From: Candidatus Limimorpha sp.
GTDB taxonomy: Bacteria; Bacteroidota; Bacteroidia; Bacteroidales; F082
Reading direction: 5' to 3'
Assembly: GCA_051875555.1 (NCBI GenBank)
Contig: JBJEGZ010000011.1
Location: 108,452-172,451, forward strand
DNA: 64,000 nucleotides
The position numbers and the translations under genes are program-made. The notes beneath the pieces are model-generated. The model had not been told where the DNA came from. It did not search any database and was given only the letters and a program-made list of their open reading frames with translations. Positions 1-64,000 of this stretch are shown piece after piece. Numbering within the stretch: position 1 is the stretch's first letter; each line of letters opens with the position of its first letter.

Positions 1-251
1 TGACCGAACAACTCTGAGTCGATGGTGCCTTCAGGTATTGCACCGCAGTTTATGGCGAAATATGGACCGTGTTTGCGGCTGCTGTTTTGATGTATTATCT
101 GGGGAAATACGTCCTTACCAGTGCCGCTTTCCCCATTAATAAACACCGTGAGGTCAGTAGCCGCAACCTGAACCGCTACCTCAATGGCGCGGTTTAGGTT
201 GGGGTCATTGCCGATTATGCCAAATCGTTGTTTTATCGACTGAATGTCCAT
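1..251 (-). CDS. sigma-54-dependent transcriptional activator; only the N-terminal part is in the window (gene runs off the left edge)
   Basis: Minus-strand translation from the ATG at 249-251 reads MDIQSIKQRFGIIGNDPNLNRAIEVAVQVAATDLTVFINGESGTGKDVFPQ...AINCGAIPEGTIDSELFG. This is an AAA+ sigma-54 interaction domain with Walker A GESGTGK. The start overlaps the pheT stop (TAATG). Confidence 0.8.
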   Translation of the reverse strand, partial: MDIQSIKQRFGIIGNDPNLNRAIEVAVQVAATDLTVFINGESGTGKDVFPQIIHQNSSRKHGPYFAINCGAIPEGTIDSELFG

Positions 252-2719
252 TATCTTAATGTTGCGTTAAGTTGTTGCTCAATCGAAGACTGTATCTTAG
301 CCATAGTCTTCTCTATCACCTTGTCAGTCAAAGTCTTCTGTGTGTCTTGTAAAATAAAGCTTATCGCATACTGCTTCTTGCCTGCCGGAATCTTATCGCC
401 TTCATAAATATCAAACAGGCTGACTGATTTGAGAATGTTCTTGTCTGCTGATAATGCCACTTTCTTGATTTGCTCGAAGGTGATTCCTTTATCTAATACA
501 AGCGCAAGGTCGCGACGTACACTCGGGAACTTAGGTAATGCACGGAAACTGATAGTATTCAAATTCTTGATAATCTTCATAATGGCGTCCCAGTCCAATG
601 TAGCATGGAAGACATCTTTCTTAATATCGAATATTTTCAATGTCTTCTGGCTAAGTTTGCCTAATGTCGCAATGTCGTTGCCGTTGACAGAGTAAACAAT
701 TGAATAATCGTAATGCTGAGCATCGCCCTCTCTCATCTGTATCTCCTCAGTGTTGATTCCGAGTTTGTGTATCACGCCTATAACGTATCTCTTTAAATCA
801 TAGAAGGTTATGCTTCTTGGTTTCTCGTTCCACGACTCTTCTTTGTCGTTTCCAGTGAGGAGCATGTCGAGACGGAAGTTCTCGCTGTATGGATTGAGTG
901 GCTTCTCCTCTGTCTGAGTATTCTCTTTATTGAAAGTGTATGTGTTGCCAAACTCGAAGAACTTCATGTTTGACCTCTTGAAGTTCTGGTTTCTTGCGAT
1001 GCTTTCGAGTCCGCCGAACATCAAAGACTGTCTCATCACGTCTAAATCGCTGCTTAAAGGATTGAGAATCTTGATGTTTTTCTCTTCGTTAAAACTTTCA
1101 AGCTCTCTTGTGTATGCCGATTTTGTAAGAGAGTTATTCATGATTTCATTGAATCCGTTCGCAGCGAGCATGATAGAAATATGTTCTTGAAGTTTCTCCG
1201 CGTCCGGTTTGTTGTTCACGTTAAGGCTTGCGTTTATTTTTGAAGGTATTGCTATATTGTCGTAGCCATATATACGTAGAATCTCTTCCACAAGGTCGGC
1301 CGGACGATAGACATCAACTTTACATGTCGGGACATCGACTGTCACATACTCGTCGGTGCGTTCCACCACTTTGCATTCAAGGTCTGAAAGGATATTGACA
1401 GCAGTGTCTTTCTCTATTTCCTGACCGGCTATCTTGTTGAGGTAGTCGAATTTAAGTACCACCCTTGTAGGAGTGAAGTCAGCATTGACAACGTCTTTTA
1501 TCTCTGATGAGATTGTACCGCCGGCGAGTTCTTTCACAAGCAAAGCGGCGCGTTTGAGTGCATAAATTGTGACGTTAGGGTCGCAACCACGTTCATAGCG
1601 GAAACTTGCGTCAGTCTGAAGTGCGTGCCGTCGTGCCGTCTTGCGGATAGATGTAGGATTGAAGTAGGCACTCTCGATGAAGATGTTGGTTGTTGTTTCT
1701 GTGACACCTGACTCAAGTCCGCCGAAAACTCCCGCTATGCACATAGGCTCCTCGCTGTTGCAAATCATAAGGTCTTCATCGGTGATTTTACGCTCTACTC
1801 CGTCTAAAGTAGTGAACATCGTATCTTTGTCTATACATTTGACAATAACTTTGTTACCTTTGATTTTGTCGGCATCGAAGATATGTAGTGGCTGTCCAAC
1901 CTCCATCAAAACAAAATTCGATATGTCAACAATGTTGTTGATTGACCTGAGACCGGCTGCTTCAAGGCGATGTCTGAGCCACGCTGGCGACTGCCCGACT
2001 TTTATGCCGCTGACGGTGACACCTGAGTAACGCGGACATCTGTCGGTGTCTTCTACAACCACCTCTATATTATTATCTGTGTTATCTGTCTTATAATCAT
2101 CAACAGAAGGCTTGATAATCTTATACTCGCGAGTGTTGTTCTTGTGGTTTAATGCTGCCACAATATCGCGGTCGCAGCCGATATGTGATGTGGCGTCAGA
2201 GCGGTTTGCCGTCAACCCAATCTCATAAGTGAAATCTTCCTCTACTGGAAAATAGAAGGATGCTGGCTTCCCGACCTCATAATCGTCTGGTAACACCATG
2301 ATACCATCGTGTGACTCTCCAAGCTGAAGCTCGTCTTCTGCGCATATCATGCCTTCTGACACCTCGCCGCGTATCTTCCCTTTCTTAATAGTGAACGATT
2401 CTTCTCCTTTCCATAACTCGCAACCTATTGTTGCTACCAAAACTTTCTGCCCGGTAGCGACATTAGGCGCACCGCAAACTATATGTAACGGCTCCTCGTT
2501 ACCGACATCTACCGTAGTGATATGAAGATGGTCTGAGTTAGGATGTTCGACGCATGTGAGCACTTTCCCAACTACAACGCCTTTTAATCCGCCTTTTACT
2601 GATTCATAACGTGTGATGTCTTCAACTTCAAGACCTGTCCCGGTCAGCGTTTTTCCAAGCTCTTCAGCGGGTAACTCGCACTGAATGTATTGCTTAAGCC
2701 AATTGTATGATATTTTCAT
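251..2719 (-). CDS. pheT: phenylalanine--tRNA ligase beta subunit
   Basis: 822-aa ORF. N-terminus MKISYNWLKQY with a tRNA-binding domain, followed by B3/4, B5 and FDX-ACB-like regions typical of PheT. Confidence 0.97.
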   Translation of the reverse strand: MKISYNWLKQYIQCELPAEELGKTLTGTGLEVEDITRYESVKGGLKGVVVGKVLTCVEHPNSDHLHITTVDVGNEEPLHIVCGAPNVATGQKVLVATIGCELWKGEESFTIKKGKIRGEVSEGMICAEDELQLGESHDGIMVLPDDYEVGKPASFYFPVEEDFTYEIGLTANRSDATSHIGCDRDIVAALNHKNNTREYKIIKPSVDDYKTDNTDNNIEVVVEDTDRCPRYSGVTVSGIKVGQSPAWLRHRLEAAGLRSINNIVDISNFVLMEVGQPLHIFDADKIKGNKVIVKCIDKDTMFTTLDGVERKITDEDLMICNSEEPMCIAGVFGGLESGVTETTTNIFIESAYFNPTSIRKTARRHALQTDASFRYERGCDPNVTIYALKRAALLVKELAGGTISSEIKDVVNADFTPTRVVLKFDYLNKIAGQEIEKDTAVNILSDLECKVVERTDEYVTVDVPTCKVDVYRPADLVEEILRIYGYDNIAIPSKINASLNVNNKPDAEKLQEHISIMLAANGFNEIMNNSLTKSAYTRELESFNEEKNIKILNPLSSDLDVMRQSLMFGGLESIARNQNFKRSNMKFFEFGNTYTFNKENTQTEEKPLNPYSENFRLDMLLTGNDKEESWNEKPRSITFYDLKRYVIGVIHKLGINTEEIQMREGDAQHYDYSIVYSVNGNDIATLGKLSQKTLKIFDIKKDVFHATLDWDAIMKIIKNLNTISFRALPKFPSVRRDLALVLDKGITFEQIKKVALSADKNILKSVSLFDIYEGDKIPAGKKQYAISFILQDTQKTLTDKVIEKTMAKIQSSIEQQLNATLR

Positions 2720-2792
2720 CTTATAAGTATTTTTCGTTACGAATTATTATTACTCTCCTGAGCAATAGATAATCTGTTATAAATATTGCTTG

Positions 2793-2800
2793 CAAAAATA
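2793..2800 (-). promoter_or_regulatory. Bacteroidota -7 promoter box (TATTTTTG on the minus strand) upstream of pheT
   Basis: Plus-strand caaaaata is the reverse complement of TAnnTTTG. It lies about 80 nt upstream of the pheT ATG. Confidence 0.4.
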
Positions 2801-2822
2801 ATATTTTATGACAAAATGTCAG

Positions 2823-3203
2823 TTAAAAATTATTATTTTTTTTATATGAAATTGTCACCTTGCCTAATGGAGTGATAATCTCCGTGCTTATAGTGCCTGA
2901 ATCATATTCAATGCGGGTGATGTGTGTGTCCGGCTCAAGGTTTATGGTTCCGTTTTCGTCTAACTTATACTTGTAATCGGCGTTGATATTTCCCATATTA
3001 ATATGTACTATACTGTCGTTCCTGAATGTAAGCGTGTTTTGTTTCTCAAGGATCCCGGCCTGATGTATCATCTCCGGTGTGTTCCTTTTCTCATCGAAAT
3101 CAAAAGAAATCTTATCTACAGTCCATGTCCCAATGATTTCTGATTGTTTGGTGCATGCTGCCAGTGTCAGGAGTATGGATAATACTAATAAGAAATACCT
3201 CAT
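2823..3203 (-). CDS. small lipoprotein of unknown function
   Basis: 126-aa ORF with signal peptide and lipobox (LLTLAAC). No recognisable catalytic motif. Confidence 0.6.
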   Translation of the reverse strand: MRYFLLVLSILLTLAACTKQSEIIGTWTVDKISFDFDEKRNTPEMIHQAGILEKQNTLTFRNDSIVHINMGNINADYKYKLDENGTINLEPDTHITRIEYDSGTISTEIITPLGKVTISYKKNNNF

Positions 3204-3285
3204 TTTGAGAAAAAAAGAGTTAAAAGTAATCCTGTTTTATCTCCATGGAATCTTTTAGGATAACTTTTAACTCTCTTTACAAGAA

Positions 3286-4707
3286 TTAGAATATTCCAGG
3301 GATGCGAATCCATTCGCGTTCTTCAGCGCAAGTGGCTTCAACTTCCTCTACTGTCTTTGGAATTGGACGGCCGAGAACTCTGTTGCCGTCTTCTGTGATT
3401 AACAGGTCGTCTTCAATACGTATTCCACCGAAGTCCTTGAATGTCTCGACTTTATCGTAATTGATGAAGTCCTTGTGTTTGCCCTGTGCTTTCCAAATAT
3501 CGATTAAGGTTGGAATGAAATAGAGACCCGGCTCGTCCGTTACTACGAAACCTGGTTTGAGGACTTTGCCGCAACGTAAGCAGCTGAATCCTTCTTGTGT
3601 GGAGCGTGGTGTCTCTTTGTCGTAACCTACGTTAATTTCGCCAAGTCCTTCCATATCATGGACATCCATTCCGAGCATGTGACCTAAGCCGTGAGGCTGG
3701 AACAGATAGTGGGCTCCTGCTGCGAGAGCATCGTCAACGTTACCTTTCATAAGACCGATGCCTTTGAGACCCTCGATAAGGGTGCGTGCGGATAACTTGT
3801 GCATCTCCATGTATCTTATGTTTGGTCGTGTGTTCTTTACAACCTCCATATTGGCTTTAAGCACTATCTCATAGATATCGCGCTGGCGTGAGTTGAACTT
3901 TCCTCCAACAGGTGTGGTCCTTGTGAAGTCGCTCGCGAGATAGTTCTCAGTCTCGGCACCGCAGTCACATACCATCATCCTTCCTTCTTGAAGTATATTG
4001 CCGTGGTTGTGGTTGTGCAATGTCTGGCCGTCCATACTTACGATATTTGGGAATGATACCAACCCGCCGCGTGCTATTGCGATTCCTTCTATTGTACCGC
4101 TAATCTCCTGCTCGATGACACCCGGCTTGCACATTTTCATTGCTGTGGTGTGCATGTAATATGCTGTAAGTGCGGCTCTCTCCATCTCATCTATCTCAAG
4201 CTGGCTCTTTACCTCGCGCAAACTGACGATGGCTTCTATCAAGAGCTGGCTCACATAGTTCTTCACCTCGCATGTGCAGATGTCAAGATAATTGGCAATC
4301 TTGATTGTCATGTCGCCGCGGTATGTTGGAGTGATGTGTATCGCGCGTCCCTTCTCCTTCGCAGCCTGAATGTACTCCGGAAAACTGTTGATGTCCCTGC
4401 AATCCTTGATTCCGATAGTGTCGCCTTGCTCTGGCAATGATTTTAATGGACCGCACCAGATGATGTCGTCAATAGTGACTTCTTTTCCAAACAAAATCTC
4501 TTCTCCACTCTCAAAGTCGATTACTCCAATCAAATCAGGATGGTTCAGACCAAAGAAGTATGAGAAATTGCTGTCTTGACGATAATGATAGGTGTTGTCA
4601 GGATAATTCATTGATGCTTCATCGTTGGCAACGAAAAATGCGATGCCTTTATTCATCAATTTTTTTAGTGCTGCTCTGTGTCCAGCATAAACTTCTTTTG
4701 CAAACAT
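3286..4707 (-). CDS. Xaa-Pro aminopeptidase, M24B family (paralog 1)
   Basis: AMP_N-like motif YRQDSNFSYFFG and M24 metal-ligand region (HGLGHMLGMDVHD, EPGLY, IRIEDD). The ORF-track start at 4731 is a TTG, so I use the ATG at 4705-4707 (MFAKEVY). Confidence 0.85.
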   Translation of the reverse strand: MFAKEVYAGHRAALKKLMNKGIAFFVANDEASMNYPDNTYHYRQDSNFSYFFGLNHPDLIGVIDFESGEEILFGKEVTIDDIIWCGPLKSLPEQGDTIGIKDCRDINSFPEYIQAAKEKGRAIHITPTYRGDMTIKIANYLDICTCEVKNYVSQLLIEAIVSLREVKSQLEIDEMERAALTAYYMHTTAMKMCKPGVIEQEISGTIEGIAIARGGLVSFPNIVSMDGQTLHNHNHGNILQEGRMMVCDCGAETENYLASDFTRTTPVGGKFNSRQRDIYEIVLKANMEVVKNTRPNIRYMEMHKLSARTLIEGLKGIGLMKGNVDDALAAGAHYLFQPHGLGHMLGMDVHDMEGLGEINVGYDKETPRSTQEGFSCLRCGKVLKPGFVVTDEPGLYFIPTLIDIWKAQGKHKDFINYDKVETFKDFGGIRIEDDLLITEDGNRVLGRPIPKTVEEVEATCAEEREWIRIPGIF

Positions 4708-4744
4708 AGTATTTCTTTTTTGTTGTTTCAAATAAATTACTGCG

Positions 4745-4752
4745 CAAATTTA
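4745..4752 (-). promoter_or_regulatory. -7 promoter box (TAAATTTG on the minus strand) for the M24 peptidase gene
   Basis: Plus-strand caaattta is the reverse complement of TAnnTTTG. It lies about 40 nt upstream of the ATG at 4707. Confidence 0.5.
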
Positions 4753-4851
4753 ATACAAAATTTGTAGAAATAGTTTGTTTTTTTTGTAAAATTTTATACA
4801 CATTCTTGCCTGTTTTGGGTCCATAGGTTTTTATTTATTGCCTTAAATGTG

Positions 4852-4886
4852 AAAAAAAAAGATAGACACACAATCATGTGTCTATC
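4852..4886 (-). terminator. rho-independent terminator after the purine permease gene
   Basis: Perfect 10-bp stem gatagacaca/tgtgtctatc with a 6-nt loop. The A9 run on the plus strand is a U-run on the minus strand. Confidence 0.75.
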
Positions 4887-4920
4887 CTATTATTGATTAA
4901 CGATTTGATACTCAATGGTT

Positions 4921-6234
4921 TTACATAAAGATGTATCTTAATACGAAAAGAATAAAGAGAATCCACATTGTGATGCTGATTTTCTTGAAATATTCTTTTT
5001 TGAAAATACCGCAGATGGCGTTCAGCGCGACGTATGAGATCATACCGAGCATGATTCCGTCAGAGATGCTGTATGCGAGAGGCATAAGCAGCGCCGTGAT
5101 GAATGCAGGTATTGATTCTGAATAGTTTTCCCATTCGATATTCTTCAATGGAGCTGCCATCATGACACCGACAATGCAGAGTACGGGACCTGTTGCGGCG
5201 TTAGGAATGGCGAGGAACAACGGTGAGAAGAATAATGCTATAACGAATCCCAAAGCGATGACGAATGATGTGAGTCCTGAACGTCCGCCTTCCGAAACTC
5301 CGGCCGCACTTTCGATGTATGTTGTCGTTGTTGAGGTTCCAAGGCAGGCTCCTGCTGTGGTAGCTACTGCGTCAGCCATCAATATCTTGCTGATGCCGTC
5401 GATGTGACCGTCTTTGTCAACCATGTTCGCCTTAACTGATACGCCTACAACGGTGCCGATGGTGTCGAACATATCAATGAATAAGAATGTTAGGACAACG
5501 ATAAGCATATCCCATGATAAGATTCTGCTCCACTCGAACTGGCAGAAAATAGGCTTGATCGAAGGCACTGAGGAGACAATTCCGTTGAATTGAGTCACTC
5601 CCATTGGAATGCCGATGAATGTTGTCGCAAGAATACCTATTAATAATCCTCCTTTGACTTTCAAAATGACGAGAGCAGAGGTGATTACGAAACCGATAAT
5701 GGTGAGAATAGATGATGTTGTGCTGAGGTTTCCAAGAGCAACGTCTGTCGCAGGGTCGTCAACGATGATACCGGCGTTTCTCAAACCTATGAATGCGATG
5801 TATAAGCCGATACCCGCACCGATAGCGTTCTTTAAAGTCGTTGGGATAGCGTTGACAATGGCTTCCCGTATATTAGTGATTGTCAGTAAGATAAATATGA
5901 TACCCTCGATAAGGATCGCTGTCAGGGCAAATTGCCATGAATATCCCATCCCGAGGCAGACGGTGAATACGAAGAAAGCGTTAAGACCCATTCCAGGTGC
6001 AAGTCCGAAAGGCTTTTTGGCATAGAAGGACATCACAAGTGTACCGATGATGGCCGCAAGGGCTGTGGCCGTGAACACAGCGTTGGTGGGCATGCCCTTA
6101 TCCGCAAGAGCACTGAAAATGTTTGGGTTGACAGCGAGTATGTATGCCATTGTTAAGAATGTCGTGATACCCGCAACAATCTCAGTCTTGACACTCATTG
6201 TCTTTTTGTTGAATCCGAATAATTTGTTTAGCAT
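4921..6234 (-). CDS. NCS2 family purine permease (adenine/guanine/hypoxanthine type)
   Basis: Polytopic membrane protein. N-terminus MLNKLFGFNKKTMSVKTEIVAGITTFLTMAYILAVNP is typical of the AzgA/PbuG-like NCS2 group. The start was moved to the ATG at 6232-6234. Confidence 0.9.
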   Translation of the reverse strand: MLNKLFGFNKKTMSVKTEIVAGITTFLTMAYILAVNPNIFSALADKGMPTNAVFTATALAAIIGTLVMSFYAKKPFGLAPGMGLNAFFVFTVCLGMGYSWQFALTAILIEGIIFILLTITNIREAIVNAIPTTLKNAIGAGIGLYIAFIGLRNAGIIVDDPATDVALGNLSTTSSILTIIGFVITSALVILKVKGGLLIGILATTFIGIPMGVTQFNGIVSSVPSIKPIFCQFEWSRILSWDMLIVVLTFLFIDMFDTIGTVVGVSVKANMVDKDGHIDGISKILMADAVATTAGACLGTSTTTTYIESAAGVSEGGRSGLTSFVIALGFVIALFFSPLFLAIPNAATGPVLCIVGVMMAAPLKNIEWENYSESIPAFITALLMPLAYSISDGIMLGMISYVALNAICGIFKKEYFKKISITMWILFILFVLRYIFM

Positions 6235-6278
6235 AATATATGTGTTTTGCTGTTGATAAAAAATTAAGGGATAAGTAA

Positions 6279-6306
6279 GAGGAATAGATTTTTGCATCTA
6301 TCCCTC
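6279..6306 (-). terminator. hairpin directly after the Tsx-like gene (possible terminator or attenuator)
   Basis: 11-bp stem gaggaatagat/atctatccctc with one G-U pair. The U-rich tract follows only after about 15 nt. Confidence 0.35.
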
Positions 6307-6311
6307 AATTA

Positions 6312-7073
6312 TTAGAAATTCCATTTAATACCTAAGCATGGGTTGACATGCCAGCCTTTTGTGAGGTTGCCCGTGAAGTTGCAAGCTATCTCGACCTCGC
6401 CTCCGATGTTGAGGTTGTCGCATCCGAAATGACGTCCGATGTTGTACCAAAGCTGAGGCTCGGTGATGAAAACGCCTGTTGTCTCGGCAGAAACAAGGTC
6501 CTGCTCCCAATGGACATTCTCCCACCAGAAATCTGCAAAGCCTGAGAATGTGAGGCCTTTGGCTCCGAACAAGTCGTTGCAACCCCAGACTATGGTGAAC
6601 TGCATAGGAACGTCTTGGTCTTTCTGCGCGATGGTTTTATAGAGAACCTCAAATGTCAAGGTGTATCTGAAGTCTGATGAATGGAGGAAATACTCAGCAC
6701 CGAAGAGCCAGCAGTTGTTGATGCCGTAGCCGAAGATGCCAGGGACAACGCCGAGACCGCCATTATATTCAACGTGTGCGCTTAATGCACCGAGTTTGCT
6801 GTTTTGCCAGAAGTTTAATGAACGTGCTATCTCTGCGTATGCGCCTATAGGTGCGCTGTTGTCAATGCCATCTTTGTGCTGGAACTTCCCGTCATGTGTG
6901 ATATCGACAAAGAAGAATGTGCTTCCCCAATTGTCTCCCTTGAACATCTCAAGTGTGGTGGTGATGTTCTGACGGTCTTTCCCAAAATCATACATTACTT
7001 GAATGTTTGTCTGTGCCTTTGCAAAGATTGTAGCAGCAAAGAATACTGCAAAGAATAGTAAGTTTTTTTTCAT
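6312..7073 (-). CDS. Tsx-like / DUF5020-like outer-membrane nucleoside channel
   Basis: Signal peptide, aromatic-rich beta-strand pattern and terminal ...IKWNF. The N-terminal NIQVMYDFGKDRQ...GSTFFFVDI resembles Tsx. It is adjacent to the purine permease. Confidence 0.65.
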   Translation of the reverse strand: MKKNLLFFAVFFAATIFAKAQTNIQVMYDFGKDRQNITTTLEMFKGDNWGSTFFFVDITHDGKFQHKDGIDNSAPIGAYAEIARSLNFWQNSKLGALSAHVEYNGGLGVVPGIFGYGINNCWLFGAEYFLHSSDFRYTLTFEVLYKTIAQKDQDVPMQFTIVWGCNDLFGAKGLTFSGFADFWWENVHWEQDLVSAETTGVFITEPQLWYNIGRHFGCDNLNIGGEVEIACNFTGNLTKGWHVNPCLGIKWNF

Positions 7074-7098
7074 CTTTTAAAAATTAAAGTTGTTAATA

Positions 7099-8379
7099 TT
7101 ATTTTGATATTTGTTCGATTTCTATTGCTAAATCGCCGAAAAGATTCTCAGGCTCATTCTCTGTCACAAGAATATCGTCCTCAAGTCGGATGCCTATGCC
7201 TTCCTCTCTGATGTAAATTCCTGGCTCGCATGTGATAACCATCCCAGGGCGGAAGGGTTCATACTTGTCAAGATTGTCGTGACAGTCGAGACCGACATGA
7301 TGGGCGACACCGTGCATGAGGTATTTGGTGTAAAGCGGGTTGTTCGCATCTTGGTTCTTGACATCTTCTTCAGTGAAAAGACCCAGTTTTATCATCTCTT
7401 TCTCCATGAGCCTGTATGTGGAGCGGTTTATTTGGTCAATGGTGCTCCCAACAGTATAAAGCTTGGTTATCTCTTTCTTCACTCTTAAAACAGCCTCGTA
7501 ACATTCTTTCTGACGTGGCGTGAACGTGCCGTTTATCGGAATGGTCCTGCTTAAATCTGATGCGTAGTTGAGATATTCACAACCCATGTCTAATAGCAGC
7601 ATCTCATTGTCATTCAATATACTGTTGTTCTTTGAATAGTGCAGACAGCATGCGTTCCTGCCTCCGGCGATGATTGGCTGGAATGCGTGGCCGTTGGCGT
7701 TGTTCGTCTTGAAAACGTATTCCATCTCTGCCTGCATCTCGTACTCGCTGCGCCCCGGCCTTACAGTGTCTTTGATGTGTAAAAAAGCCTTGCCTGTAAT
7801 CTCGCATGCTTTCCTCATCACTGCAAGCTCCTCCTCCGACTTTATCTTTCGCAAATTATTCAGTATAGGTGCAGAACGCTCGAAGGTGTGAAGCGGATAC
7901 TCGTTCATTATTTTTCTTGCAAAACGTTGTTGGATGGTGACAACCTCAGAAGAGAACCGAGAATATTCATAAAGGTTTAAATATACTCTCTCACTGCTGA
8001 GAATCAATTCTTTAAGGATGTCATCGAAACTGTTGGAGTATTTTACCGTAACACAGCCTGATAACTCCTTCGCTTGTTTCGTGTCAAGCATCTCTCCACG
8101 CCAAATGGCCTTCATCTCATCGTAAGGCTCTATAAAAAGTATCTCGCGCATCGACTCAACCGGATGGTCGGGATATAAGATCAAGAACGCCCCTTCACGG
8201 TCAATTCCTGTCAGATAAAAGAAATCGGAGTTCTGCCGGAAAGGATAACACTGGTCGCCATTTCTCGGCATCTCCTCGTTCGCTGTGAAAACTGCTATTG
8301 AATTTTTTGCCATCTGTGCCGCAAAATTCTTTCTATTTCTCACAAAAAGCGTGTTGGGTATGTTGTTGTTTTGTGCCAT
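7099..8379 (-). CDS. Xaa-Pro aminopeptidase, M24B family (paralog 2, PepP-like)
   Basis: AMP_N motif FRQNSDFFYLTG and M24 motifs (HGVAHHVGLDCHD, EPGIY, IRLEDD). The start was moved to the ATG at 8377-8379 (MAQNNNIP). Confidence 0.85.
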   Translation of the reverse strand: MAQNNNIPNTLFVRNRKNFAAQMAKNSIAVFTANEEMPRNGDQCYPFRQNSDFFYLTGIDREGAFLILYPDHPVESMREILFIEPYDEMKAIWRGEMLDTKQAKELSGCVTVKYSNSFDDILKELILSSERVYLNLYEYSRFSSEVVTIQQRFARKIMNEYPLHTFERSAPILNNLRKIKSEEELAVMRKACEITGKAFLHIKDTVRPGRSEYEMQAEMEYVFKTNNANGHAFQPIIAGGRNACCLHYSKNNSILNDNEMLLLDMGCEYLNYASDLSRTIPINGTFTPRQKECYEAVLRVKKEITKLYTVGSTIDQINRSTYRLMEKEMIKLGLFTEEDVKNQDANNPLYTKYLMHGVAHHVGLDCHDNLDKYEPFRPGMVITCEPGIYIREEGIGIRLEDDILVTENEPENLFGDLAIEIEQISK

Positions 8380-8790
8380 GGTTATTGATTTTATAGGATT
8401 GTTTTCTGTTTTTATATAAAAATTATAAGATTGACGGCCTCCTCCGCTTATTGCTTTTTGGGAATGTGGTTGGGACACATCTGTGCGCCAGCCTCGGAAT
8501 GAGAGACCGAATAGAGTCTTGAGAAATGGATAATCTCTTGATTATCATATATGATTTTGGTAAAGAATACCTCATCATGCTCATCGTTTTTACGAGAACA
8601 AAGATACAAAATCTTTAATAATTGGGGAGAAACAAGGAAAAATAATTGGTCGATAAGCGTTTTTTTTCTGAGGCGTTTGTTTATAATGATTTACATTGTC
8701 TTTTTAAATTTTTTCTCAGATGCCATATATTAATAAGGTGTGTCTTCGTCTCGCGAAATGAGAGTCTCTGTTTTTCTGAGGTGGCTTGAT

Positions 8791-8824
8791 AAAAAAATAG
8801 GGCATCAAACTAATGTGCCCTATT
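8791..8824 (-). terminator. rho-independent terminator after the OMP gene 8859-9503
   Basis: 9-bp stem aatagggca/tgccctatt. The A7 run on the plus strand is a U-run on the minus strand. Confidence 0.7.
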
Positions 8825-8858
8825 TGTTCGCTGACAAAAAATGTCTGTGTCTTTCGTA

Positions 8859-9503
8859 TTATAAAAGTTTGAAACCTACAGTTGCTGTAAACATATTCTG
8901 TTTTGGATTCTCTAACTCCATATTATAACCTTGGATCTCGAATTCTTCTGATTCGAAGAATTTTGTAAGACCGAAGTTGTAGCTGATGTCGAGGGTGAAT
9001 CTCCAAACATCTACACCAACCATAACGGCACCACTCCAAAGCATGTTCTTTGCCTTAAGGTCAAGGTCGGTGTTGTTGTTCGCGAAGCTGACCTCGCTTG
9101 TCTGTTTCAAGATGAAGTTCATGACAGGACCGGCATTTGCTCTTACTTTGATAAGCTTTGTGTCGAGAACTTGGAAACCTAAATAAATCGGGACGCTCAT
9201 TGTTTGCTCGTTCATCTCAAGTTTTGGGTTAAAGTCAAGTAACGAGGAGGTGCCTTTGATCTCGAAGACTTGTCCGGTCTTGAAATAATTGATCTCTGGC
9301 TGAATGATGAATCTGCCGATTGTGACTCTTCCGAAAACTCCGGCTGTGAAGTTCGCTTTGTAACTTGCTTGGATGTCTTCTTTTTTCATTGATAACTTAG
9401 CTGTTTGGTAACCGATTTTTGGTCCAATACAAATGTCGAAACCTTCGGCTTTTACGGTGTTAAAAAGGAGGACGACTGCGAAAAGGAGCAAGAATTTCTT
9501 CAT
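8859..9503 (-). CDS. small outer-membrane beta-barrel protein (porin-family/OmpW-like), 214 aa
   Basis: Signal peptide MKKFLLLFAVVLLFNTVKA and alternating beta-strand pattern. Confidence 0.7.
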   Translation of the reverse strand: MKKFLLLFAVVLLFNTVKAEGFDICIGPKIGYQTAKLSMKKEDIQASYKANFTAGVFGRVTIGRFIIQPEINYFKTGQVFEIKGTSSLLDFNPKLEMNEQTMSVPIYLGFQVLDTKLIKVRANAGPVMNFILKQTSEVSFANNNTDLDLKAKNMLWSGAVMVGVDVWRFTLDISYNFGLTKFFESEEFEIQGYNMELENPKQNMFTATVGFKLL

Positions 9504-9549
9504 AATATCAAAAATTTTAAAAATTAATTTTTTTATTAGATAAATAGAT

Positions 9550-9557
9550 TATTTTTG
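9550..9557 (+). promoter_or_regulatory. -7 promoter box TATTTTTG for the gene at 9592
   Basis: Exact TAnnTTTG match 35 nt upstream of the ATG. It abuts the minus-strand box, giving TATTTTTGCAAAGATA. Confidence 0.6.
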
Positions 9558-9565
9558 CAAAGATA
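9558..9565 (-). promoter_or_regulatory. -7 promoter box (TATCTTTG on the minus strand) for the gene ending at 9503
   Basis: Plus-strand caaagata. It is one of eight caaagata (TATCTTTG) boxes preceding minus-strand genes in this window. Confidence 0.55.
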
Positions 9566-9591
9566 TAAAATTTCAAAACAAACATACAGAA

Positions 9592-10236
9592 ATGATAAGA
9601 AAATTATTGTTATTAATAACAATGGTGGTGCTGTCTTTGAGCGCCTCCGCGCAGTTTTTGGAGTATCAACTCGGGTTGAAGGCAGCTGTTGGAATGGATT
9701 GGATGGATACATATTGCGATAATTTTAAAGAGAAGGAAGACAATGGTTTATGCTATAAATTTGGTTTGACAGGCACTTATTTCTTTAAGGAGAGCTATGG
9801 CATCACATCGGGATTTAACATTGTTAGAGGCGGTTTCTCTAACAAGTACAAATATGGAGAGCAGGATTTGACCTATAGTTTCAGGAATTCTTATGTTCAG
9901 GTTCCGATTCTTTTGAGGATGAGGACGGGTGTTTTCGCCAAAAAACTCCGTGTTTTCAGTGAGATAGGTTATGGCTTGGATATTATGGTGAAGTGCCGCG
10001 ACAGCTATTACTTCAGCAGTGCCGAGGTAGAGGATTTCAAGTCGCCTAAATATCGTGCGATATCTAACTCGTTTATCCTTCATATAGGTTTGGAGATAGA
10101 GGTTATGAATACGAGTTCCTTATTGGTGATGATTGGTTACGATGATTTTTTCACAAGTATTATAAGACCTGATAGTTTTTTCGGTAATTCATTGACAATG
10201 AATAATCTGTGCCTTGAAATAGGCTTTTTGTTTTAG
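9592..10236 (+). CDS. small outer-membrane beta-barrel protein, 214 aa
   Basis: Signal peptide ...LSLSASAQ, beta-strand periodicity and terminal ...LEIGFLF. Confidence 0.7.
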   Translation: MIRKLLLLITMVVLSLSASAQFLEYQLGLKAAVGMDWMDTYCDNFKEKEDNGLCYKFGLTGTYFFKESYGITSGFNIVRGGFSNKYKYGEQDLTYSFRNSYVQVPILLRMRTGVFAKKLRVFSEIGYGLDIMVKCRDSYYFSSAEVEDFKSPKYRAISNSFILHIGLEIEVMNTSSLLVMIGYDDFFTSIIRPDSFFGNSLTMNNLCLEIGFLF

Positions 10237-10239
10237 ATA

Positions 10240-11142
10240 ATGAGGATAACCTTAGGTCAAATAAGCTGTGTCTCCGGCGATGTAGAGGGCAACGTGGCCA
10301 AGATAGTTGATTCTGCCCAAAGGTCGAAAGGCTCGTCACTTGTGATTTTCCCTGAGCTGTCAATATGCGGTTGTATGCCTTTCGAAATGCTGCGGCAGGG
10401 CAGTTTTATCGATAAATGCGAGGAGGCTCTTGATACGATTGCGAGGGAATGTGAGTCAGTGCCGGTTCTCGTGGGCTGCCCGATAAGAAATAATACGGGG
10501 AAAGGCAAGCCTTTGTTCAATGCTGCCGTTTATCTTTTTCAAGGACAACGTAAGGCGTTTTATAAGAGACAGTTAGGTCTCTCTTTTCCTGACGAGCTCG
10601 ATTTATTCGAGCCTTCCGAAGATGACGACCTTATTAAAGTTGGATGCCATAAGTTCGCGGTGACGATAGGCGATGATCTCGCAAATGTTGGTGACGATAA
10701 TCTACTGTTAAAAAACAGGGTCGATGACCTGCGCTGCCTTGAACCTGACGCTATTGTTAACTTAGGCTCGGGCCGTTTCGGGACTATGAGTTCTGCACAA
10801 CGCCGTAATACATTGCGTATGAACGTGTTAAAGACTGAACGCCCGCTTTTCTTCGTTAATAATGTGGGTGTGATGCCTGATGTGGTTTATGACGGAGGCT
10901 CTATGGTGTTCGGTTATGAAGGCTATGTGGTGGCCGCCGCCCCATTCTTTGAAGAGAAAGTACTGGACGTTGACTTACAATGCCTTATATCAATGCGTCA
11001 CGATGATGTTCAGGAATATGCAAGCAAACAAGAGCTTGTCTTGAAAGCTCTGTCAGATGGTAAAACAGCAGAAGAAATTGAGAATCAAGGCTTTGAGAAA
11101 AGCCTCGTTGATAATGTGTCTCAGATGAGACACATTATCTAA
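10240..11142 (+). CDS. carbon-nitrogen hydrolase-like protein derived from glutamine-dependent NAD synthetase (NadE); likely catalytically inactive
   Basis: Aligns by eye to the NadE N-terminal glutaminase domain (FPELSICG, YKRQLG...FEP). The nucleophile motif ICEDLW reads IGDDLA, a Cys to Gly change. There is no PP-loop synthetase core, but a NadE-like C-terminal tail is present (SDGKTAEEIENQGFEKSLVDNVSQM). Confidence 0.65.
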   Translation: MRITLGQISCVSGDVEGNVAKIVDSAQRSKGSSLVIFPELSICGCMPFEMLRQGSFIDKCEEALDTIARECESVPVLVGCPIRNNTGKGKPLFNAAVYLFQGQRKAFYKRQLGLSFPDELDLFEPSEDDDLIKVGCHKFAVTIGDDLANVGDDNLLLKNRVDDLRCLEPDAIVNLGSGRFGTMSSAQRRNTLRMNVLKTERPLFFVNNVGVMPDVVYDGGSMVFGYEGYVVAAAPFFEEKVLDVDLQCLISMRHDDVQEYASKQELVLKALSDGKTAEEIENQGFEKSLVDNVSQMRHII

Positions 11143-11144
11143 CA

Positions 11145-12020
11145 CTATAATCTGTCTAATGTAGTCTTAATCAGTTTCTCTACGTATTGGTGATGGTCGG
11201 TGGAGAACTTCTCCGTCACTCGGTTCGCTATCGCTACGCAGATAGTTAATACGTTGTGTCCTAACATCTTACCTAAACAGAATAGCGCAGACGACTCCAT
11301 CTCGAAGTTGCAGATTTTGAAGTCATTATATTTAAAATTCTCAATCTCTTTGTTTGTGTCGGGATACGATAATCCTAATCGGAGGCTTCTTCCTTGTGGT
11401 CCATAGAATCCTGGGGCTGTTGCAGTTATACCTTGGTAATAACCGAAGGCAAGTTTGTCAAACAATTCCTTTGATGATTCTATAGCGTAAGGACGGGGTA
11501 GGTCGGTTGGATAATCCATATACTTTATGAAAGCATCAGTCATGTTATTGTCAATGACTTGGTTATGTTCTTTATAAAAATATGCGAGTCCGTCCAAACC
11601 TATTGCATATCTTGACGCGACATAACAGTCTTCCACGCCTATTTCTGCCTGCAATGCGCCGCATGTTCCGAGACGAATCATGTTCAAACGTCTGTGATTC
11701 TCTTTTGGAGTGCGTGTTTTGAAGTCGATATTTGCGACAGCATCAAGTTCGTTTACCACTATATCAATATTGTCAGTTCCCATTCCCGTCGAAATAACGG
11801 AGATGCGTTTCCCATTGTAAGTGCCTGTGTGTGTGATTATTTCGCGGTTCTGTCGTTTTACTTCTATATTATCAAAATATTTCGATACTAAATGCACCCT
11901 GTCAGGGTTTCCGACAAGAATGATGTTATCGGCAAGCATTTCTGGAAAGAGGTTCAAGTGATAAATTGCTCCTTCAGAATTGAAAACGAGCTGAGATTCT
12001 GCTATAGGTTTGTTGTTCAT
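11145..12020 (-). CDS. nucleoside phosphorylase (PNP/UDP phosphorylase family)
   Basis: 291 aa. Motifs GTCGALQ and FEMESSALF are typical of uridine/purine nucleoside phosphorylase family 1. Confidence 0.8.
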   Translation of the reverse strand: MNNKPIAESQLVFNSEGAIYHLNLFPEMLADNIILVGNPDRVHLVSKYFDNIEVKRQNREIITHTGTYNGKRISVISTGMGTDNIDIVVNELDAVANIDFKTRTPKENHRRLNMIRLGTCGALQAEIGVEDCYVASRYAIGLDGLAYFYKEHNQVIDNNMTDAFIKYMDYPTDLPRPYAIESSKELFDKLAFGYYQGITATAPGFYGPQGRSLRLGLSYPDTNKEIENFKYNDFKICNFEMESSALFCLGKMLGHNVLTICVAIANRVTEKFSTDHHQYVEKLIKTTLDRL

Positions 12021-12045
12021 AATTCGGATTGTTAAAATATATTTG

Positions 12046-12053
12046 CAAAGATA
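12046..12053 (-). promoter_or_regulatory. -7 promoter box (TATCTTTG on the minus strand) for the nucleoside phosphorylase gene
   Basis: Plus-strand caaagata, 26-33 nt upstream of the ATG at 12020. Confidence 0.6.
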
Positions 12054-12125
12054 ACAAAAATAAGTGAAATATTCTCGTTAAAAGTTAAAAATAGTTAAAA
12101 TTGAGCCATGTAAAATAATATTCTT

Positions 12126-12133
12126 TACTTTTG
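12126..12133 (+). promoter_or_regulatory. -7 promoter box TACTTTTG for cinA
   Basis: TAnnTTTG match 26 nt upstream of the ATG at 12159. Confidence 0.55.
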
Positions 12134-12158
12134 TGACTCGAAAGGAATTTTGAAAACT

Positions 12159-13415
12159 ATGGGAGGAAAGAAAGATTTTGTAAGAGCCAAAATTATATCG
12201 ATTGGAGATGAGCTTTTGATCGGGCAGGTCGTGAATACCAATGCTTCATGGATTGGGAATATGTTGACAACGAACGGGTTTAAGGTTGATGCCGTGCTGA
12301 CTGTGGGTGATGGTGAGGAGGAGATAATTGGTGCGCTCGACGTTTGTTCGGATGCTGATGTAGTCATAATGACGGGCGGACTTGGACCAACGGCAGATGA
12401 TAGGACTAAGCAGACGCTATGCGGATATTTTAATACGGAGTTAGAGTTTAATCGGGAAGTATATGATAATATGATGGGTATCTTTGCTTTGCGCGGTTAT
12501 GTTATGAGTGAGAGGAACAAAGGTCAGGCTTATGTCCCAAAGTCTTGTAAATGTATTGTAAATCATTATGGTACAGCACCTTGCATGTGGTTTGAGAAAA
12601 GTGGCTCTGTGTTTATATCTATGCCGGGAGTCCCGTTTGAGATGAGGCATTCTTTTGAAGAGGAAATCCTGCCAATGCTTTTGTCAGTGTTTAGGATAAC
12701 TCCGTACATGAGCAAGGTGATAATGGTAACGGGAATAGGGGAGTCGTTCCTTGCGGACAAGATTCAGGATTGGGAGGAGTCTCTTCCGGATTTTTTATCG
12801 CTCGCCTATCTTCCAAAGTCGGGAATGGTGAGGCTTCGTTTAGATGGCAGGCATGACGACAGGGAACTGCTTCGTGACACTATTAATAAAGAGGTGGAGA
12901 AACTTGTGGAGATTGTGGGGGAAAACATTTACGGCTTTGACGATGCGCCATTGTCAAAGATTGTTATTGAGGCACTTAGGTCAAAAGGATTGACGCTTGC
13001 TACAGCGGAAAGTTGTACGGGCGGAAATATTGCAAGCATGATAACGTCTAACGCCGGTTGCTCTGATGTTTATAAAGGTACGGTGGTGTCGTATGCTACC
13101 GAAGTGAAAGAGAATGTGTTAGGTGTTAACCACGATATTGTAGAGAGGTTCGGCGTTGTCAGTTGTGAGGTGGCGGAGCAGATGGCTGTTGGTGCGAGGA
13201 GGGTGATGAATACGGATTACGGGTTGTCAACAACCGGTTTGGCAGGGCCTGGCGGGGGTACAGATGCGGTGCCGGTTGGTACGGTCTGTATTGCGGTGGC
13301 GGGACCTAATGGGGTGGTGTCAAGACGTCATTCCTTCGGAAAAGACAGAGAATATAATATAGAACGCGCCTCAATAATGGCTTTAAATATGTTAAGAAAT
13401 GAGTTGGCTTTATAA
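12159..13415 (+). CDS. cinA: CinA family protein (MoCF-binding domain plus PncC-type NMN amidohydrolase domain)
   Basis: ISIGDELLIGQVVNTNASWI and TGGLGPTADDRT in the N-domain. TAESCTGG in the C-terminal PncC domain. The ORF-track TTG start was replaced by the ATG at 12159. Confidence 0.9.
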   Translation: MGGKKDFVRAKIISIGDELLIGQVVNTNASWIGNMLTTNGFKVDAVLTVGDGEEEIIGALDVCSDADVVIMTGGLGPTADDRTKQTLCGYFNTELEFNREVYDNMMGIFALRGYVMSERNKGQAYVPKSCKCIVNHYGTAPCMWFEKSGSVFISMPGVPFEMRHSFEEEILPMLLSVFRITPYMSKVIMVTGIGESFLADKIQDWEESLPDFLSLAYLPKSGMVRLRLDGRHDDRELLRDTINKEVEKLVEIVGENIYGFDDAPLSKIVIEALRSKGLTLATAESCTGGNIASMITSNAGCSDVYKGTVVSYATEVKENVLGVNHDIVERFGVVSCEVAEQMAVGARRVMNTDYGLSTTGLAGPGGGTDAVPVGTVCIAVAGPNGVVSRRHSFGKDREYNIERASIMALNMLRNELAL

Positions 13416-13416
13416 A

Positions 13417-14442
13417 ATGTTGATTATGAATGAGAAAATTATCGCTTCCTTGTGCGCTGTAAGTATGGCTTTGATGCTTGTATCATGTTCCAACGAACAA
13501 GGCTATAAAAGAAAACTTAATGTCCCTTGCTCGAGACTTGAACCGAGAGAAATAGAAATATTGGAATATAATAAAGCTCTGTTCTCCATTGATACCGCCG
13601 ATTTTACTACGGGAATAGAGAGAATCAAGATACAATACCACGATTTACTTGGAGATGTTATCAGCGATACGGATGTTGAGTACCTGAAAGAGTTTGTCAC
13701 TGACCCTTTTATCATCAGACTTAATGACTTGGTGCTGTCAGAATATGCGGACATCACATTGGTGAAAAACAAGGTTAGAGATGTTTTGCAACATCTGACA
13801 TATTACTATCCCGATATTAAGCTTCCGAAGGTTTACACTTATGTCTCTGGTGTTGATTATAACAATGGACCTGTTATGATAAATGATAGCATAGTGTTGA
13901 TAAGCCTTGATTATTATTTGAATAACAAAGAAAATGTTTATGACAATATAGGAATGCCTCGTTACATCTCACGCAGATGCCAGATTGCTACTTTGACAAA
14001 AGATTTGGCTGAGGCTATCTATAATGCTTTTCTATACGAAGAGAAAACGAGTAAAAATGTCTTATCTGAGATGATTGCTGTTGGTAAGAAGTACTATTTC
14101 ATTGAGGCCATGGACCCAAGTCTGTCCGATTCTATTATTCTCGGATATTCATCTCGTCAGATGGATTGGGTGAGGAACTCCGAGGGTGAGTTGTGGGCGT
14201 CGGTAATAGGGAATAACATGCTTTATGCAAATGGATATGAGCAGAGGAGGCTGCTGTTTAATGATGGCCCTTTCACCGCTGCTTTCTCTGATAAGTCGCC
14301 ATCGCGGCTAGGTGATTTTATCGGCTTGCAGATTATTAGGTCGTTCATGACGAATAATGACGTGTCGCTAAATGAGTTGATGGCGATGACTGATGTGCAG
14401 GATATTTTCCAGCGTTCAAAATACAAACCGCCCAAAAGATAG
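13417..14442 (+). CDS. gldB: lipoprotein, GldB-like (gliding-motility/T9SS-associated lipoprotein family)
   Basis: Signal peptide and lipobox (MALMLVSCSN). Central YVSGVDYNNGPVMINDSIVLISLDYYL resembles the GldB family. The alternative start at 13426 is equally possible. Confidence 0.55.
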   Translation: MLIMNEKIIASLCAVSMALMLVSCSNEQGYKRKLNVPCSRLEPREIEILEYNKALFSIDTADFTTGIERIKIQYHDLLGDVISDTDVEYLKEFVTDPFIIRLNDLVLSEYADITLVKNKVRDVLQHLTYYYPDIKLPKVYTYVSGVDYNNGPVMINDSIVLISLDYYLNNKENVYDNIGMPRYISRRCQIATLTKDLAEAIYNAFLYEEKTSKNVLSEMIAVGKKYYFIEAMDPSLSDSIILGYSSRQMDWVRNSEGELWASVIGNNMLYANGYEQRRLLFNDGPFTAAFSDKSPSRLGDFIGLQIIRSFMTNNDVSLNELMAMTDVQDIFQRSKYKPPKR

Positions 14443-14472
14443 TTAAGACAATGAATAATAAAACCAAAATTT

Positions 14473-16008
14473 ATGTTAGTAAAAACTTATGGAAGTGCCT
14501 TGAATGGCATAGAGGCTATCACTGTCACTATTGAGGTGAATATTGACCGTGGTGTTCAGTTTTTCTTGGTTGGACTGCCGGATAGTGCGGTGAAGGAGAG
14601 CCAGCAACGTATTGAGTCGGCGTTGAATAATAATAACTTGAAATATCCTAAGCGTAAGATTACCATTAATATGGCGCCCGCTGATATTCGAAAGGAGGGC
14701 TCAAGCTATGACCTTCCGCTGGCTATCGCAATCCTTGCGGCTTCTGAACAGGTCAAACCCGACATGCTTGATAAATTCATTATGATGGGGGAACTGTCGC
14801 TTGACGGAGGTGTCAACCCGATAAGAGGCGCTCTCCCTATTGCTGTAAATGCGTCGGAAGATGGATTCAAAGGTATAATACTGCCTAAGGCCAATGCTAA
14901 GGAAGCGGCAGTAGTGGAAGACATCGTGGTTTATGGTGTGGATACAATTATGGATGTCATCGACTTCCTGAACGGAGGAGACAACCTTACTCCAGTAGTT
15001 GTTGATAATACTCAAGAGGAGTCGCAGGATGAGATTTATGGCTTCGACTTCTCCGATGTAAAAGGTCAGGAGAATATCAAAAGGGCATTGGAAGTAGCCG
15101 CCGCCGGCTCTCATAATATAATTCTAATAGGTCCGCCCGGTAGCGGAAAAACCATGCTGTCGAAACGTCTGCCGAGTATCCTGCCTTCAATGACATTAAA
15201 AGAATCACTTGAGACGACCAAGATACATTCAGTGGTGGGCTTGCTGGCAAATAATGTCTCGTTGATGCGTACACGCCCGTTCAGAAGTCCACATCATACC
15301 ACTTCTTATGTAGGACTTGTTGGAGGTGGCGCATATCCGCAACCCGGTGAGATTTCCTTGGCGCATAACGGCGTTTTGTTTTTAGATGAACTGCCCGAAT
15401 TTAAAAGGAATGTGCTTGAGGTAATGCGCCAACCTATGGAAGATAGAATGGTGACAATTGCCCGCGCCAAACAAACGGTGGAGTTCCCAGCTAACTTTAT
15501 GCTTGTTGCCGCAATGAACCCCTGCCCGTGTGGGTATTATAACCACCCTACAAAAGAATGCACTTGCAAACCCGGACAGGTCGAGTCGTATCTATCCAAA
15601 ATTTCCGGCCCACTGATGGATAGAATCGACCTGCATGTCGAGACGGCACCGCTATCTTATGATGAGCTTGCGAAAAAAAGTAACGGCGAGAGTAGCGCGA
15701 CAGTGCGAGAGCGTGTCGTGAAAGCCCGTATGATTCAGGTGGAACGCTTTTCCGGTGTTCAAGGTGTGCATAGTAACGCTCAGATGAATGCGAAAATGAT
15801 TCAGAAATATTGCCAACTTGATGATGATTGCGGATTACTTCTTAAAAACGCTATGGAGCGTCTCGGACTCTCTGCACGTGCGAGAGATAGGATCCTTAAG
15901 GTCTCGCGTACAATAGCTGACCTCGATAACTCAAAGGAAATCACAGCAGAACATCTGTCTGAGGCTATACAATACCGCAGCCTCGATAGGGACAGCTGGG
16001 GAAAGTGA
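14473..16008 (+). CDS. comM: YifB/ComM family Mg-chelatase-like AAA+ ATPase
   Basis: 511 aa. Lon-like N-domain, Walker A GPPGSGKTM, LFLDELPEF, and a C-terminal domain typical of YifB. Confidence 0.92.
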   Translation: MLVKTYGSALNGIEAITVTIEVNIDRGVQFFLVGLPDSAVKESQQRIESALNNNNLKYPKRKITINMAPADIRKEGSSYDLPLAIAILAASEQVKPDMLDKFIMMGELSLDGGVNPIRGALPIAVNASEDGFKGIILPKANAKEAAVVEDIVVYGVDTIMDVIDFLNGGDNLTPVVVDNTQEESQDEIYGFDFSDVKGQENIKRALEVAAAGSHNIILIGPPGSGKTMLSKRLPSILPSMTLKESLETTKIHSVVGLLANNVSLMRTRPFRSPHHTTSYVGLVGGGAYPQPGEISLAHNGVLFLDELPEFKRNVLEVMRQPMEDRMVTIARAKQTVEFPANFMLVAAMNPCPCGYYNHPTKECTCKPGQVESYLSKISGPLMDRIDLHVETAPLSYDELAKKSNGESSATVRERVVKARMIQVERFSGVQGVHSNAQMNAKMIQKYCQLDDDCGLLLKNAMERLGLSARARDRILKVSRTIADLDNSKEITAEHLSEAIQYRSLDRDSWGK

Positions 16009-16441
16009 GTCGCTCTTGCCATAACCTGATCTATCAAATGGCTATATCTATCACCGAATGCCACGTGTTTGTGCGCCTCATTTAATGGATTCATTATGGT
16101 GATATTATATCGGGTTGGCGTTAAATGATTGATTGCCAATTGATTTATGATGGCGGTGAGATTCAGTGATTCGTTTGGGTTAATAGTGTAATGTTTCCCT
16201 GATCATGATCTTGTAACATAATTGTAAATAAAAGGCTTTTAATGATAAGGTATTATGCTTCTTGATTTTAGATAATTATTTTATGTGATTGCCATCGGTA
16301 TGTTGGATTGGTAGAAGTTGTTGCGATATTAATTAATGTTTGCACAACGGGGTGACCTTGTGGAAGTTGAGAAAAACAATGTTTTTGGATATTTAAGCCG
16401 TTTTTTTAGTGAAATGGATAAAATGAAATTTAAAATCAGTG

Positions 16442-16449
16442 TATTTTTG
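16442..16449 (+). promoter_or_regulatory. -7 promoter box TATTTTTG for the thioesterase gene
   Basis: Exact TAnnTTTG match 23 nt upstream of the ATG at 16472. Confidence 0.55.
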
Positions 16450-16471
16450 CTCTCGTTTTTAATGATACGTT

Positions 16472-17281
16472 ATGAAGAATATTGTTATTGGGGAGCGATT
16501 TTCACAGAATTATCGAGTTACCGGCGCTAACATGGATTCTGAATATAGAATGACTGTTGTAGCGATTTTAAGTTTTTTCCAAGACACGGTGGCTTCTTAT
16601 CTTACAACAAGAAATATTGCGGCTTTTGATATTGCAGACGATGGTTATTTGTGGGTTCTTTCTGACTATTCTCTTGAGATAGTTGGCAAGATGCCTTTGT
16701 GGAGGGAAAATATTGAGGCGGTCATCTGTCCCTCGGAGGTGTCGGCGGTGAAGATGTTTTTCGACTACTATTTGAGAAACAACAAAGGTGAGGTTTTCGC
16801 AAAAGGTACAAGTAGATGGAGTATTGTTAATGTGTTAGATGGCAGACCGGTTAGAATATCAGAGGTCGCCGCGGTAAGTGGTGAGAACGATGTAAAGCAC
16901 CCGAAGATGGTATTTCCTCCTATTGTAAATAAGGTTATGGAATACAAGCATTTGACGAACATCTCCGACATCGATTTTAATAATCATGTGAACAATATCA
17001 GTTATATCAAAATCTCTCTTTCTGCCTTACCGCTTGAAATCGCAAAGTCTTACTGCCTCGAATCATTGTCGATAAAGTTTATGTGCCAGTGCCATATAAA
17101 TGAGAATATTACATGTGAATATGACATTTGCCTTGACGATGGCAGATGCTTGTGCTCTATAGTGAATGAGCAAAGGCAGGAGGTGTGCAGACTCGTTATG
17201 ATGGTAAAACCTAATGCTGGCGACATCTCGAAACAGCATATAAAAGATGTGGTGAACAGAAACGAAGTTATTAATTACTGA
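16472..17281 (+). CDS. acyl-ACP thioesterase family protein (double hotdog)
   Basis: 269 aa. Pattern Y.V....D....M....L..FFQD.A followed by a second repeat with DIDFNNHVNN, as in FatA/B-like bacterial acyl-ACP thioesterases. Confidence 0.75.
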   Translation: MKNIVIGERFSQNYRVTGANMDSEYRMTVVAILSFFQDTVASYLTTRNIAAFDIADDGYLWVLSDYSLEIVGKMPLWRENIEAVICPSEVSAVKMFFDYYLRNNKGEVFAKGTSRWSIVNVLDGRPVRISEVAAVSGENDVKHPKMVFPPIVNKVMEYKHLTNISDIDFNNHVNNISYIKISLSALPLEIAKSYCLESLSIKFMCQCHINENITCEYDICLDDGRCLCSIVNEQRQEVCRLVMMVKPNAGDISKQHIKDVVNRNEVINY

Positions 17282-17305
17282 CCCCTGTTTTAAGATTAGT
17301 AAGAT

Positions 17306-18304
17306 TCAGTACATAAGTTTGTAAATCATCTCACGGTATAACTCTTTGAGGTCGATGTCGCCAATATTATAACCTTTTGATTTTAAATCGAATTCGCGTA
17401 ATATGGCTATATTGTCAACACATTTTTTAATGGAGTAGCGTTTCGATGCCTCAAAGTAGTCCTTTACAAAATAAGGGTTGACGCTCAATGCGCTTGCGAC
17501 CGCGCTTTGACTCTTATCGGTACAATAATGGAGTTTCAGAATCTTGCAGTAATAACTGTATAGTATTGTCACTGTGGCGATTATATGGTTGTCCTTGATA
17601 TTGTCGCCGAAATAGTTGACGATCTGTACTGCCTTGGGGAAGTCGCCGTAACTGATTGCTTTCTGTAATTCGAATACGTTAAAGTCTTTTGATATACCTA
17701 TGTAATATTCGATATCGTTGTCGTTAATCTCTTTTTTGTGAGTGATGGCGACAATGAGTTTCTCAAGTTCGTTGCGGATTTTCTGAAGGTCTGATCCGAG
17801 AAAGTCGGAGAGCATCTGGCATGCTTTCTGGGTTATGCGGTAGTTGCGGCCGCTGAGATAGTTGACAATCCATTTCGGAATATCGTTGTCATAAAGTTTC
17901 TTTGACTCGAATAGCACGTATTTCTTGTCTAATGTCTTGGCGAGTTTTTGTCTTTTGTCAAGTTTCTTGTATTTATAGTTAAGTACAAGAATAGTGCTTT
18001 CAGGAATCATTCCAAGGAAGGGTTCTATGCTTTCGATGTTCCTAATGTCCTGCGCCTCTTTGACTATGATAACGAGATAGTCGCTCATCATAGGGAAATT
18101 GCGGGCTTGTGTGACAATGTCGTTCACGGAGACATCTTTGCCGTATAGAATCACTTGGTTGAAGGCTTTGTCTGCCTCGTCAAGGACAGAGCTTTCGATA
18201 GAGTCGCTGATAGAGTCAATGAAATACGGTTCCTCGCCCATGAGGAAATACACCGGGTGGAAGACTCTGTTTTTGATTTCGGTAATGATTTGGTCGTATG
18301 TCAT
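17306..18304 (-). CDS. holA: DNA polymerase III subunit delta
   Basis: 332 aa. N-terminus ...PVYFLMGEEPYFID and overall HolA architecture. The start overlaps the amn stop by 1 nt. Confidence 0.85.
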   Translation of the reverse strand: MTYDQIITEIKNRVFHPVYFLMGEEPYFIDSISDSIESSVLDEADKAFNQVILYGKDVSVNDIVTQARNFPMMSDYLVIIVKEAQDIRNIESIEPFLGMIPESTILVLNYKYKKLDKRQKLAKTLDKKYVLFESKKLYDNDIPKWIVNYLSGRNYRITQKACQMLSDFLGSDLQKIRNELEKLIVAITHKKEINDNDIEYYIGISKDFNVFELQKAISYGDFPKAVQIVNYFGDNIKDNHIIATVTILYSYYCKILKLHYCTDKSQSAVASALSVNPYFVKDYFEASKRYSIKKCVDNIAILREFDLKSKGYNIGDIDLKELYREMIYKLMY

Positions 18305-19074
18305 CAGAATTTCAGATGTTTTACAGATATTCCGTTGTTGAGCAGATGTTTTAGAGAGTCTATGCCTATTCTAACATGTTCATATACATATTGTTTGTTG
18401 ACTTTTTTGTCGCTTTCTTCTGTTTTTACTCCGTCGGGGGTCATTGGTTGGTCGGAGATGAGGAGCAGGGCGCCTGTGGGTATGTCGTTGGCGAATCCTA
18501 CGGTGAAAAGTGTTGCGGCCTCCATGTCAACGGCCATGCATCTGATTTTCACAAGATAATCCTTAAAGACGTTGTCGAATTCCCAGACACGTCGGTTTGT
18601 TGTAAAGACAGTGCCGGTCCAATAGTCGAATCCGTGTTCCACTATGGTCGTTGATATAGCCTTCTGTAATGAGAAAGCTGGGAGCGCCGGCACCTCCGGA
18701 GGGAGATAGAATTTCGATGTCCCTTCACCCCTGATTGCCGCGATAGGAAGCAGGAAATCCCCTAAATTACATTTCGACTTTGTGCCTCCACACTTTCCGA
18801 GGAACAACACCGCCTTTGGATTGATTGAGCTTAGTAAGTCCATGATTGTTGCTGCGTTAGGACTTCCCATCCCGAAGTTTATCATTGTTATTTCTCCTGT
18901 TGAGGCACACGGCATGGGGCGGTCCGAACCAATGATTGGAACGTCGTTTATCTCTGCAAAAATATCTAAATACTGACTGAAATTGGTGAGGAGGATATAT
19001 TTGCCGAATTTGTCTAATTCAAGGCCGGTATATCGGGGGAGCCAATTCTCTGTTATCTCTTTTTTTGTCTTCAT
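18304..19074 (-). CDS. amn: AMP nucleosidase (short Bacteroidota form)
   Basis: 256 aa. NWLPRYTG...YILLTNF N-terminus and a PNP/UDP-fold core (GMGSPNAAT, VDMEAATLF). Confidence 0.8.
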   Translation of the reverse strand: MKTKKEITENWLPRYTGLELDKFGKYILLTNFSQYLDIFAEINDVPIIGSDRPMPCASTGEITMINFGMGSPNAATIMDLLSSINPKAVLFLGKCGGTKSKCNLGDFLLPIAAIRGEGTSKFYLPPEVPALPAFSLQKAISTTIVEHGFDYWTGTVFTTNRRVWEFDNVFKDYLVKIRCMAVDMEAATLFTVGFANDIPTGALLLISDQPMTPDGVKTEESDKKVNKQYVYEHVRIGIDSLKHLLNNGISVKHLKF

Positions 19075-19088
19075 TCTTTATATTTTTG

Positions 19089-19096
19089 CAAAGATA
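19089..19096 (-). promoter_or_regulatory. -7 promoter box (TATCTTTG on the minus strand) for amn-holA
   Basis: Plus-strand caaagata, 15-22 nt upstream of the ATG at 19074. Confidence 0.6.
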
Positions 19097-19110
19097 CAAT
19101 TATTTTTGAT

Positions 19111-19118
19111 TATTTTTG
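19111..19118 (+). promoter_or_regulatory. -7 promoter box TATTTTTG for the radical SAM gene
   Basis: Exact match 23 nt upstream of the ATG at 19141. Two more TATTTTTG copies lie at 19081 and 19101. Confidence 0.6.
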
Positions 19119-19140
19119 CGAAAAATTTCATTAAGGTATT

Positions 19141-19917
19141 ATGGCAATTTTATTCGAGAATCTCGTCTTTGGTCCTATTCATAGCAGAAGGCTTGGCAAC
19201 TCTCTTGGAGTGAACCTTATGCCTGTCATTGGAAAGATTTGCACCTTCAACTGCGTCTATTGCGAATGTGGCTGGAACCCACAACATAGTGATACAAAAG
19301 CCCGCCTCGCCTCGCCTGCGGAATTTGAACGCACCCTTGATAACGCTTTGGCAGAACTCGCCGGAACAGTGAAGGAACCTGATAGCATCACCTTCTCCGG
19401 TAATGGTGAGCCGACTTTACACCCCGATTTCCCCGAAATTATTGATATCACCATTAGGCTTAGAGACAAATACGCACCTAAAGCGGTGATAAGCGTCCTT
19501 ACTAACGGCACAAGGATACATGATAAAAGGATTTTTGACGCACTGAATAAAGTAGATAATAATATTTGTAAGCTCGATGCCGGCTCAATTGAAATGATAA
19601 ATAAAATTAATCTTCCTAACGTGAAAATTAATTTAGATGAGTATATCGCTGATTTACAAAGATTTAACGGAAATGTCGTTGTTCAAACACTCTTTGTAAG
19701 AGGAACCCACGGAAACGATGTGTTAAATAACACTTCTGATGAGGAAATAGAATCGTGGTTACAACATCTGAAAAAGATAAACCCAAGAAAAACAATGATT
19801 TATGTTATCGATAGAGAGACACCAGAAAAGAACCTTGAGAAAATATCCGGAGCAGAACTGTCACTTATCGCTAACAAAGTGAAGGCTCTCGACCTCGATG
19901 TCGAATATTATGAATAA
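19141..19917 (+). CDS. radical SAM protein
   Basis: CTFNCVYCECGW contains the CxxxCxxC 4Fe-4S/SAM motif near the N-terminus. 258 aa. Confidence 0.8.
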   Translation: MAILFENLVFGPIHSRRLGNSLGVNLMPVIGKICTFNCVYCECGWNPQHSDTKARLASPAEFERTLDNALAELAGTVKEPDSITFSGNGEPTLHPDFPEIIDITIRLRDKYAPKAVISVLTNGTRIHDKRIFDALNKVDNNICKLDAGSIEMINKINLPNVKINLDEYIADLQRFNGNVVVQTLFVRGTHGNDVLNNTSDEEIESWLQHLKKINPRKTMIYVIDRETPEKNLEKISGAELSLIANKVKALDLDVEYYE

Positions 19918-19957
19918 AATATTTTTTCTTTTTTTCTTCTCTGTTCAAAAAAAACGT

Positions 19958-19965
19958 TAAATTTG
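19958..19965 (+). promoter_or_regulatory. -7 promoter box TAAATTTG for the gene at 19988
   Basis: TAnnTTTG match 23 nt upstream of the ATG. Confidence 0.55.
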
Positions 19966-19987
19966 CAACGCAAAAAAGTTTATAATC

Positions 19988-20614
19988 ATGAATAATAAAA
20001 AACTGACTATCATTAACATCGCTTTAGTAATTGTAGCAATCTTTTTGGCTTATATGGTATTCGACAGCATCAGGCAGCCTGTCGCTTTTGAGAACGTTCG
20101 TAAAGAAAGAGAACAGAAAGTCGTACAAAACCTTAAAGACATCAGAAGTACAGAAATCTTGTTCAAACAGACTTACAACAGATACACTTCAAACTTCGAT
20201 TCGCTCATTAACTATATTAAGACTGGTGAGCTCCCTGTCGTAAATATTATCCCGGATCCAAACGATACAACATATACCAAGACTATTAATGATACTGTTG
20301 GATTCGTGAAAGTCGCCGACTCATTGTTCGGGCGCAGGACTGACTTTAACGTCGAGGACCTTCGCTATATCCCTTATTCAGAGCTTACTACAAGGACAGA
20401 GTTCGAGCTTAATGCTGGATTCCTTCCTCGCGGCGGTCTGAAAGTCGCTGTGTTTGAAGCAAAAGCTCCTTACCTCACTTATCTCGGAGACCTCGACAAA
20501 AACGGACTCCAAAGAGTGAATAACCTTAGAGCCGAACAAGAAGACCTCGGCAAATACGCCGGCCTCAAAGTCGGTTCAATGGACGAGCCTTCTATAAATG
20601 GTAACTGGGAATAA
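19988..20614 (+). CDS. membrane-anchored hypothetical protein
   Basis: 208-aa ORF with a single N-terminal TM helix (LTIINIALVIVAIFLAYMVF). No recognisable motif. Confidence 0.6.
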   Translation: MNNKKLTIINIALVIVAIFLAYMVFDSIRQPVAFENVRKEREQKVVQNLKDIRSTEILFKQTYNRYTSNFDSLINYIKTGELPVVNIIPDPNDTTYTKTINDTVGFVKVADSLFGRRTDFNVEDLRYIPYSELTTRTEFELNAGFLPRGGLKVAVFEAKAPYLTYLGDLDKNGLQRVNNLRAEQEDLGKYAGLKVGSMDEPSINGNWE

Positions 20615-20615
20615 T

Positions 20616-21440
20616 ATGTTTCCAGAAAACCAGAACCTAAATAATCACGTATTAACCATCCGGCACTCACTGGATGGTTTTTCGTTTGCTGTCTTTGACT
20701 TGGAAAGCAATAGATTCATATTTGTTAAAGATGTCTGCGAACCGAATCTGCCGCTTCCTTACGCCATAAAATGGATTGAGTCTCATTATAACTGTTCCTT
20801 GTCAGACTTTAATAAGATTACGGTGCTTTTCGATAACGAGAAACATACCGTCGTCCCTTCCTCGTTATTTAACCTGAGTGCTAAAGATAAATATCTTGAG
20901 CTCCTCGGCATCTCCGAACAAGACGGCGTGGTATGCAACGATGTCCTTTATCATGCAGAATTGAACAACGTCTTCTCTGTTGCAAGAGACGACTTCGACT
21001 TCGTATCGCAGAAGCAGCATAATATTTCATATCATCACGCATCAAGTGTGCTTCTGACAAGCATCATCAGTGACAACGTCGCCCGTGGAGTCAATATTCA
21101 GGGAGTGTATCTTCATATAAAGGAGAATAAGTTTGACATGACCGTTGTTGACGGCTGTAACTTGTTGTTTAACAATACATTTAAATATAAGACAAAGGAA
21201 GACTTCCTCTATTTCCTGTTGTTCGCCATCGATATGCTTCATCTTGATGCTGCTACCGTGCCTGTCTTCTTCCTAGGAATGATTGAGGATAAATCACAGA
21301 TTGTGGAGTTAGTGTCAAGATATGTGCGGGATATACGCTTTGTCAGAAGGGACAACGCCATAGCCATGAGTGAGGAGATGGAAGAGACTCCTTTTTATTA
21401 TCATTACATATTATTTAAATCTATCTTATGCGAATTATAA
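20616..21440 (+). CDS. hypothetical protein (DUF3822-like, commonly upstream of rsmD in Bacteroidota)
   Basis: Long ORF. I prefer the ATG at 20616, right after the upstream stop, over the overlapping ORF-track start at 20598. The family call rests on context and memory only. Confidence 0.5.
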   Translation: MFPENQNLNNHVLTIRHSLDGFSFAVFDLESNRFIFVKDVCEPNLPLPYAIKWIESHYNCSLSDFNKITVLFDNEKHTVVPSSLFNLSAKDKYLELLGISEQDGVVCNDVLYHAELNNVFSVARDDFDFVSQKQHNISYHHASSVLLTSIISDNVARGVNIQGVYLHIKENKFDMTVVDGCNLLFNNTFKYKTKEDFLYFLLFAIDMLHLDAATVPVFFLGMIEDKSQIVELVSRYVRDIRFVRRDNAIAMSEEMEETPFYYHYILFKSILCEL

Positions 21441-21982
21441 GGGGAACACATCAGAGAAGACTGATTATTGCGCCGGATAACCTTCCTGTGCGCCCGACAA
21501 CAGATATGGCAAAGGAGAGTCTGTTCAATATCCTTGAGAATCAGTTGGATTTTGAAGACACCACGGCTCTCGACCTTTTTGCCGGTACAGGAAATATTTC
21601 ATACGAACTTGCCTCAAGAGGCTGTCAGCGTGTCACGGCGGTGGACGATAATAACAACTGTGTGCGCTTTATCAGGGAGACAGCGTTGAAACTCAATATG
21701 CCGCAGATATCTGTGGTGAGGTCTGACGTCTTCCGCTTCCTTCCGAAGCATGCAATGAAATATGACATCGTCTTCGCTGACCCGCCTTACGAATGCGAGC
21801 ATTACGACCTTCTTGTTGAAGCCGTCTTTGAACAAAAGCTTCTCAAAGAAAACGGCATCTTCGTACTCGAACACGATAAGAGAAAAGACTATTCTACACA
21901 CCCGCATTTCTACGACCATAGGAACTATGGGAAGGTGAATTTCTCGTTTTTCTCAGCTGAAAGAACAGATAATAATGACTAA
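21428..21982 (+). CDS. rsmD: 16S rRNA (guanine966-N2)-methyltransferase
   Basis: MRIIRGTHQRRLIIAPDNLPVRPTTDMAKESLFNIL..., SAM motif DLFAGTGN and catalytic DPPY. Confidence 0.85.
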   Translation: MRIIRGTHQRRLIIAPDNLPVRPTTDMAKESLFNILENQLDFEDTTALDLFAGTGNISYELASRGCQRVTAVDDNNNCVRFIRETALKLNMPQISVVRSDVFRFLPKHAMKYDIVFADPPYECEHYDLLVEAVFEQKLLKENGIFVLEHDKRKDYSTHPHFYDHRNYGKVNFSFFSAERTDNND

Positions 21983-21993
21983 AATAATTTAAT

Positions 21994-23574
21994 ATGAAGA
22001 TGAGATTAAAACTTATGACCACCTTAATGATAATGATGGTGGTTTTGGGCGTTAAGGCTCAGGAACAGGATTTCGAAGGCGCAAATTGTACAAGCATCAT
22101 GGTCGGGAAAAAAGCCACCACTGATGGTTCTGTCATCACCTCACACACTTGCGACAGCCGTTACCGTACATGGATGCGCTGGGAGAAAGCCTCTGATAAT
22201 GAACAGGGTGCTATGATGAAAATCTATGAAGGCACAATGCACACTGCCGACCCTTACGATAGTAGGGGGCTTAAGCTGAAAGGCGAGATACCTCAGGCTA
22301 CGCACACCTATGCTTACCTTAACACCGCCTATCCTTGCTTCAATGAGAAGCAGCTCGCTATTGGCGAGACAACGTTCTCCGGTCCCGACACTCTCGTAAA
22401 CCCTAACGGAATGTTTATGATTGAGGAGCTTGAGCGCGTCGTTTTGCAAAGATGCGATAATGCCCGCGATGCCATCAGGCTCATTGGTGAGCTTGTTAAA
22501 GAATATGGTTATGCCGACGGTGGCGAGGCTATCACTATCGCTGATACCAAGGAGGTGTGGCTGCTTGAGATAATGGGCGAGGGCCCTGACAAGGTCGGCG
22601 GCATCTGGGCAGCCCAGAGAGTCCCAGACGGCGAGGTGGGCGTCTCCGCTAATATCCCAAGAATAAAGTATCTCGATAGAGGTAATAAGAACTATTTCAT
22701 GTGCTCCGATAATATTGAGGAAGTCGCGATGAAATACGGACTCTGGGACGGACAGGGCGACTTTATCTGGTATAAGGCTTTCTCAAGCAGTTATTCAAAC
22801 GGGAAGAACTTCCGTGAAAGAGAATGGTTTATCCTTAACGAACTCGCTCCTTCACTTGGCCTTAGCCGTGATGCCGATGATATCCCGTTCTCCGTCAAGC
22901 CTGAGAAAAAAGTCGATGTGCGTGACGTGATGGCTCTCCTACGCAGCTATTATGAAGGCACCGACATGGACATCACCCGTAACCTGAAGGTTGTTGATAG
23001 AAATGGTGATACCATCGTCTCCCCAACAGCTAACCCTTGGATGGGCGGTAACGAACAGAAAGTGTATAACATGCTTAAACCCGGCACAATAGATTTCAAA
23101 CGCGGTGTCGCAATGTCATGGTGCTCCTATTCTTTTGTAGCACAACTTCGTGACTGGCTCCCCGATGAGATTGGAGGCGTGTGCTGGATTGGCCTTGAAA
23201 ACCCAGGCCAAAGTCCAAGGATTCCTGTCTATAGCGGTTCCACTAAGATGCCTTCGTGCTTCGACAGATGCGGCCATGACCATTTCGATGAGTCAACAGC
23301 TCTGTGGCGCTATAGAAAAGCTAACAAACTCGCCCAAGTAAACTGGGGATATTGCAAGGACCTCATGTATAAGAATATCCTCCGCTTTGAGGAAAAAGCT
23401 GCCATCGAAATGCCTGCCCTTGAAAAGAGAGTGGAGAAGCTCCTTAAAGAAGATAAAAAAGATGAGGCTGTGATAGAACTCAACAGATTTACATCTGACT
23501 TTGAGGCAGCTACAGCAGAGACTTGGAAATCAATGGAACACCGCTTCTGGGAGATGTTCTGGGTCAATTTCTGA
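21994..23574 (+). CDS. C69 family dipeptidase, secreted
   Basis: Signal peptide followed by NCTSIMVGKKATTDGSVITSHTCD, the N-terminal nucleophile Cys context of peptidase C69. Confidence 0.85.
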   Translation: MKMRLKLMTTLMIMMVVLGVKAQEQDFEGANCTSIMVGKKATTDGSVITSHTCDSRYRTWMRWEKASDNEQGAMMKIYEGTMHTADPYDSRGLKLKGEIPQATHTYAYLNTAYPCFNEKQLAIGETTFSGPDTLVNPNGMFMIEELERVVLQRCDNARDAIRLIGELVKEYGYADGGEAITIADTKEVWLLEIMGEGPDKVGGIWAAQRVPDGEVGVSANIPRIKYLDRGNKNYFMCSDNIEEVAMKYGLWDGQGDFIWYKAFSSSYSNGKNFREREWFILNELAPSLGLSRDADDIPFSVKPEKKVDVRDVMALLRSYYEGTDMDITRNLKVVDRNGDTIVSPTANPWMGGNEQKVYNMLKPGTIDFKRGVAMSWCSYSFVAQLRDWLPDEIGGVCWIGLENPGQSPRIPVYSGSTKMPSCFDRCGHDHFDESTALWRYRKANKLAQVNWGYCKDLMYKNILRFEEKAAIEMPALEKRVEKLLKEDKKDEAVIELNRFTSDFEAATAETWKSMEHRFWEMFWVNF

Positions 23575-23597
23575 TTTATCCCCAATAAAATATAATG

Positions 23598-23640
23598 TCC
23601 CAACGATTTTGCACGCCTGAATCGTTGGGACTTTTTTATT
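23598..23640 (+). terminator. rho-independent terminator after the C69 dipeptidase gene
   Basis: 11-bp stem tcccaacgatt/aatcgttggga followed by cttttttatt. Confidence 0.8.
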
Positions 23641-23919
23641 ACTGTCCGCTAAATTCCCATACGCAAAAGGCATCAAATATTTTTATCGGATACCAATGAA
23701 AAAGTTTAACAATATAAATAAACGGAGTCTGATTTTATTTCAATTTCATAAAGTTAAGTCCATAACCATACCGCTTTGAAGAGACAGATGCTGCGGGCAT
23801 CGGCGTCCGTTCGGAACACCTTATGTCGCATTAAAAAAACATAATCAATGGCTATTCCCAATCTTACCCGGAGAGGACAAGTGGCGTGTTGTGCGGCTGT
23901 GTTTGGCGAGAAACTATGC

Positions 23920-24771
23920 TCATTTTCTTTTGCGGAACTCGGTGGGGGATATTCCTGTCTCGCGGCGGAAGTAACGGCTGAAGACTTGTTGTTCTTCGAA
24001 GCCTAACATGTCGGCGATGGCTTGAATGCTGAGGTCAGGGCAGTTGAGTAGTAGCATCTGGGCCTCGGAGATGACCTGCTTGTGTATCCAATAGCTGGCA
24101 GTATGGCCGGTCTCCCGCAGGATAAGGGTACCGAAATATTTGGGGGTAAGATGTGCCAAATCGGCATAGAAGCCCACGTCGCGGTGTTGGCGAAAGTGCG
24201 ACGCTATGGCTGAATAGAACTGTGTGCTCACCCGCTTGGTGGATTTGAGCTCGTCAAAAATCTGCTGGCGGTAATAACCGAGCAGGCGTAAGAAATACTC
24301 CAACTGGCGTATCATCAGCACGTGCTTGTCGGTGATGTCGATGCGAGACGTCTCGTACATCACGTTCACTATGCTCATCAGAATCTTATATTCGTGCTCG
24401 CCTAACCTGACTGCCGGCCGCGACTCGTAATGGTAACGGTACTGGTTGATGATTTGCAGCAGAGGTTCGTTAAGCACATCTTTCATGACGACAATCAGCG
24501 ATGCACGGAAGTCGTCGGTTTGCGACTCGGCCGTCAAACTGTGTTTCGGAAAAATGACCGCCACTGTTCTTCGTGAGTTGATATCCGGTATATTCTCATA
24601 CATTACGTTCTGACAACCACGGTGAACGATGCTTATAACGTAGTAGGACGAGACAAACGGTTCCATCTCCGTTGGAAGACCGCCGACGTTGTGAAAGATC
24701 ACAATGCCTTCATCGCTTATTCTCCGAGCGTCATGCACCATTGGGTGAGTCAAGTCCAGTTTGTTTCTCAT
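23920..24771 (-). CDS. AraC family transcriptional regulator
   Basis: C-terminal double HTH (...LSIQAIADMLGFEEQQVFSRYFRRETGISPTEFR). The start was set at the ATG at 24769-24771 (MRNKLDL). The upstream ATG at 24786 would place a TATTTTTG box inside the coding sequence. Confidence 0.85.
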   Translation of the reverse strand: MRNKLDLTHPMVHDARRISDEGIVIFHNVGGLPTEMEPFVSSYYVISIVHRGCQNVMYENIPDINSRRTVAVIFPKHSLTAESQTDDFRASLIVVMKDVLNEPLLQIINQYRYHYESRPAVRLGEHEYKILMSIVNVMYETSRIDITDKHVLMIRQLEYFLRLLGYYRQQIFDELKSTKRVSTQFYSAIASHFRQHRDVGFYADLAHLTPKYFGTLILRETGHTASYWIHKQVISEAQMLLLNCPDLSIQAIADMLGFEEQQVFSRYFRRETGISPTEFRKRK

Positions 24772-24775
24772 AGTG

Positions 24776-24783
24776 CAAAAATA
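24776..24783 (-). promoter_or_regulatory. -7-like box (TATTTTTG on the minus strand) only 4 nt upstream of the AraC ATG
   Basis: Plus-strand caaaaata. This geometry would give a leaderless or near-leaderless mRNA. Confidence 0.35.
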
Positions 24784-24922
24784 CATATTTTTTTACTTCA
24801 TGTCATTAATTTCCCGACTTTTTGCTACAAATCACAAACCAACTGACACGTCAGATTGTGGAAATGTCAGTACTTTTACGCTTAAAATTAAAGGTAAAAT
24901 AAACATAAAATAGTCATTTGTT

Positions 24923-26851
24923 ATGAAGAAAATCAGCGTTTTTATCCTTTCTTTGTTGATGGCGTCAAGTGTCATTGCGCAAACTGACAACACCGTCAAT
25001 GTGGTGTACAGCAATGACATCGCAACTGTCAGCGTGGCCGACAACATCGCACAGTATCTGACTGTCACCCAGAGCGGAGCGCACGTCAGTATCGTGCAAG
25101 CCGACAATTTGGCCACTGAGATTACTTACAACCTCAGCGGTTCATCGACAGACGGCGAGTTCTATATGTCGGGCTCCTACAAAGCTACCGTTGAGTTGGA
25201 CGGTCTCACCCTAACCAATGTCACTCCGGTCTATAGCGGTGCAGCCGTGCACATCCAGAACGGCAAGCGCATCAAGGTGAAGGTGGTCTCCGGAACAACA
25301 AACACGCTCGTTGACGCATCATGCGGTTCGCAGAAAGGCTGTCTCTACATCAAAGGACACGCCGAGTTTGCCCAGCAGGGTACGCTTAACGTGGTAGGTA
25401 ACGTGAAGCACGCCATCAGTGCGGGCGAGTATATCACCCTGAAGAACGCCACCCTCAACATCACCTCTGCCGTGGGCGACGGCATCTCATGCAACCAATA
25501 CTTCCTCATGGAAAGCGGTACCATCAATATAAGTGGAACAGGTAACGACGGCATACAGTGCGACCTTGACGGCGACATTTCGACAGGCGAGACTCCAGAA
25601 CACGAGGACGAAGATTCAGGCAACATCTATATCAGCGGCGGAACCATCAACATCAACTGCGCCGCTATCGCCGCCAAAGGCATCAAGAGTGAAGGCGACA
25701 TCTTCATTTCCGATGATCCGATTATCGATGTGACCACCAGCGGCAAGGGCACATGGGACGAGGACGATATGGAGGCTAAAGCCGCCTGCGGCATCAGTGC
25801 TGACGGTGACATAACCATCAGTGATGGCACCATCACTCTAACGTCCACCGGCTCTGGCGGTAAAGGCATGAAGTGCGACAGCGTGATGACTATCAGTGGC
25901 GGCGACATCACCATAGTCACCTCCGGTAATCTCTACTACAACGACGGCAACATTGAGAACACCAACTACACTGGCAATGTTGACAACATCAGCAGCAATT
26001 ACTACTCGTCACCAAAGGGTGTTAAAGCAGGATTGAAGATAGAAAACGGCAACAGCAATATCTACAGCGGTGGCATGGTCATCAGTGGCGGTAAAATAAG
26101 CGTCACTACCAGCGGACGCAACGCTGAGGGCATCGAGAGTAAGAACTACCTCAATATCACCGGCGGAGAAATCATAGTCAACGCTTACGACGACGGCATC
26201 AACTCCGGACGCGATATGACCGTTGACGGTGGCTTCATCTATTCGCATTCTACCAACAACGACGGTATGGATTCTAACGGCAACTTCTACATCAATGATG
26301 GCTTCGTTTACGCCATCGGAGCGGGTTCTCCCGAACTGGCACTTGATGCTAACACCGAGGAACACATGAAACTCTACATCAATGGCGGTGTCGTCATCGC
26401 TGTGGGCGGTATAGAGAACGGCAGTTCTGTCAACCAGCCCTATATACAGTCCTCATCCGTAAGCAGTAACACATGGTACACTGTGACTTACGGAGACAAT
26501 GCTGTGGCTTTCTATACTCCTACTATCAATACCGGTGGTGGTGGTCCTGGTGGTGGGGGTGGTGGTCCTGGTGGCGGCGGTCCTGGTGGTGGTAATTCCT
26601 CCACGTTCATTTCTGCCCCATCTACACCAGCACTCACTAATGGCAACAATGTCACCGACGGTGTCTCATATTTTGACGGGAACTGCTATATCAGTGGCAT
26701 ATTAGGTATCGAAGACGTGGAGATGGTCGGGCAAGACGTCATAGACCTACGTGTTTTCACCCTTGACGGTCGCTATCTCGGCACCGAGGTCCCCGACAAC
26801 TTCCGCGGCATCTACCTGCAGAACGGCAAGAAATACCAGAAACTTCAATAG
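24923..26851 (+). CDS. secreted parallel beta-helix / carbohydrate-binding-domain-like repeat protein with Gly/Pro linker and a possible T9SS C-terminal domain
   Basis: Signal peptide and many G-x-I/T-I-S/N-G turn repeats (ISGG.I.I.., ITGGEIIVNAYDDGINS). A GGGGPGGGGGGPGGGGPGGG tract precedes a C-terminal ...RVFTLDGRYLG...GIYLQNGKKYQKLQ tail. Confidence 0.75.
   Translation: MKKISVFILSLLMASSVIAQTDNTVNVVYSNDIATVSVADNIAQYLTVTQSGAHVSIVQADNLATEITYNLSGSSTDGEFYMSGSYKATVELDGLTLTNVTPVYSGAAVHIQNGKRIKVKVVSGTTNTLVDASCGSQKGCLYIKGHAEFAQQGTLNVVGNVKHAISAGEYITLKNATLNITSAVGDGISCNQYFLMESGTINISGTGNDGIQCDLDGDISTGETPEHEDEDSGNIYISGGTININCAAIAAKGIKSEGDIFISDDPIIDVTTSGKGTWDEDDMEAKAACGISADGDITISDGTITLTSTGSGGKGMKCDSVMTISGGDITIVTSGNLYYNDGNIENTNYTGNVDNISSNYYSSPKGVKAGLKIENGNSNIYSGGMVISGGKISVTTSGRNAEGIESKNYLNITGGEIIVNAYDDGINSGRDMTVDGGFIYSHSTNNDGMDSNGNFYINDGFVYAIGAGSPELALDANTEEHMKLYINGGVVIAVGGIENGSSVNQPYIQSSSVSSNTWYTVTYGDNAVAFYTPTINTGGGGPGGGGGGPGGGGPGGGNSSTFISAPSTPALTNGNNVTDGVSYFDGNCYISGILGIEDVEMVGQDVIDLRVFTLDGRYLGTEVPDNFRGIYLQNGKKYQKLQ
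26534..26593 (+). repeat. GGT/CCT simple-sequence tract encoding (G4-6P)n
   Basis: ggtggtggtggtcctggtggtgggggtggtggtcctggtggcggcggtcctggtggtggt, in frame within CDS 24923-26851. Confidence 0.9.
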
Positions 26852-26927
26852 CACAGCATATCATGTCCCACCAGACGGAGCGCTGGTTGACGAATTGACT
26901 GGATACGGCAATTTTTAGAACGAAATT

Positions 26928-26963
26928 CCGCAACTCGAGCTAAGTCTTGGTTGCGGATTTTCC
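26928..26963 (+). terminator. terminator-like hairpin after the beta-helix protein gene
   Basis: 7-bp stem ccgcaac/gttgcgg followed by attttcc. The U-run is weak. Confidence 0.5.
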
Positions 26964-27112
26964 GTCATCATAAGGTGTTTTCACTTTTTTGTATTCAGTC
27001 GGATTTGATAAAATTAGTCAACAGTGTTCATTTCCAATTTTACAGTTCTGTCTTTGCAGGGTATTAATATCGTAAGGCTAATGGTTGTGAAAACAATTTA
27101 GTGACATAATAT

Positions 27113-27150
27113 GAAAACAAAAAACGCTAACCGATTGTTCGATTAGCGTT
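27113..27150 (-). terminator. rho-independent terminator after tRNA-Phe
   Basis: Stem aacgctaa/ttagcgtt. On the minus strand it is followed by TTTTTGTTTTC. Confidence 0.6.
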
Positions 27151-27152
27151 AG

Positions 27153-27225
<73 letters not shown>

Positions 27226-27241
27226 CCGTTGTTTTGCGATG

Positions 27242-27249
27242 CAAAGATA
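27242..27249 (-). promoter_or_regulatory. -7 promoter box (TATCTTTG on the minus strand) for tRNA-Phe
   Basis: Plus-strand caaagata, 17-24 nt upstream of the tRNA 5' end. Confidence 0.6.
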
Positions 27250-27332
27250 CAACTTTTTTTAATATGATAACAATAAAGTAGAAAAAAAAATAAAATTTTT
27301 TATTTTTTGTATAACAATTCACTCATTTTCAA

Positions 27333-27340
27333 TATTTTTG
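27333..27340 (+). promoter_or_regulatory. -7 promoter box TATTTTTG for the coaX operon
   Basis: Exact match 19 nt upstream of the ATG at 27359. Confidence 0.55.
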
Positions 27341-27358
27341 CATGTTAAATTTTTTGAA

Positions 27359-28090
27359 ATGGAAGACATAATTACTATTGATATTGGCAATACTCGTTCA
27401 AAATACGCTGTGTACTGCTCAAATACTATAGTTGAATTAAAAGTTTTTGACCCTTATAGTGATGATTTATGCAGGGTTTTGCGAAAATATCCGTCTATTA
27501 AAAAGGGTATAATCTCGTCAGTATCAGGGAAGGTTGATGTTTGTTTGCGTTCGTTGAGTGGGATTGAGGTTCTGGTTCTCGGCGATGATACGAGGCTTCC
27601 GTTTTATCTATCGTATGAGGAAAGGTCGAAGGTTGGTGCGGACCGCCTTGCTCTTGTCGCGGCGGCATTTTCAGAGAAGCCTCAAGAAAACAGCCTCATT
27701 ATTGATATAGGCACCTGCATAACATATGATATCCTGACTTCTGACAACAGGCATCTTGGCGGACCTATCTCTCCCGGTATTAGATTGAGGTTTAAAGCGA
27801 TGAACGAGCATACCGCATTGCTGCCTCTTTGTGAGCCTGATGCCGACAACCTGAAATTGATATGTGAGACAACAGAAGAGTGTCTGCAAAGCGGTGTAAT
27901 TAATGGCGTTTTGTTTGAAATGAAAGAATTTATTGAGGAATATTCTAAGATTTTCAATGATTTAAATGTTTTTATTTCAGGTGGAGACAATATTTTCTTT
28001 GATACAAAGTTAAAAAATTGCATATTTGCAAATTCAAATTTCATGTTCAATGGTTTAAGATTTATTCTCAAATATAATGAAATTCAATAA
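27359..28090 (+). CDS. coaX: type III pantothenate kinase
   Basis: ITIDIGNTRSK N-terminal phosphate-1 motif, IIDIGTCITYD and GGD motif. The start was set at the ATG at 27359 (MEDIITIDIGNT). Confidence 0.85.
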   Translation: MEDIITIDIGNTRSKYAVYCSNTIVELKVFDPYSDDLCRVLRKYPSIKKGIISSVSGKVDVCLRSLSGIEVLVLGDDTRLPFYLSYEERSKVGADRLALVAAAFSEKPQENSLIIDIGTCITYDILTSDNRHLGGPISPGIRLRFKAMNEHTALLPLCEPDADNLKLICETTEECLQSGVINGVLFEMKEFIEEYSKIFNDLNVFISGGDNIFFDTKLKNCIFANSNFMFNGLRFILKYNEIQ

Positions 28091-29378
28091 CATAGGAAAA
28101 ATATCATATTTTGTAATATTGCTGTTTGCGGTTGCATTTGGCGCATTCGCACAATCAGATATTGCTTCTCCCTACTCTCGATTCGGTCTTGGAACGGTTT
28201 ATCAGAACAAATCTAACACTGCTTTACAGGGTATGGGCGGTGTCTCTAACGCTATGAGCGGCAAGAACCTTATCAACCAGTCAAATCCAGCGTCGTATGC
28301 CTTTATCGACTCACTTACATTCCTCGCTGATGCTGGATTCTTTATTAAATCAACAGCTTATAACACCTCAACTTATACGGAAAGAGGCTCTAACGCTTCT
28401 TTGGACTATGCGAATGTTGCCTTCGGCATCACAAACTGGTGGAAAACCGGCCTTGGACTTACGCCGGCAAGTAATAGGGAATACTCCTCGCTTGTAGATT
28501 ACTCGCTCGCTGTCGCGGACGGCACCATACCTTATAATATATTATATGAGGGGTCGGGTGGACTTAACAAGGCGACTTGGTCGAATGGTTTCCGTATTTT
28601 CAATAATCTTTCAATCGGTGTCGCGGCGAACTTCTTGTTTGGAACTATAAACGATATTACAACGGTCTATTTCCCGGATAATGCCTACCTGCTTAACGGG
28701 CGGCGCTCTATCAAACTTGAAGTTAATGATTTTAGCTTCGACTTCGGCTTGTTGTATAAAATGAATATTGTTAGAGACTATTCGTTGTCGCTCGGTCTAA
28801 CTTATTCCTTGAAGTCGGAATTGAACGCAGTAAAATCGGCTTATACGAGGAATATGTTTAAAGGCTACGGCACTAATGTGGAGAGTCCGATAGATACTAT
28901 TTACTATGTGTATGATAAATCATCAAAAGTGGTTTATCCTCAAGGCATTAGCGCAGGAATCGTTCTTAAGAGAGGCGACAGATGGCTTGTCGGACTTGAT
29001 TTCAACTGGGATAATTGGGAGGGATTCCAGATAAACGGTGTTAACGATTCTTTGCAAAACTCATGGAATATAGCCATAGGCGGATGCTATACTCCAAAGT
29101 CGAATGTGACATCGGGATATTTGAAACGTATCACTTATCGCGCTGGATTCCATTATGATAGGACGTGTTTTAACTTTTACAACACCTCGATTGACAAATA
29201 CGCCTTCACATTCGGATTCGGACTCCCTATCCCTCGCTCATACACCTCGCTGAACATAGCTTTTGAGTTAGGACAGCTGGGTACAATAGAAAACAACCTT
29301 GTAAAAGAATCATTTATCAATATCTCCATAGGAGTCTCTATATATGATAGGTGGTTTGTAAAAAGAAGATATAAATAA
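28077..29378 (+). CDS. outer-membrane beta-barrel protein of unknown function (conserved coaX-lptC neighbourhood)
   Basis: Signal peptide, SPYSRFGLGT motif and strand periodicity over 433 aa. It overlaps the coaX end by 14 nt. Confidence 0.6.
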   Translation: MKFNNIGKISYFVILLFAVAFGAFAQSDIASPYSRFGLGTVYQNKSNTALQGMGGVSNAMSGKNLINQSNPASYAFIDSLTFLADAGFFIKSTAYNTSTYTERGSNASLDYANVAFGITNWWKTGLGLTPASNREYSSLVDYSLAVADGTIPYNILYEGSGGLNKATWSNGFRIFNNLSIGVAANFLFGTINDITTVYFPDNAYLLNGRRSIKLEVNDFSFDFGLLYKMNIVRDYSLSLGLTYSLKSELNAVKSAYTRNMFKGYGTNVESPIDTIYYVYDKSSKVVYPQGISAGIVLKRGDRWLVGLDFNWDNWEGFQINGVNDSLQNSWNIAIGGCYTPKSNVTSGYLKRITYRAGFHYDRTCFNFYNTSIDKYAFTFGFGLPIPRSYTSLNIAFELGQLGTIENNLVKESFINISIGVSIYDRWFVKRRYK

Positions 29379-29395
29379 CATAAAATTATAATGGT

Positions 29396-30736
29396 ATGAA
29401 TTTTAAAAAAGTATTATTTCTTGGAGCGGCATTATGTTTGTCAACACTGACTTTCGCACAGGAGCAAGCCGCTGATTGTGAAACTGATTTTTCAATCTAC
29501 AGAGAAGCGTTCAAACAATGGGACGGTAAGGCCGCCTCTGCAAGCCCTATCATGATAAAATCATGGAGAAATGTGTTTTTGAATTGTCCGGGCATGAAGG
29601 AAAGAACCCATATCGATGGTACGAAGATTGTCAATAACGCATTGATAAGGGGCACAAAGGACGCTGCATTGAAAGAGAAATATATCGATACTCTCATCAT
29701 GGTTTACAACACACGTATCCAATATTTCCCAAATGGTCAGAAAGGCGCGAACCAGATCGGTAATATCAAAGGCCGTATGGGCCTTGACCTTATGGGTTAT
29801 CCTTCACGCATGGAACAGGCTTATGAGGCTTTGAAAGACGCTATCAATATCGATGGCGAGAATAGCAACTACGCTTTCATTGACGGTTACTTCTCATCTG
29901 TAATTCAAATGGTGAAGGCCGGCAAACTTGATGAGTCAGAAGTTATTGAGGAATATAGCAGACTTATGGATATCGTTGAGGCTAATATCAAGAAATACAC
30001 TGATTTAGGTGATGAGAAACAAATCAACAACTATATTGCTACTAAGACAAACCTTGAGGGTGGCGTTCAACCTTACGCCAACTGCGAGGACCTCGCCCGC
30101 ATATATCAGAAGAAGTTTGACGCAGACCCTGATAACGTGGAACTCTTAAATAAAATCGCATCGGTGCTCTCGGCAAGAAACTGCGACAAATCGGACCTCT
30201 ATCTTGCAGTGGCTATCAAACTGCACAAACTCAACCCATCACCTGAGTCAGCATACTTTATCGGTAAGAGGTATTTGGCAGACCAGGAATATTCAAAGGC
30301 TACAAGCTATCTTCTCGAAGCTACAAAGTCACAAGATACCAAATCAGCACAGCAGGCTTATAAGTATCTCGCTCAGATTATGCTGAAAGAAGGAAAGGGA
30401 GAACTTGGCCGTAACTATGCGAGAAAGGCTATCGAACTCGACAAGACTGACGGCGAACCTTATATGATAATAGGTTATCTATATGCCTCAAGCAATAAGG
30501 AATGCAATGCTAACCCACTTCACTCAAAGGCGGTGTTCTGGGCAGCGGTTGACAAATTCCAAAAGGCAAAAGAAGTTGACCCCTCAATAGCATCAAAGGC
30601 TAACGAGATGATCAGAGAATATTCCAAGCTGTTCCCGACAGGTGAGGACGCTTTCTTCTACAATGTGTTTGAAGGCGATACATACGAGGTCGGCTGCTGG
30701 ATCAATGAAACAACAAAAGCTAGGTTCTCTAACTGA
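29396..30736 (+). CDS. tetratricopeptide-repeat protein, secreted
   Basis: Signal peptide and TPR-like helical repeats (AYFIGKRYLADQEYSKATSYLLEA..., AQQAYKYLAQIMLKEG). Confidence 0.7.
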   Translation: MNFKKVLFLGAALCLSTLTFAQEQAADCETDFSIYREAFKQWDGKAASASPIMIKSWRNVFLNCPGMKERTHIDGTKIVNNALIRGTKDAALKEKYIDTLIMVYNTRIQYFPNGQKGANQIGNIKGRMGLDLMGYPSRMEQAYEALKDAINIDGENSNYAFIDGYFSSVIQMVKAGKLDESEVIEEYSRLMDIVEANIKKYTDLGDEKQINNYIATKTNLEGGVQPYANCEDLARIYQKKFDADPDNVELLNKIASVLSARNCDKSDLYLAVAIKLHKLNPSPESAYFIGKRYLADQEYSKATSYLLEATKSQDTKSAQQAYKYLAQIMLKEGKGELGRNYARKAIELDKTDGEPYMIIGYLYASSNKECNANPLHSKAVFWAAVDKFQKAKEVDPSIASKANEMIREYSKLFPTGEDAFFYNVFEGDTYEVGCWINETTKARFSN

Positions 30737-30765
30737 TAACATTGAAGAGTTTTTTATACATAATT

Positions 30766-31308
30766 ATGAAAATCAACATCATAGCACATGTTGTTATGGT
30801 GTTGTTTTCTTGTGGGAATTCTATTGACAATGTCAAAAGGTTTGTCGATTACGATACAATCTCTGGCATGATGGCTTATGATGTGGTGATAGAACGCAGT
30901 GACTCGGGTATTTTGGTGGCTAAACTTACCGCACCAGTCATGAGGAGTGTGGAGACTGAGGACAGCTCATTCCTTGAGTTCCCCAAAGGGTTTTTCGCCA
31001 CCGTTTATGAAGGAGATACATCAGCTTACGCAAAGATAAAAGGCAATTACGGCATGATGTACAACCAAGACGAACTTGTGATGGCACGTGATAATGTGGT
31101 GGTTGAGAACATCACTACAAAAGAAACCCTCGAGACAGAGACGTTGTTCTGGAATCAAAAGACTAAAAAGATTTATACGAGGAACTTTGTGAAAATCTAT
31201 AGCCCGGACAAAGTGGTATATGGAGACAGCCTCGAAGCAGACGAAACCTTCTCCAAACGCGTGATCCATGGAATAAAAGCAACCCTCGAAATAGAGGATC
31301 CTGAATAG
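30766..31308 (+). CDS. lptC: LPS export periplasmic protein LptC-like
   Basis: N-terminal anchor and OstA/LptC-like beta-jellyroll pattern. It sits in the conserved position before the CNNM/GldE-like gene and the PpiD-like gene. The ORF-track TTG start at 30742 was replaced by the ATG at 30766. Confidence 0.6.
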   Translation: MKINIIAHVVMVLFSCGNSIDNVKRFVDYDTISGMMAYDVVIERSDSGILVAKLTAPVMRSVETEDSSFLEFPKGFFATVYEGDTSAYAKIKGNYGMMYNQDELVMARDNVVVENITTKETLETETLFWNQKTKKIYTRNFVKIYSPDKVVYGDSLEADETFSKRVIHGIKATLEIEDPE

Positions 31309-31325
31309 ATAATATTGATAATCAA

Positions 31326-32591
31326 ATGGATGATTGGTTAATTGTAATACTATCACTCTTGGTGTCAGCACTTTTCTCAAGTGTTGAAATAGCATTTTTA
31401 TCTTCAAACAGGCTGAAATTGGAACTTGATCTGAAGAAAAATAGCTTTATCGCGAAACTGATAAATAATTTCGTGAAACACCAGTCGATGTTCATAGGCT
31501 GTATCCTTCTTGGAAATAATATCGCCAATGTGATTTATGGAATCTCTATAGCGAAAATACTCGAACCGGTTATAGTGAGTGTCATTCCACAGGCCATCTC
31601 AAATGAGTTCTCCATTCTTTTCTGCCAAACAATTATCTCCACACTCTTGATTTTGTTTGTTGGCGAGTTTATTCCGAAAACTCTTTCAAGAATAAATCCA
31701 GACGGGCTGATGCATGTGGTCGCATTGCCGATGATGATCATATATATTATCCTTTTCCCATTGATTTTCATATATATAGGAATATCAGAGCTGATTATTA
31801 AATATATTTTCAGAATGGATATACGCCCTGAAGACTATAAACTCAGCATTGTTGACCTGAATGACTATTTGAAGGAGTACGCCGACCCTGACGAGGAGAA
31901 CGAAGATATTCAGCAGGGTATAGAGTTGGTGCAAAATGCAATTGATTTCCAATATGTTAAACTTCGCGAGTGTATGCAGCCGCGAAATGAGATCAAAGCT
32001 GTGGGAATAAACGACACTATTGAGGAGGTGAAGGATGTTTTTGAGGAGACGAAACATTCTAAACTCATCGTTTATGAGGATAATATCGATAATATCATTG
32101 GCTATATCCATATCAATGACCTGCTCCATAATAATAAGGCAATCAAAGAGAGGGTCAGGCAGATTGAATTTTATCCTGAGACTTATGGGGCGAAAGACTT
32201 GCTGCAACACCTTTCAAAGACGCGTCAAAGTATTGCGGTCGTTGTTGATGAGTTTGGAGGAACAGCCGGAATTATCACAATAGAGGACCTTATTGAGGAG
32301 ATTTTTGGTGAGATAGAGGACGAATACGATGAAGAGGAGACGGTGGAAAAAACTATCAAGGAGAATGATAGGATTTTCTCGGCCCGGCTCGAAATCGATT
32401 ACCTTAACAAGGCATACAAATACGATTTCCCGGAATCAGACGATTACGAGACCCTTGCCGGTTATATCATACATTATCACGAAAGTATTCCGCAAGCAGG
32501 GGAGGAAATCTCTATTGGAAAATACCTGTTTAAAATAATAAAAGCGTCAGATACAAAACTCGAGGAAGTGGAAATAAAGGACAATCAATGA
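31326..32591 (+). CDS. CNNM/hemolysin-family membrane protein (DUF21-CBS pair-CorC_HlyC; GldE-like)
   Basis: Four N-terminal TM helices, a CBS region and a CorC/HlyC transporter-associated C-domain (ETLAGYIIHYHESIPQAGEEI). Confidence 0.85.
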   Translation: MDDWLIVILSLLVSALFSSVEIAFLSSNRLKLELDLKKNSFIAKLINNFVKHQSMFIGCILLGNNIANVIYGISIAKILEPVIVSVIPQAISNEFSILFCQTIISTLLILFVGEFIPKTLSRINPDGLMHVVALPMMIIYIILFPLIFIYIGISELIIKYIFRMDIRPEDYKLSIVDLNDYLKEYADPDEENEDIQQGIELVQNAIDFQYVKLRECMQPRNEIKAVGINDTIEEVKDVFEETKHSKLIVYEDNIDNIIGYIHINDLLHNNKAIKERVRQIEFYPETYGAKDLLQHLSKTRQSIAVVVDEFGGTAGIITIEDLIEEIFGEIEDEYDEEETVEKTIKENDRIFSARLEIDYLNKAYKYDFPESDDYETLAGYIIHYHESIPQAGEEISIGKYLFKIIKASDTKLEEVEIKDNQ

Positions 32592-32636
32592 GTTATAATT
32601 TTTTGCTAAAAATGTTGAATATATCCACGGATTTTG

Positions 32637-32644
32637 TAAATTTG
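32637..32644 (+). promoter_or_regulatory. -7 promoter box TAAATTTG for the PpiD-like gene
   Basis: TAnnTTTG match 54 nt upstream of the ATG at 32698. Confidence 0.5.
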
Positions 32645-32697
32645 CACGTTTAAAATAAATCTAAGAATAATAAAATAAGAAAAGAAAATATTAAACT

Positions 32698-34791
32698 ATG
32701 GCAGCAATTGGACAAATCAGAAAACACTATGGTATTTTAGTGATTATCATTGGCTTGGCACTTTTGGCTTTTGTGTTGGGTGACCTTTTTAAAAGTACAA
32801 ACAGAAGACAGCAGAATGATGTGGCAGTAGTAAATGGAGAAAAGATTACCTACCAGGATTTTGCAAATTTGGCGGAGCAGAACATTGAAAATCAAAAGAG
32901 AAACACTGGTTCTATCTCAAATGATGACGCTTTCAACGTTCGTAACCAAACCCTCGAACAGATGATTAGAGAGATTATCATGAATGAGGAGTTTGAAGCC
33001 CTCGGTCTTACCGTGACATCTGCCGAACTTGTTGACCAATTCCTTGGTGATGAGCCAAATCAGTATGTTGCTCAGAGCTTCCAAGATGCAAATGGTAACT
33101 TCGATAGAGAGGCAGTGAGACAATTTATTAATAATTTCGATCAGTATAGCCCTGAAATGCAGGCCTCTTGGATTAATTTTGAGAACGCTATTAAGGAAGA
33201 TAGATTGAACACAAAATATGAGAGCCTCTTGAAACATGGTTTCTATATGCCTAAAAAACTCGCTGACCGTTACAACGAGAATAAAAATGCTAAGAAATCA
33301 GCAGAGGTTTATGCTGTGCGCTATAATTCTATACCTGACTCAACAGTGGTGGTTACCGAACAGGATAACAGAAAATACTATGAGCAGTATAAGAATAAAT
33401 ATCAGTCAGATGAGATCCGTGGCATTGACTACGTGATATTCGATGTGAAACCTTCAAAAGCAGACTATGAAGCTGCAAAAAATTATGTGGAGTCTGTAAA
33501 AGATGGTCTGGCCCAGACATCAAACGTAGCGAACTTCGTGGCTTATAATTCTGATATGCCTTACGACAGCTCTTGGAAACTTACAAATGAACTCCCCGTA
33601 GAACTTGAGAATGTTGTAGCAAATAATGAAGTTGGTTTCGTCTATGGTCCTTATGAGAGCGACGGAGCATATAATGTCGCAAGAATCATGGATAAGGCTA
33701 ACCGCTCTGACTCTTTGATGGCAACGCATGTCCTTATCGCTTATAAAGGAGCCCTCCGCTCTTCCGCAACACGCACAAAAGAACAGGCTAACGCTCTCGC
33801 CGACAGCCTCTACAATACAATTAAAAAGTCAGGCAAGATAGAAGGTATTGTCAGCTTCTCTGACGACCCAAGCGCAAAGAGTAATAACGGTGACCTCGGC
33901 TGGTTCAAAGATGGTGCAATGGTCCCAACATTCAATGAGTTCGTTCAGAATAATAAAGTCGGCACTGTTGGCGTTGTAGAGTCTCCTTTCGGTTACCATA
34001 TCGTAAAAGTCACAAACCGTAATGCTGCAAAACCTATGGCTCGTGTCGCTGTTATCGCTCATGAAATTACCGCAAGTTCAGAGACAGACCAGATGGTTTT
34101 CGCTGAGGTTAACAAATTCGTTACTGAGAATAAGACAGCTGAACAATTTAACGCTGCGATTGAGGCTCAAGGTCTTAACAAACGTACATTCCCTTCAATG
34201 AAAAAATATACAAACCGTATCACAGGTATCAACAACCCTCGCGAGATTGTTAGATGGGCATTCAGAGACGGTGTTAAGGTAGGCGATATGTCAAATGTAT
34301 TCGAACTTGAAAACATGTATGTTGTAGCAGTCCTTACAAAGATTTCTCCAGAGGGCGTTATCGGTTATGACGATATGATCGAGCGTTATGCTTACCAAAT
34401 TAAGAAAGTGAAGAAAGGTGAGATCCTTGCCCAGAAAGCTCAGGCCTATGGCTCTGATTATCAGAAAATGATAGATGAACTTAATGGTGAGAAGACAACT
34501 GTTGATAACATCTCTTTTGATGGTCGCAGCTTCGGTAACTTCGGCGTTGAAGATAAGGTTATCGGTACAACTTTAGGAATGAAGGAAGGTGTGTATTCTG
34601 CACCTATAGAAGGCGGTAATGCCCTCGTAATTGTCAAAGTTACAAAGAGCGCACCTGCCGGCGCAACAGATTATGCAAGCATCTTGCGTGAGAAGAAGTC
34701 TAATTTCAACAACCAGATCCTCAACGGCTCTGCCTACTCTGCACTCCGCGACAATGCAAAGGTTGAGAACAACGGAATACTCTTCTTCTAA
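32698..34791 (+). CDS. periplasmic chaperone / peptidyl-prolyl isomerase, PpiD-like
   Basis: N-terminal anchor, SurA-N-like domain and parvulin domain (ATHVLIAY...GDLGWF..GAMVPTFNEF...SPFGYHIVKV). Confidence 0.85.
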   Translation: MAAIGQIRKHYGILVIIIGLALLAFVLGDLFKSTNRRQQNDVAVVNGEKITYQDFANLAEQNIENQKRNTGSISNDDAFNVRNQTLEQMIREIIMNEEFEALGLTVTSAELVDQFLGDEPNQYVAQSFQDANGNFDREAVRQFINNFDQYSPEMQASWINFENAIKEDRLNTKYESLLKHGFYMPKKLADRYNENKNAKKSAEVYAVRYNSIPDSTVVVTEQDNRKYYEQYKNKYQSDEIRGIDYVIFDVKPSKADYEAAKNYVESVKDGLAQTSNVANFVAYNSDMPYDSSWKLTNELPVELENVVANNEVGFVYGPYESDGAYNVARIMDKANRSDSLMATHVLIAYKGALRSSATRTKEQANALADSLYNTIKKSGKIEGIVSFSDDPSAKSNNGDLGWFKDGAMVPTFNEFVQNNKVGTVGVVESPFGYHIVKVTNRNAAKPMARVAVIAHEITASSETDQMVFAEVNKFVTENKTAEQFNAAIEAQGLNKRTFPSMKKYTNRITGINNPREIVRWAFRDGVKVGDMSNVFELENMYVVAVLTKISPEGVIGYDDMIERYAYQIKKVKKGEILAQKAQAYGSDYQKMIDELNGEKTTVDNISFDGRSFGNFGVEDKVIGTTLGMKEGVYSAPIEGGNALVIVKVTKSAPAGATDYASILREKKSNFNNQILNGSAYSALRDNAKVENNGILFF

Positions 34792-34842
34792 TAAAATTAT
34801 TCGTAACTGAATAAAGGTTTTAAGTGTTTTTTTTGTATGAAA

Positions 34843-34875
34843 ATTAGTCCGGTTCCTACTGGGCTAATTTTTTTT
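34843..34875 (+). terminator. rho-independent terminator after the PpiD-like gene
   Basis: 8-bp stem attagtcc/gggctaat with one G-U pair, followed by T8. Confidence 0.7.
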
Positions 34876-34940
34876 GCATTCAGGTGTTTCTTATTTCCTT
34901 AATGTTTTTCAAACCATCTTAAACTATTGAAAAAAACTCC

Positions 34941-34988
34941 ATGCAAAATAAAGTGACGCCCAAAAGTTATCCAACTTTTTGGCGTCAC
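34941..34988 (-). terminator. long hairpin terminator downstream of the aminotransferase gene
   Basis: About 15-bp stem gtgacgcccaaaagtt/aactttttggcgtcac with one irregularity. On the minus strand it is followed by TTTATTTTG. Confidence 0.6.
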
Positions 34989-35108
34989 TTCAGTTAAAGA
35001 GGTTTTATTTCCCTTTGTAGGCTAAATTTATATTTTGTTGGACAGATGTATGATTCCGTCGCTATTGAAACTGCCGTTTAATAATAAGGAAAGCCCCTCG
35101 TTTTAAAA

Positions 35109-36233
35109 CTAACACAGCTCTAATAACGATTCTGTGACATACTTCAGTTGCTCGTCGGTGAACTCCGTGTGTATAGGGAGAGCGAGGACGTGGTCGCAGA
35201 GATATTCACAAACAGGGAAATCGCCTTGTTTGTAACGTTCGTCTTTATAAGCCTTCTGCATGTGTAATGGCACAGGATAGTAAATAGCACTCGCAATACC
35301 TTTTGTTTGAAGGTGCGACATGGCTTTTTCACGCTCGATGCCATTCAAAACAACCACATATTGATGGAAAACATGGTCGGTGAAAGGTGCGGTTTTTGGC
35401 GTGATTATCTTGTCAGTTTGTGCGAAAGCAGTCTCATAATATGCAGCAACATGCTGGCGTGCCGCGATATATTCATCGAGATGTTTTAGTTTTATATCAA
35501 GGACTGCCGCCTGAATAGCGTCAAGTCGTGAGTTCACGCCTATATAATCGTGATAATAACGTACTTTCATTCCGTGGTTTACTACTATCCGAATCATTTC
35601 GGCGAGATTGTCATCGTTAGTGAATATTGCGCCACCATCGCCGTAGCAGCCGAGGTTCTTTGAAGGGAAGAATGATGTGCAGCCTATTGTCCCTATCGTT
35701 CCTGATTTTTTCACTGTGCCGTCTTTAAACGTATAGTTAGCGCCAATTGCCTGTGCGTTATCCTCTATCACATAGAGATTGTGGCGTTGGGCAATTTCCA
35801 AGATAGCGTCCATGTTTGCGCATTGTCCGAACAGATGCACCGGGACTATTGCTTTAGTGCGCGGAGTGATTGCTTTTTCAACTGCCTCAGGGTCAATGCA
35901 GTATGTGTCTTGGTCAACATCAACCACTATTGGCTTTAGGCGAAGGAGCGCTACTACTTCTGCGGTAGCGATGAAAGTGAACGAAGTAGTAATGACTTCA
36001 TCGCCTGGCTCAAGACCAAGGCTCATCATTGCCACTTGAAGCGCATCTGTACCGTTCGCACATGTAATGACATGTTTGACACCGAGATACTGCTGTAAGT
36101 CTTCTTGAAATTTTTTAACAAATGGACCGCCAATAAATCCAGCTGTTGAGAGAATCTGCTGTATCGCTGCATCCACTTCTGGTTTGATTTTGTTATACTG
36201 ACCGACAAGGTCAACCATTGGAATCTGTTGCAT
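35109..36233 (-). CDS. DegT/DnrJ/EryC1/StrS family PLP-dependent sugar aminotransferase
   Basis: MQQIPMVDLVGQYNKIK..., FFPSKNLGCYGDGG (PLP lysine region). The 49-codon N-terminal extension in the ORF track was discarded. Confidence 0.9.
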   Translation of the reverse strand: MQQIPMVDLVGQYNKIKPEVDAAIQQILSTAGFIGGPFVKKFQEDLQQYLGVKHVITCANGTDALQVAMMSLGLEPGDEVITTSFTFIATAEVVALLRLKPIVVDVDQDTYCIDPEAVEKAITPRTKAIVPVHLFGQCANMDAILEIAQRHNLYVIEDNAQAIGANYTFKDGTVKKSGTIGTIGCTSFFPSKNLGCYGDGGAIFTNDDNLAEMIRIVVNHGMKVRYYHDYIGVNSRLDAIQAAVLDIKLKHLDEYIAARQHVAAYYETAFAQTDKIITPKTAPFTDHVFHQYVVVLNGIEREKAMSHLQTKGIASAIYYPVPLHMQKAYKDERYKQGDFPVCEYLCDHVLALPIHTEFTDEQLKYVTESLLELC

Positions 36234-36251
36234 AGTCTTAATAATATGCTG

Positions 36252-36259
36252 CAAAGATA
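36252..36259 (-). promoter_or_regulatory. -7 promoter box (TATCTTTG on the minus strand) for the aminotransferase gene
   Basis: Plus-strand caaagata, 19-26 nt upstream of the ATG at 36233. Confidence 0.6.
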
Positions 36260-36378
36260 ATAAGAATTTTTTTTGTTGATTAAATTTTTTTGTCGAAATG
36301 CTTGTGTATGTGAAAAAAAAGTTGTTATTTTGCACTCTGTTTTTGGAAGAGTAAAGTAATAATAAAAAAATAGAAGTC

Positions 36379-36621
36379 ATGTCAAGAATTTGTCAAATAA
36401 CAGGAAAGAAAGTTATTACAGGTAACAATGTTTCACACTCAAACAAAAAGACTAAGAGAACATTCAAGCCAAATTTGAAGATCAAGAGATTCTATGTTCC
36501 AGAGTGGGATGAATGGGTAGTGTTGAAAGTTTCAGCTGCAGGTCTCCGTACAATTGACAAAAAAGGTGTTTACAAAGCAATGTGCGATGCAGCAAAAGAT
36601 GGTAATCTTAACCGCTGGTAA
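36379..36621 (+). CDS. rpmB: 50S ribosomal protein L28
   Basis: MSRICQITGKKVITGNNVSHSNKKTKRTFKPNL... is the canonical L28 N-terminus. Confidence 0.95.
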   Translation: MSRICQITGKKVITGNNVSHSNKKTKRTFKPNLKIKRFYVPEWDEWVVLKVSAAGLRTIDKKGVYKAMCDAAKDGNLNRW

Positions 36622-36644
36622 GAATCATTATTATGATAAAAGTG

Positions 36645-36673
36645 GCCGTCCTGTATTAAGGCGGCTTTTTTTA
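36645..36673 (+). terminator. rho-independent terminator after rpmB
   Basis: 6-bp GC-rich stem gccgtc/ggcggc with one G-U pair, followed by T7. Confidence 0.6.
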
Positions 36674-36737
36674 TATTATAGAACGCTTTTCAGATACTAA
36701 TCAGATTAACGTTGCGTTATCTTCAATATTGTTTTAT

Positions 36738-39269
36738 ATGAAAAGATGGATGCTCTTCCTAATAATCGTGTCCCTTCTTCCGACTTTTGTGTTTGGACAG
36801 AAGAATGAAGCCGTTTTGTTTGGAAGAATAACCGATGATAGTGGAAAAACGCTTGAGTTTGTTAATGTCGCGGTCTTGAATACTCAATACGGGGTGGTGT
36901 CTGACAGCCGTGGCAACTATAGCCTTAACATGCCTGCAGATACTCTTTTAGAGGTGGTCTTCTCCTTTATCGGATACGAGGAACAAAAATATAATTTTAA
37001 GATTGGAAGCGGTGAGAAACTTAGGAAGGATGTGACACTCAAGGTCGTGTCAACTATGCTTCCTGACGCTATGGTGCACGACAGGGTGATTAAAACATCA
37101 ACAATCACCCGTCTTGATGCGCGGGAGACGGTGCTTCTTCCGACTTCTGGCGCTGGAGGTGTTGAGGATATTGTTAAGACACTTCCAGGCGTAAGTTCAA
37201 CTAATGAACTCAGCTCACAATACAATGTGCGTGGCGGAAATTTCGATGAGAATCTTATCTATGTGAACGGTATTGAGATATATAAGCCTTTTCTCGTAGG
37301 CTCGGGACAGCAGGAGGGACTTAGTTTTATCAACTCCCGCCTTATTTCTAATATCGATTTCTCAGCCGGAGGCTTCTCCACAGAATATGGCGACAAACTG
37401 TCATCTGTTCTCGATATCACCTATAAAAACCCTACAATTTCCGCTGGCTCGCTGACACTAAGCATGTTAGGAGCGGAAGCCCATGCCGAGGGAAGGATCG
37501 GTGATGGAAAACTCAGTTATCTTATTGGAGCAAGATATAAAAATACAAAATATCTTCTCGGAAAAATGGATACTAAAGGGACTTACCAGCCTAACTTCAC
37601 TGATGTTCAAGGACTTCTGACATATAATGCTTCTTCCCGACTTGAGATTTCGGCACTTGGCTATTATTCGAGAAACAGTTATTTGATGGTTCCCGCTACT
37701 CGTGAGACTGATTTCGGAAATCTTCAAGCATCTTATAGGTTGAAAATTTATTTCGATGGTCATGAGTTAAGTAGATATTCTACCGGATTAGGTGCCTTGT
37801 CATTTAATTATAGTCCAAATGAAGATGTGGTGTTAAAACTTATTGCATCGGCTTATTCTGCCGTTGAGTCGGAGACTTATGATGTGCAGGGACAATATTG
37901 GATTGGACAGCTTGAGACTAACCCGGGAAGCGAGCAGCAAGGCGATGTCATTACAAATCAAGGAGTTGGAACATATATAGAACATGCCCGCAATTTCTTC
38001 TATTCTCAAGTGTTAAATTTAGATCACAAAGGTGCTTATAATTACAATGACAACACTTTGAAATGGGGCGTGCGTTTCCAGCACCAAAGCATAGATGATA
38101 TTATTAATGAATGGGATATGGTTGATTCAGCGGGCTATACGCTGCCACATTTTATCGATTCAATCATAAATCCTAATAATCCTTTACAAACTTCGCTTGA
38201 ACTGAAGAATGTCGCTAATAGTCATAATATTATTAATATTAACAATGTTGATGGTTATTTGCAAAATTCATGGCAGTTTGAGAATGAAAAAGACGATATC
38301 TTCGTTTTGACAGCCGGTATCCGCGCAAATTATTGGGGATATAATGGTGAGATAAACATCAGTCCGCGGGTCGGATTTGCGTTTAAGCCGCATTGGGAAC
38401 GGAATATGACTTTCAGATTGTCGGGCGGCGTTTATGTTCAGCCTCCTTTTTATCGCGAGATCCGTATGTTTGACGGAAGTCTTGTCGATCCGGAGATTGC
38501 CTCATCTCAGAAATCGTTACAGGTCGTTCTTGGTCACGAATATAACTTTATCGCATGGGAACGTCCTTTTGTTCTTACTACAGAATTGTTTTACAAGAAG
38601 TTAAAGGATATTATACCCTATGAGGTTGACAATATCCGTATCCGATATTTTGCTGACCAGAAGGCATCGGGTTATTCCACAGGCATTGATATGAAGATTA
38701 ATGGTGAGTTTGTGAAAGGTATTGAGAGTTGGGCATCATTATCGATTATGAAATCATCGGAGAATATCAGGTATTTCGTTGATAGTGACGGTGTGTTGTT
38801 GTCGCAGACCGATGTTAATAATGGCGCGAGTTATGATCATGACACTATCATCAGCGGGATTCCGCGTCCTTCCGACCAAAGGGTTAATTTCGCAATCTTC
38901 TTCCAAGACTATATTCCTTTTATACCTTCTTTCAAGGTGAACCTGAAGTTGATTTTTGGAACAGGATTGCCGTTTGGACCTTCGGAATCAGAGAGATATG
39001 CCCAAAAAATGAGAATGTCACCGTATCGTCGTGTTGATATAGGATTTAGCAAGCAACTCATCGGTGGAGGTCAGACTGCATCTTTTGGCCCACGAAATCC
39101 TTTACAGTATATTAAAAACTGTTGGCTTAGTTTAGAGGTGTTCAATTTGCTTGGAGTAAATAATGTGAGTTCGTATATGTGGGTCACAGATATTTATAAT
39201 ATTCAGTATGCCGTGCCAAACTATCTGACAAACAGGCAGTTAAATCTTAAACTGATATTAGAGTTCTAA
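36738..39269 (+). CDS. TonB-dependent receptor with N-terminal carboxypeptidase-regulatory-like domain
   Basis: Signal peptide and a CarbopepD_reg-like region (GRITDDSGKTLEFVNVAVL...SDSRGNYSL). Plug motifs (LPGVSS..., RGG...ENLIYVNGIE) are followed by a large barrel. The terminal residues are not the canonical aromatic. The TTG start was replaced by the ATG at 36738. Confidence 0.85.
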   Translation: MKRWMLFLIIVSLLPTFVFGQKNEAVLFGRITDDSGKTLEFVNVAVLNTQYGVVSDSRGNYSLNMPADTLLEVVFSFIGYEEQKYNFKIGSGEKLRKDVTLKVVSTMLPDAMVHDRVIKTSTITRLDARETVLLPTSGAGGVEDIVKTLPGVSSTNELSSQYNVRGGNFDENLIYVNGIEIYKPFLVGSGQQEGLSFINSRLISNIDFSAGGFSTEYGDKLSSVLDITYKNPTISAGSLTLSMLGAEAHAEGRIGDGKLSYLIGARYKNTKYLLGKMDTKGTYQPNFTDVQGLLTYNASSRLEISALGYYSRNSYLMVPATRETDFGNLQASYRLKIYFDGHELSRYSTGLGALSFNYSPNEDVVLKLIASAYSAVESETYDVQGQYWIGQLETNPGSEQQGDVITNQGVGTYIEHARNFFYSQVLNLDHKGAYNYNDNTLKWGVRFQHQSIDDIINEWDMVDSAGYTLPHFIDSIINPNNPLQTSLELKNVANSHNIININNVDGYLQNSWQFENEKDDIFVLTAGIRANYWGYNGEINISPRVGFAFKPHWERNMTFRLSGGVYVQPPFYREIRMFDGSLVDPEIASSQKSLQVVLGHEYNFIAWERPFVLTTELFYKKLKDIIPYEVDNIRIRYFADQKASGYSTGIDMKINGEFVKGIESWASLSIMKSSENIRYFVDSDGVLLSQTDVNNGASYDHDTIISGIPRPSDQRVNFAIFFQDYIPFIPSFKVNLKLIFGTGLPFGPSESERYAQKMRMSPYRRVDIGFSKQLIGGGQTASFGPRNPLQYIKNCWLSLEVFNLLGVNNVSSYMWVTDIYNIQYAVPNYLTNRQLNLKLILEF

Positions 39270-39688
39270 TCGTGGTGAATGATAAAATTTGTGAGCCGGC
39301 AAGATAGAATCATTTCTCCTTCTTCATCTTTCACATCGATATTCCAAACGTGGGTTTGTCTTCCTTGGTGTAAACAAATCGCTTCAGCATAGATGTATGA
39401 GTTCAACTTCCCGGATTTCATGTAGTTGGCTGTTATGTTAATCCCTCTTATCTCATTGTGTTCCAATCCGACAAGGAAGGAAGATCCTACACCGCCGACG
39501 CTTTCAGCAAAGGCTACGCCAGCGCCTCCGTGCATTATGCCGAAAGGCTGGGTCAACTCTTTTTTAATAAACATACGGGCGTGAACGAATCCTGCTTTCA
39601 CTTCAAGGTATTCTATGCCTAAAAAATCCATCAATGTATCTTTATTTAACGCTTTTAACTCCTCAATATTATCACATTTTCCTAACAT
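39266..39688 (-). CDS. PaaI-family hotdog thioesterase
   Basis: FLGIEYLEV..G.V.ARM......QPFGIMHGGA...AES.G is the PaaI/DHNA-CoA thioesterase-like signature. The ORF-track TTG start lies inside the promoter box, so the ATG at 39688 is used. Confidence 0.8.
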   Translation of the reverse strand: MLGKCDNIEELKALNKDTLMDFLGIEYLEVKAGFVHARMFIKKELTQPFGIMHGGAGVAFAESVGGVGSSFLVGLEHNEIRGINITANYMKSGKLNSYIYAEAICLHQGRQTHVWNIDVKDEEGEMILSCRLTNFIIHHD

Positions 39689-39703
39689 ACATTCTTTTTT
39701 CTG

Positions 39704-39711
39704 CAAAGATA
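39704..39711 (-). promoter_or_regulatory. -7 promoter box (TATCTTTG on the minus strand) for the thioesterase gene
   Basis: Plus-strand caaagata, 16-23 nt upstream of the ATG at 39688. Confidence 0.6.
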
Positions 39712-39741
39712 AAAATATTGCCGAGATTTTTGTCTCGGCAA
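39710..39741 (-). terminator. rho-independent terminator ending the riboswitch-controlled two-gene operon
   Basis: 9-bp stem ttgccgaga/tctcggcaa. On the minus strand it is followed by TATTTTTATC. Confidence 0.75.
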
Positions 39742-39758
39742 TAAAAGAATATTTTTTG

Positions 39759-40715
39759 TTACTGTTTAAATATTTTAGCAGTTGAGGAATTGATTTCGAT
39801 GAAATAAAGACCTTTTTGCAATGCGGAAATATCTATTGACTTATTATTAGTGGGTTGTTCCATTACCAGTGTGCCGGTTAGACTATAAATTCGGCATTCT
39901 CCATCAAATGGAAGATGCAATAAGGTGCTACATGGGTTCGGGAACACCTCTATTTTATTGCAGTATATTTCGTTGATGCCAAGATGTGCCACGTCGTGAA
40001 TAACACCGACAGCGTCAAGGTCAAAGCCGCTCGATTCAAAAGGTGTTGGCCAAGGGTCGTTTACAATGTTTCCCTCAGAGTCGTATGTTGCATATTCTGG
40101 GTCGATATTTCCAACGACATCAACAACCCTTACATGTGTAATGTTTTGTTTATCAAGGAGAACGTTATCTTCAATGTCGTCTAAATCGAATGGTGTGCCA
40201 TAAAGCGCCATATACTTACCTGCAAGGTTGTGAACCTTTGTACAGTCAGAGAATCCGAAACCATCGGTTTGTGTCTCGGTTTGTGTCAAAGAAATAGAAG
40301 GGAAACGGAAAAAATGTTCGCCATCGGAGCTTACTTCAACAAAGGCAAATTCAAGGAATCCGTCATTGAAAGAGTTCTCGAATACTGCGAAATCCGGACC
40401 GGGACCGTTGCATATAGGAGAAGCGAAAGTCAGGACAGCGTTACCGCCGTCACCGAGGCTCACTACTGACATCGTGCCGTCAGCCTTGCCAAGAGCGGCG
40501 TCAGGCTCCCCATACGAGGCGTATCCAAGCGATGGATTGTCTATCTGTTGCAGTCCGCGTTCTAAAATGCAAGATGTAGCCCATGCAACAAAAACACTTG
40601 AATCACAATGGATTGCGGTTGTCCCTTCATGCCCAGCCGGTGGTGCGAATTGAGCGAAGGTCACCGGCTGTAACATGAAAACTAAAAAACATAAATAACC
40701 AAGTTTTTTTATCAT
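39759..40715 (-). CDS. secreted protein with T9SS type-A C-terminal sorting domain, unknown function (second gene of the B12-riboswitch operon)
   Basis: Signal peptide (...PVTFAQ). Core contains LGDGGNAVLTF...GPGPDFAVFEN...FAFVEVSSDG and DLDAVG. C-terminus reads VFPNPCSTLLHL....IYSLTGTLV....GLYFIEI, the T9SS CTD pattern. The start overlaps the upstream stop (ATGA). Confidence 0.8.
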   Translation of the reverse strand: MIKKLGYLCFLVFMLQPVTFAQFAPPAGHEGTTAIHCDSSVFVAWATSCILERGLQQIDNPSLGYASYGEPDAALGKADGTMSVVSLGDGGNAVLTFASPICNGPGPDFAVFENSFNDGFLEFAFVEVSSDGEHFFRFPSISLTQTETQTDGFGFSDCTKVHNLAGKYMALYGTPFDLDDIEDNVLLDKQNITHVRVVDVVGNIDPEYATYDSEGNIVNDPWPTPFESSGFDLDAVGVIHDVAHLGINEIYCNKIEVFPNPCSTLLHLPFDGECRIYSLTGTLVMEQPTNNKSIDISALQKGLYFIEINSSTAKIFKQ

Positions 40716-41473
40716 TTTACAATAAGTTTCATTGTGTCACTATAGTTCGATGTATTTATTGAAATGAAATAAATTCCATTTGTAAATACTTCTGTATCAA
40801 TGAAATATATTGTCTCGCCATCAATGTTGATGATGTCCGACTTTATTGCTCTTCCTTGAATGTCGTATATTGTGATGCTCACGTTCTCACCGTTACCAAC
40901 AAGGTTGAGGTATGTACCCGTTGTTGCAGGATTTGGGTAAAGCGATGCGCTGACACTGCTGTTTTCAGCAATGCCGAATATGTTTGTCGCTGGTGTTACT
41001 GTCTGTGTCCACACATAAACCCATTGTCCGACTTCTGTCGCACATGACTCATCGCCCCATTTGATGTAATCGCCGTTTACAACTTCCTGCGTCTCATAGC
41101 CAAAGTTTGCCATTACTCCATTAACCAAAAACAACCAGTACATTCCGGATAGTGAGAGATGTGTGTCGCCCTCGTTGTAAGTTATGTCTGTGACCATGCC
41201 GTTGCTTGCACTGTAATCGAAACGGTTGTCGTCGTTAGCAACGGCATCCATCACTTCCTTTGTGGTAACTGATTCACCATTAAAGCGATAGCCCCAAGCT
41301 AATGCTATGTTTGGATTGTTCCAGTTTACGATAAAGATGACCTCGCTGTTTCCTTCACCAATCCAATATTGTATCTCATCTGCCGAGATTGTTGCGTCTT
41401 CTTGTGAATAAGAATTAGCAAATGTTAAACATAATACTGTTAATAAAAAGAATTTAGTAAATAATTTAAGCAT
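40712..41473 (-). CDS. secreted protein with T9SS type-A C-terminal sorting domain; N-domain resembles the DUF4430 / transcobalamin beta-domain pattern (first gene of the B12-riboswitch operon)
   Basis: Signal peptide (...FANSYSQ). Motif run YWIGEG..EVIFIVNW...ALAWGYRFNG...YWLFLVNGVMANFGYETQEVVNGDYIKWGD. C-terminus LYPNPATTGTYLNL...ITIYDIQGRAI...GIYFISI is the T9SS CTD pattern. Confidence 0.75.
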   Translation of the reverse strand: MLKLFTKFFLLTVLCLTFANSYSQEDATISADEIQYWIGEGNSEVIFIVNWNNPNIALAWGYRFNGESVTTKEVMDAVANDDNRFDYSASNGMVTDITYNEGDTHLSLSGMYWLFLVNGVMANFGYETQEVVNGDYIKWGDESCATEVGQWVYVWTQTVTPATNIFGIAENSSVSASLYPNPATTGTYLNLVGNGENVSITIYDIQGRAIKSDIINIDGETIYFIDTEVFTNGIYFISINTSNYSDTMKLIVK

Positions 41474-41631
41474 AACGTTAAAAATTAATTAATAATACAA
41501 TATTTTATTAATGGGAAAAACCTATTAAAAATCAAAAAACAATATTTTTTGTCCTACAAAGAAGGCAAAACAAATTCCATTCTATGATTTTTTATGATAG
41601 TTTTTATCCCGAAAACCATTTATTCATTGTG

Positions 41632-41790
41632 AGAGGCAGGTCTTCTGACTTATTCCTTACACCTGATGTCTTCCCGGAAGTGTGAGACCTCCAGTGACGT
41701 ATTGACAGGTGCTATTAGAATTTACAGCAGCGGGAACTGTCCGGGACTTTCACCCGATTCCCTATTGAGTCCGTTGTGGACACCTTTCAA
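41632..41790 (-). promoter_or_regulatory. cobalamin (B12) riboswitch
   Basis: The minus strand reads ...AATAGGGAATCGGGTGAAAGTCCCGGACAGTTCCCGCTGCTGTAA...GTCACTGGAGGTCTCACACTTCCGGGAAGACATC... These are the conserved core (AGGGAA..GGTGAAA.TCC...CCCGC.GCTGTA) and a B12-box-like GYCACTGG...GGGAAG. A promoter box lies immediately upstream, and the first gene starts about 160 nt downstream. Confidence 0.85.
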
Positions 41791-41795
41791 CTTTG

Positions 41796-41803
41796 CAAAA
41801 ATA
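41796..41803 (-). promoter_or_regulatory. -7 promoter box (TATTTTTG on the minus strand) driving the riboswitch leader
   Basis: Plus-strand caaaaata, immediately upstream of the riboswitch 5' end. Confidence 0.6.
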
Positions 41804-41878
41804 AGCTAAAATTCTGATATGGTGAGTTTTTTTTAGAAAAAAATTACTAATAATTCTAATGTGTTAGTATTCAAAAAG

Positions 41879-42547
41879 TTACTTCTTTTTACTTTTTGAA
41901 TTCTGTTTCTTTGACAACTGATGTGACAATGATGCCAATGAGGAGGCAAGGTTCTCGTTCTTAACCAAAATGCCCTCGGGAACGTTGAGAAGTGTGAATG
42001 GGAAGTTCCAAATTGCAAGTATCCCGCTTTCAACCATGAGGTCGCACACCTGTTGAGCCTGGTCTTCTGGCACAGCAATTATCCCTATCTTTATGTTCAT
42101 ACGTTTTACTATGGAGGACAGCTTCTCAAGTGGAAAGATATATTTCCCGTTTATTTGTTCTGAATACAACCTCTCATCTTTATCAAAACCAGCGACAATG
42201 TCTAACCCTAATCGAGCAAACCCTTTGTTAGCCAATAATAAACGCCCCAAACTTCCAACCCCAACAAGCACAGCCTCGTCTTTGTTGTTGTATCCAAGGT
42301 ATTCCTTCATGTCCTTTAACAGTATCCCAACGTTGAACCCCAAACGTGGCTTGCCTGATACTGAACTTACACTGGCAAGGTCCTTCCTCACTAAAACCGG
42401 GTTTAGATTCAGATTCTTAGCGATGTCGGTGGCAGAAACATTTTTAACACCTTCATCTTCAAGTTTCATTATGTAACTATAATACAATGGCAATCGATTT
42501 AATGTCGATTGCATGATAACTAATGAATTGTTAACTTTGTTTTTCAC
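41879..42547 (-). CDS. rex: redox-sensing transcriptional repressor Rex
   Basis: LNRLPLYYSY...VSATDIAKNL.....VRKDL winged helix, followed by Rossmann GVGSLGRLL. The ORF-track start is a GTG at 42547. An alternative ATG lies at 42514. Confidence 0.85.
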   Translation of the reverse strand: MKNKVNNSLVIMQSTLNRLPLYYSYIMKLEDEGVKNVSATDIAKNLNLNPVLVRKDLASVSSVSGKPRLGFNVGILLKDMKEYLGYNNKDEAVLVGVGSLGRLLLANKGFARLGLDIVAGFDKDERLYSEQINGKYIFPLEKLSSIVKRMNIKIGIIAVPEDQAQQVCDLMVESGILAIWNFPFTLLNVPEGILVKNENLASSLASLSHQLSKKQNSKSKKK

Positions 42548-42569
42548 ATCGATAATTTTTTATCTATTG

Positions 42570-42577
42570 CAAATATA
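42570..42577 (-). promoter_or_regulatory. -7 promoter box (TATATTTG on the minus strand) for rex
   Basis: Plus-strand caaatata, 23-30 nt upstream of the GTG at 42547. Confidence 0.5.
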
Positions 42578-42816
42578 GCACATTTTTACGTTTGAATTCA
42601 AAATTGTTTATAAAAATAAGGTGTTTCCACTATTTTTAACCGTAATTTATCCGATCAACAATGTGAGCTTTTTATTTGTTTTGTCAGCATGGTTTTATTT
42701 ATAAAAATGTTAACCTTTATTAGTACGGATATTATTTGTCGTGTTGCAAATAATCATTAACGTTCTTGTTAACATTGTGGAATTTTGTTAACAATCAAGT
42801 AGGGAAAGATGAATGT

Positions 42817-43410
42817 CTATCGTATTTCAAAATCATCTATTATATTGTTAATCAATGCATAAACCGTTAATCCGGATACTGATTTGATTCCTGTCTTCTT
42901 GATAATGTTTTTCCTGTGTGTTATCACTGTGTGGATAGATATGAACAGTTTCTCGCTTATCTCTTTATTTGTCAATCCTTTTACAAGTGCTATGAGAACT
43001 TCTATCTCTCTATTTGTAAGTTCAATACTTTCGTTCTGAGGTGATGCTAAAGTGCTGCTTTTTAATATGTTAAAGATTTTGTTCGCGACTTTCTGTTTTG
43101 AATCGTTCATCTCTATTACTTCGTCAAATTTTTTTAACATTTCTTTTTCAATATAAGAACTGACGAAGGCAAAGACTTTCAAGTCGGAGAAGTTACTCTG
43201 GATTTTATTAAGAATATCGCTGTTTGCTGTTAGTAATGGATTTATTATCAATATATTAGGATTGTAAATCAGGATTTTCTCCTCTAATCTGTCTATGTTA
43301 TCGAGTTGTGATATTACAGAAAGTTGGCTGAACTCTTCGAGAAAAGAAGTGAGGCCACAAACGAGTATCGGTGATGGGTCAACTATGATTATTTTGTTGT
43401 CAGCATTCAT
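42817..43410 (-). CDS. LuxR-family HTH regulator with a degenerate (pseudo-)receiver domain
   Basis: C-terminal LTNREIEVLIALVKGLTNKEISEKLFISIHTVITHRKNI is a LuxR/GerE HTH. The N-domain has a CheY-like layout. The phospho-acceptor position reads NILIINPLL (Asn, not Asp), the acidic pair is reduced to IIVDPSP, and no beta5 Lys is present. Confidence 0.8.
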   Translation of the reverse strand: MNADNKIIIVDPSPILVCGLTSFLEEFSQLSVISQLDNIDRLEEKILIYNPNILIINPLLTANSDILNKIQSNFSDLKVFAFVSSYIEKEMLKKFDEVIEMNDSKQKVANKIFNILKSSTLASPQNESIELTNREIEVLIALVKGLTNKEISEKLFISIHTVITHRKNIIKKTGIKSVSGLTVYALINNIIDDFEIR

Positions 43411-44095
43411 TGATACTATTTTCAAGTGATTCGACAAATGGGATAAGCACACGTTCCTCTATCATTTTGTGGCATGATAAGTCGGAGGATAAGTCAATGA
43501 TATCCAATGATATCTCTATGCGTTCCTTTGGAAAAACATCGGCTGGGAGATATTTGACGAGGATATTCATCAAATCGGAGAGTTTGTCCTCTATATTGGT
43601 ATGGTTCCTATGGAATTCCCTCATGCTGAAGTGAGAGATAACATCGTGAGAGACAATTTGTTGCAGGTATGGGAACACTTTCTCCTCCTCATATTTGAAA
43701 TGTTCAACCACTTCGTTTTTATAGTCGTTGAAGAAACGTTTCAACGTTGGTCCGTATTTTGGAGTACATGCGTCTATAATATGATTAAGGTGTTCTTCGA
43801 TGTGAGGCAGACGCTCGCAAAGATAATAGTTATGCGATTCTAATAAAAAGTTAATTAACACTTTAGAGTCAACCATCATTATGTCGTCGTTTGAAGGCGA
43901 GAAGTCGTTGTTGCAATAAACGTTGCAAATCATAAGGAAAAAATGAGGTGATACCTTACTTTCCTCACATACTTCGCGCACGCTGCGGTCACCGAAACCG
44001 AGTTTTATGTCAAATCGTGGGAGCATCAGCAATAGTTTCGTGTTGCTGAGTACCAAGTCGGACATCTTCATTGTTTCTGAAAACACATTTCTCAT
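43400..44095 (-). CDS. hemerythrin-like metal-binding domain protein (RIC/ScdA-like layout)
   Basis: His/Glu-rich helical motifs (HNYYLCERLPHIEEHL, EEKVFPYL, HRNHTNIEDKL, EERVLIPFV). Its 3' end overlaps the LuxR gene start by 11 nt. The TTG ORF-track start lies inside the promoter box, so the ATG at 44095 is used. Confidence 0.65.
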   Translation of the reverse strand: MRNVFSETMKMSDLVLSNTKLLLMLPRFDIKLGFGDRSVREVCEESKVSPHFFLMICNVYCNNDFSPSNDDIMMVDSKVLINFLLESHNYYLCERLPHIEEHLNHIIDACTPKYGPTLKRFFNDYKNEVVEHFKYEEEKVFPYLQQIVSHDVISHFSMREFHRNHTNIEDKLSDLMNILVKYLPADVFPKERIEISLDIIDLSSDLSCHKMIEERVLIPFVESLENSINEC

Positions 44096-44110
44096 GTTAA
44101 AATTTTTCTG

Positions 44111-44118
44111 CAAAGATA
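44111..44118 (-). promoter_or_regulatory. -7 promoter box (TATCTTTG on the minus strand) for the hemerythrin-luxR pair
   Basis: Plus-strand caaagata, 16-23 nt upstream of the ATG at 44095. Confidence 0.6.
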
Positions 44119-44163
44119 ACTTCTTTTTGTTTACTAAGTGTTTGGTTTTATAAAAATAGCCTT

Positions 44164-44213
44164 AAATGATTATACACATGGTGATAAATCACAATTAATG
44201 GTGATGATTATAA
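44164..44213. promoter_or_regulatory. candidate Fur-type operator region in the divergent promoter
   Basis: AT-rich GAT-hexamer-like repeats. ATGATTATA occurs twice (44166, 44204) and the palindrome GTGATAAATCAC lies at 44181-44192. The region sits between the hemerythrin/LuxR promoter and the porin-feoAB promoter. Confidence 0.3.
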
Positions 44214-44227
44214 AAGTGAATCTGAAA

Positions 44228-44235
44228 TACTTTTG
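44228..44235 (+). promoter_or_regulatory. -7 promoter box TACTTTTG for the porin-feoAB operon
   Basis: TAnnTTTG match 58 nt upstream of the ATG at 44293. The ORF-track start at 44233 is the TTG inside this box. Confidence 0.55.
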
Positions 44236-44292
44236 CATTGTCAAAAAGTAATATCGGAATTAACAGAAATTAACAATCGAAAGAACCAACTA

Positions 44293-45387
44293 ATGGGCTT
44301 AAATAAAATTTACTTAGGATTGAAAATAATGATTTTATTCATTGCCATATTTTTATGTTTTGATGATTCGCTTGCACAAGATGCACCCGTCACCGTGAGT
44401 GCATCTTACAAAGCGGATTATCTCTATAATATGTCGGGCGGTATCGAAGTCGGAGGAGGATATTTGGGATATGGTCAGATGGGGCTTAGTGTTGACTTTG
44501 AAGCTCTTAACCTTTGGAAAAATGGAGAGTTTTTCATCGGAGGCGCCACTACGCATGGTGCAACCCCATCGGCAAGTTTTATCGGTGATTTGCAAGTCGC
44601 TGATAACATTGAGGCCGGCGAATACGTTTATCTGGAACAGCTTTGGTTTAGGCAGAATCTTGGACGCTTCATGTTAAAGATTGGTCTTCAAGACCTTAAC
44701 GAGCATTTTGTGGAATCATCACCTGCATCGGAATATATTAACAGCTCTTTTGGTATAAACTCGGTGATAAGCACTAACATGGATGCTCCAATCTTCCCTG
44801 TGATGGGACTTGGCGTTGAGTTGAATTATTCCTTTAATGACAAATGGCATGCACAAATCTGCGCGTTTGACGGACAACCTGCTGATTTTGAAGAAGATCC
44901 TCATAATCTGCATTGGAAGATAAATAAAGATGAAGGCGTGTTGCTGTTAGGTGAAGTTCATTACACTGATGATAAAAATGGTGTAAAAGTTGGTGGTTTC
45001 CATCACTCTTCCAACAATAAGTCTGGCGCCTACCTGTTGGCTGACAGAACCTTGTTCGAGAATCATCGTAGAGACGTGGTGTCCTTCCTCCATACAGCAT
45101 ACTTGTTCAATATTGGTGAGAATGATAACTACTTAAACATTGCTTTAGGCGCTAACCTGAACGGGGTCTTCTCAAAGGAAAAACGTGATGTGCTTGGGAT
45201 TGCAACAACTAATGCCTTCATCAAAAACAATAACCTGGAGTCGGCAATTGAGTGCTTCTATAAGTATAACTTGACCGATTGCCTGTCATTAATGGGTGAT
45301 ATCCAATATATTATAAACCCATTCAATGGAGAGGTGTCGCTGCCTAATGCTTTGGTCGGAATATTCAGACTTTGTATAGAGATATAA
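44293..45387 (+). CDS. OprB-family (carbohydrate-selective-type) porin
   Basis: Signal peptide, then VSASYKADYLYNMSGGIEVGGGYLGYGQMGLSVDFE...LW..G.F is the OprB-like N-terminal pattern. It directly precedes feoAB. Confidence 0.7.
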   Translation: MGLNKIYLGLKIMILFIAIFLCFDDSLAQDAPVTVSASYKADYLYNMSGGIEVGGGYLGYGQMGLSVDFEALNLWKNGEFFIGGATTHGATPSASFIGDLQVADNIEAGEYVYLEQLWFRQNLGRFMLKIGLQDLNEHFVESSPASEYINSSFGINSVISTNMDAPIFPVMGLGVELNYSFNDKWHAQICAFDGQPADFEEDPHNLHWKINKDEGVLLLGEVHYTDDKNGVKVGGFHHSSNNKSGAYLLADRTLFENHRRDVVSFLHTAYLFNIGENDNYLNIALGANLNGVFSKEKRDVLGIATTNAFIKNNNLESAIECFYKYNLTDCLSLMGDIQYIINPFNGEVSLPNALVGIFRLCIEI

Positions 45388-45405
45388 CATTAATAAATGT
45401 AAAAT

Positions 45406-47580
45406 ATGGAAAAGGAAGGAATCATGAGACTTTCAGATGTGCCTCAAGGGTCGAGGTGCGTTGTGAAAAATGTTAAAGGAGACGGGAAACTTCGCCTTCG
45501 CTTGATGGAACTCGGTTTTGTTGAGAACGAGCTGGTAAGGGTTATTAGAAATGCTCCTTTGATGGATCCCGTTGAATATCAAGTGATGGACGCTCATATT
45601 TCTTTGAGAAGAAATGAGGCTGAAAAAATTGAAGTGACCATCTTAGATGATAATACAGAATGTCCGTTAAATAATGTTAACAATGAAACTAATGTTGGAT
45701 TAACTGACATTGAGATAGGTGTTGAGAATAGGGAATGCGACTCAAAAAAGAAAACTGATAACAAGATTATTAATGTTGCCCTTGTCGGAAACCCTAACTG
45801 CGGAAAAACATCTTTGTTTAACCATGCTACCGGGCTTCGTGAGAAAGTTGGAAATTATAGCGGCGTCACTGTTGATGCAAAGATAGGAGTGTTCAATTTC
45901 AATGGCTATACTATACGTCTTGTTGATCTCCCTGGAACTTATTCGTTGACAGACTATTCTGCCGAGGAACAATATGTATCTGATTATCTTTTGAACGGTA
46001 ATCCCGATTTGATATTGAATATCGTTGACGCTTCTAATATCGAGAGAAATCTGTTGCTCACTACTCAACTGCTTGATATCGGCCGACCAATGGTAATCGC
46101 ACTTAATATGTATGATGAGTTGCTCTCAAGAGGCGATAGTATTGATTATGAGACTCTTGCCTCACTTCTCTCATTGACAATAGTGCCAACAAAAGCCTCC
46201 TCAGGTAAGGGTATCCCCGATTTGTTGAAGGCTGTGGTTGACGTTTATGAGTGCAAGGACTCGCAACGACTTCATCTCGACACATCTGGTTTGGATAAAG
46301 ATGAGGCGACCGCTTATCGTTACAGATTCATTCGCGAACTCTTAGACAAGGTGTATAAAAGCGGTGATAATGTAAAGCGTTCAAAAGCTTATAATGCTGA
46401 TAAAATCCTTACAAATAAATGGCTTGGCTTCCCTATCTTGGTGATTTTCATGTGGTTGATGTTCGAAGCAACCTTTACAATAGGTGCCTATCCACAAGAA
46501 TGGATCGAGAGTGCTACGGAGTGGCTGTGTGATTTGGTGGGATCTTGGCTTAATGAAGGTATTTTACGCGACTTGATAGTTGACGGTATTATCGCAGGTG
46601 TTGGCGGAGTGCTCGTTTTCCTTCCTAATATTCTGATACTCTATTTCTTTATCGCAATATTAGAGGATACGGGCTATATGGCGCGCGCCGCATTTATTAT
46701 GGATAAGCTGATGCATAAAGTGGGACTGCATGGCAAATCGTTCATCCCGTTTATTATCGGTTTCGGTTGCTCTGTTCCAGCTGTTATGTCGGCTCGCATG
46801 CTTGAGAATAGGAAAGATAGGATTGTAACAATTCTCTCTGTGCCGTTTATGTCGTGCTCGGCCCGACTTCCTGTGTATCTCCTTTTTGTTTCAGTGTTTT
46901 TCGATAAGTATCAAGGACTTATCTTACTCGGAATATATCTTATAGGAATATTGTTCGCTATTATTACCTCATTGATTATGAATAAGACGGCTTTCAAAGG
47001 TCTGTCGCAGGAATTTGTAATGGAATTGCCGCCTTATCGTATTCCAACAACCCGTAATGTGTTGATTCACATGTGGGATAAGAGCGTCCAATATCTGAAA
47101 AAGATGGGAACGATAATTCTTGCAGCCTCAATCATAATCTGGGCTTTGGAGTATTTCCCAAGGAACAATAGCGATGTTGAGATGGCCGAGAATAATATTG
47201 AGAATTCTTATATTGGAAAAATTGGCCATGCCATTGAACCAATTATGCGCCCTTGTGGTTTTGATTGGAAGTTAGGAGTCGGATTGATTACCGGTATTGC
47301 AGCAAAGGAAGTGGTTGTCTCGACTCTTGGAGTTCTTTTAGATGCGGAAGATGAAGATGCGTCTTTGAAGGAGAAAATCAGGGCAATAGATGACTTCACT
47401 CCTGTTAAAGCATTCGGCTTTATGGTGTTCGTGTTATTGTGTACGCCTTGTATAGCGGCCCTTGCAGCAATAAAACGTGAAGCAGGACTGAAATGGGCTC
47501 TTTTTTCCGCCGTATATACTACAGGTCTCGCATGGGTGGTCTCCTGTCTCATTTTTCAAATCGGCAGTTTGATAATATGA
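45406..47580 (+). CDS. feoB: ferrous iron transporter FeoB with N-terminal FeoA fusion
   Basis: FeoA SH3-like region (RLSDVPQGSRCVVKNV...LRLRLMELGF). G-domain GNPNCGKTSLFN, DLPGTYSL and NMYD, followed by the polytopic membrane domain. Confidence 0.95.
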   Translation: MEKEGIMRLSDVPQGSRCVVKNVKGDGKLRLRLMELGFVENELVRVIRNAPLMDPVEYQVMDAHISLRRNEAEKIEVTILDDNTECPLNNVNNETNVGLTDIEIGVENRECDSKKKTDNKIINVALVGNPNCGKTSLFNHATGLREKVGNYSGVTVDAKIGVFNFNGYTIRLVDLPGTYSLTDYSAEEQYVSDYLLNGNPDLILNIVDASNIERNLLLTTQLLDIGRPMVIALNMYDELLSRGDSIDYETLASLLSLTIVPTKASSGKGIPDLLKAVVDVYECKDSQRLHLDTSGLDKDEATAYRYRFIRELLDKVYKSGDNVKRSKAYNADKILTNKWLGFPILVIFMWLMFEATFTIGAYPQEWIESATEWLCDLVGSWLNEGILRDLIVDGIIAGVGGVLVFLPNILILYFFIAILEDTGYMARAAFIMDKLMHKVGLHGKSFIPFIIGFGCSVPAVMSARMLENRKDRIVTILSVPFMSCSARLPVYLLFVSVFFDKYQGLILLGIYLIGILFAIITSLIMNKTAFKGLSQEFVMELPPYRIPTTRNVLIHMWDKSVQYLKKMGTIILAASIIIWALEYFPRNNSDVEMAENNIENSYIGKIGHAIEPIMRPCGFDWKLGVGLITGIAAKEVVVSTLGVLLDAEDEDASLKEKIRAIDDFTPVKAFGFMVFVLLCTPCIAALAAIKREAGLKWALFSAVYTTGLAWVVSCLIFQIGSLII

Positions 47581-47762
47581 ATTGGCAAGATGTTTTAGTG
47601 TTTATTATTGTTTTCGCTTCAGTTGTGTTTCTTTTTGTTAATATTGTTAAGAAAATCAAACATTGTGATTGCGGCGGAAGTGGAAAGTCGGAATGTTGTG
47701 GCAAATGTGATGGCTGTTCAACAGATTGCCCTATTTGTCACAAACCTGATAAAGATAACTGA
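47577..47762 (+). CDS. FeoB-associated Cys-rich membrane protein
   Basis: 61 aa with one TM helix followed by HCDCGGSGKSECCGKCDGCSTDCPICH. The ATG overlaps the feoB stop (ATGA). The ORF-track N-terminal extension overlapping feoB was rejected. Confidence 0.75.
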   Translation: MNWQDVLVFIIVFASVVFLFVNIVKKIKHCDCGGSGKSECCGKCDGCSTDCPICHKPDKDN

Positions 47763-47816
47763 TGTCTTATTTCTGAGACATTGGCTCTCAAGGAATGTTT
47801 CCTCTCGTTTTTTGTA

Positions 47817-47842
47817 GTTGGGGTTATAACTATAACCCCAAC
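47817..47842. other. perfect 12+12 bp palindrome (GTTGGGGTTATA ac TATAACCCCAAC)
   Basis: Read directly from the sequence. It lies 55 nt after the Cys-rich gene stop and about 190 nt before the thioredoxin ATG. It could be a terminator hairpin lacking a U-run or a dimer operator. Confidence 0.6.
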
Positions 47843-48028
47843 TTTCTCACTTGTCTCATCCCTCTCAAAAACATATAAAAAGCTGCCTCATCTCCCGTAT
47901 ATGATGCCGGACTTTGTTTGGTTATATTAACATTTATTTTGATAGGAACATCATTATTGTTAGTGTTTTTACTTTGTATCTCCGCATTAAACAAAATAAT
48001 TCATGGTTTGTTATACAAGAAAAAAATC

Positions 48029-48391
48029 ATGGCAACAATTAAAATGACTTCAAAAGACTTTGTTGGGAAGGTCAATGAAATGAACACTATGGAGTGGAAA
48101 TATAAGGGTGACAAACCTGCTATTATCGCTTTTCATGCACCTTGGTGTGGGCATTGCCGTTCAATAGCGCCAACCTTGGAAGAACTGTCTGACGAGTATA
48201 AGGGTAAGTTATATATTTATAAAATTAATGTTGATGAGGAAGACAGACTGTCGCATTTGTTTAATATTGACAGCGTGCCGACTATGTTTTTTATACCAAA
48301 GAAAGGAGTGCCGTTGAAGGCGAGCGGTGTCATATCGAAAAAACAATTCGAGTCAACAATCAACAATAAACTGTTGAAAGATTATCATTGA
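48029..48391 (+). CDS. thioredoxin
   Basis: WCGHC active site in FHAPWCGHCRSIAP and the VPTMFF cis-Pro loop. The start was set at the ATG at 48029 (MATIKMTSKDF). Confidence 0.9.
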   Translation: MATIKMTSKDFVGKVNEMNTMEWKYKGDKPAIIAFHAPWCGHCRSIAPTLEELSDEYKGKLYIYKINVDEEDRLSHLFNIDSVPTMFFIPKKGVPLKASGVISKKQFESTINNKLLKDYH

Positions 48392-48477
48392 GAATAAAAG
48401 CGCCTAATAAATAATGGACTGACCGGAGTATTATTTGGACGGGGATATCTTGAATCAAATTTCTATCTATATGCTTG

Positions 48478-48903
48478 CCGGACACAAATAAAAAGTTGTT
48501 AAAGGTTGTCCCCCGTTGTCGTCATCTATCAAAGGTGATAAGTTGTCTTTGACTCTGTTCACCGGACACAAATAAAAATGTTGTCTAAAGTTGTCCCCCG
48601 TTGTCGTCATCTATCAAAGGTGATGTGTCTTTGACTCTGTTCACCGGACAGCAATAAAAATGTTGTCTAAAGTTGTCCCTCGTTGTCGTCATCTATCAAA
48701 GGTGATGTGTCTTTGACTCTGTTCACCGGACACAAATAAAAAGTTGTTAAAGGTTGTCCCCCGTTGTCGTCATCTATCAAAGGTGATGTGTCTTTGACTC
48801 TGTTAACCGGACAGCAATAAAAATGTTGTCTAAAGTTGTCCCTCGTTGTCGTCATCTATCAAAGGTGATGTGTCTTTGACTCTGTTCACCGGACACAAAT
48901 AAT
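48478..48903. repeat. tandem direct repeat array: 5 full copies plus one 15-bp partial copy of an 81-84 bp unit
   Basis: Unit starts (ccggaca) lie at 48478, 48562, 48644, 48726, 48807 and 48889. Two variants alternate: cacaaataaaaagttgttaaaggttgtccccc versus cagcaataaaaatgttgtctaaagttgtccctc. Each unit holds three GTTGT(C) motifs about 10-11 bp apart. There are no unique spacers. Confidence 0.95.
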
Positions 48904-49099
48904 TATGAATAGCCTAAAAACTTTTGTATATTGTTGATTAATAATGTGCCGGATTATTTTCAAAAGAGCAAGGCTGTTTCAATCGTATTATTTACCGATA
49001 TGCCAGATGGATTATTATTCTTTGATGTTGGATTGTGGAAAGAGAGATGTGTGCAAAGTTGTTAATGTATTGGCTGTTGCATATATGTGTTTGCGACTA

Positions 49100-49142
49100 T
49101 ATTATAAAGAGGAGAGTGCCTCAAAGGAATGGGGACACTCTC
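49100..49142 (-). terminator. terminator-like hairpin after purL
   Basis: Stem gagagtgcc/gg(a)cactctc with one bulge. On the minus strand it is followed by CTCTTTATAATAT. Confidence 0.45.
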
Positions 49143-49160
49143 TATTGATAAGTCTTATAG

Positions 49161-52100
49161 TTAATTGTGGATCTTTTTTATCCAATTCAATGCGTTTACG
49201 AATGCCTCAATCCAAGGGGTGATCTCGTCATCTTTCCTGTTTTCTGGATAGTACGCCCATTGCCAAGGAAGGAAGGCTCTCTCAATATGTGGCATCATTG
49301 CGAGATGTCGCCCGTTGTTAGAGCATATTGCCGCTACTGACCAGTCGCTGCCGTTCGGGTTGCCAGGATATTCGTCGAAACTGTATGACATTGCGATGTT
49401 GTATTTGTCCTGATAATAAGGGAAGTCGAACTTGCCTTCTCCATGTGCTACCCATACTCCAAGACGGCGTCCTTGTAGCGAAGACAGCATTATGCTGTTG
49501 CTGTAATTTACGTTGACGTTGATGAATGCTGACTCGAACTTGTGTGAGTCGTTGTGTTTCATGCGTGGATGTTCCTCATGGTCAGGGTAGATCAGTTTTA
49601 GTTCTGTCATGAGTTGGCAGCCGTTGCAAACACCAAGGCTCATTGTGTCAGGGCGATTGAAGAAGTTCTCTATTGCGTTGCGGGCTTTCTCGTTGTAAAG
49701 CAATGCTCCAGCCCAGCCTTTTGCAGAACCGAGTACGTCTGAGTTGCTGAATCCGCCTACGAAGACAATCATATTAACATCGGTGAGGTCTTCTCTTCCG
49801 CTGATGAGGTCGGTGGTGTGAACGTCTTTCACATCGAATCCAGCGAGATACAGCGCGTAAGCCATCTCACGGTCGCCGTTGACGCCTTTCTCACGAATAA
49901 TTGCCGCCTTGATGCCTGAAGGTGTCTTGCGGTGCATGTCGATATTAAGGTCTTTGGCTTTACCTGTGAATTTGCCGAAGTCGAAACGCAAGTCTTGTTT
50001 CTTGTAATTCTTGAAACGGTCGCGTGCCTTTGTGCTGCCACTCTGTTTGCAATCAAGCAAATATGAACCCTTGAACCAGATGTCGCGTAAAGCGTTGATG
50101 TCAAGCTCATGGCTGTCATTGCCTTTCACTAATTTGATGATTCGTTTTTCGATTGGCTTGCCTATTACTTGATATTCAATACCTTCATTATCGAGAATCT
50201 CTTTCGCACTATTGCCTTTTATTTGGATGACAACAGAAGGTTGTTCGCTGAATGCCACACTGATAAGGTCGTTGCTGTCGAATGCGCTGAGGTCGATGTG
50301 CATGCCGCCGTCGGTGTTGGCGAAGTTCATCTCGAGCAAAGTAGTGATAAGACCACCTGCAGAAACGTCGTGACCGGCTAAAACCAGCTCTTGCTCAATG
50401 AGTCTCTGCAAGGTGTTGAAGCATTTCTTGAAGTATTCGATATCATTGATATCTGGTGTGCTTTCACCTATTTTGTTTAGTGTCTGTGCGAAACTGCTAC
50501 CTCCGAGTTTGAATCCTGACTTTGAGAAGTCGATATAGACAAGTTCAGTATCGATGTCTTGTGACATTACAGGTTTGACAGCTTTTCTTATATCCGTCAC
50601 TTCGCCTACGGCAGAAATGATGACGGTGCCCGGTGCGAGAACTTTCTGACCGTTTTTGTATTTTTGTGTCATTGACAAGGAGTCTTTTCCTGTAGGAACG
50701 TTGATTCCGAGTGCGATACAGAAGTCGCTGAGGGCTTTCACCGCTCTATACAGACGTGCGTTCTCACCCGGATTCTTCGCTGGCCACATCCAGTTCGCGC
50801 TTAATGAGACCCCGTTAAGTTTTTCTTCTATTGGTGCCCATACAAGGTTTGTGAGAGCCTCGGCTACTGACAGCCTTGAACCGGCTTCTGGACTGATGAG
50901 AGCTGCGGCGGGGGCATGCCCGATGGCAGTGCCAATACCTTTAACGCCTTGATAATCAAGAGTCATTATCCCGAGGTTGTTGATAGGCAGTTGTATAGTG
51001 CCAGCGCATTGCTGTAATGCTACTCTTCCTGTTACGGAACGGTCAACCTTATTGGTGAGCCAGTCTTTACATGCGACGGCCTCAATCTGTAATATTTTAT
51101 TAAGATATTGCTCGAACTTGTTATTTTGGTACGACAGTGCACCGAATTGGTAGTCGATGTTCTTGTCTGTCAACACCGTCTTTGGTGCGCTGCCGAAGAA
51201 GTCTGACAAGCTTAGGTCGATAGGGTCGGTGCCGTTTTTACGAACGAAACGTAGGCGTTTGTCATCGGTTGATTCGCCTACTATATAATAAGGTACGCGT
51301 TCGCGTTCGGCAGTCATCTTTATAATCTCGGTGTCGTCCTTGTTAATGAGCAATCCCATTCTCTCTTGTGACTCGTTCCCTATAATTTCTTTATCTGATA
51401 GGGTAGGGTCGCCAACGGGCAGGCTGTCAACATTGACAATGCCGCCGCTTTTATCGATAAGTTCTGAGAGGCAGTTGAGGTGTCCGCCGGCGCCGTGGTC
51501 ATGTATTGAGCGCACAGGGTTGCTGTCGTTTTCCACCATGGCGCGAATTACGTTGGCGACACGTTTCTGCATTTCCGGGTTGGCACGTTGTACCGCGTTT
51601 AACTCGATAGCGTTAGAGTACTGTCCTGTTCCAACGCTTGACACAGCGGCGCCGCCCATTCCGATGCGGTAGTTGTCTCCGCCGAGGACGACGATGAGGT
51701 CGCCAGGCTCCGGCTCTTCTTTGATGCAGTCATCGACAGGAGCGAATCCTATGCCGCCAGCCTGCATAATTACCTTGTCGTAACCGAAGTCGCCACCGCT
51801 GTCTTCGCCCTCTGTGTGCTCGAAAGTGAGGAGGCTGCCGTTGATGAGAGGCTGCCCGAACTTGTTACCGAAGTCAGAGGCTCCGTTTGATGCCTTGATA
51901 AGAAGGTCTTCGGGGGTCTGATACAGCCATGGACGTGCCTTGAAATTGTCTTCCCATTCGCACGAACTGTCGTTACGCGGATATGAGGTCATATAGACAG
52001 CGGTACCAGCTAAAGGAATACTTCCTCTACCTCCTGCGAGACGGTCGCGAATCTCACCGCCAGTGCCGGTAGCTGCACCGTTGAATGGCTCAACAGTCGT

Positions 52101-52856
52101 GGGAAAGTTATGAGTCTCAGCCTTTAACGAAATTACAGTGTTGATGTCTTTGATCTTGAAAAAGTCGGCCTTGTGCTGTGTGGCAGGTGCGAATTGTTCT
52201 ACTTTAGGGCCAACGATGAATGCCACGTTGTCTTTGTAAGCCGAGACAAGCCTGTTTTTGTGCTCTTTTGAGGTTTTCTTAATCAAAGCGAAAAGCGTCT
52301 CTGGCATTTCTTTCCCGTCAATTATGAAAGTGCCGTTGAAAATCTTGTGCCGGCAGTGCTCCGAATTGACTTGTGCGAAACCGTAAACCTCCGAGTCGGT
52401 GAGGTCTCTGCCTATCTTTTTACTGATGCCTTTGAGGTAGTCTATTTCCTCTTGGCTTAAAGCGAGCCCCTCTTTTTCGTTGTATTCGTCTATATCAGTG
52501 ATATATATCAATGGCTCTGGCTTCCGGTCGATTATGAATATATCTTGGTCGAGGTTGTGGTATTTCGCCTGTAACATGGGGTCGAAACTGTCATCATCGT
52601 CTTTCACACGGGTGAATTCCTCTATCCTCGTTACACCGCTTATACCCATGTTCTGTGTAATCTCAACGGCGTTTGTGCTCCAAGGGGTAATCATCTCACG
52701 CCGTGGACCAAAGAAACAGCCTTCGATATTGTCATTTTTCACTAACTCGGCATCGCCAAAAAGCCAAATGAATTTGTTTATATCATCAACTGAATGATTA
52801 TTAACACTTTGTACAGCGATAATAGTTTTTTGTTTCGTTTCGAAAAAGATTACCAT
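49161..52856 (-). CDS. purL: phosphoribosylformylglycinamidine synthase, single-chain large form
   Basis: 1231 aa with FGAM synthase AIR-synthase-like repeats and a C-terminal type-I glutamine amidotransferase domain (GVCNGCQ). Confidence 0.97.
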
Positions 52857-52876
52857 AATCTGTAAATTTCAATATG

Positions 52877-52884
52877 CAAAAATA
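52877..52884 (-). promoter_or_regulatory. -7 promoter box (TATTTTTG on the minus strand) for purL
   Basis: Plus-strand caaaaata, 21-28 nt upstream of the ATG at 52856. Confidence 0.55.
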
Positions 52885-53007
52885 CAAAAATATTGTAACT
52901 GATTATATAAAGAGAGAAGAAAATGATATTTTTTATGGCGTGAATTTGTGGGGTTGAAAAAAATAAAATTATTTTTGCGGAGATGTGTTTTGGAAAAGAA
53001 AAAGTTG

Positions 53008-53015
53008 TATTTTTG
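53008..53015 (+). promoter_or_regulatory. -7 promoter box TATTTTTG for rplU-rpmA
   Basis: Exact match 35 nt upstream of the ATG at 53050. A second copy lies at 52970-52977. Confidence 0.6.
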
Positions 53016-53049
53016 CAGTTCGAAAAAATTAAGTTTAAATAAAGAAATA

Positions 53050-53361
53050 ATGTACGCAATCGTAGAAATCGCAGGGCAGCAGTTCAAGGTAAAGCAGGGA
53101 GACGTTATCTTCTGCAACCGTCTGAACGGCGAAGTCGAAAGTTCAGTTTCTTTCGATAAGGTGTTGCTTATCGACAATGAAGGCAGCACAAGGGTTGGCA
53201 CCCCCGTCCTCGAAGGTGCTAAAGTTGATGCTACAATAGTAGAGCATCTTAAAGCTGACAAAGTTCTTGTTTTCAAAAAGAAAAGAAGAAAAGGTTATCA
53301 AAAACTCAATGGTCACCGCCAATGCTTAAGCAAGGTGCGCATTGAAAATATCACTGAATAA
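53050..53361 (+). CDS. rplU: 50S ribosomal protein L21
   Basis: MYAIVEIAGQQFKVKQGD... is the canonical L21 N-terminus. The 34-codon upstream extension was rejected. Confidence 0.95.
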   Translation: MYAIVEIAGQQFKVKQGDVIFCNRLNGEVESSVSFDKVLLIDNEGSTRVGTPVLEGAKVDATIVEHLKADKVLVFKKKRRKGYQKLNGHRQCLSKVRIENITE

Positions 53362-53385
53362 TAAACCCGGAAAAATCAAGAAGTT

Positions 53386-53658
53386 ATGGCACACAAAAAA
53401 GGCGTTGGTAGTTCTGAAAACGGTCGTGAATCACATAGCAAACGACTCGGAGTAAAGGTTTTCGGTGGACAAGCAGTTATCGCGGGCAACATCATCGTTC
53501 GTCAACGCGGTACAAAACACAATCCAGGTGAGAATGTCGGCATGGGTAAAGACCATACTTTGTTCGCTCTCACAGATGGTATAGTGCAATTCCGTAGAAA
53601 GAGAGATGACCGTTCATACGTCTCTGTAATTCCTGTAAAGGCTGAGATCACTGAATAG
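53386..53658 (+). CDS. rpmA: 50S ribosomal protein L27
   Basis: [25 protein letters not shown]....[11 protein letters not shown] is the canonical L27 sequence. Confidence 0.95.
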
Positions 53659-53685
53659 TCTTCTTGTAATAACGAGCATAAAGGA

Positions 53686-53715
53686 CTCGGTTGCTTCAGC
53701 AGCCGAGCCTTTTAT
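53686..53715 (+). terminator. rho-independent terminator after rpmA
   Basis: 9-bp stem ctcggttgc/gcagccgag with one G-U pair and loop ttca, followed by ccttttatt. Confidence 0.7.
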
Positions 53716-54486
53716 TGTTGATTGACCGCATGATCCCACTAAAATGATATTCGCAGCGGGAAAACAAATCGTCATCCCACCCCATTCTTATGATGTGACA
53801 CCCCCTCTATTGTCTTAATCACAATTTTTGTTTTATCACAAATAAACTCAAACACATGATTGCCACTGTGTTCATTGTTGTCCCACACTCCCTGACTGTA
53901 AAACCGAATCTCTGAAATCTTATTTTGAAAACGTATTTTTACATAAACCAGTCCTTGATTCCCTTATAGGAAGCTGAATAACGGCAAAATTGGCTAAAGC
54001 GTTGGAACTCATTCCTATAAATAGTAATTAATCCGAATTTCATTCCTTTGATTGAAAGCCGATTGTCGCAAAAAATATTTTTGACATTTCTGAATACAAG
54101 TCCGTAAAGCAGGATATTGTCTATTTTTGAAGGTGAAAACGGGAAATAACCTGTCTTTATTGATTTTTTACAGCTCTTCTGTGAATATTGCTATTTGTTC
54201 GTTCTGTTTTACTCCATTATTGTGGCGAAGTGACTGTCAGATGAATGCTGTGTTTTCGCCCTTCTCTCATTTTCCAGCGTTAACATTTATAATAATATGT
54301 TGTGTCTTAATCGTTTTTTAATATATTGCCTTTGACTTTTTTCGTTTGGAGTTGTTTGTTATGATATAATCCATCTTTTAAATTAATTTTTTTGCCTATA
54401 ATTTGAATGTTTTATAATTTTGTTCTATCATTTTTTTCAGTGTTTTGGAATCTTTTTGAGACTTTTTTATAAATAACAAATGTTAA

Positions 54487-55263
54487 ATGATTTTTAATAT
54501 GGTGAAATGGTTCAATGATAAATCTTTGATTATCAAGTCATTGATGCTTGTTTTGACGATAACGTTTTTGGGCTGCGGAAATAAAGACCATGTTGTGTGT
54601 CCGGAGGAAGATGCTTCTCAGTTTGTTTTGGTTACTGATGTCGTGCCTGATGTGATTCTTGAGATTCGATATTTCAGCACTTACAATTTCATTGGCGAAC
54701 GTGTGCCGGGTTATCTCGAGCCGATAGCGGTAATCACTCGTCAAGCCGCCGACTCACTCAAAAAAGTCAGCGAAGACCTGAGGAAGCAGGGTTATTGTTT
54801 GAAGGTTTTCGATGCTTATCGTCCCCAGATAGCGGTGGATTATTTTATGAAATGGGCTAACGACTTATCAGACACGAGGATGAAAGATTATTTCTATCCT
54901 GAACTTGACAAGTCGGTGCTCGTGCCACAGAATTACATCGCGGAGAAATCAGGACATACGCGCGGCAGCACAATAGACCTTACGCTTTTCGACATGAGAA
55001 CTGGGAAAGATGTTGATATGGGCTGCACTTTCGATTATTTTGGTGTCGCATCTCATCCTGATGTGCTTCCCGGACAAGAGATTGGAACTTATCAACCAAT
55101 CAATGAGGAACAGTATGCCAACCGTATGATTCTGCGAAAGGCGATGACGGCTCACGGATTTAAGCCTTACGAATGTGAGTGGTGGCATTTTACTCTCGCT
55201 GACGAGCCTTTCCCATCAACTTATTTCATGTTCCCTTTATGCGCCGCGTCGCTGAAAAAATAG
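54487..55263 (+). CDS. M15 family D-alanyl-D-alanine dipeptidase (VanX/DdpX-like), probable lipoprotein
   Basis: SGHTRGSTIDLTL (His/Asp zinc ligands) and EWWHFTL, with lipobox LTITFLGC. The alternative start at 54499 is possible. Confidence 0.85.
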   Translation: MIFNMVKWFNDKSLIIKSLMLVLTITFLGCGNKDHVVCPEEDASQFVLVTDVVPDVILEIRYFSTYNFIGERVPGYLEPIAVITRQAADSLKKVSEDLRKQGYCLKVFDAYRPQIAVDYFMKWANDLSDTRMKDYFYPELDKSVLVPQNYIAEKSGHTRGSTIDLTLFDMRTGKDVDMGCTFDYFGVASHPDVLPGQEIGTYQPINEEQYANRMILRKAMTAHGFKPYECEWWHFTLADEPFPSTYFMFPLCAASLKK

Positions 55264-55358
55264 TCGCTTCACGATAAAGGTGTCTTAGAATATTCTGATA
55301 AATACGCGCAATATAGTGAGTCGGATTCCGAAACTGTTCGTTTATCCGAATGTCTGCA

Positions 55359-56423
55359 TTATCTGAAATCTGAGGGAGTCTTCCCTTCGTTATTTTTAAA
55401 AAACTTACAGAATCGCGACTGTGAGGTGAAGCCTAATCTTAATGCTATTTCCTGAATCGTGAGGCGTGTAGTACATAAAAGCACTTTCGCTTTCTGCATA
55501 ATATAGTGATTGATAACCTGTTTTGGAGATTTTCCAACCATTTTGTCGGTCACTTGTGAGAGATAGCGCGGCGTAATGCTTAGTTCATTGGCATAAAACT
55601 GCACATCGTGGGCAACGGAATAATGTTTGAAAATTAACGACACGAACTTATTGTATATATCTGCCGGGCGCATGCTGTGTTCTTTATTGTCAACAGCATA
55701 AACTACTTGACTATGAATGTATTCGTGTGCGATTGTTATGGCTGAGAGCATATCATCGCCCATGCCGAGACGTGTCGCGACGGCTGCTGATAATGCCCCT
55801 ACAACCCCATGTCTTTGCCAACCCTCAATGTTAAAGGAAGTAAAGAATCGCACATCACCTTTATTATATAATAGAGCCGTTATCCTGCCTTGTGTTATCA
55901 TTCCGCCTCGTAACAACACCCATTCAGCACCCATCTGCGTGAATTTGTCGGCGGCAGCTATCATGTCATCGTCAGACGAAATCTTGTCTCCGAGAATTAA
56001 TTCTGCCTCATTACATCTGAGCATCAATAAGTTGGAAATTGGAATGATGTGCTTTTTTATTGCTTCAACCTCAGCGTCTGACAGAAGGCGGATGCCATCG
56101 GAAGACAAGATTCCAGGCGAACAGACAATGTTTTTACATCCGATTATCTCATTTCTTAACTGTCGAATAGTGTTGCTCCCATGTATTAGTCCAATCTTCA
56201 TCGATTTAGGATGAAATTGAGACACAATGTCTTTCGTTTGATTTATAATGACTTCGGCAGGCAGGTCATGAGTGTTTATTTCGCCGGATATGTCGCGCAT
56301 TGAGATGCAGGTTACGGCACTGACCGCATATCCGCCGAGTTCGGCTATGGTTTTAATATCAGCCTGAATGCCTGTGCTACCTGTGCTGTCGGAGCCTGTT
56401 ATTGTTAGTATTACCGGAATCAA
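55359..56423 (-). CDS. fusion protein: ThiD/PdxK-like (ribokinase-fold) domain with degenerate active site plus C-terminal AraC-type HTH
   Basis: N-terminus VILTITGSDSTGSTGIQADIKT aligns to ThiD [21 protein letters not shown]. ThiD motifs DPV and HGTGC read SPG and HGVVG. C-terminus ...LTIQEIALRLGFTSQSRFCKFFKNNEGKTPSDFR is an AraC HTH. Confidence 0.8.
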   Translation of the reverse strand: MIPVILTITGSDSTGSTGIQADIKTIAELGGYAVSAVTCISMRDISGEINTHDLPAEVIINQTKDIVSQFHPKSMKIGLIHGSNTIRQLRNEIIGCKNIVCSPGILSSDGIRLLSDAEVEAIKKHIIPISNLLMLRCNEAELILGDKISSDDDMIAAADKFTQMGAEWVLLRGGMITQGRITALLYNKGDVRFFTSFNIEGWQRHGVVGALSAAVATRLGMGDDMLSAITIAHEYIHSQVVYAVDNKEHSMRPADIYNKFVSLIFKHYSVAHDVQFYANELSITPRYLSQVTDKMVGKSPKQVINHYIMQKAKVLLCTTRLTIQEIALRLGFTSQSRFCKFFKNNEGKTPSDFR

Positions 56424-56469
56424 AGCTTGTTTTTTATTAAAAAGACATCAAGAGTTTTAAAATCGTCGG

Positions 56470-56477
56470 CAAAGATA
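56470..56477 (-). promoter_or_regulatory. -7 promoter box (TATCTTTG on the minus strand) for the ThiD-AraC fusion gene
   Basis: Plus-strand caaagata, about 50 nt upstream of the ATG at 56423. Confidence 0.5.
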
Positions 56478-56672
56478 CAAAAAGAAGGGATAATATTGAT
56501 GGTTTTTGGGTTTTCGTTTGAAATATAGGAAGAAAGATGTGTTTGTTTTGATGGGAAATAGATTTCTGGATAATGTGATTCAAGCCGTGTGGCTTACTAA
56601 AAAAGCAGAATGGCAATCTTTAAATTTGGAAAGATAGAGAATGGACTTTATGTTGAAAATATCACTCGATTG

Positions 56673-59600
56673 TTATGCTATTGCACTCTCAGGATTTACA
56701 ACCCCGTGTATGTTGTCAATGTATTTTGCAAGTGGTAACATATAACCATCGAACACCGACAGTCTTTCATCAAATGGTGATTCATTTACAACGATGTCTT
56801 TTGTTATGTCTCCATTTTCGCATACGTATGAAATAATTGTCATCAAGAACTCTTCCTGTTCTGAGTTCAGTTCTGAATCTGAAATGAATGTAGAGAAACG
56901 TTCAACGGCATTCTTCCTGTCTACTCCAATGATTGAACGTATGAACACCGCTACATTCGTTCCACAAGACAATCCTGATGTGTATTTGTTGTAATCCTCC
57001 CTGCTCCCTAATTCTTTCCATAGGATTCTTTCTAACTCGTGTACATCTGCAATGCTCAACTGCTCCATTGAATATATCTTATCCAATACAGGCAAGTTCC
57101 TGTGTTCTGTAAGAAAATCCAAGACTTTCTTCTTATATGATACTCTTGTCGTGATTCCTGTACTTGTTCCATTGAACGACAATTCATCTTCTATGTCGAT
57201 GACAAACCATTTCTTCTTTTCACCGATAAGGAATTTTGTCAAGTCTCTTAAATCTTCCCTGACTTTCTCCAACCAACTCAGATTTAAATTAGTCCAACTG
57301 ACACGATTCAAGACTTCCTTGATAGTCTCCATCTTCGCCTGTATCTGTGGGATTGTCGCTTTCTCTTCCAATTTGCCTACGACATAGATTGTGCTTTCTA
57401 TCGCATTTCCAGCATAGACTTCACTGTCTAACAAAGACAGTTCGATTGTCAGCATCAGGATGTCAAATTTCTTTGCGTTCTCATCTAATGTGTTCTTTAC
57501 AAGTAATGGTGCGATGTCTTTCTTCAATGTCACCGTGTCTAACTCAGACAGGTAAATCCAAGAAGATTCTTCCTTGAAATGACTTACCTCCTTCCATTTA
57601 GCACGTACTGAAATATGAGTGTCCGACAATACCGCAACTTGTTCCTTCAAGAGTTTCTTGATGTCATTATGCAGACTCTTTGTAAATTCATCTTCCTGAT
57701 ATTCCTGACGTTGAAGATGGAACGCAATGTCAGAACGCAATCCGAATATTTTTTCTGTCAATGAAGGTGTGTTATTGGTTATCTCTTTCCCGTTTGGATT
57801 CTTTTCAAAGTAATCGAAGTTACAGCACCAATCGAAGATGTAAAATTCCTTTTTATCTTCATCTCCGAAAATACCCGGTGACAATCGTGTTCCTCTGCCT
57901 ATCATCTGCATGAACTTTATCTTTGACTTCACCGGTTTAAAGAACACTAAATTTAAAATGTCGGGGACGTCAATTCCTGTGTCTAACATATCTACCGAAA
58001 CCGCAATCTGTGGATGTGAATCCCTTTTTTCAAACTTGTCGATATAATCCTGTGCGTATGGATTCTGATTGTCTATCAATTCACAGAAGCCTATTCCACC
58101 GTATTCAGGATACAATAAATTAAATCTGTCAACTATCAGCTCTGCATGATGATGTCCGTAGGCGAATATTATTGTTTTTCCAAGTTTATCACCGCTCTGA
58201 ACCTTCAAACCGTTATCCATCAAATCCTGCAAAACCTTGTCAATGGTATCAAGATTATGGATATAACGGAACATTTCATTACTTTGGATGTCTCTGGATT
58301 CTCCGCCTCCCATTGCATTTCTTGCCCTTTCATACTCCCATATCTCTTCCATCTGTTCCTTCTCCTCTTCCGTGAGATTGTCGTATTTGATACCTCCTTT
58401 AAGAATCATCGAACCACGCTTGAATCCGACATAATCGACAAGATAACCGTCAGAAACAGCGTCTTCCAATTCGTATGCATAATTAGGAACACCTTGTTCC
58501 ATTTCAAATATATCGTAAGTGGATTTGTCTATTTCGTTTCTCGGCGTCGCTGTCAGTCCGATGAGCATTGAATCGAAGTAGTTGAATATTGCACCGTACT
58601 TACCGAAGATAGAACGGTGCGCTTCATCAATGATTATCAAATCAAATCTTCCTACAGAATACTGTTTCTCATCATTGTTAACAAAGTTGATCATTGTCTG
58701 ATATGTAGAAAACGTGATTCTTGCATTCATGTCAGGTTCTTTGTCTTCATTCAGGATTGTTGTCGTCTCATTAGGAAGGAGTTTTACAAAATTCCTGTGT
58801 GCCTGTTTTACCAACGATGTTCTGTCAGCAAGGAACAACACGTTCTTAACCCAATCATTTCTTTTCAATACATCAACCAAAGAAATGGCAACTCTTGTCT
58901 TTCCTGTTCCTGTCGCCATCACAAGCAATCCTTTTCTGTGCTTTGTGTTGTAATGTTCGCAAACAGCCTTGATTGCTGTCTTCTGATAATGTCTGTCTGT
59001 TATATTGTCGTTTACTGAAAAGTCTGTGATATCCTTTCTGCTTCTCTTCTGTATCAGTCGTTCCAAATCCTCTTCCGTATGGAAACCGTAAAGTCTTCTT
59101 GGAGGATAACCCAATCCGTCAATGATGAATGTATCAAAACCGTTAGTATAGTATATCACAGGACGTACACCGTATTTCGCTTCCAAACAGTCAGCATACA
59201 GTTCCGCCTGATGTTTCCCCTTTGTTGTTGAAGCGGAAGTTCTCTTTGCCTCAACAACCGCCAAAGGTTTTCCGTTACTTCCGAACAGCACATAATCAGC
59301 ATAACCGATTCCATTTATGTTCGGCATGCCGTGTAACTCAACTTCAACACACGCTCTTGAAGGTTGAATCATACCGTCTGTATTAAGTATCTTCCAACCT
59401 GCTTCTCTAAGCATTAAGTCGATATACAGGCATCTTGTCTCTGCTTCCGATATATCTATCGGAAGTACATCAACTGGGACCTTTGAATCAACGGCATTCT
59501 TATCAGCGCATGCAACGATTTTGTCTGTTGATGTTGCTTTTTCAACTTTTGGATTTGCAACTATCAGTGATTTTGGATTATTCGGAATAAGAGTTTTGTC

Positions 59601-59996
59601 AAATGGTTTTATCTCTTCGATGAATCCGAGTTTCTTTAATATCGTAGCGACTATGTTATACAGATTCAGGAGACAGAAGAAAGATTCCTTTCTCCTTACA
59701 TCAGATGTATGTGCGCCATTATTGCCGATTTTCCTGATGTAATGTATGGACTTCATTACATTTTCGTCACCGATAAAATCCTTGAACGGTTCGCCATCTA
59801 TCAACTCAAACAATGACGTTTTTTCAGGAAGTTTAATATTCTTCATCTGATACAAGGCACGAACAAGATATTCCAAAGCACGTCTTGCATTGATGACGCT
59901 GATATCAGGATTGCTCCGCTGATGTTTCTCTGCTGATGAACACAGGCGATGTAGCGCATTAAACTCTAAATCCTTTAAATAGTCAAAATTCTTCAT
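56673..59996 (-). CDS. hsdR: type I restriction endonuclease subunit R with N-terminal DUF4145-like module
   Basis: 1107 aa. N-terminal ~130 aa are helical (INARRALEYLVRALY...IRKIGNNGAH). A PD-(D/E)xK region (ADYVLF...VVEAKR) is followed by SF2 helicase motifs (MATGTGKT, DEAH, TATP, QMIGRGTR) and an EcoEI-R-like C-terminal domain. Confidence 0.92.
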   Translation of the reverse strand: MKNFDYLKDLEFNALHRLCSSAEKHQRSNPDISVINARRALEYLVRALYQMKNIKLPEKTSLFELIDGEPFKDFIGDENVMKSIHYIRKIGNNGAHTSDVRRKESFFCLLNLYNIVATILKKLGFIEEIKPFDKTLIPNNPKSLIVANPKVEKATSTDKIVACADKNAVDSKVPVDVLPIDISEAETRCLYIDLMLREAGWKILNTDGMIQPSRACVEVELHGMPNINGIGYADYVLFGSNGKPLAVVEAKRTSASTTKGKHQAELYADCLEAKYGVRPVIYYTNGFDTFIIDGLGYPPRRLYGFHTEEDLERLIQKRSRKDITDFSVNDNITDRHYQKTAIKAVCEHYNTKHRKGLLVMATGTGKTRVAISLVDVLKRNDWVKNVLFLADRTSLVKQAHRNFVKLLPNETTTILNEDKEPDMNARITFSTYQTMINFVNNDEKQYSVGRFDLIIIDEAHRSIFGKYGAIFNYFDSMLIGLTATPRNEIDKSTYDIFEMEQGVPNYAYELEDAVSDGYLVDYVGFKRGSMILKGGIKYDNLTEEEKEQMEEIWEYERARNAMGGGESRDIQSNEMFRYIHNLDTIDKVLQDLMDNGLKVQSGDKLGKTIIFAYGHHHAELIVDRFNLLYPEYGGIGFCELIDNQNPYAQDYIDKFEKRDSHPQIAVSVDMLDTGIDVPDILNLVFFKPVKSKIKFMQMIGRGTRLSPGIFGDEDKKEFYIFDWCCNFDYFEKNPNGKEITNNTPSLTEKIFGLRSDIAFHLQRQEYQEDEFTKSLHNDIKKLLKEQVAVLSDTHISVRAKWKEVSHFKEESSWIYLSELDTVTLKKDIAPLLVKNTLDENAKKFDILMLTIELSLLDSEVYAGNAIESTIYVVGKLEEKATIPQIQAKMETIKEVLNRVSWTNLNLSWLEKVREDLRDLTKFLIGEKKKWFVIDIEDELSFNGTSTGITTRVSYKKKVLDFLTEHRNLPVLDKIYSMEQLSIADVHELERILWKELGSREDYNKYTSGLSCGTNVAVFIRSIIGVDRKNAVERFSTFISDSELNSEQEEFLMTIISYVCENGDITKDIVVNESPFDERLSVFDGYMLPLAKYIDNIHGVVNPESAIA

Positions 59997-60128
59997 GTCT
60001 GTAAGTCGTTTATGCGTTTCTTATTCTATTTAAACTTTATCGGCCATTTTTGATGGCTAACGATGGTTTTATCGACCATTTACCGACCATTTTCGATAAT
60101 AAAACTTGTGTCATATACCTTATCTTTA

Positions 60129-61214
60129 TTATTCAAACCAATACTGCATACGTGATGCAAGCAAGGTTTCGAGGTCTGTTATCGTACTCTTTATCTCTGC
60201 TTTCTGTTGCTCTATGAGTTCGATGCGTTGAGCGAAGAGCTGTTGGATAGAGAGAGGTGGTATTTGAATGAGCAAAGGTGCAATATCACAATTATTGAGC
60301 TGCAATATTGTTGAACCACTGCAAATAGTTCCCAAATCTAGTATTTTAAACCATTGGAATAGATAGTGTTTATTTAACACCTCAGAAGGTATTACACCCA
60401 TTGTGTTTAAATCGCAACAAATTTCAACAGCAGCCATGCGTTTCTTATTTGTCAAAATTGCGCCACCTCTTTTGGGGAACAAAATGCTACCAATAGGGAA
60501 AATGCCTTTTTGATTAAATGCCCAATCAACATATGTAGAAGAACAAGTAATATAGTTTTCATTGCCAGGAAGATTCATATCACCTACCTTTACATATGGC
60601 AAAGTTCCTTTGGGGGATTTGTTTGTTTTTGAATCACCGCTTTTTAATGAGCATACGTCACCAATTGTCTTCACCTCCCATCCCTTTTTATTTTCCACAG
60701 GGTCTCCGAACATCTCATAGAAGATGCTTTGTGCGAGGTTGTCATAGTCTTTCAGTTGCTCCTTCTTCAGACGAATCAACTCATTAATCTTGTCAAGCTC
60801 AGAGACGATGGAGAGTTGAGTGGAGAGGGGAGGGATAGGAATTTCAAGTTCCTTTAACAACTTATAGTGTCTCGAGTATCCTAAATTAGGAATTTTGTAC
60901 CACGTAAGGTAATAGAGTAGAAATTTTGCATTCAGGTTCTCTTTTGGTGAAATAATCTTAACACCATCAGCGCCGACGACAAAATCAAAATCGATAAATT
61001 TGAGTACCCTTGTGTGATCTCCAAATATAATGACAGGTTTGTCTATGTGAAATAACATAGATTCATCATCACAATATCCAGATATCAACTTGTCCTCCTG
61101 AGAAATAATTGGATATTTGGTCCCGCTATTGTATTCGTTGGTTTTGACTTGCTTTGCTTTAGGAACATTATTTATGCAAGATTCAAAACTTTTACACTCC
61201 CAACCTTCTCTCAT
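60129..61214 (-). CDS. hsdS: type I restriction-modification specificity subunit
   Basis: 361 aa. Two variable target-recognition regions are separated by conserved coiled-coil repeats (PPLSTQLSIVSELDKINELIRLKKEQL and PPLSIQQLFAQRIELIEQQKAEI). Confidence 0.9.
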   Translation of the reverse strand: MREGWECKSFESCINNVPKAKQVKTNEYNSGTKYPIISQEDKLISGYCDDESMLFHIDKPVIIFGDHTRVLKFIDFDFVVGADGVKIISPKENLNAKFLLYYLTWYKIPNLGYSRHYKLLKELEIPIPPLSTQLSIVSELDKINELIRLKKEQLKDYDNLAQSIFYEMFGDPVENKKGWEVKTIGDVCSLKSGDSKTNKSPKGTLPYVKVGDMNLPGNENYITCSSTYVDWAFNQKGIFPIGSILFPKRGGAILTNKKRMAAVEICCDLNTMGVIPSEVLNKHYLFQWFKILDLGTICSGSTILQLNNCDIAPLLIQIPPLSIQQLFAQRIELIEQQKAEIKSTITDLETLLASRMQYWFE

Positions 61215-62098
61215 ACCTCGTCCTCCTGCTCGTAATAATATGAATAATCAATTCCCTTCATGAAAATCTCCCGACTATCGGTGTCGTGGGTGATGGCATT
61301 GTGCAGCAGTTGCTTGATGCGCGAGGCATCGGCAACACTCTGTGTCATAGCCTCAAGATAGTCGCGCTTGCCTATCTTGCTCCAGTCGATACAGCAATGA
61401 TGGCGAGCCTTCAGCATCAGGTCAAGCCAGATTCGGGTGCTGCGGCCATTGCCTTCCATGAATGGGTGGGCAACGTTCATCTCTACATATTTGTCGAACA
61501 CCTCGTCAAGAGTAGTTTCGGACATTCGCTCTATCTGCTCCAACTGCTGCGGCAGATACTGGGCAAGGCAAAAGGTGAAACCACCCTTTGAGATGGTCTT
61601 GGTGCGTATCTGTCCGGCAAAGTCGTATAGCCCTCCGAAGATATAAGCGTGTATCTGCTGTAAAGCCTGTATGGTTCCCTCACGGAAATTTTCCATCATA
61701 TTGCTCTCATACAAGGAATATGCTTTTCGCTTGCTCTGCCCGTCGATGGTATTATCGCTGTATGTCAGCCAGTCGAGAAATGCCGTAGCCTTCTGGTTGG
61801 GCATCACCTTTGCAAGGGCTGCTATGCCTTCAGCATCAAGGGTGTCGGTAAGTCGGTTTTTGCCATCAGGTGCAAGCATTTTCAACTGGTTAGTGGCACT
61901 AACCAGTTCATTGTTTTCCTTCCTGAGCTTCGTCTTCAGATACTTCCAATAGTTGCGCGTCTTGGCATAGTCATCCTGCTCGTTGATAGCACCAATGACG
62001 TCGAGCACAGAGAACTGCCATTGCGCTCTGTCCTCGACCCAAATGGCACGCACCTCACGGTCGTTATAGAATCGGATGGAAATCTTCTTATCTTTCAT
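61211..62098 (-). CDS. Bro-N-like DNA-binding domain fused to a Fic (AMPylase-type) domain
   Basis: N-terminus IRFYNDREVRAIWVEDRAQWQFSVLDVIGAI shows the Bro-N pattern. The Fic active-site motif is HPFMEGNGRSTR. A possible intramolecular inhibitory motif SNMMEN ([ST]xxxE[GN]) lies upstream. The stop overlaps the hsdS start (ATGA). Confidence 0.85.
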   Translation of the reverse strand: MKDKKISIRFYNDREVRAIWVEDRAQWQFSVLDVIGAINEQDDYAKTRNYWKYLKTKLRKENNELVSATNQLKMLAPDGKNRLTDTLDAEGIAALAKVMPNQKATAFLDWLTYSDNTIDGQSKRKAYSLYESNMMENFREGTIQALQQIHAYIFGGLYDFAGQIRTKTISKGGFTFCLAQYLPQQLEQIERMSETTLDEVFDKYVEMNVAHPFMEGNGRSTRIWLDLMLKARHHCCIDWSKIGKRDYLEAMTQSVADASRIKQLLHNAITHDTDSREIFMKGIDYSYYYEQEDEV

Positions 62099-62134
62099 CG
62101 TATGTCAATTCGTTATTTACAATTATATCCATAC

Positions 62135-63634
62135 CTATTTCTCCTCCAGCATCTTTACGAGTTCGCTATAGCCCTTGATATATTCCGTCTCTGATTTGTC
62201 TAAACGGGCGAGGATGGTCTCTACGCTGTCATACACCACCTTCTCACGTTCCACTTCCTTGTACTTGTTGATGGAGAGGTCGTAGCCGTTGGCACGGATG
62301 TCATCCACTGAGACAAAGAAACTCTGCTCTTTCCTACTGCGGCTCTCTTCGCCCTTCAGGTCGTGGAAACGCTTGACCACATCGGGAATGTCGTTGTCGG
62401 AGACTGGACTGCGTTTGTCGTCAAGCGAAAAACCGTCGGCCTTCATGTCGTAGAACCACACCTTGTCAGTGCCTCCGTTGTTGGTCTTGGTGAATATCAG
62501 TACGGCTGTGCTGACCCCTGCGTATGGCTTGAAAACCCCGCTTGGCATAGATATAACAGCACGCAACTGCTGGTTGTCAACAATCTCCTTGCGGATGGCA
62601 ACATGAGCCTTTGAGGTGCCGAAGAGCACTCCATCGGGAACAATCGACGCGCAACGCCCGCCAAGTTCAAGTGAGCGTACAAACTGGGCAAGGAACAACA
62701 GTTCCGTCTTGCTGGTATTGGCATAGGCAAGAATTTTCTTATTGACATTCCCCTTGTCAAGACTGCCGGCAAACGGTGGATTTGCCAAACAAAGAGTATA
62801 TTTGTTTTCATCTGTGTTGTCAGTTGATAGACTGTCTTTATATTCAACATCAGGATTGTCAACGCCATGCAACATGAGGTTCATAGCGCCGATACGAAGC
62901 ATTGTAGCGTCAGTATCGAAACCATGAAGCAATCCGTTTCTGTAGTGTTCTGCATTGCCTTTTTTAAGCAATTCATTTTTATAATGTTCTTGTATATATT
63001 TTGCAGATTCAACGATAAAACCGGCTGAACCCATTGCTGCATCACAGATAGAATCCTGTAATGTAGGTTTCATCATTTCAACTATCATCCTGATGATATG
63101 TCGAGGAGTTCTGAACTGTCCGTTATTGCCACTCGCCGCCATCTTCCCAAGTACATATTCATATACATCACCCATAGTGTCACGGTTGTTCATATCAAGA
63201 GAATCAATGCCTTCGACAATCTTAACCAATGTTCTTGGGTTCTGAATCATGAATGTGGCATTTGCCATAAATCTGCTATATGCCGATTCCTTTCCTGTGT
63301 TTAGATTCTTGATAAAAGCGAAGACATCACGACTGATAAGTCTGTACATTTCTTCCGCTTCCTTATTCTTGAATACACTCCATCTTAGACTGTCGTAAGC
63401 GACATCCTTGTCGGTATCAGGATTGTGCCACATACCATGCTTGAAAGTAGGATCTTTAACTTCAACACCCATTAGACTTGCATTTGCTTCTTTGGTCTTC
63501 TGTGCGTCATCAAGCATTTTCATGAAGAACAGGTAAGTCATCTGTTCAAGGATTGTGATAGAATTTGTGATACCGCCCGTCCAAAAAGCGTCCCAAATCG
63601 TGTCGATTCTATTTTTGATATCTCCTGTAATCAT
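62135..63634 (-). CDS. hsdM: type I restriction-modification DNA methyltransferase subunit (N6-adenine)
   Basis: HsdM_N region (IWDAFWTGGITNSITILEQMTYLFFMKMLDD), SAM motif DAAMGSAGF and catalytic NPPF (LANPPFAG). Confidence 0.93.
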   Translation of the reverse strand: MITGDIKNRIDTIWDAFWTGGITNSITILEQMTYLFFMKMLDDAQKTKEANASLMGVEVKDPTFKHGMWHNPDTDKDVAYDSLRWSVFKNKEAEEMYRLISRDVFAFIKNLNTGKESAYSRFMANATFMIQNPRTLVKIVEGIDSLDMNNRDTMGDVYEYVLGKMAASGNNGQFRTPRHIIRMIVEMMKPTLQDSICDAAMGSAGFIVESAKYIQEHYKNELLKKGNAEHYRNGLLHGFDTDATMLRIGAMNLMLHGVDNPDVEYKDSLSTDNTDENKYTLCLANPPFAGSLDKGNVNKKILAYANTSKTELLFLAQFVRSLELGGRCASIVPDGVLFGTSKAHVAIRKEIVDNQQLRAVISMPSGVFKPYAGVSTAVLIFTKTNNGGTDKVWFYDMKADGFSLDDKRSPVSDNDIPDVVKRFHDLKGEESRSRKEQSFFVSVDDIRANGYDLSINKYKEVEREKVVYDSVETILARLDKSETEYIKGYSELVKMLEEK

Positions 63635-63700
63635 AGTTTATATTTTGGTTGTTTTCACAGTTGTAATATAATTTTTTACAGACTGTACTTTATTTACTTA

Positions 63701-64000
63701 TCATTTATTTTCCTTCAAGAAATTTTCCAAATCTGAACGAGAGTTGAAAGTGTACATTTCATCGTTATAGAATATGCAGGATTTCATCTCCTTGTTCGCC
63801 TGTTCAGTGTTTATCTGTACAGTAACATTATTTTCATCAACTCTAAATAAATCACGGACAGATACATTGAAATACTCGGCAATCTTTTTCAGTGTTCTGT
63901 ATTGTGGATTTCCCTGCAAAGTACGAGATAATGATTCTGACCTCATTCCGATCTGTTCTGCCAAATCCTTTAATTTCAATCCTCGTTCCTGTAGAAATTC
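63701..64000 (-). CDS. XRE-family HTH protein; N-terminus lies beyond the right edge of the window
   Basis: The in-frame reading continues to the window end (EFLQERGLKLKDLAEQIGMRSESLSRTLQGNPQYRTLKKIAEYFNVSVRDLF), a typical HTH_3 fold. The ORF-track 'M' at 63979 is an internal TTG. Confidence 0.7.
   Translation of the reverse strand, partial: EFLQERGLKLKDLAEQIGMRSESLSRTLQGNPQYRTLKKIAEYFNVSVRDLFRVDENNVTVQINTEQANKEMKSCIFYNDEMYTFNSRSDLENFLKENK

Follow-up and report, generated by a model that had tools for sequence, protein, structure and literature searches.

A cobalamin riboswitch-controlled gene pair in Candidatus Limimorpha encodes two predicted T9SS cargo proteins with a likely role in corrinoid acquisition

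In a 64-kb stretch (64,000 nucleotides) of a Candidatus Limimorpha contig, referred to here as the window, a cobalamin riboswitch precedes two minus-strand genes, A and B, which overlap by 4 nt (ATGA). The same ATGA overlap is kept in three related loci (L001, L003 and L020). A preliminary description of this DNA had proposed an ATGA-joined pair (40712-41473 and 39759-40715) with a promoter box and a riboswitch in front and a strong terminator behind, and all of these elements were recovered (Table 1). The coordinates and overlap of the pair were confirmed, and the terminator, originally given as 39710-39741, was placed by a terminator scan within a few bases of that position. It is the sole terminator-like site on either side of the genes between 39000 and 42500, and has an 11-bp stem with five GC pairs, a 6-nt loop and a TTTTTATCTT tail. 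Directly after it, the downstream thioesterase gene has a promoter box of its own (TAtcTTTG). The putative promoter box of the operon is present, though sequence inspection found no clear -33 TTTG element upstream of it. TTTTGC-type motifs also occur at the 5' edge of homologous riboswitches in a MAFFT alignment of 11 aptamers, in which two (L069 and L077) are poorly registered.

Table 1. Features of the two-gene operon (positions in the window; residues refer to the encoded protein)
Feature	Position	Strand	Residues	Description or basis
Promoter (putative)	41796..41803	-		Bacteroidetes-type -7 box TAttTTTG at 5' edge of aptamer match
Riboswitch aptamer	41618..41802	-		RF00174 match; B12 box AAGTCAGAAGACCTGCC
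Leader / expression platform	41474..41617	-		AT-rich, 144 nt
Gene A	40712..41473	-		253 aa
A signal peptide	41405-41473	-	1-23	Sequence inspection
A DUF4430/transcobalamin-beta-like domain, single	40958-41404	-	24-172	Pfam and model
A T9SS type-A CTD	40715-40942	-	178-253	Pfam, NCBIfam
Gene B	39759..40715	-		318 aa
B signal peptide	40653-40715	-	1-21	Sequence inspection
B unnamed conserved jelly-roll-like domain	39966-40652	-	22-250	Model
B T9SS type-A CTD	39762-39947	-	257-318	Pfam, NCBIfam
Intrinsic terminator	39706..39743	-		Stem-loop 39716-39743 and T-run; closes two-gene operon

The riboswitch, which had been sketched at about 41790 to 41632, was matched over its full length by the Rfam covariance model RF00174 (model positions 1-189 of 189), scoring 104.2 bits (gathering threshold 31.5) with an E-value of 5e-25. 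The aptamer lies in the 5' leader on the same strand as A and B, with its B12 box at about 41634-41650, and ends 145 nt ahead of the start codon of A. No second riboswitch is present in the window. Between the aptamer and the ATG of A, the terminator scan found no terminator-like site; a leader hairpin at about 41540-41575 is weak (-8.1 kcal/mol, z 0.07, no better than shuffles) and the fold of the whole leader gives a z of -1.6.

Genes for BtuB, BtuG and BtuF are absent from the window. The nearby TonB-dependent receptor gene (36729/36738-39269) is genuine, with CarboxypepD_reg and Plug domains in Pfam, and, as had been described, is convergent and lies outside the riboswitch unit. Its product was considered as the missing BtuB and rejected, with no match to an HMM of 45 operon-linked BtuB homologs (E up to 0.01) and none to a BtuB chain in the PDB. 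The same receptor gene is syntenic in approximately ten related loci, which leaves room for a functional link with A and B.

Proteins A and B are, from their sequence signals, predicted type-A cargo of the type IX secretion system (T9SS). Both C-terminal domains (CTDs) match Por_Secre_tail and TIGR04183 above the respective cutoffs of 27 and 23 bits, with scores of 45 (Pfam) and 49.6 (NCBIfam) for A and of 43.4 and 37.5 for B. By inspection, each protein begins with a Sec type I signal peptide without a lipobox, namely MLKLFTKFFLLTVLCLTFANSYS followed by Q in A (...NSYS/QEDA) and MIKKLGYLCFLVFMLQPVTFA followed by Q in B (...VTFA/QFAPP). Glutamine at position +1 is found in 26 of 27 A homologs and 48 of 84 B homologs. 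In contrast to these type I signals with Gln at +1, a lipoprotein signal is kept in 50 of the 59 BtuG-like proteins encoded next to B homologs. T9SS machinery genes are absent from the window; in related loci, other CTD proteins are encoded nearby.

Protein A is a DUF4430/transcobalamin beta-domain protein, a relationship that the preliminary description had suspected from its motifs. Residues 80-139 score 32 bits with PF14478 (DUF4430), the cutoff of which is 23.8. In the AlphaFold model (pLDDT 90.4), the secondary-structure elements follow one another as in a beta-grasp fold with a hairpin insert after the helix, like that of the transcobalamin beta-domain. The best 16 Foldseek matches are all beta-domains of haptocorrin, transcobalamin or intrinsic factor, or the DUF4430 structure 3u7z, with probabilities of 0.66-1.0, marginal E-values (0.035-0.5) and TM-scores of 0.38-0.48 when normalised to the query and up to 0.67 when normalised to the target. 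The 428 homologs of A mostly carry two tandem domains, and PF14478 is precomputed for most of them. To our knowledge, B12 binding by bacterial DUF4430 proteins is still a prediction.

Protein B is the more unusual of the two components, and was passed over in the preliminary description as an unassigned beta-rich core. Its N-terminal domain has no match above cutoff to Pfam, NCBIfam or PDB sequences; NCBIfam gave a weak match (E 0.009) to LIC_13355, a lipoprotein family. The model is of moderate confidence (pLDDT 75) and its Foldseek neighbours are CBM32/F5-8-type-C-like and discoidin modules, the closest folds being carbohydrate-binding modules, none of them a known B12 binder. At least 587 GTDB species have homologs of B, which fall into 2209 clusters at 50% identity, span the Bacteroidota and extend to some Chlorobiota and Planctomycetes. 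In two Planctomycetes MAGs a PEP-CTERM replaces the T9SS CTD, which argues for a surface location whatever the secretion route.

Several known corrinoid-handling families were compared with A and B and rejected. A diverged BtuJ was ruled out for B (BLASTP E 0.31, hhalign about 1%, no PF14717 match and no DUF4465 structure in the Foldseek top 50), as was a DUF4430 protein (BLASTP and hhalign; profiles of A and B against each other at most 1.1%). Neither protein is a BtuG, with no PF16819 match and hhalign values against DUF5074 of at most 0.4%; true BtuG homologs have genes of their own in the related loci. For BtuH and BtuK, PDB profile searches (E up to 10) with either protein returned CTD matches only and both are absent from the Foldseek PDB matches, the rejection of BtuH resting on these two kinds of search. 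More generally, PDB searches with single sequences and profiles of A and B gave CTD matches only and no Btu protein. The earlier statement that neither product is a BtuB, a BtuG or an ABC/ECF component is supported, and BtuJ can be added to it.

The proposed survey of homologs for linkage to B12 riboswitches was carried out on 85 loci encoding B. Linkage was scored with a strict regular expression for the B12 box and core (66 matches, none off-target) together with Rfam scans of the non-matching loci. A same-strand upstream B12 riboswitch was found at 74 of the 85 loci, and of the 11 that lack one, seven end at a contig edge; in L056 and L084 the riboswitch is missing although the upstream room suffices. 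The riboswitch pattern does not occur elsewhere in the 1.2 Mb of related loci. Neighbouring ORFs were labelled by HMM domains, single-linkage clustering having been dropped because CTDs and fusions merged A-type with BtuG-like proteins. Within 6 kb and on the same strand as B, a BtuB homolog is encoded at 46 of the 85 loci and a BtuG homolog at 60. PDB searches confirmed what these proteins are, with matches to 8p98 (1e-72) and 8bmx_D (1e-69). Cultured carriers include Mariniflexile gromovii, Mesonia ostreae, Algibacter and Flavobacterium.

Across these loci B is constant and its partner varies, being a DUF4430 protein, a DUF4465 protein with a CTD or a BtuG-like protein with a CTD, three unrelated B12-binding domain types. 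Proteins of the DUF4465 (BtuJ) family with a T9SS CTD adjoin B in 21 loci, and the two are fused in single ORFs in L050, L082 and P0275. Further single-ORF fusions combine DUF4430, B and a CTD (P0131) or DUF5074, DUF4430 and a CTD (L070). Some other operons combine B with homologs of BtuB and BtuG, others with genes of the BtuG-like, Cys_rich_CWC and BtuF-like types, and in approximately 11 loci the riboswitch is followed by B alone. The Candidatus Limimorpha relatives L007 and L019 have a longer operon, with a two-domain A and three more genes. The median pairwise identity of B is 58%, compared with 32% for the BtuG-like and 27% for the BtuB-like proteins of the same genomes. Such conservation is atypical of simple ligand capture and may point to a role as an enzyme or to several partners.

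Taken together, the operon is likely to be B12-repressed and its two products to be extracellular components of corrinoid acquisition. Since B is riboswitch-linked in relatives, stands there beside BtuB and BtuG, and is fused with B12-binder domains, the pair is best regarded as a reduced module and not as a stand-alone system. It is probably a derived, lineage-specific version of longer ancestral operons belonging to a phylum-wide extracellular B12-acquisition module. The earlier proposal of B12-repressed, T9SS-displayed corrinoid scavengers largely agrees with the comparative genomics, except that it had envisaged a self-contained new system.

In the mechanism that we favour, a low intracellular cobamide level would leave the transcript or its translation on, as is the known behaviour of this riboswitch family. 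Sequence signals suggest that Sec would then export A and B, that signal peptidase I would remove their signal peptides and leave Gln at the N-terminus, and that the T9SS would carry them out by means of their CTDs, to be either anchored at the surface or released. Protein A would capture corrinoids via its transcobalamin-beta-like (DUF4430/SLBB) domain, and B, the invariant partner of the module across the Bacteroidota, may act with A either as a second corrinoid binder or hand-off protein or as an adaptor between exchangeable binders and the BtuG-BtuB importer of the outer membrane. The importer of this genome would be encoded beyond the window. Corrinoid binding by either protein is a prediction.

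Alternatively, B could be a conserved adaptor or docking subunit and not a corrinoid binder, with the adjoining variable protein doing the binding. It would then tether these variable partners, T9SS cargo of the DUF4430, DUF4465/BtuJ-like or BtuG-like type, to the cell surface or link them to the BtuG-BtuB importer, or would catalyse hand-off. This possibility is a refinement of the favoured explanation and overlaps with it. The constancy of B while its partner switches among unrelated binder types, and its fusion to B12-binder domains in several proteins, are in keeping with such a role; moreover, a conservation far above that of BtuB and BtuG is expected of a multi-partner interface, and the fold class of B is a generic binding module. 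However, the loci in which B alone follows the riboswitch are more simply explained by a ligand-related activity that resides in B itself, and BtuJ, too, binds B12 with a jelly-roll fold (PMC12751083), which means that the fold of B is no argument against binding. A pure adaptor is a real but secondary possibility.

It is unlikely that B is instead an extracellular enzyme which frees corrinoids from host or microbial carriers, or modifies them, leaving capture to A. Across classes, B has 43 positions with an invariance of 97% or more, with Asp, Glu, Ser, Asn, Lys or Tyr at many of these, and B is better conserved than the transporter, as an enzyme might be. Nevertheless, neither Pfam, NCBIfam nor the PDB gave a match to a catalytic family and the fold matches of B are to non-catalytic CBM32/discoidin modules. 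Structural Ca2+ sites are typical of CBM32/discoidin-like jelly rolls, and the invariant acidic residues fit such sites equally well.

A role of the pair outside uptake is quite improbable. Riboswitch control could reflect another B12-related role, such as depriving competitors of corrinoids, or mere co-regulation of a surface function that does not depend on B12; secreted or released binders could serve as competitive sinks, and A and B have no linked transporter gene in the window. The embedding of the family in btuB-btuG operons throughout the phylum, however, ties it to import and not to sequestration alone. That the pair is a decaying remnant with no part in B12 uptake in this lineage, having lost one A domain and the BtuG-like, CWC and BtuF-like genes, is a very remote prospect: the longer operons of the same-genus relatives and the missing transporter gene would fit, but neither ORF is damaged and each includes the full signal peptide and CTD, the riboswitch score is on a par with those in full operons of relatives (100-110 bits), and other MAGs have the two-gene form with 75-92% conservation (92% identity for B of L006), hundreds of contigs carrying it (319 for P0255, 177 for P0241).

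The reduced-module reading can be set against the B12 loci of B. thetaiotaomicron, in which surface accessory binders are established (PMC13616437, PMC12751083). There, BtuG, BtuH, BtuJ (DUF4465) and BtuK bind corrinoids at the surface and are encoded in riboswitch-controlled btu operons (PMC13616437, PMC12751083, PMC8941943, PMC10404256). Proteins A and B likewise appear to be extracellular accessory proteins behind a cobalamin riboswitch, their relatives are co-operonic with BtuB and BtuG homologs, homologs of DUF4465 and DUF5074 proteins are neighbours or fusion partners of B elsewhere, and the proposed logic of extracellular capture followed by hand-off to BtuG-BtuB is the same. The B. thetaiotaomicron proteins, however, are all lipoproteins and follow the lipoprotein route, whereas A and B have type I signals and T9SS CTDs; the DUF4430 domain of A and the unnamed domain of B are unrelated to DUF5074, to DUF4465 and to each other (hhalign at most 1.1%); and the A/B operon has no transporter gene.

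Protein A also has a bacterial precedent in the extracellular transcobalamin-like SLBB proteins, which were predicted to be B12-uptake factors by Burroughs et al. in 2007 (PMC1796856). Like these proteins, A is predicted to be secreted and surface-sorted, and its family often has the domain in tandem copies. The 2007 set, however, came mainly from Firmicutes and archaea, where the anchor is of the sortase type and the operons are of the CbiO/CbiQ type (PMC1796856), whereas A has a Bacteroidota host, a T9SS CTD as its anchor and cobalamin riboswitch control. In comparison with transcobalamin (beta-domain structures of the family, 5no0/5np4; PMC5599065), intrinsic factor and haptocorrin, A has no alpha/alpha-toroid domain, such that binding would fall to the beta-domain alone and may be of lower affinity. 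The preliminary description had regarded the system as a candidate for a new one. This claim stands in so far as no open-access paper was found that links the T9SS or its cargo with cobalamin, cobamide, corrinoid or BtuG, and is qualified by the 2007 prediction of transcobalamin-like uptake proteins.

Display of a nutrient binder by this route has a parallel in HBP35 of Porphyromonas gingivalis, a T9SS-sorted, tetrapyrrole-binding cargo protein whose ligand is heme. As is predicted for A and B, HBP35 is displayed at the surface via a T9SS CTD, but its domains are unrelated and it is not under riboswitch control.

The chances are about even that the N-terminal domain of B represents a new class of extracellular corrinoid-handling protein and the commonest and most conserved B12-import accessory of the Bacteroidota outside the genus Bacteroides, occurring also in some Chlorobiota and Planctomycetes and displayed by a T9SS CTD or PEP-CTERM. 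Such a protein could bind corrinoids directly, or it could be a hub through which exchangeable binders (DUF4430, DUF4465 or BtuG-like) must hand them on to BtuG-BtuB. The T9SS would in that case serve B12 scavengers in general, alongside the lipoprotein route known from Bacteroides.

B12 and other cobamides are scarce and contested in gut, rumen, marine and soil communities, and models of their capture by Bacteroidota rest almost wholly on the Bacteroides lipoproteins BtuG, BtuH, BtuJ and BtuK. The locus described here, like its relatives, suggests that a T9SS-delivered capture set exists in parallel throughout the phylum, and that this set includes a bacterial counterpart of the transcobalamin beta-domain and the unnamed B domain, which is riboswitch-linked in nearly all loci examined and conserved beyond the transporter itself. 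If this is true, the B12-uptake relay would gain both a family and a secretion route that are new to it, and a function would be provided for thousands of proteins that are labelled merely as 'T9SS type A sorting domain-containing protein'. The T9SS would, in addition, be connected with competition for micronutrients.

Genes A and B, in a metagenome-assembled genome (MAG) of Candidatus Limimorpha (Bacteroidales), lie behind a cobalamin riboswitch, the only riboswitch returned by cmscan in the whole window. The preliminary description had pictured a riboswitch-led operon with a promoter box, two genes joined by an ATGA overlap and a closing terminator, and all of these elements were found. TAnnTTTG is the consensus of the Bacteroidetes -7 promoter element, and by this consensus the box at the riboswitch is presumably of that type. 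A second box (TAtcTTTG) lies 3' of the terminator and ahead of a hotdog thioesterase gene, which, given the terminator and this box of its own, is a separate unit. No expression platform was identified for the riboswitch, including in a terminator scan of 39000-42500. In the NCBI records both products are annotated solely as 'T9SS type A sorting domain-containing protein'. Each starts with what looks like a type-I signal peptide, with Gln directly after it, and carries a Por_Secre_tail/TIGR04183 C-terminal sorting domain (CTD) over the curated cutoffs, as had been predicted.

Features of the A-B operon and its surroundings (nucleotides from the window start)
Feature	Position	Strand	Details
tRNA gene	27153-27225	-	RF00005, 68.7 bits
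TonB-dependent receptor gene	36729-39269	+	CarboxypepD_reg and Plug, 846 aa; convergent with the A-B operon
Terminator-like site	39716-39743		11-bp stem, 5 GC pairs, T-run; sole such site in 39000-42500
Gene B	39759-40715	-	ORF, 318 aa; same strand as riboswitch
Region for B N-domain	39966-40652		43 positions at least 97% invariant in 87 sequences
Gene A	40712-41473	-	ORF, 253 aa; same strand as riboswitch
Cobalamin riboswitch, RF00174	41618-41802	-	cmscan, full model matched at 104.2 bits (gathering score 31.5), E 5e-25
Promoter box TAttTTTG	41796-41803	-	directly 5' of riboswitch; fits TAnnTTTG
Rex redox-sensing repressor gene	41879-42547	-	NF003994, 265 bits; about 75 nt separate its end from the riboswitch promoter downstream
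Hemerythrin-domain protein and GerE/LuxR-type regulator (-), then OprB-like porin and FeoAB ferrous iron transporter (+)	42817-47580	-, then +	metal/redox-themed neighbourhood adjoining the B12 unit

Genes for BtuB, BtuG, BtuF, DUF4465 proteins or further CTD proteins are absent from the 64-kb window, and the convergent TonB-dependent receptor is not BtuB-like. In about 10 related loci (L008, L009, L020, L021, L026, L031 and L042 among them) a receptor of its ORF cluster is likewise convergent with the A-B operon and downstream of it, a synteny that may reflect shared ancestry or a functional link.

Protein A had been likened to the DUF4430/transcobalamin beta-domain family, and this resemblance holds, since residues 80-139 match PF14478 (32 bits, cutoff 23.8) and the confident AlphaFold model of residues 24-172 (pLDDT 90.4) has as its top 16 Foldseek matches in the PDB exclusively beta-domains of haptocorrin, transcobalamin or intrinsic factor, or the DUF4430 structure 3u7z, with probabilities of 0.66-1.0 but E-values no better than 0.035-0.5. 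Most A homologs are about 397 aa long and carry two, at times three, tandem DUF4430 copies; the single-domain form in the window is itself common, its cluster (P0009/P0255) occurring on hundreds of contigs. Burroughs et al. 2007 (PMC1796856) predicted that extracellular bacterial domains of the transcobalamin-beta-like SLBB type serve in B12 uptake, and cyanocobalamin is bound by the human beta-domain on its own (PMC5599065). Protein A, with its transcobalamin-beta-like SLBB domain, is the probable corrinoid binder.

The N-domain of protein B (residues 22-250) has no Pfam or NCBIfam match at E up to 1, save a weak one to LIC_13355, and no sequence match in the PDB, profile search included; its model is of moderate quality (pLDDT 75) and resembles CBM32/F5-8-type-C jelly rolls. 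In profile-profile comparison, with alignments from related loci, the probability of a relationship to DUF4465, DUF5074 or DUF4430 was at most 1.1%. When GTDB representative genomes were pattern-scanned with the alignment of B, at least 587 species proved to encode a relative. A full phmmer search against 1.84 billion representatives yielded 2209 clusters at E up to 1e-3 and, with the limit lowered to 1e-30, 835. The best 80 loci, with N-domains 58-92% identical to that of the window's B, belong to Bacteroidales, Flavobacteriales, Cytophagales, Chitinophagales, Saprospiraceae, Sphingobacteriaceae, one Chlorobiota MAG and two Planctomycetes MAGs.

A survey of 85 such loci shows that linkage to the riboswitch is phylum-wide. 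Rfam scans place RF00174 on B's strand and upstream of the gene at each of the nine loci first sampled, as well as at L001 and L003. A strict B12-box/core pattern occurs exactly once in each of 66 loci, always with this position and orientation relative to B, and nowhere else in the 1.2 Mb of loci. With six more riboswitches from an Rfam scan of pattern-negative loci, 74 of the 85 are linked, and seven of the other 11 are cut upstream by a contig edge. Only L056 and L084 encode B with a CTD and have ample upstream sequence with no RF00174 match; these are possible riboswitch-independent variants. At L056, BtuB and BtuG genes follow nonetheless.

Gene neighbourhoods were labelled with HMMs on six-frame ORFs and spot-checked by Pfam and PDB searches, the names BtuB and BtuG denoting matches to the Bacteroides thetaiotaomicron proteins (8p98, 1e-72; 8bmx_D, 1e-69). 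In about 22 gut or rumen Bacteroidales, including other Limimorpha MAGs, the riboswitch is followed by A with two or three DUF4430 copies and a CTD, B with a CTD, a BtuG-like DUF5074 lipoprotein, a Cys_rich_CWC protein and a BtuF-like Peripla_BP_2 protein; five further loci end after Cys_rich_CWC, and the window and L006 hold nothing beyond single-domain A and B, both with CTDs. Other orders behind the riboswitch are a CTD protein X, B-CTD, BtuB and BtuG; BtuB, DUF4465-Ig-CTD, B-CTD and BtuG; BtuB, BtuG and B-CTD (Flavobacteriaceae); and B-CTD alone (about 11 loci). Counting genes no more than 6 kb from B and on its strand, 46 loci have a BtuB homolog and 60 have a BtuG homolog. Single ORFs fuse DUF4465 with B (L050, L082, P0275), DUF4430 with B and a CTD (P0131), two B domains with a CTD (P0269), and DUF5074 with DUF4430 and a CTD (L070).

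In 21 loci (e.g. L003 12088-12246, L013 10074-10241) the riboswitch-controlled operon includes a conserved Cys_rich_CWC gene (PF14375, 52-55 aa), placed either straight after B or with the BtuG-like gene on one side and the BtuF-like gene on the other. Known B12 binders also occur in T9SS-sorted form (e.g. L025 6647-7903, L061 6640-7935), as BtuJ-like DUF4465-Ig-CTD in 21 loci and BtuG-like DUF5074-CTD in eight. Several btuB-btuG operons encode, between riboswitch and B, otherwise Pfam-blank CTD proteins of about 430 aa (L030 56-1366, L032 6595-7878), which may form a further class of T9SS-sorted B12-locus proteins.

The Planctomycetes B homologs (L077 7854-8726; L082 485-2011) have no CTD and end in a PEP-CTERM motif (...PEPATxxLLxxGGLxxxRRKR), implying that the extracellular module has been re-tagged for another surface-anchoring system. 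The B domain thus appears to be directed to the cell surface throughout, by means of the sorting system available in each host. Lipoprotein signals are kept in 50 of 59 CTD-less BtuG-like proteins; A and B have type-I signals.

Median pairwise identity over the same genome pairs, from loci L006-L085, is 58% for B against 42% for DUF4465, 32% for BtuG-like and 27% for BtuB-like proteins, a comparison biased in favour of B, whose figure is inflated by the choice of loci by similarity to it. Although biased, the contrast is still large, and would be unusual for a surface capture protein. Conservation so far above that of its neighbours keeps alive the alternatives that B may be an adaptor rather than a corrinoid binder, or an enzyme rather than a capture protein. 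The best-supported role for B is that of an invariant partner, which would either bind corrinoid itself, as a new binder, or act as a hand-off/adaptor subunit joining interchangeable binders to BtuG-BtuB.

The riboswitch-controlled btu operons of B. thetaiotaomicron encode the surface lipoproteins BtuG (propeller), BtuH, BtuJ (DUF4465 jelly roll), BtuK (PKD plus propeller) and BtuL (PMC13616437, PMC12751083, PMC8941943, PMC10404256). A and B probably belong to a system of that kind, yet membership tests place them outside those families, and their export route differs. No link between T9SS or type IX secretion and cobalamin, cobamide, corrinoid, BtuB or BtuG was found in the open-access literature searched, in line with the preliminary description, and the DUF4465 literature examined holds no mention of T9SS-sorted forms.

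The original view of A and B as B12-repressed, T9SS-displayed corrinoid scavengers gains from the riboswitch, the sorting signals and the linkage to btu operons; it gives way in that the two-gene operon appears to be a pared-down form, particular to its lineage, of a T9SS- (or PEP-CTERM-) displayed branch of the Bacteroidota B12-capture machinery that is widespread and apparently undescribed. In the best-supported reading, the operon would supply the extracellular, B12-repressed components of a relay for acquiring corrinoids, in which the riboswitch would repress A and B in response to ligand, both proteins would leave through the T9SS, and corrinoid, probably bound by A outside the cell, would pass to a transporter encoded elsewhere in the genome. 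Extracellular accessory proteins of B12 import under riboswitch control are a kind already known, but the B family is uncharacterised and highly conserved. Research in this field is active, and cultured flavobacteria would allow a direct test of the hypothesis.

What the first reader, a model, noticed from the sequence alone, without database searches (positions are those of the whole stretch)
61211..62098. Bro-N/Fic protein translationally coupled inside a type I R-M operon (between hsdM and hsdS)
Gene order on the minus strand is XRE-HTH, hsdM, Bro-N/Fic, hsdS, hsdR. The Fic gene stop overlaps the hsdS start (ATGA at 61211-61214). The Fic protein is therefore made stoichiometrically with the R-M subunits.

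The protein combines a Bro-N-type DNA-binding or antirepressor-like N-domain with an intact Fic catalytic motif (HPFMEGNGRSTR). A candidate autoinhibitory motif SNMMEN matches [ST]xxxE[GN].

The architecture parallels the PrrC anticodon nuclease embedded in EcoprrI. There, a latent toxin is held in check by the R-M complex and is unleashed when phage anti-restriction proteins attack it. A Fic AMPylase could play the same guard or abortive-infection role. Fic genes inside type I loci are annotated in genomes, but I know of no experimental characterisation of this Bro-N/Fic form.
Basis: partly seen in the sequence, partly recalled or inferred. Interest (0 to 1): 0.6.

Follow-up and report, generated by a model that had tools for sequence, protein, structure and literature searches.

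The report
Fic toxin cassette inside restriction operon
An intact gene for a self-inhibited Fic (AMP-adding) enzyme fused to a DNA-binding domain sits inside a type I restriction operon; this arrangement is real but common and is already listed as an untested anti-phage candidate, so it is a new member of a known kind.

Summary
On the minus strand the order is XRE-HTH, hsdM, a 295-aa Bro-N/Fic gene (61211-62098), hsdS, hsdR. The fic stop overlaps the hsdS start (ATGA).

The C-terminal half is a class III Fic, 52% identical to Neisseria NmFic (fold Z 28). Its catalytic motif is complete.

The whole protein matches PADLOC model PDC-S04 end to end (E 1.6e-156). PDC-S04 is a candidate found by others through "guilt by embedding" and is still unvalidated.

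The gene is a mobile cassette:
- The closest hsd operons lack it or hold other cargo in the same slot.
- Its GC3 is 0.62, against 0.38 for hsdS.
- Of 80 species-level homologues, about 24 lie in or beside type I systems and about 11 beside other restriction systems. The rest lie elsewhere.

This favours a self-contained latent toxin or abortive-infection module over a PrrC-like guard held by Hsd proteins.

In passing I confirmed a 12-bp coding palindrome in the Bro-N region, kept by compensatory synonymous changes. This scan had already reported such palindromes on other DNA.

The parts
63701..64000 (-). XRE/Cro-C1-type HTH gene (3' part; the ORF runs past the window end and is up to 124 aa in the contig)
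   Evidence: Pfam HTH_26 and HTH_3. Not detected within the roughly 1.5 kb fetched upstream of hsdM in the closest hsd operons, by tblastn at E<=1e-3.
62135..63634 (-). hsdM, type I methyltransferase subunit (499 aa)
   Evidence: Pfam N6_Mtase 4.8e-66 and HsdM_N; PADLOC MTase_I 1.4e-178.
61211..62098 (-). Bro-N/Fic gene (295 aa), PADLOC candidate PDC-S04
   Evidence: PDLC04841 residues 4-293 to profile 3-292 of 292, E 1.6e-156. NCBIfam NmFic equivalog 244.7 bits, above the 230 cut-off. PDB NmFic E 4e-57. Model pLDDT 81.6.
61745..62098 (-). Bro-N-type DNA-binding domain (residues 1-118)
   Evidence: Relatives pass the Pfam Bro-N threshold. Model pLDDT 88. Best folds: CpGV Orf22 N-domain Z 8.6, Mbp1 APSES DNA-binding domain Z 7.5. 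Also matches the N-terminus of PADLOC PDC-S13 (6e-26) and phrog_15286.
61884..61908 (.). perfect 12-1-12 palindrome inside the Bro-N coding region (codons E64-L72)
   Evidence: 96.1% of cells paired in 82 sequences, against 9.5-49.6% for slid controls. Five pairs show compensatory changes; 0 of 500 shuffles reach this. Unique in the genome.
61433..61468 (-). Fic catalytic motif HPFMEGNGRSTR (residues 211-222)
   Evidence: Read from the sequence. H, P, F, E, G, N, G, R and the final R are invariant in 34 homologues.
61226..61243 (-). C-terminal auto-inhibitory motif SYYYEQ (residues 286-291), class III type
   Evidence: Aligns with NmFic SYYYEG. S286 and Y287-289 are invariant; E290 and Q291 are at least 90% conserved.
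61688..61705 (-).
   Evidence: Aligns with NmFic SGDIDR. Only E131 and S132 are invariant, and the Glu of the string varies.
60129..61214 (-). hsdS, specificity subunit (361 aa); its start overlaps the fic stop
   Evidence: Pfam Methylase_S, two stretches; PADLOC Specificity_I 2e-71.
56673..59996 (-). hsdR, EcoAI-like restriction subunit (1107 aa) with an N-terminal DUF4145
   Evidence: Pfam ResIII, EcoEI_R_C and HSDR_N; NCBIfam restrict_EcoAI 1e-74; PADLOC REase_I 1.1e-156.

Best explanation
The gene encodes a single-protein, self-inhibited toxin module. An N-terminal Bro-N-type DNA-binding domain is fused to a class III (NmFic-type) Fic AMP-transferase. The Fic active site is blocked by the protein's own C-terminal helix (SYYYEQ).

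The gene is a mobile cassette that landed in the hsdM/hsdS junction of an otherwise ordinary type I operon. It is probably transcribed with that operon, and hsdS translation may be coupled to it; both are inferred from spacing and the lack of signals, not measured.

By homology with NmFic, the released enzyme most likely AMPylates the ATPase subunit of DNA gyrase or topoisomerase IV (GyrB Tyr109 type) and stops DNA replication. This would give growth arrest or abortive infection as a second layer behind restriction.

Control is most likely intrinsic: the inhibitory Glu, auto-AMPylation of the first Tyr of SYYYE, oligomer state, and perhaps DNA binding by Bro-N. Physical masking by Hsd subunits is less likely.

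What is shown: architecture, family membership, cassette nature, enrichment near restriction systems. What is inferred: target, trigger, defence role.
For: Identity:
- Searches give the family matches. One search gives Z 28, rmsd 1.4 A over 175 residues, 52% identity to NmFic.
- Motifs are invariant in 34 homologues.

NmFic biochemistry: auto-inhibition by the alpha-inh Glu, Tyr183 auto-AMPylation, an inactive tetramer and GyrB Tyr109 as target, as summarised in PMC12894286.

Cassette nature:
- The three closest hsd operons (HsdM 85-86% identical) have hsdM directly followed by hsdS. Two others (77-78%) carry unrelated ORFs of 402 and 240 aa in the same slot.
- fic GC3 is 0.615, against 0.376 for hsdS and 0.408 for hsdR.
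- Both gene orders, M-Fic-S-R and M-S-Fic-R, occur, often with 4-nt overlaps.

Enrichment:
- About 24 of 80 species-level loci lie in or beside type I systems.
- About 11 lie beside type ISP, type III, fused methylase, EcoRI-type methylase, a ResIII/DEAD-type helicase gene, or GmrSD.
- A few lie beside SIR2-STAND or ABC-ATPase genes.
- A Treponema plasmid homologue again follows hsdS.
- The window's own genome has a single type I system and a single fic, inside it.

PADLOC lists the family as a candidate derived from embedded genes.
Against: - No experiment shows defence for this family. One PDC-S04 gene deleted in E. coli NILS69 gave no phenotype against 93 phages (10.1101/2024.12.20.629700).
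- About half of the homologues sit among housekeeping or unknown genes, so a defence role is not demanded by context.
- The last residue of the inhibitory motif is Q, not the canonical G or N.
- The NmFic tetramer-interface residue E156 is Arg260 here and varies in the family, so NmFic-style regulation may not transfer.
- The target is inferred only from 52% identity to NmFic.
- The C-terminal helix is poorly modelled (pLDDT below 50).
Confidence: 0.55

Rival explanations
1. PrrC-like guard. The Fic protein is physically held inactive by the HsdM/S/R complex and is released when a phage anti-restriction protein attacks the complex.
For: Embedding between hsdM and hsdS with tight coupling. Many homologues sit in the same or the neighbouring slot of type I operons in several phyla. 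PrrC is a precedent.
Against: Homologues 65-87% identical sit beside unrelated restriction types (ISP, III, II, IV), on mobilisable elements and among housekeeping genes. A conserved contact with Hsd subunits is therefore unlikely. The protein carries its own inhibitor. In a phylum-wide even sample only 3 of 14 full-length copies were type I-adjacent within 1.5 kb. There is no homology to PrrC.
Confidence: 0.12
2. Selfish hitch-hiker or growth regulator. The cassette spreads by inserting into frequently transferred operons and acts, like NmFic, as a density- or stress-linked brake on growth, with no role against phages.
For: NmFic is described as regulating bacterial growth. There are many non-defence contexts. 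One negative native-host test exists. The composition differs from the neighbours. The family is very abundant, with at least 8000 clusters at 90% identity.
Against: There is a strong excess next to restriction and other defence genes. The same Bro-N domain heads another embedded candidate, PDC-S13. A single polypeptide with a built-in inhibitor cannot work as a classical addiction module.
Confidence: 0.2
3. Regulator of the restriction system itself. The Fic enzyme AMPylates an Hsd subunit, or the Bro-N domain acts on the operon, to tune restriction (for example restriction alleviation).
For: Co-expression with Hsd subunits. It is repeatedly associated with ATP-dependent restriction enzymes of types I, ISP and III.
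Against: Nothing here points to an Hsd target. The closest hsd operons work without it. Many copies have no restriction genes nearby.
Confidence: 0.05

Closest known systems
NmFic (Neisseria meningitidis class III Fic; PDB 2G03, 3S6A, 5CKL)
   Same: 52% identical over residues 116-291, fold Z 28. Same catalytic motif, same C-terminal SYYYE inhibitory helix and the same auto-AMPylated Tyr position.
   Different: NmFic has no N-terminal domain. Here a 115-aa Bro-N domain is added, the motif ends in Q instead of G, and the tetramer-interface Glu156 is Arg.
PADLOC phage-defence candidate PDC-S04 (Payne et al., bioRxiv 10.1101/2024.01.29.577857)
   Same: Full-length match to model PDLC04841 (292 positions), and embedded in a type I system exactly as the candidates were defined.
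   Different: None in kind; this is one more member. The candidate itself is untested, apart from one negative native-host test of a PDC-S04 gene in E. coli.
PrrC anticodon nuclease in EcoprrI
   Same: A latent toxin gene placed between hsd genes.
   Different: PrrC has an unrelated fold and chemistry (ABC ATPase plus RNase). It is almost exclusive to type I loci and is controlled by the Hsd complex. This Fic is self-inhibited and is found in many other contexts.
SoFic (validated Fic-domain defence protein)
   Same: A Fic AMP-transferase acting as an abortive-infection toxin (PMC12249575).
   Different: Only a weak match (PADLOC SoFic E 4e-5). SoFic is a different class with a different architecture and a separate small antitoxin.
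BstA with its aba DNA element (Owen et al. 2021, PMC8585504)
   Same: An N-terminal KilA-N/Bro-N-like DNA-binding domain plus an effector domain, with a short DNA element inside its own gene.
   Different: aba is bounded by direct repeats and lies at the gene start, and it serves prophage self-immunity. Here the element is a palindrome 190 nt into the gene, the gene is not in a prophage, and no function has been shown.

Membership tests
Fic/Doc family (Pfam PF02661) | Catalytic motif HxFx(D/E)GNGRxxR and a Pfam score above the gathering threshold | tested here: met
   HPFMEGNGRSTR at residues 211-222; 49.8 bits against a cut-off of 24.
Class III Fic (NmFic type) | Inhibitory helix [ST]xxxE[GN] at the C-terminus of the same polypeptide | tested here: inconclusive
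   SYYYEQ aligns with NmFic SYYYEG. The Ser and Glu are conserved, but the last residue is Q in at least 90% of the family. The helix is modelled with pLDDT below 50.
Class III Fic (NmFic type) | NCBIfam equivalog NF046029 above its cut-off, and an NmFic-like fold | tested here: met
   244.7 bits against 230. Z 28, rmsd 1.4 A over 175 residues.
Bro-N domain (Pfam PF02498) | Pfam score above the gathering threshold | tested here: inconclusive
   This protein scores 17.8 bits, below 25.6. N-domain relatives at 46-64% identity score 27.7-41.3 bits. The fold is nearest to a baculovirus Orf22 N-domain (Z 8.6) and APSES DNA-binding domains (Z 7.5), which are middling scores.
PADLOC PDC-S04 | Full-length match to a PDC-S04 model | tested here: met
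   PDLC04841, E 1.6e-156, residues 4-293 to profile 3-292 of 292.
Type I restriction-modification system | hsdM, hsdS and hsdR together in one operon | tested here: met
   all lie on the minus strand between 56673 and 63634.
PrrC-like guard of a type I system | Near-exclusive embedding in type I loci | tested here: not met
   About 24 of 80 loci and 3 of 14 in an even phylum sample. The others lie beside other restriction types or elsewhere.
PrrC-like guard of a type I system | Toxin kept latent by binding the Hsd complex and released by anti-restriction proteins | not testable with these tools
   Needs pull-down and phage experiments. No complex prediction was run, because this report makes no binding claim.
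BstA/aba-type self-recognition | A cognate DNA element in its own gene that suppresses the protein's activity | not testable with these tools
   A conserved coding palindrome exists, but binding and suppression are untested.

The most novel reading that the evidence does not exclude
The Bro-N domain reads the palindrome that lies inside its own coding sequence as a 'self' mark, or as a sensor of DNA state. This would be a BstA/aba-like arrangement. Fic activity would then be gated by DNA binding rather than by the Hsd proteins. The palindrome changes sequence between subfamilies while staying self-complementary, which would fit cognate protein-site pairs.
Probability: 0.15. Interest if true: 0.75.

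Novelty: new member of a known kind. Interest (0 to 1): 0.38.

Why it matters
Genes nested in restriction operons are a proven source of new anti-phage systems. This Bro-N/Fic family is one of the most abundant such passengers in gut and oral Bacteroidota. It occurs in at least 468 species genomes and in 3.5% of an even phylum sample. Its close similarity to NmFic makes the mechanism directly testable: a GyrB AMPylation assay, inhibitory-Glu and catalytic-His mutants, and phage challenge. The finding itself adds no new kind of system. Its value lies in the corrected anatomy, the cassette-slot evidence and the coding palindrome, which give concrete handles for experiments.

Tried and rejected
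- SNMMEN as inhibitory motif: rejected.
- tblastn with the window's own Hsd proteins found few neighbours because type I families diverge. I replaced it with iterated HMMs and Pfam scans.
- Flanking direct repeats of the cassette: only a weak 13-of-16 repeat at the two junctions (61212-27 and 62130-45), so I make no claim.
- Palindrome as intrinsic terminator: a T-run follows it only on the antisense strand of this window and is absent in distant homologues. Rejected.
- Frameshift site: the A-rich codons upstream of the hairpin vary between homologues and show no conserved heptamer. Rejected.
- Rfam: no match at 61100-62300.
- Second copy of the palindrome in the window or the genome: not found.
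- RNA evidence of expression: no RNA holder was listed.
- Phage records: no full-length Bro-N/Fic, only the separate domains.
- C-terminal domain of a Bro-N-only relative (P0240): no family found.
- The two alternative slot ORFs in related operons: no Pfam family.
- Complex prediction of Fic with HsdM/HsdS: not run, because the report makes no binding claim and gene neighbourhood alone is not reason enough.

Full report
**Observation**

The minus strand of the window end carries five co-oriented ORFs:
- an XRE-type HTH (63701 to beyond 64000; up to 124 aa in the contig);
- hsdM (62135-63634);
- a 295-aa ORF (61211-62098);
- hsdS (60129-61214);
- hsdR (56673-59996).

Pfam, NCBIfam and PADLOC identify HsdM, a two-domain HsdS and an EcoAI-like HsdR. 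The fic stop TGA and the hsdS ATG share ATGA at 61211-61214. The hsdS start is confirmed by the conserved N-terminus M[KR]xGWE of related operons. hsdM and fic are 36 nt apart. There is no terminator-like site or Bacteroidetes -7 box on that strand between hsdM and hsdS. Co-transcription is therefore likely but not shown, and no RNA run was listed.

**What the protein is: the Fic half**

- Residues 116-291 are 52% identical to NmFic (E 4e-57).
- They pass the NCBIfam NmFic equivalog (244.7 bits against 230).
- The AlphaFold model (pLDDT 81.6) superposes on NmFic with Z 28 and rmsd 1.4 A over 175 residues.
- The motif HPF[MR]EGNGR[ST]xR is invariant in 34 homologues.

The true inhibitory element is the C-terminal SYYYEQ (286-291). 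It aligns with NmFic SYYYEG, with invariant Ser and Tyr and a Glu conserved in at least 90% of sequences. So this is a class III, self-inhibited Fic. The canonical last G/N is replaced by Q throughout the family.

NmFic Glu156, whose change to Arg breaks the inactive tetramer, is Arg260 here and varies in the family. Oligomer control may therefore differ.

**What the protein is: the N-terminal domain**

- Residues 1-118 score below the Pfam Bro-N threshold (17.8 bits), but relatives of the domain pass it (up to 41.3 bits).
- The domain model (pLDDT 88) is nearest to a baculovirus Orf22 N-domain (Z 8.6) and to APSES DNA-binding domains (Z 7.5). These scores are middling but coherent.
- The domain family is large: 4367 clusters at 50% identity with E up to 1e-3.
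- The domain also heads another PADLOC candidate, PDC-S13, and a phage family, phrog_15286.

**Already catalogued**

The whole protein matches PADLOC model PDLC04841 (PDC-S04) from end to end, E 1.6e-156. The PDC candidates were defined from genes embedded in BREX, DISARM and type I systems (Payne et al., 10.1101/2024.01.29.577857). The 145 candidates are untested. One PDC-S04 gene deleted in E. coli NILS69 showed no defence against 93 phages (10.1101/2024.12.20.629700). I found no experimental paper on the Bro-N/Fic form.

**Cassette nature**

The island is just the five genes, flanked on both sides by housekeeping genes and without mobility genes. The genome has one fic and one type I system.

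Among 271 genomes of the same family, 13 hold a related hsdM (45-86% identity), and none has fic beside it:
- In the three closest (85-86%), hsdM runs straight into hsdS.
- In two others (77-78%), the same junction holds unrelated ORFs of 402 and 240 aa with no Pfam family.

fic has GC3 0.615, against 0.376 for hsdS and 0.408 for hsdR. The hsdM/hsdS junction thus behaves as a slot for varied cargo.

**Neighbourhood survey**

A scan of one genome per species found 468 genomes with a relative. The best 80 loci (65-87% identity) are nearly all Bacteroidales, with single cases labelled Anaerovoracaceae, Victivallaceae and Capnocytophaga. I used iterated HMMs for M, S and R and Pfam scans of neighbours. 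The results:
- About 24 loci lie in or beside type I systems. Both M-Fic-S-R and M-S-Fic-R orders occur, often with 4-nt overlaps.
- About 11 lie beside other restriction genes: type ISP; type III with Hypoth_Ymh; an HSDR_N-methylase fusion; an EcoRI-type methylase; GmrSD; and a ResIII/DEAD-type helicase gene (L030, L062).
- Some of these lie on mobilisable elements with relaxase, MobC, VapE, primase and excisionase genes. There, a 71-aa XRE gene overlaps the fic start by 8 nt.
- A few lie beside SIR2-STAND or ABC-ATPase genes.
- The rest lie beside housekeeping or unknown genes, or on contigs too short to judge.

The same type I loci often carry further passengers: YhcG/DUF1016 nuclease, RhuM and a Fic-wHTH protein.

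A Treponema plasmid homologue (62.5% identity) again starts at the hsdS stop. In an even sample of 400 genomes of the phylum, 14 hold the full-length form. Three of these are type I-adjacent within 1.5 kb and two more sit next to YhcG.

The enrichment is far above what one type I system per roughly 2000 genes would give. That background is a rough figure based on my own genome count, not a controlled test. The association is far from exclusive.

**Mechanism**

NmFic is held inactive by its alpha-inh Glu and by tetramerisation. It activates by auto-AMPylation of Tyr183 and then AMPylates GyrB Tyr109 (summarised in PMC12894286). All sequence elements for catalysis and auto-inhibition are conserved here.

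The most likely action is therefore AMPylation of gyrase or topoisomerase IV, giving arrest of replication. The trigger is unknown. The wide range of contexts and the built-in inhibitor argue for intrinsic control rather than masking by Hsd proteins. The PrrC analogy therefore describes the gene's position better than its mechanism.

**Coding palindrome (seen in passing)**

Window 61884-61908 is a perfect 12-1-12 palindrome. It lies in codons E64-L72 of the Bro-N region.
- In 82 distinct homologous segments, 96.1% of positions stay paired, against 9.5-49.6% when the partner is slid.
- Five pairs show compensatory changes, and 0 of 500 shuffles reach this.
- The two main haplotypes (GAACTG...CAGTTG and GAGTTG...CAACTG) differ by matched synonymous changes.
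- Third codon positions inside the stem are nearly fixed, while the flanking ones vary freely.
- Synonymous-codon shuffles of the gene never reach a 12-bp stem (0 of 300).
- As RNA it folds at -19.6 kcal/mol, z -3.6.

The Treponema homologue, a Bro-N protein with a different C-terminal domain, and three Bro-N-only genes at 35-38% identity in unverified phage-labelled contigs from human faeces all carry a palindrome of different sequence at the same codons.

It is not a terminator, not in Rfam and is single-copy in the genome.

Earlier reports of this scan describe the same coding palindrome in Bro-N, RhuM and DinD genes on other DNA. One of them pointed to the BstA/aba precedent, which I read (PMC8585504). 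The palindrome's role is unknown. A site read by the Bro-N domain itself is the most interesting reading that the evidence does not exclude.

**Verdict**

It is wrong on the inhibitory motif, and its stoichiometry claim and PrrC parallel are not supported. The system is a new member of a catalogued candidate family.

Noticed in passing
window 61884-61908: Perfect 12-1-12 palindrome inside the Bro-N coding region. It is kept self-complementary across 82 homologues by compensatory, mostly synonymous changes. A palindrome of different sequence sits at the same codons in distant Bro-N genes. Function unknown; it is not a terminator, not in Rfam and is single-copy in the genome.
   Followed up: yes
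L087:311-1519 (-) and L088:742-1464 (-): In hsd operons with HsdM 77-78% identical to the window's, the hsdM/hsdS junction holds unrelated ORFs of 402 and 240 aa with no Pfam family. In the three closest operons the junction is empty. The junction acts as a cargo slot.
   Followed up: partly
L003, L013-L016, L020, L032, L049, L053 (loci): The same type I loci often carry further embedded genes next to Bro-N/Fic: YhcG/DUF1016 PD-(D/E)XK nuclease, RhuM and a Fic-wHTH protein. Up to three or four passengers occur per operon.
   Followed up: partly
L029, L030, L067 around 5778-6001: On mobilisable elements (relaxase, MobC, VapE, primase, excisionase) a 71-aa XRE HTH gene overlaps the Bro-N/Fic start by 8 nt, a toxin-antitoxin-like layout. 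A type III, helicase-type or fused-methylase restriction system follows directly.
   Followed up: partly
window 61211-62098 against 56673-61214: fic has GC 0.49 and GC3 0.615. hsdS (0.376 and 0.376) and hsdR (0.39 and 0.41) are much lower, which suggests a separate origin for the cassette.
   Followed up: yes
window 62099-62137 and 61212-61227: A 14-codon ORF (MDIIVNNELTYDER) starts 3 nt after the hsdM stop and ends inside the fic start. The two cassette junctions share a weak 13-of-16 repeat (GGAG..AGGTATG). This may be a remnant of the old hsdM/hsdS junction, or chance.
   Followed up: no
window 59694-59933 (HsdR residues 22-101): HsdR has an N-terminal DUF4145 domain. This domain also matches the N-terminus of the PADLOC multi-gene candidate PDC-M16A.
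   Followed up: no
L026:5412-6008: A DMP19-like (DNA-mimic family) gene and a YhcG gene lie directly upstream of a Bro-N/Fic homologue.
   Followed up: no
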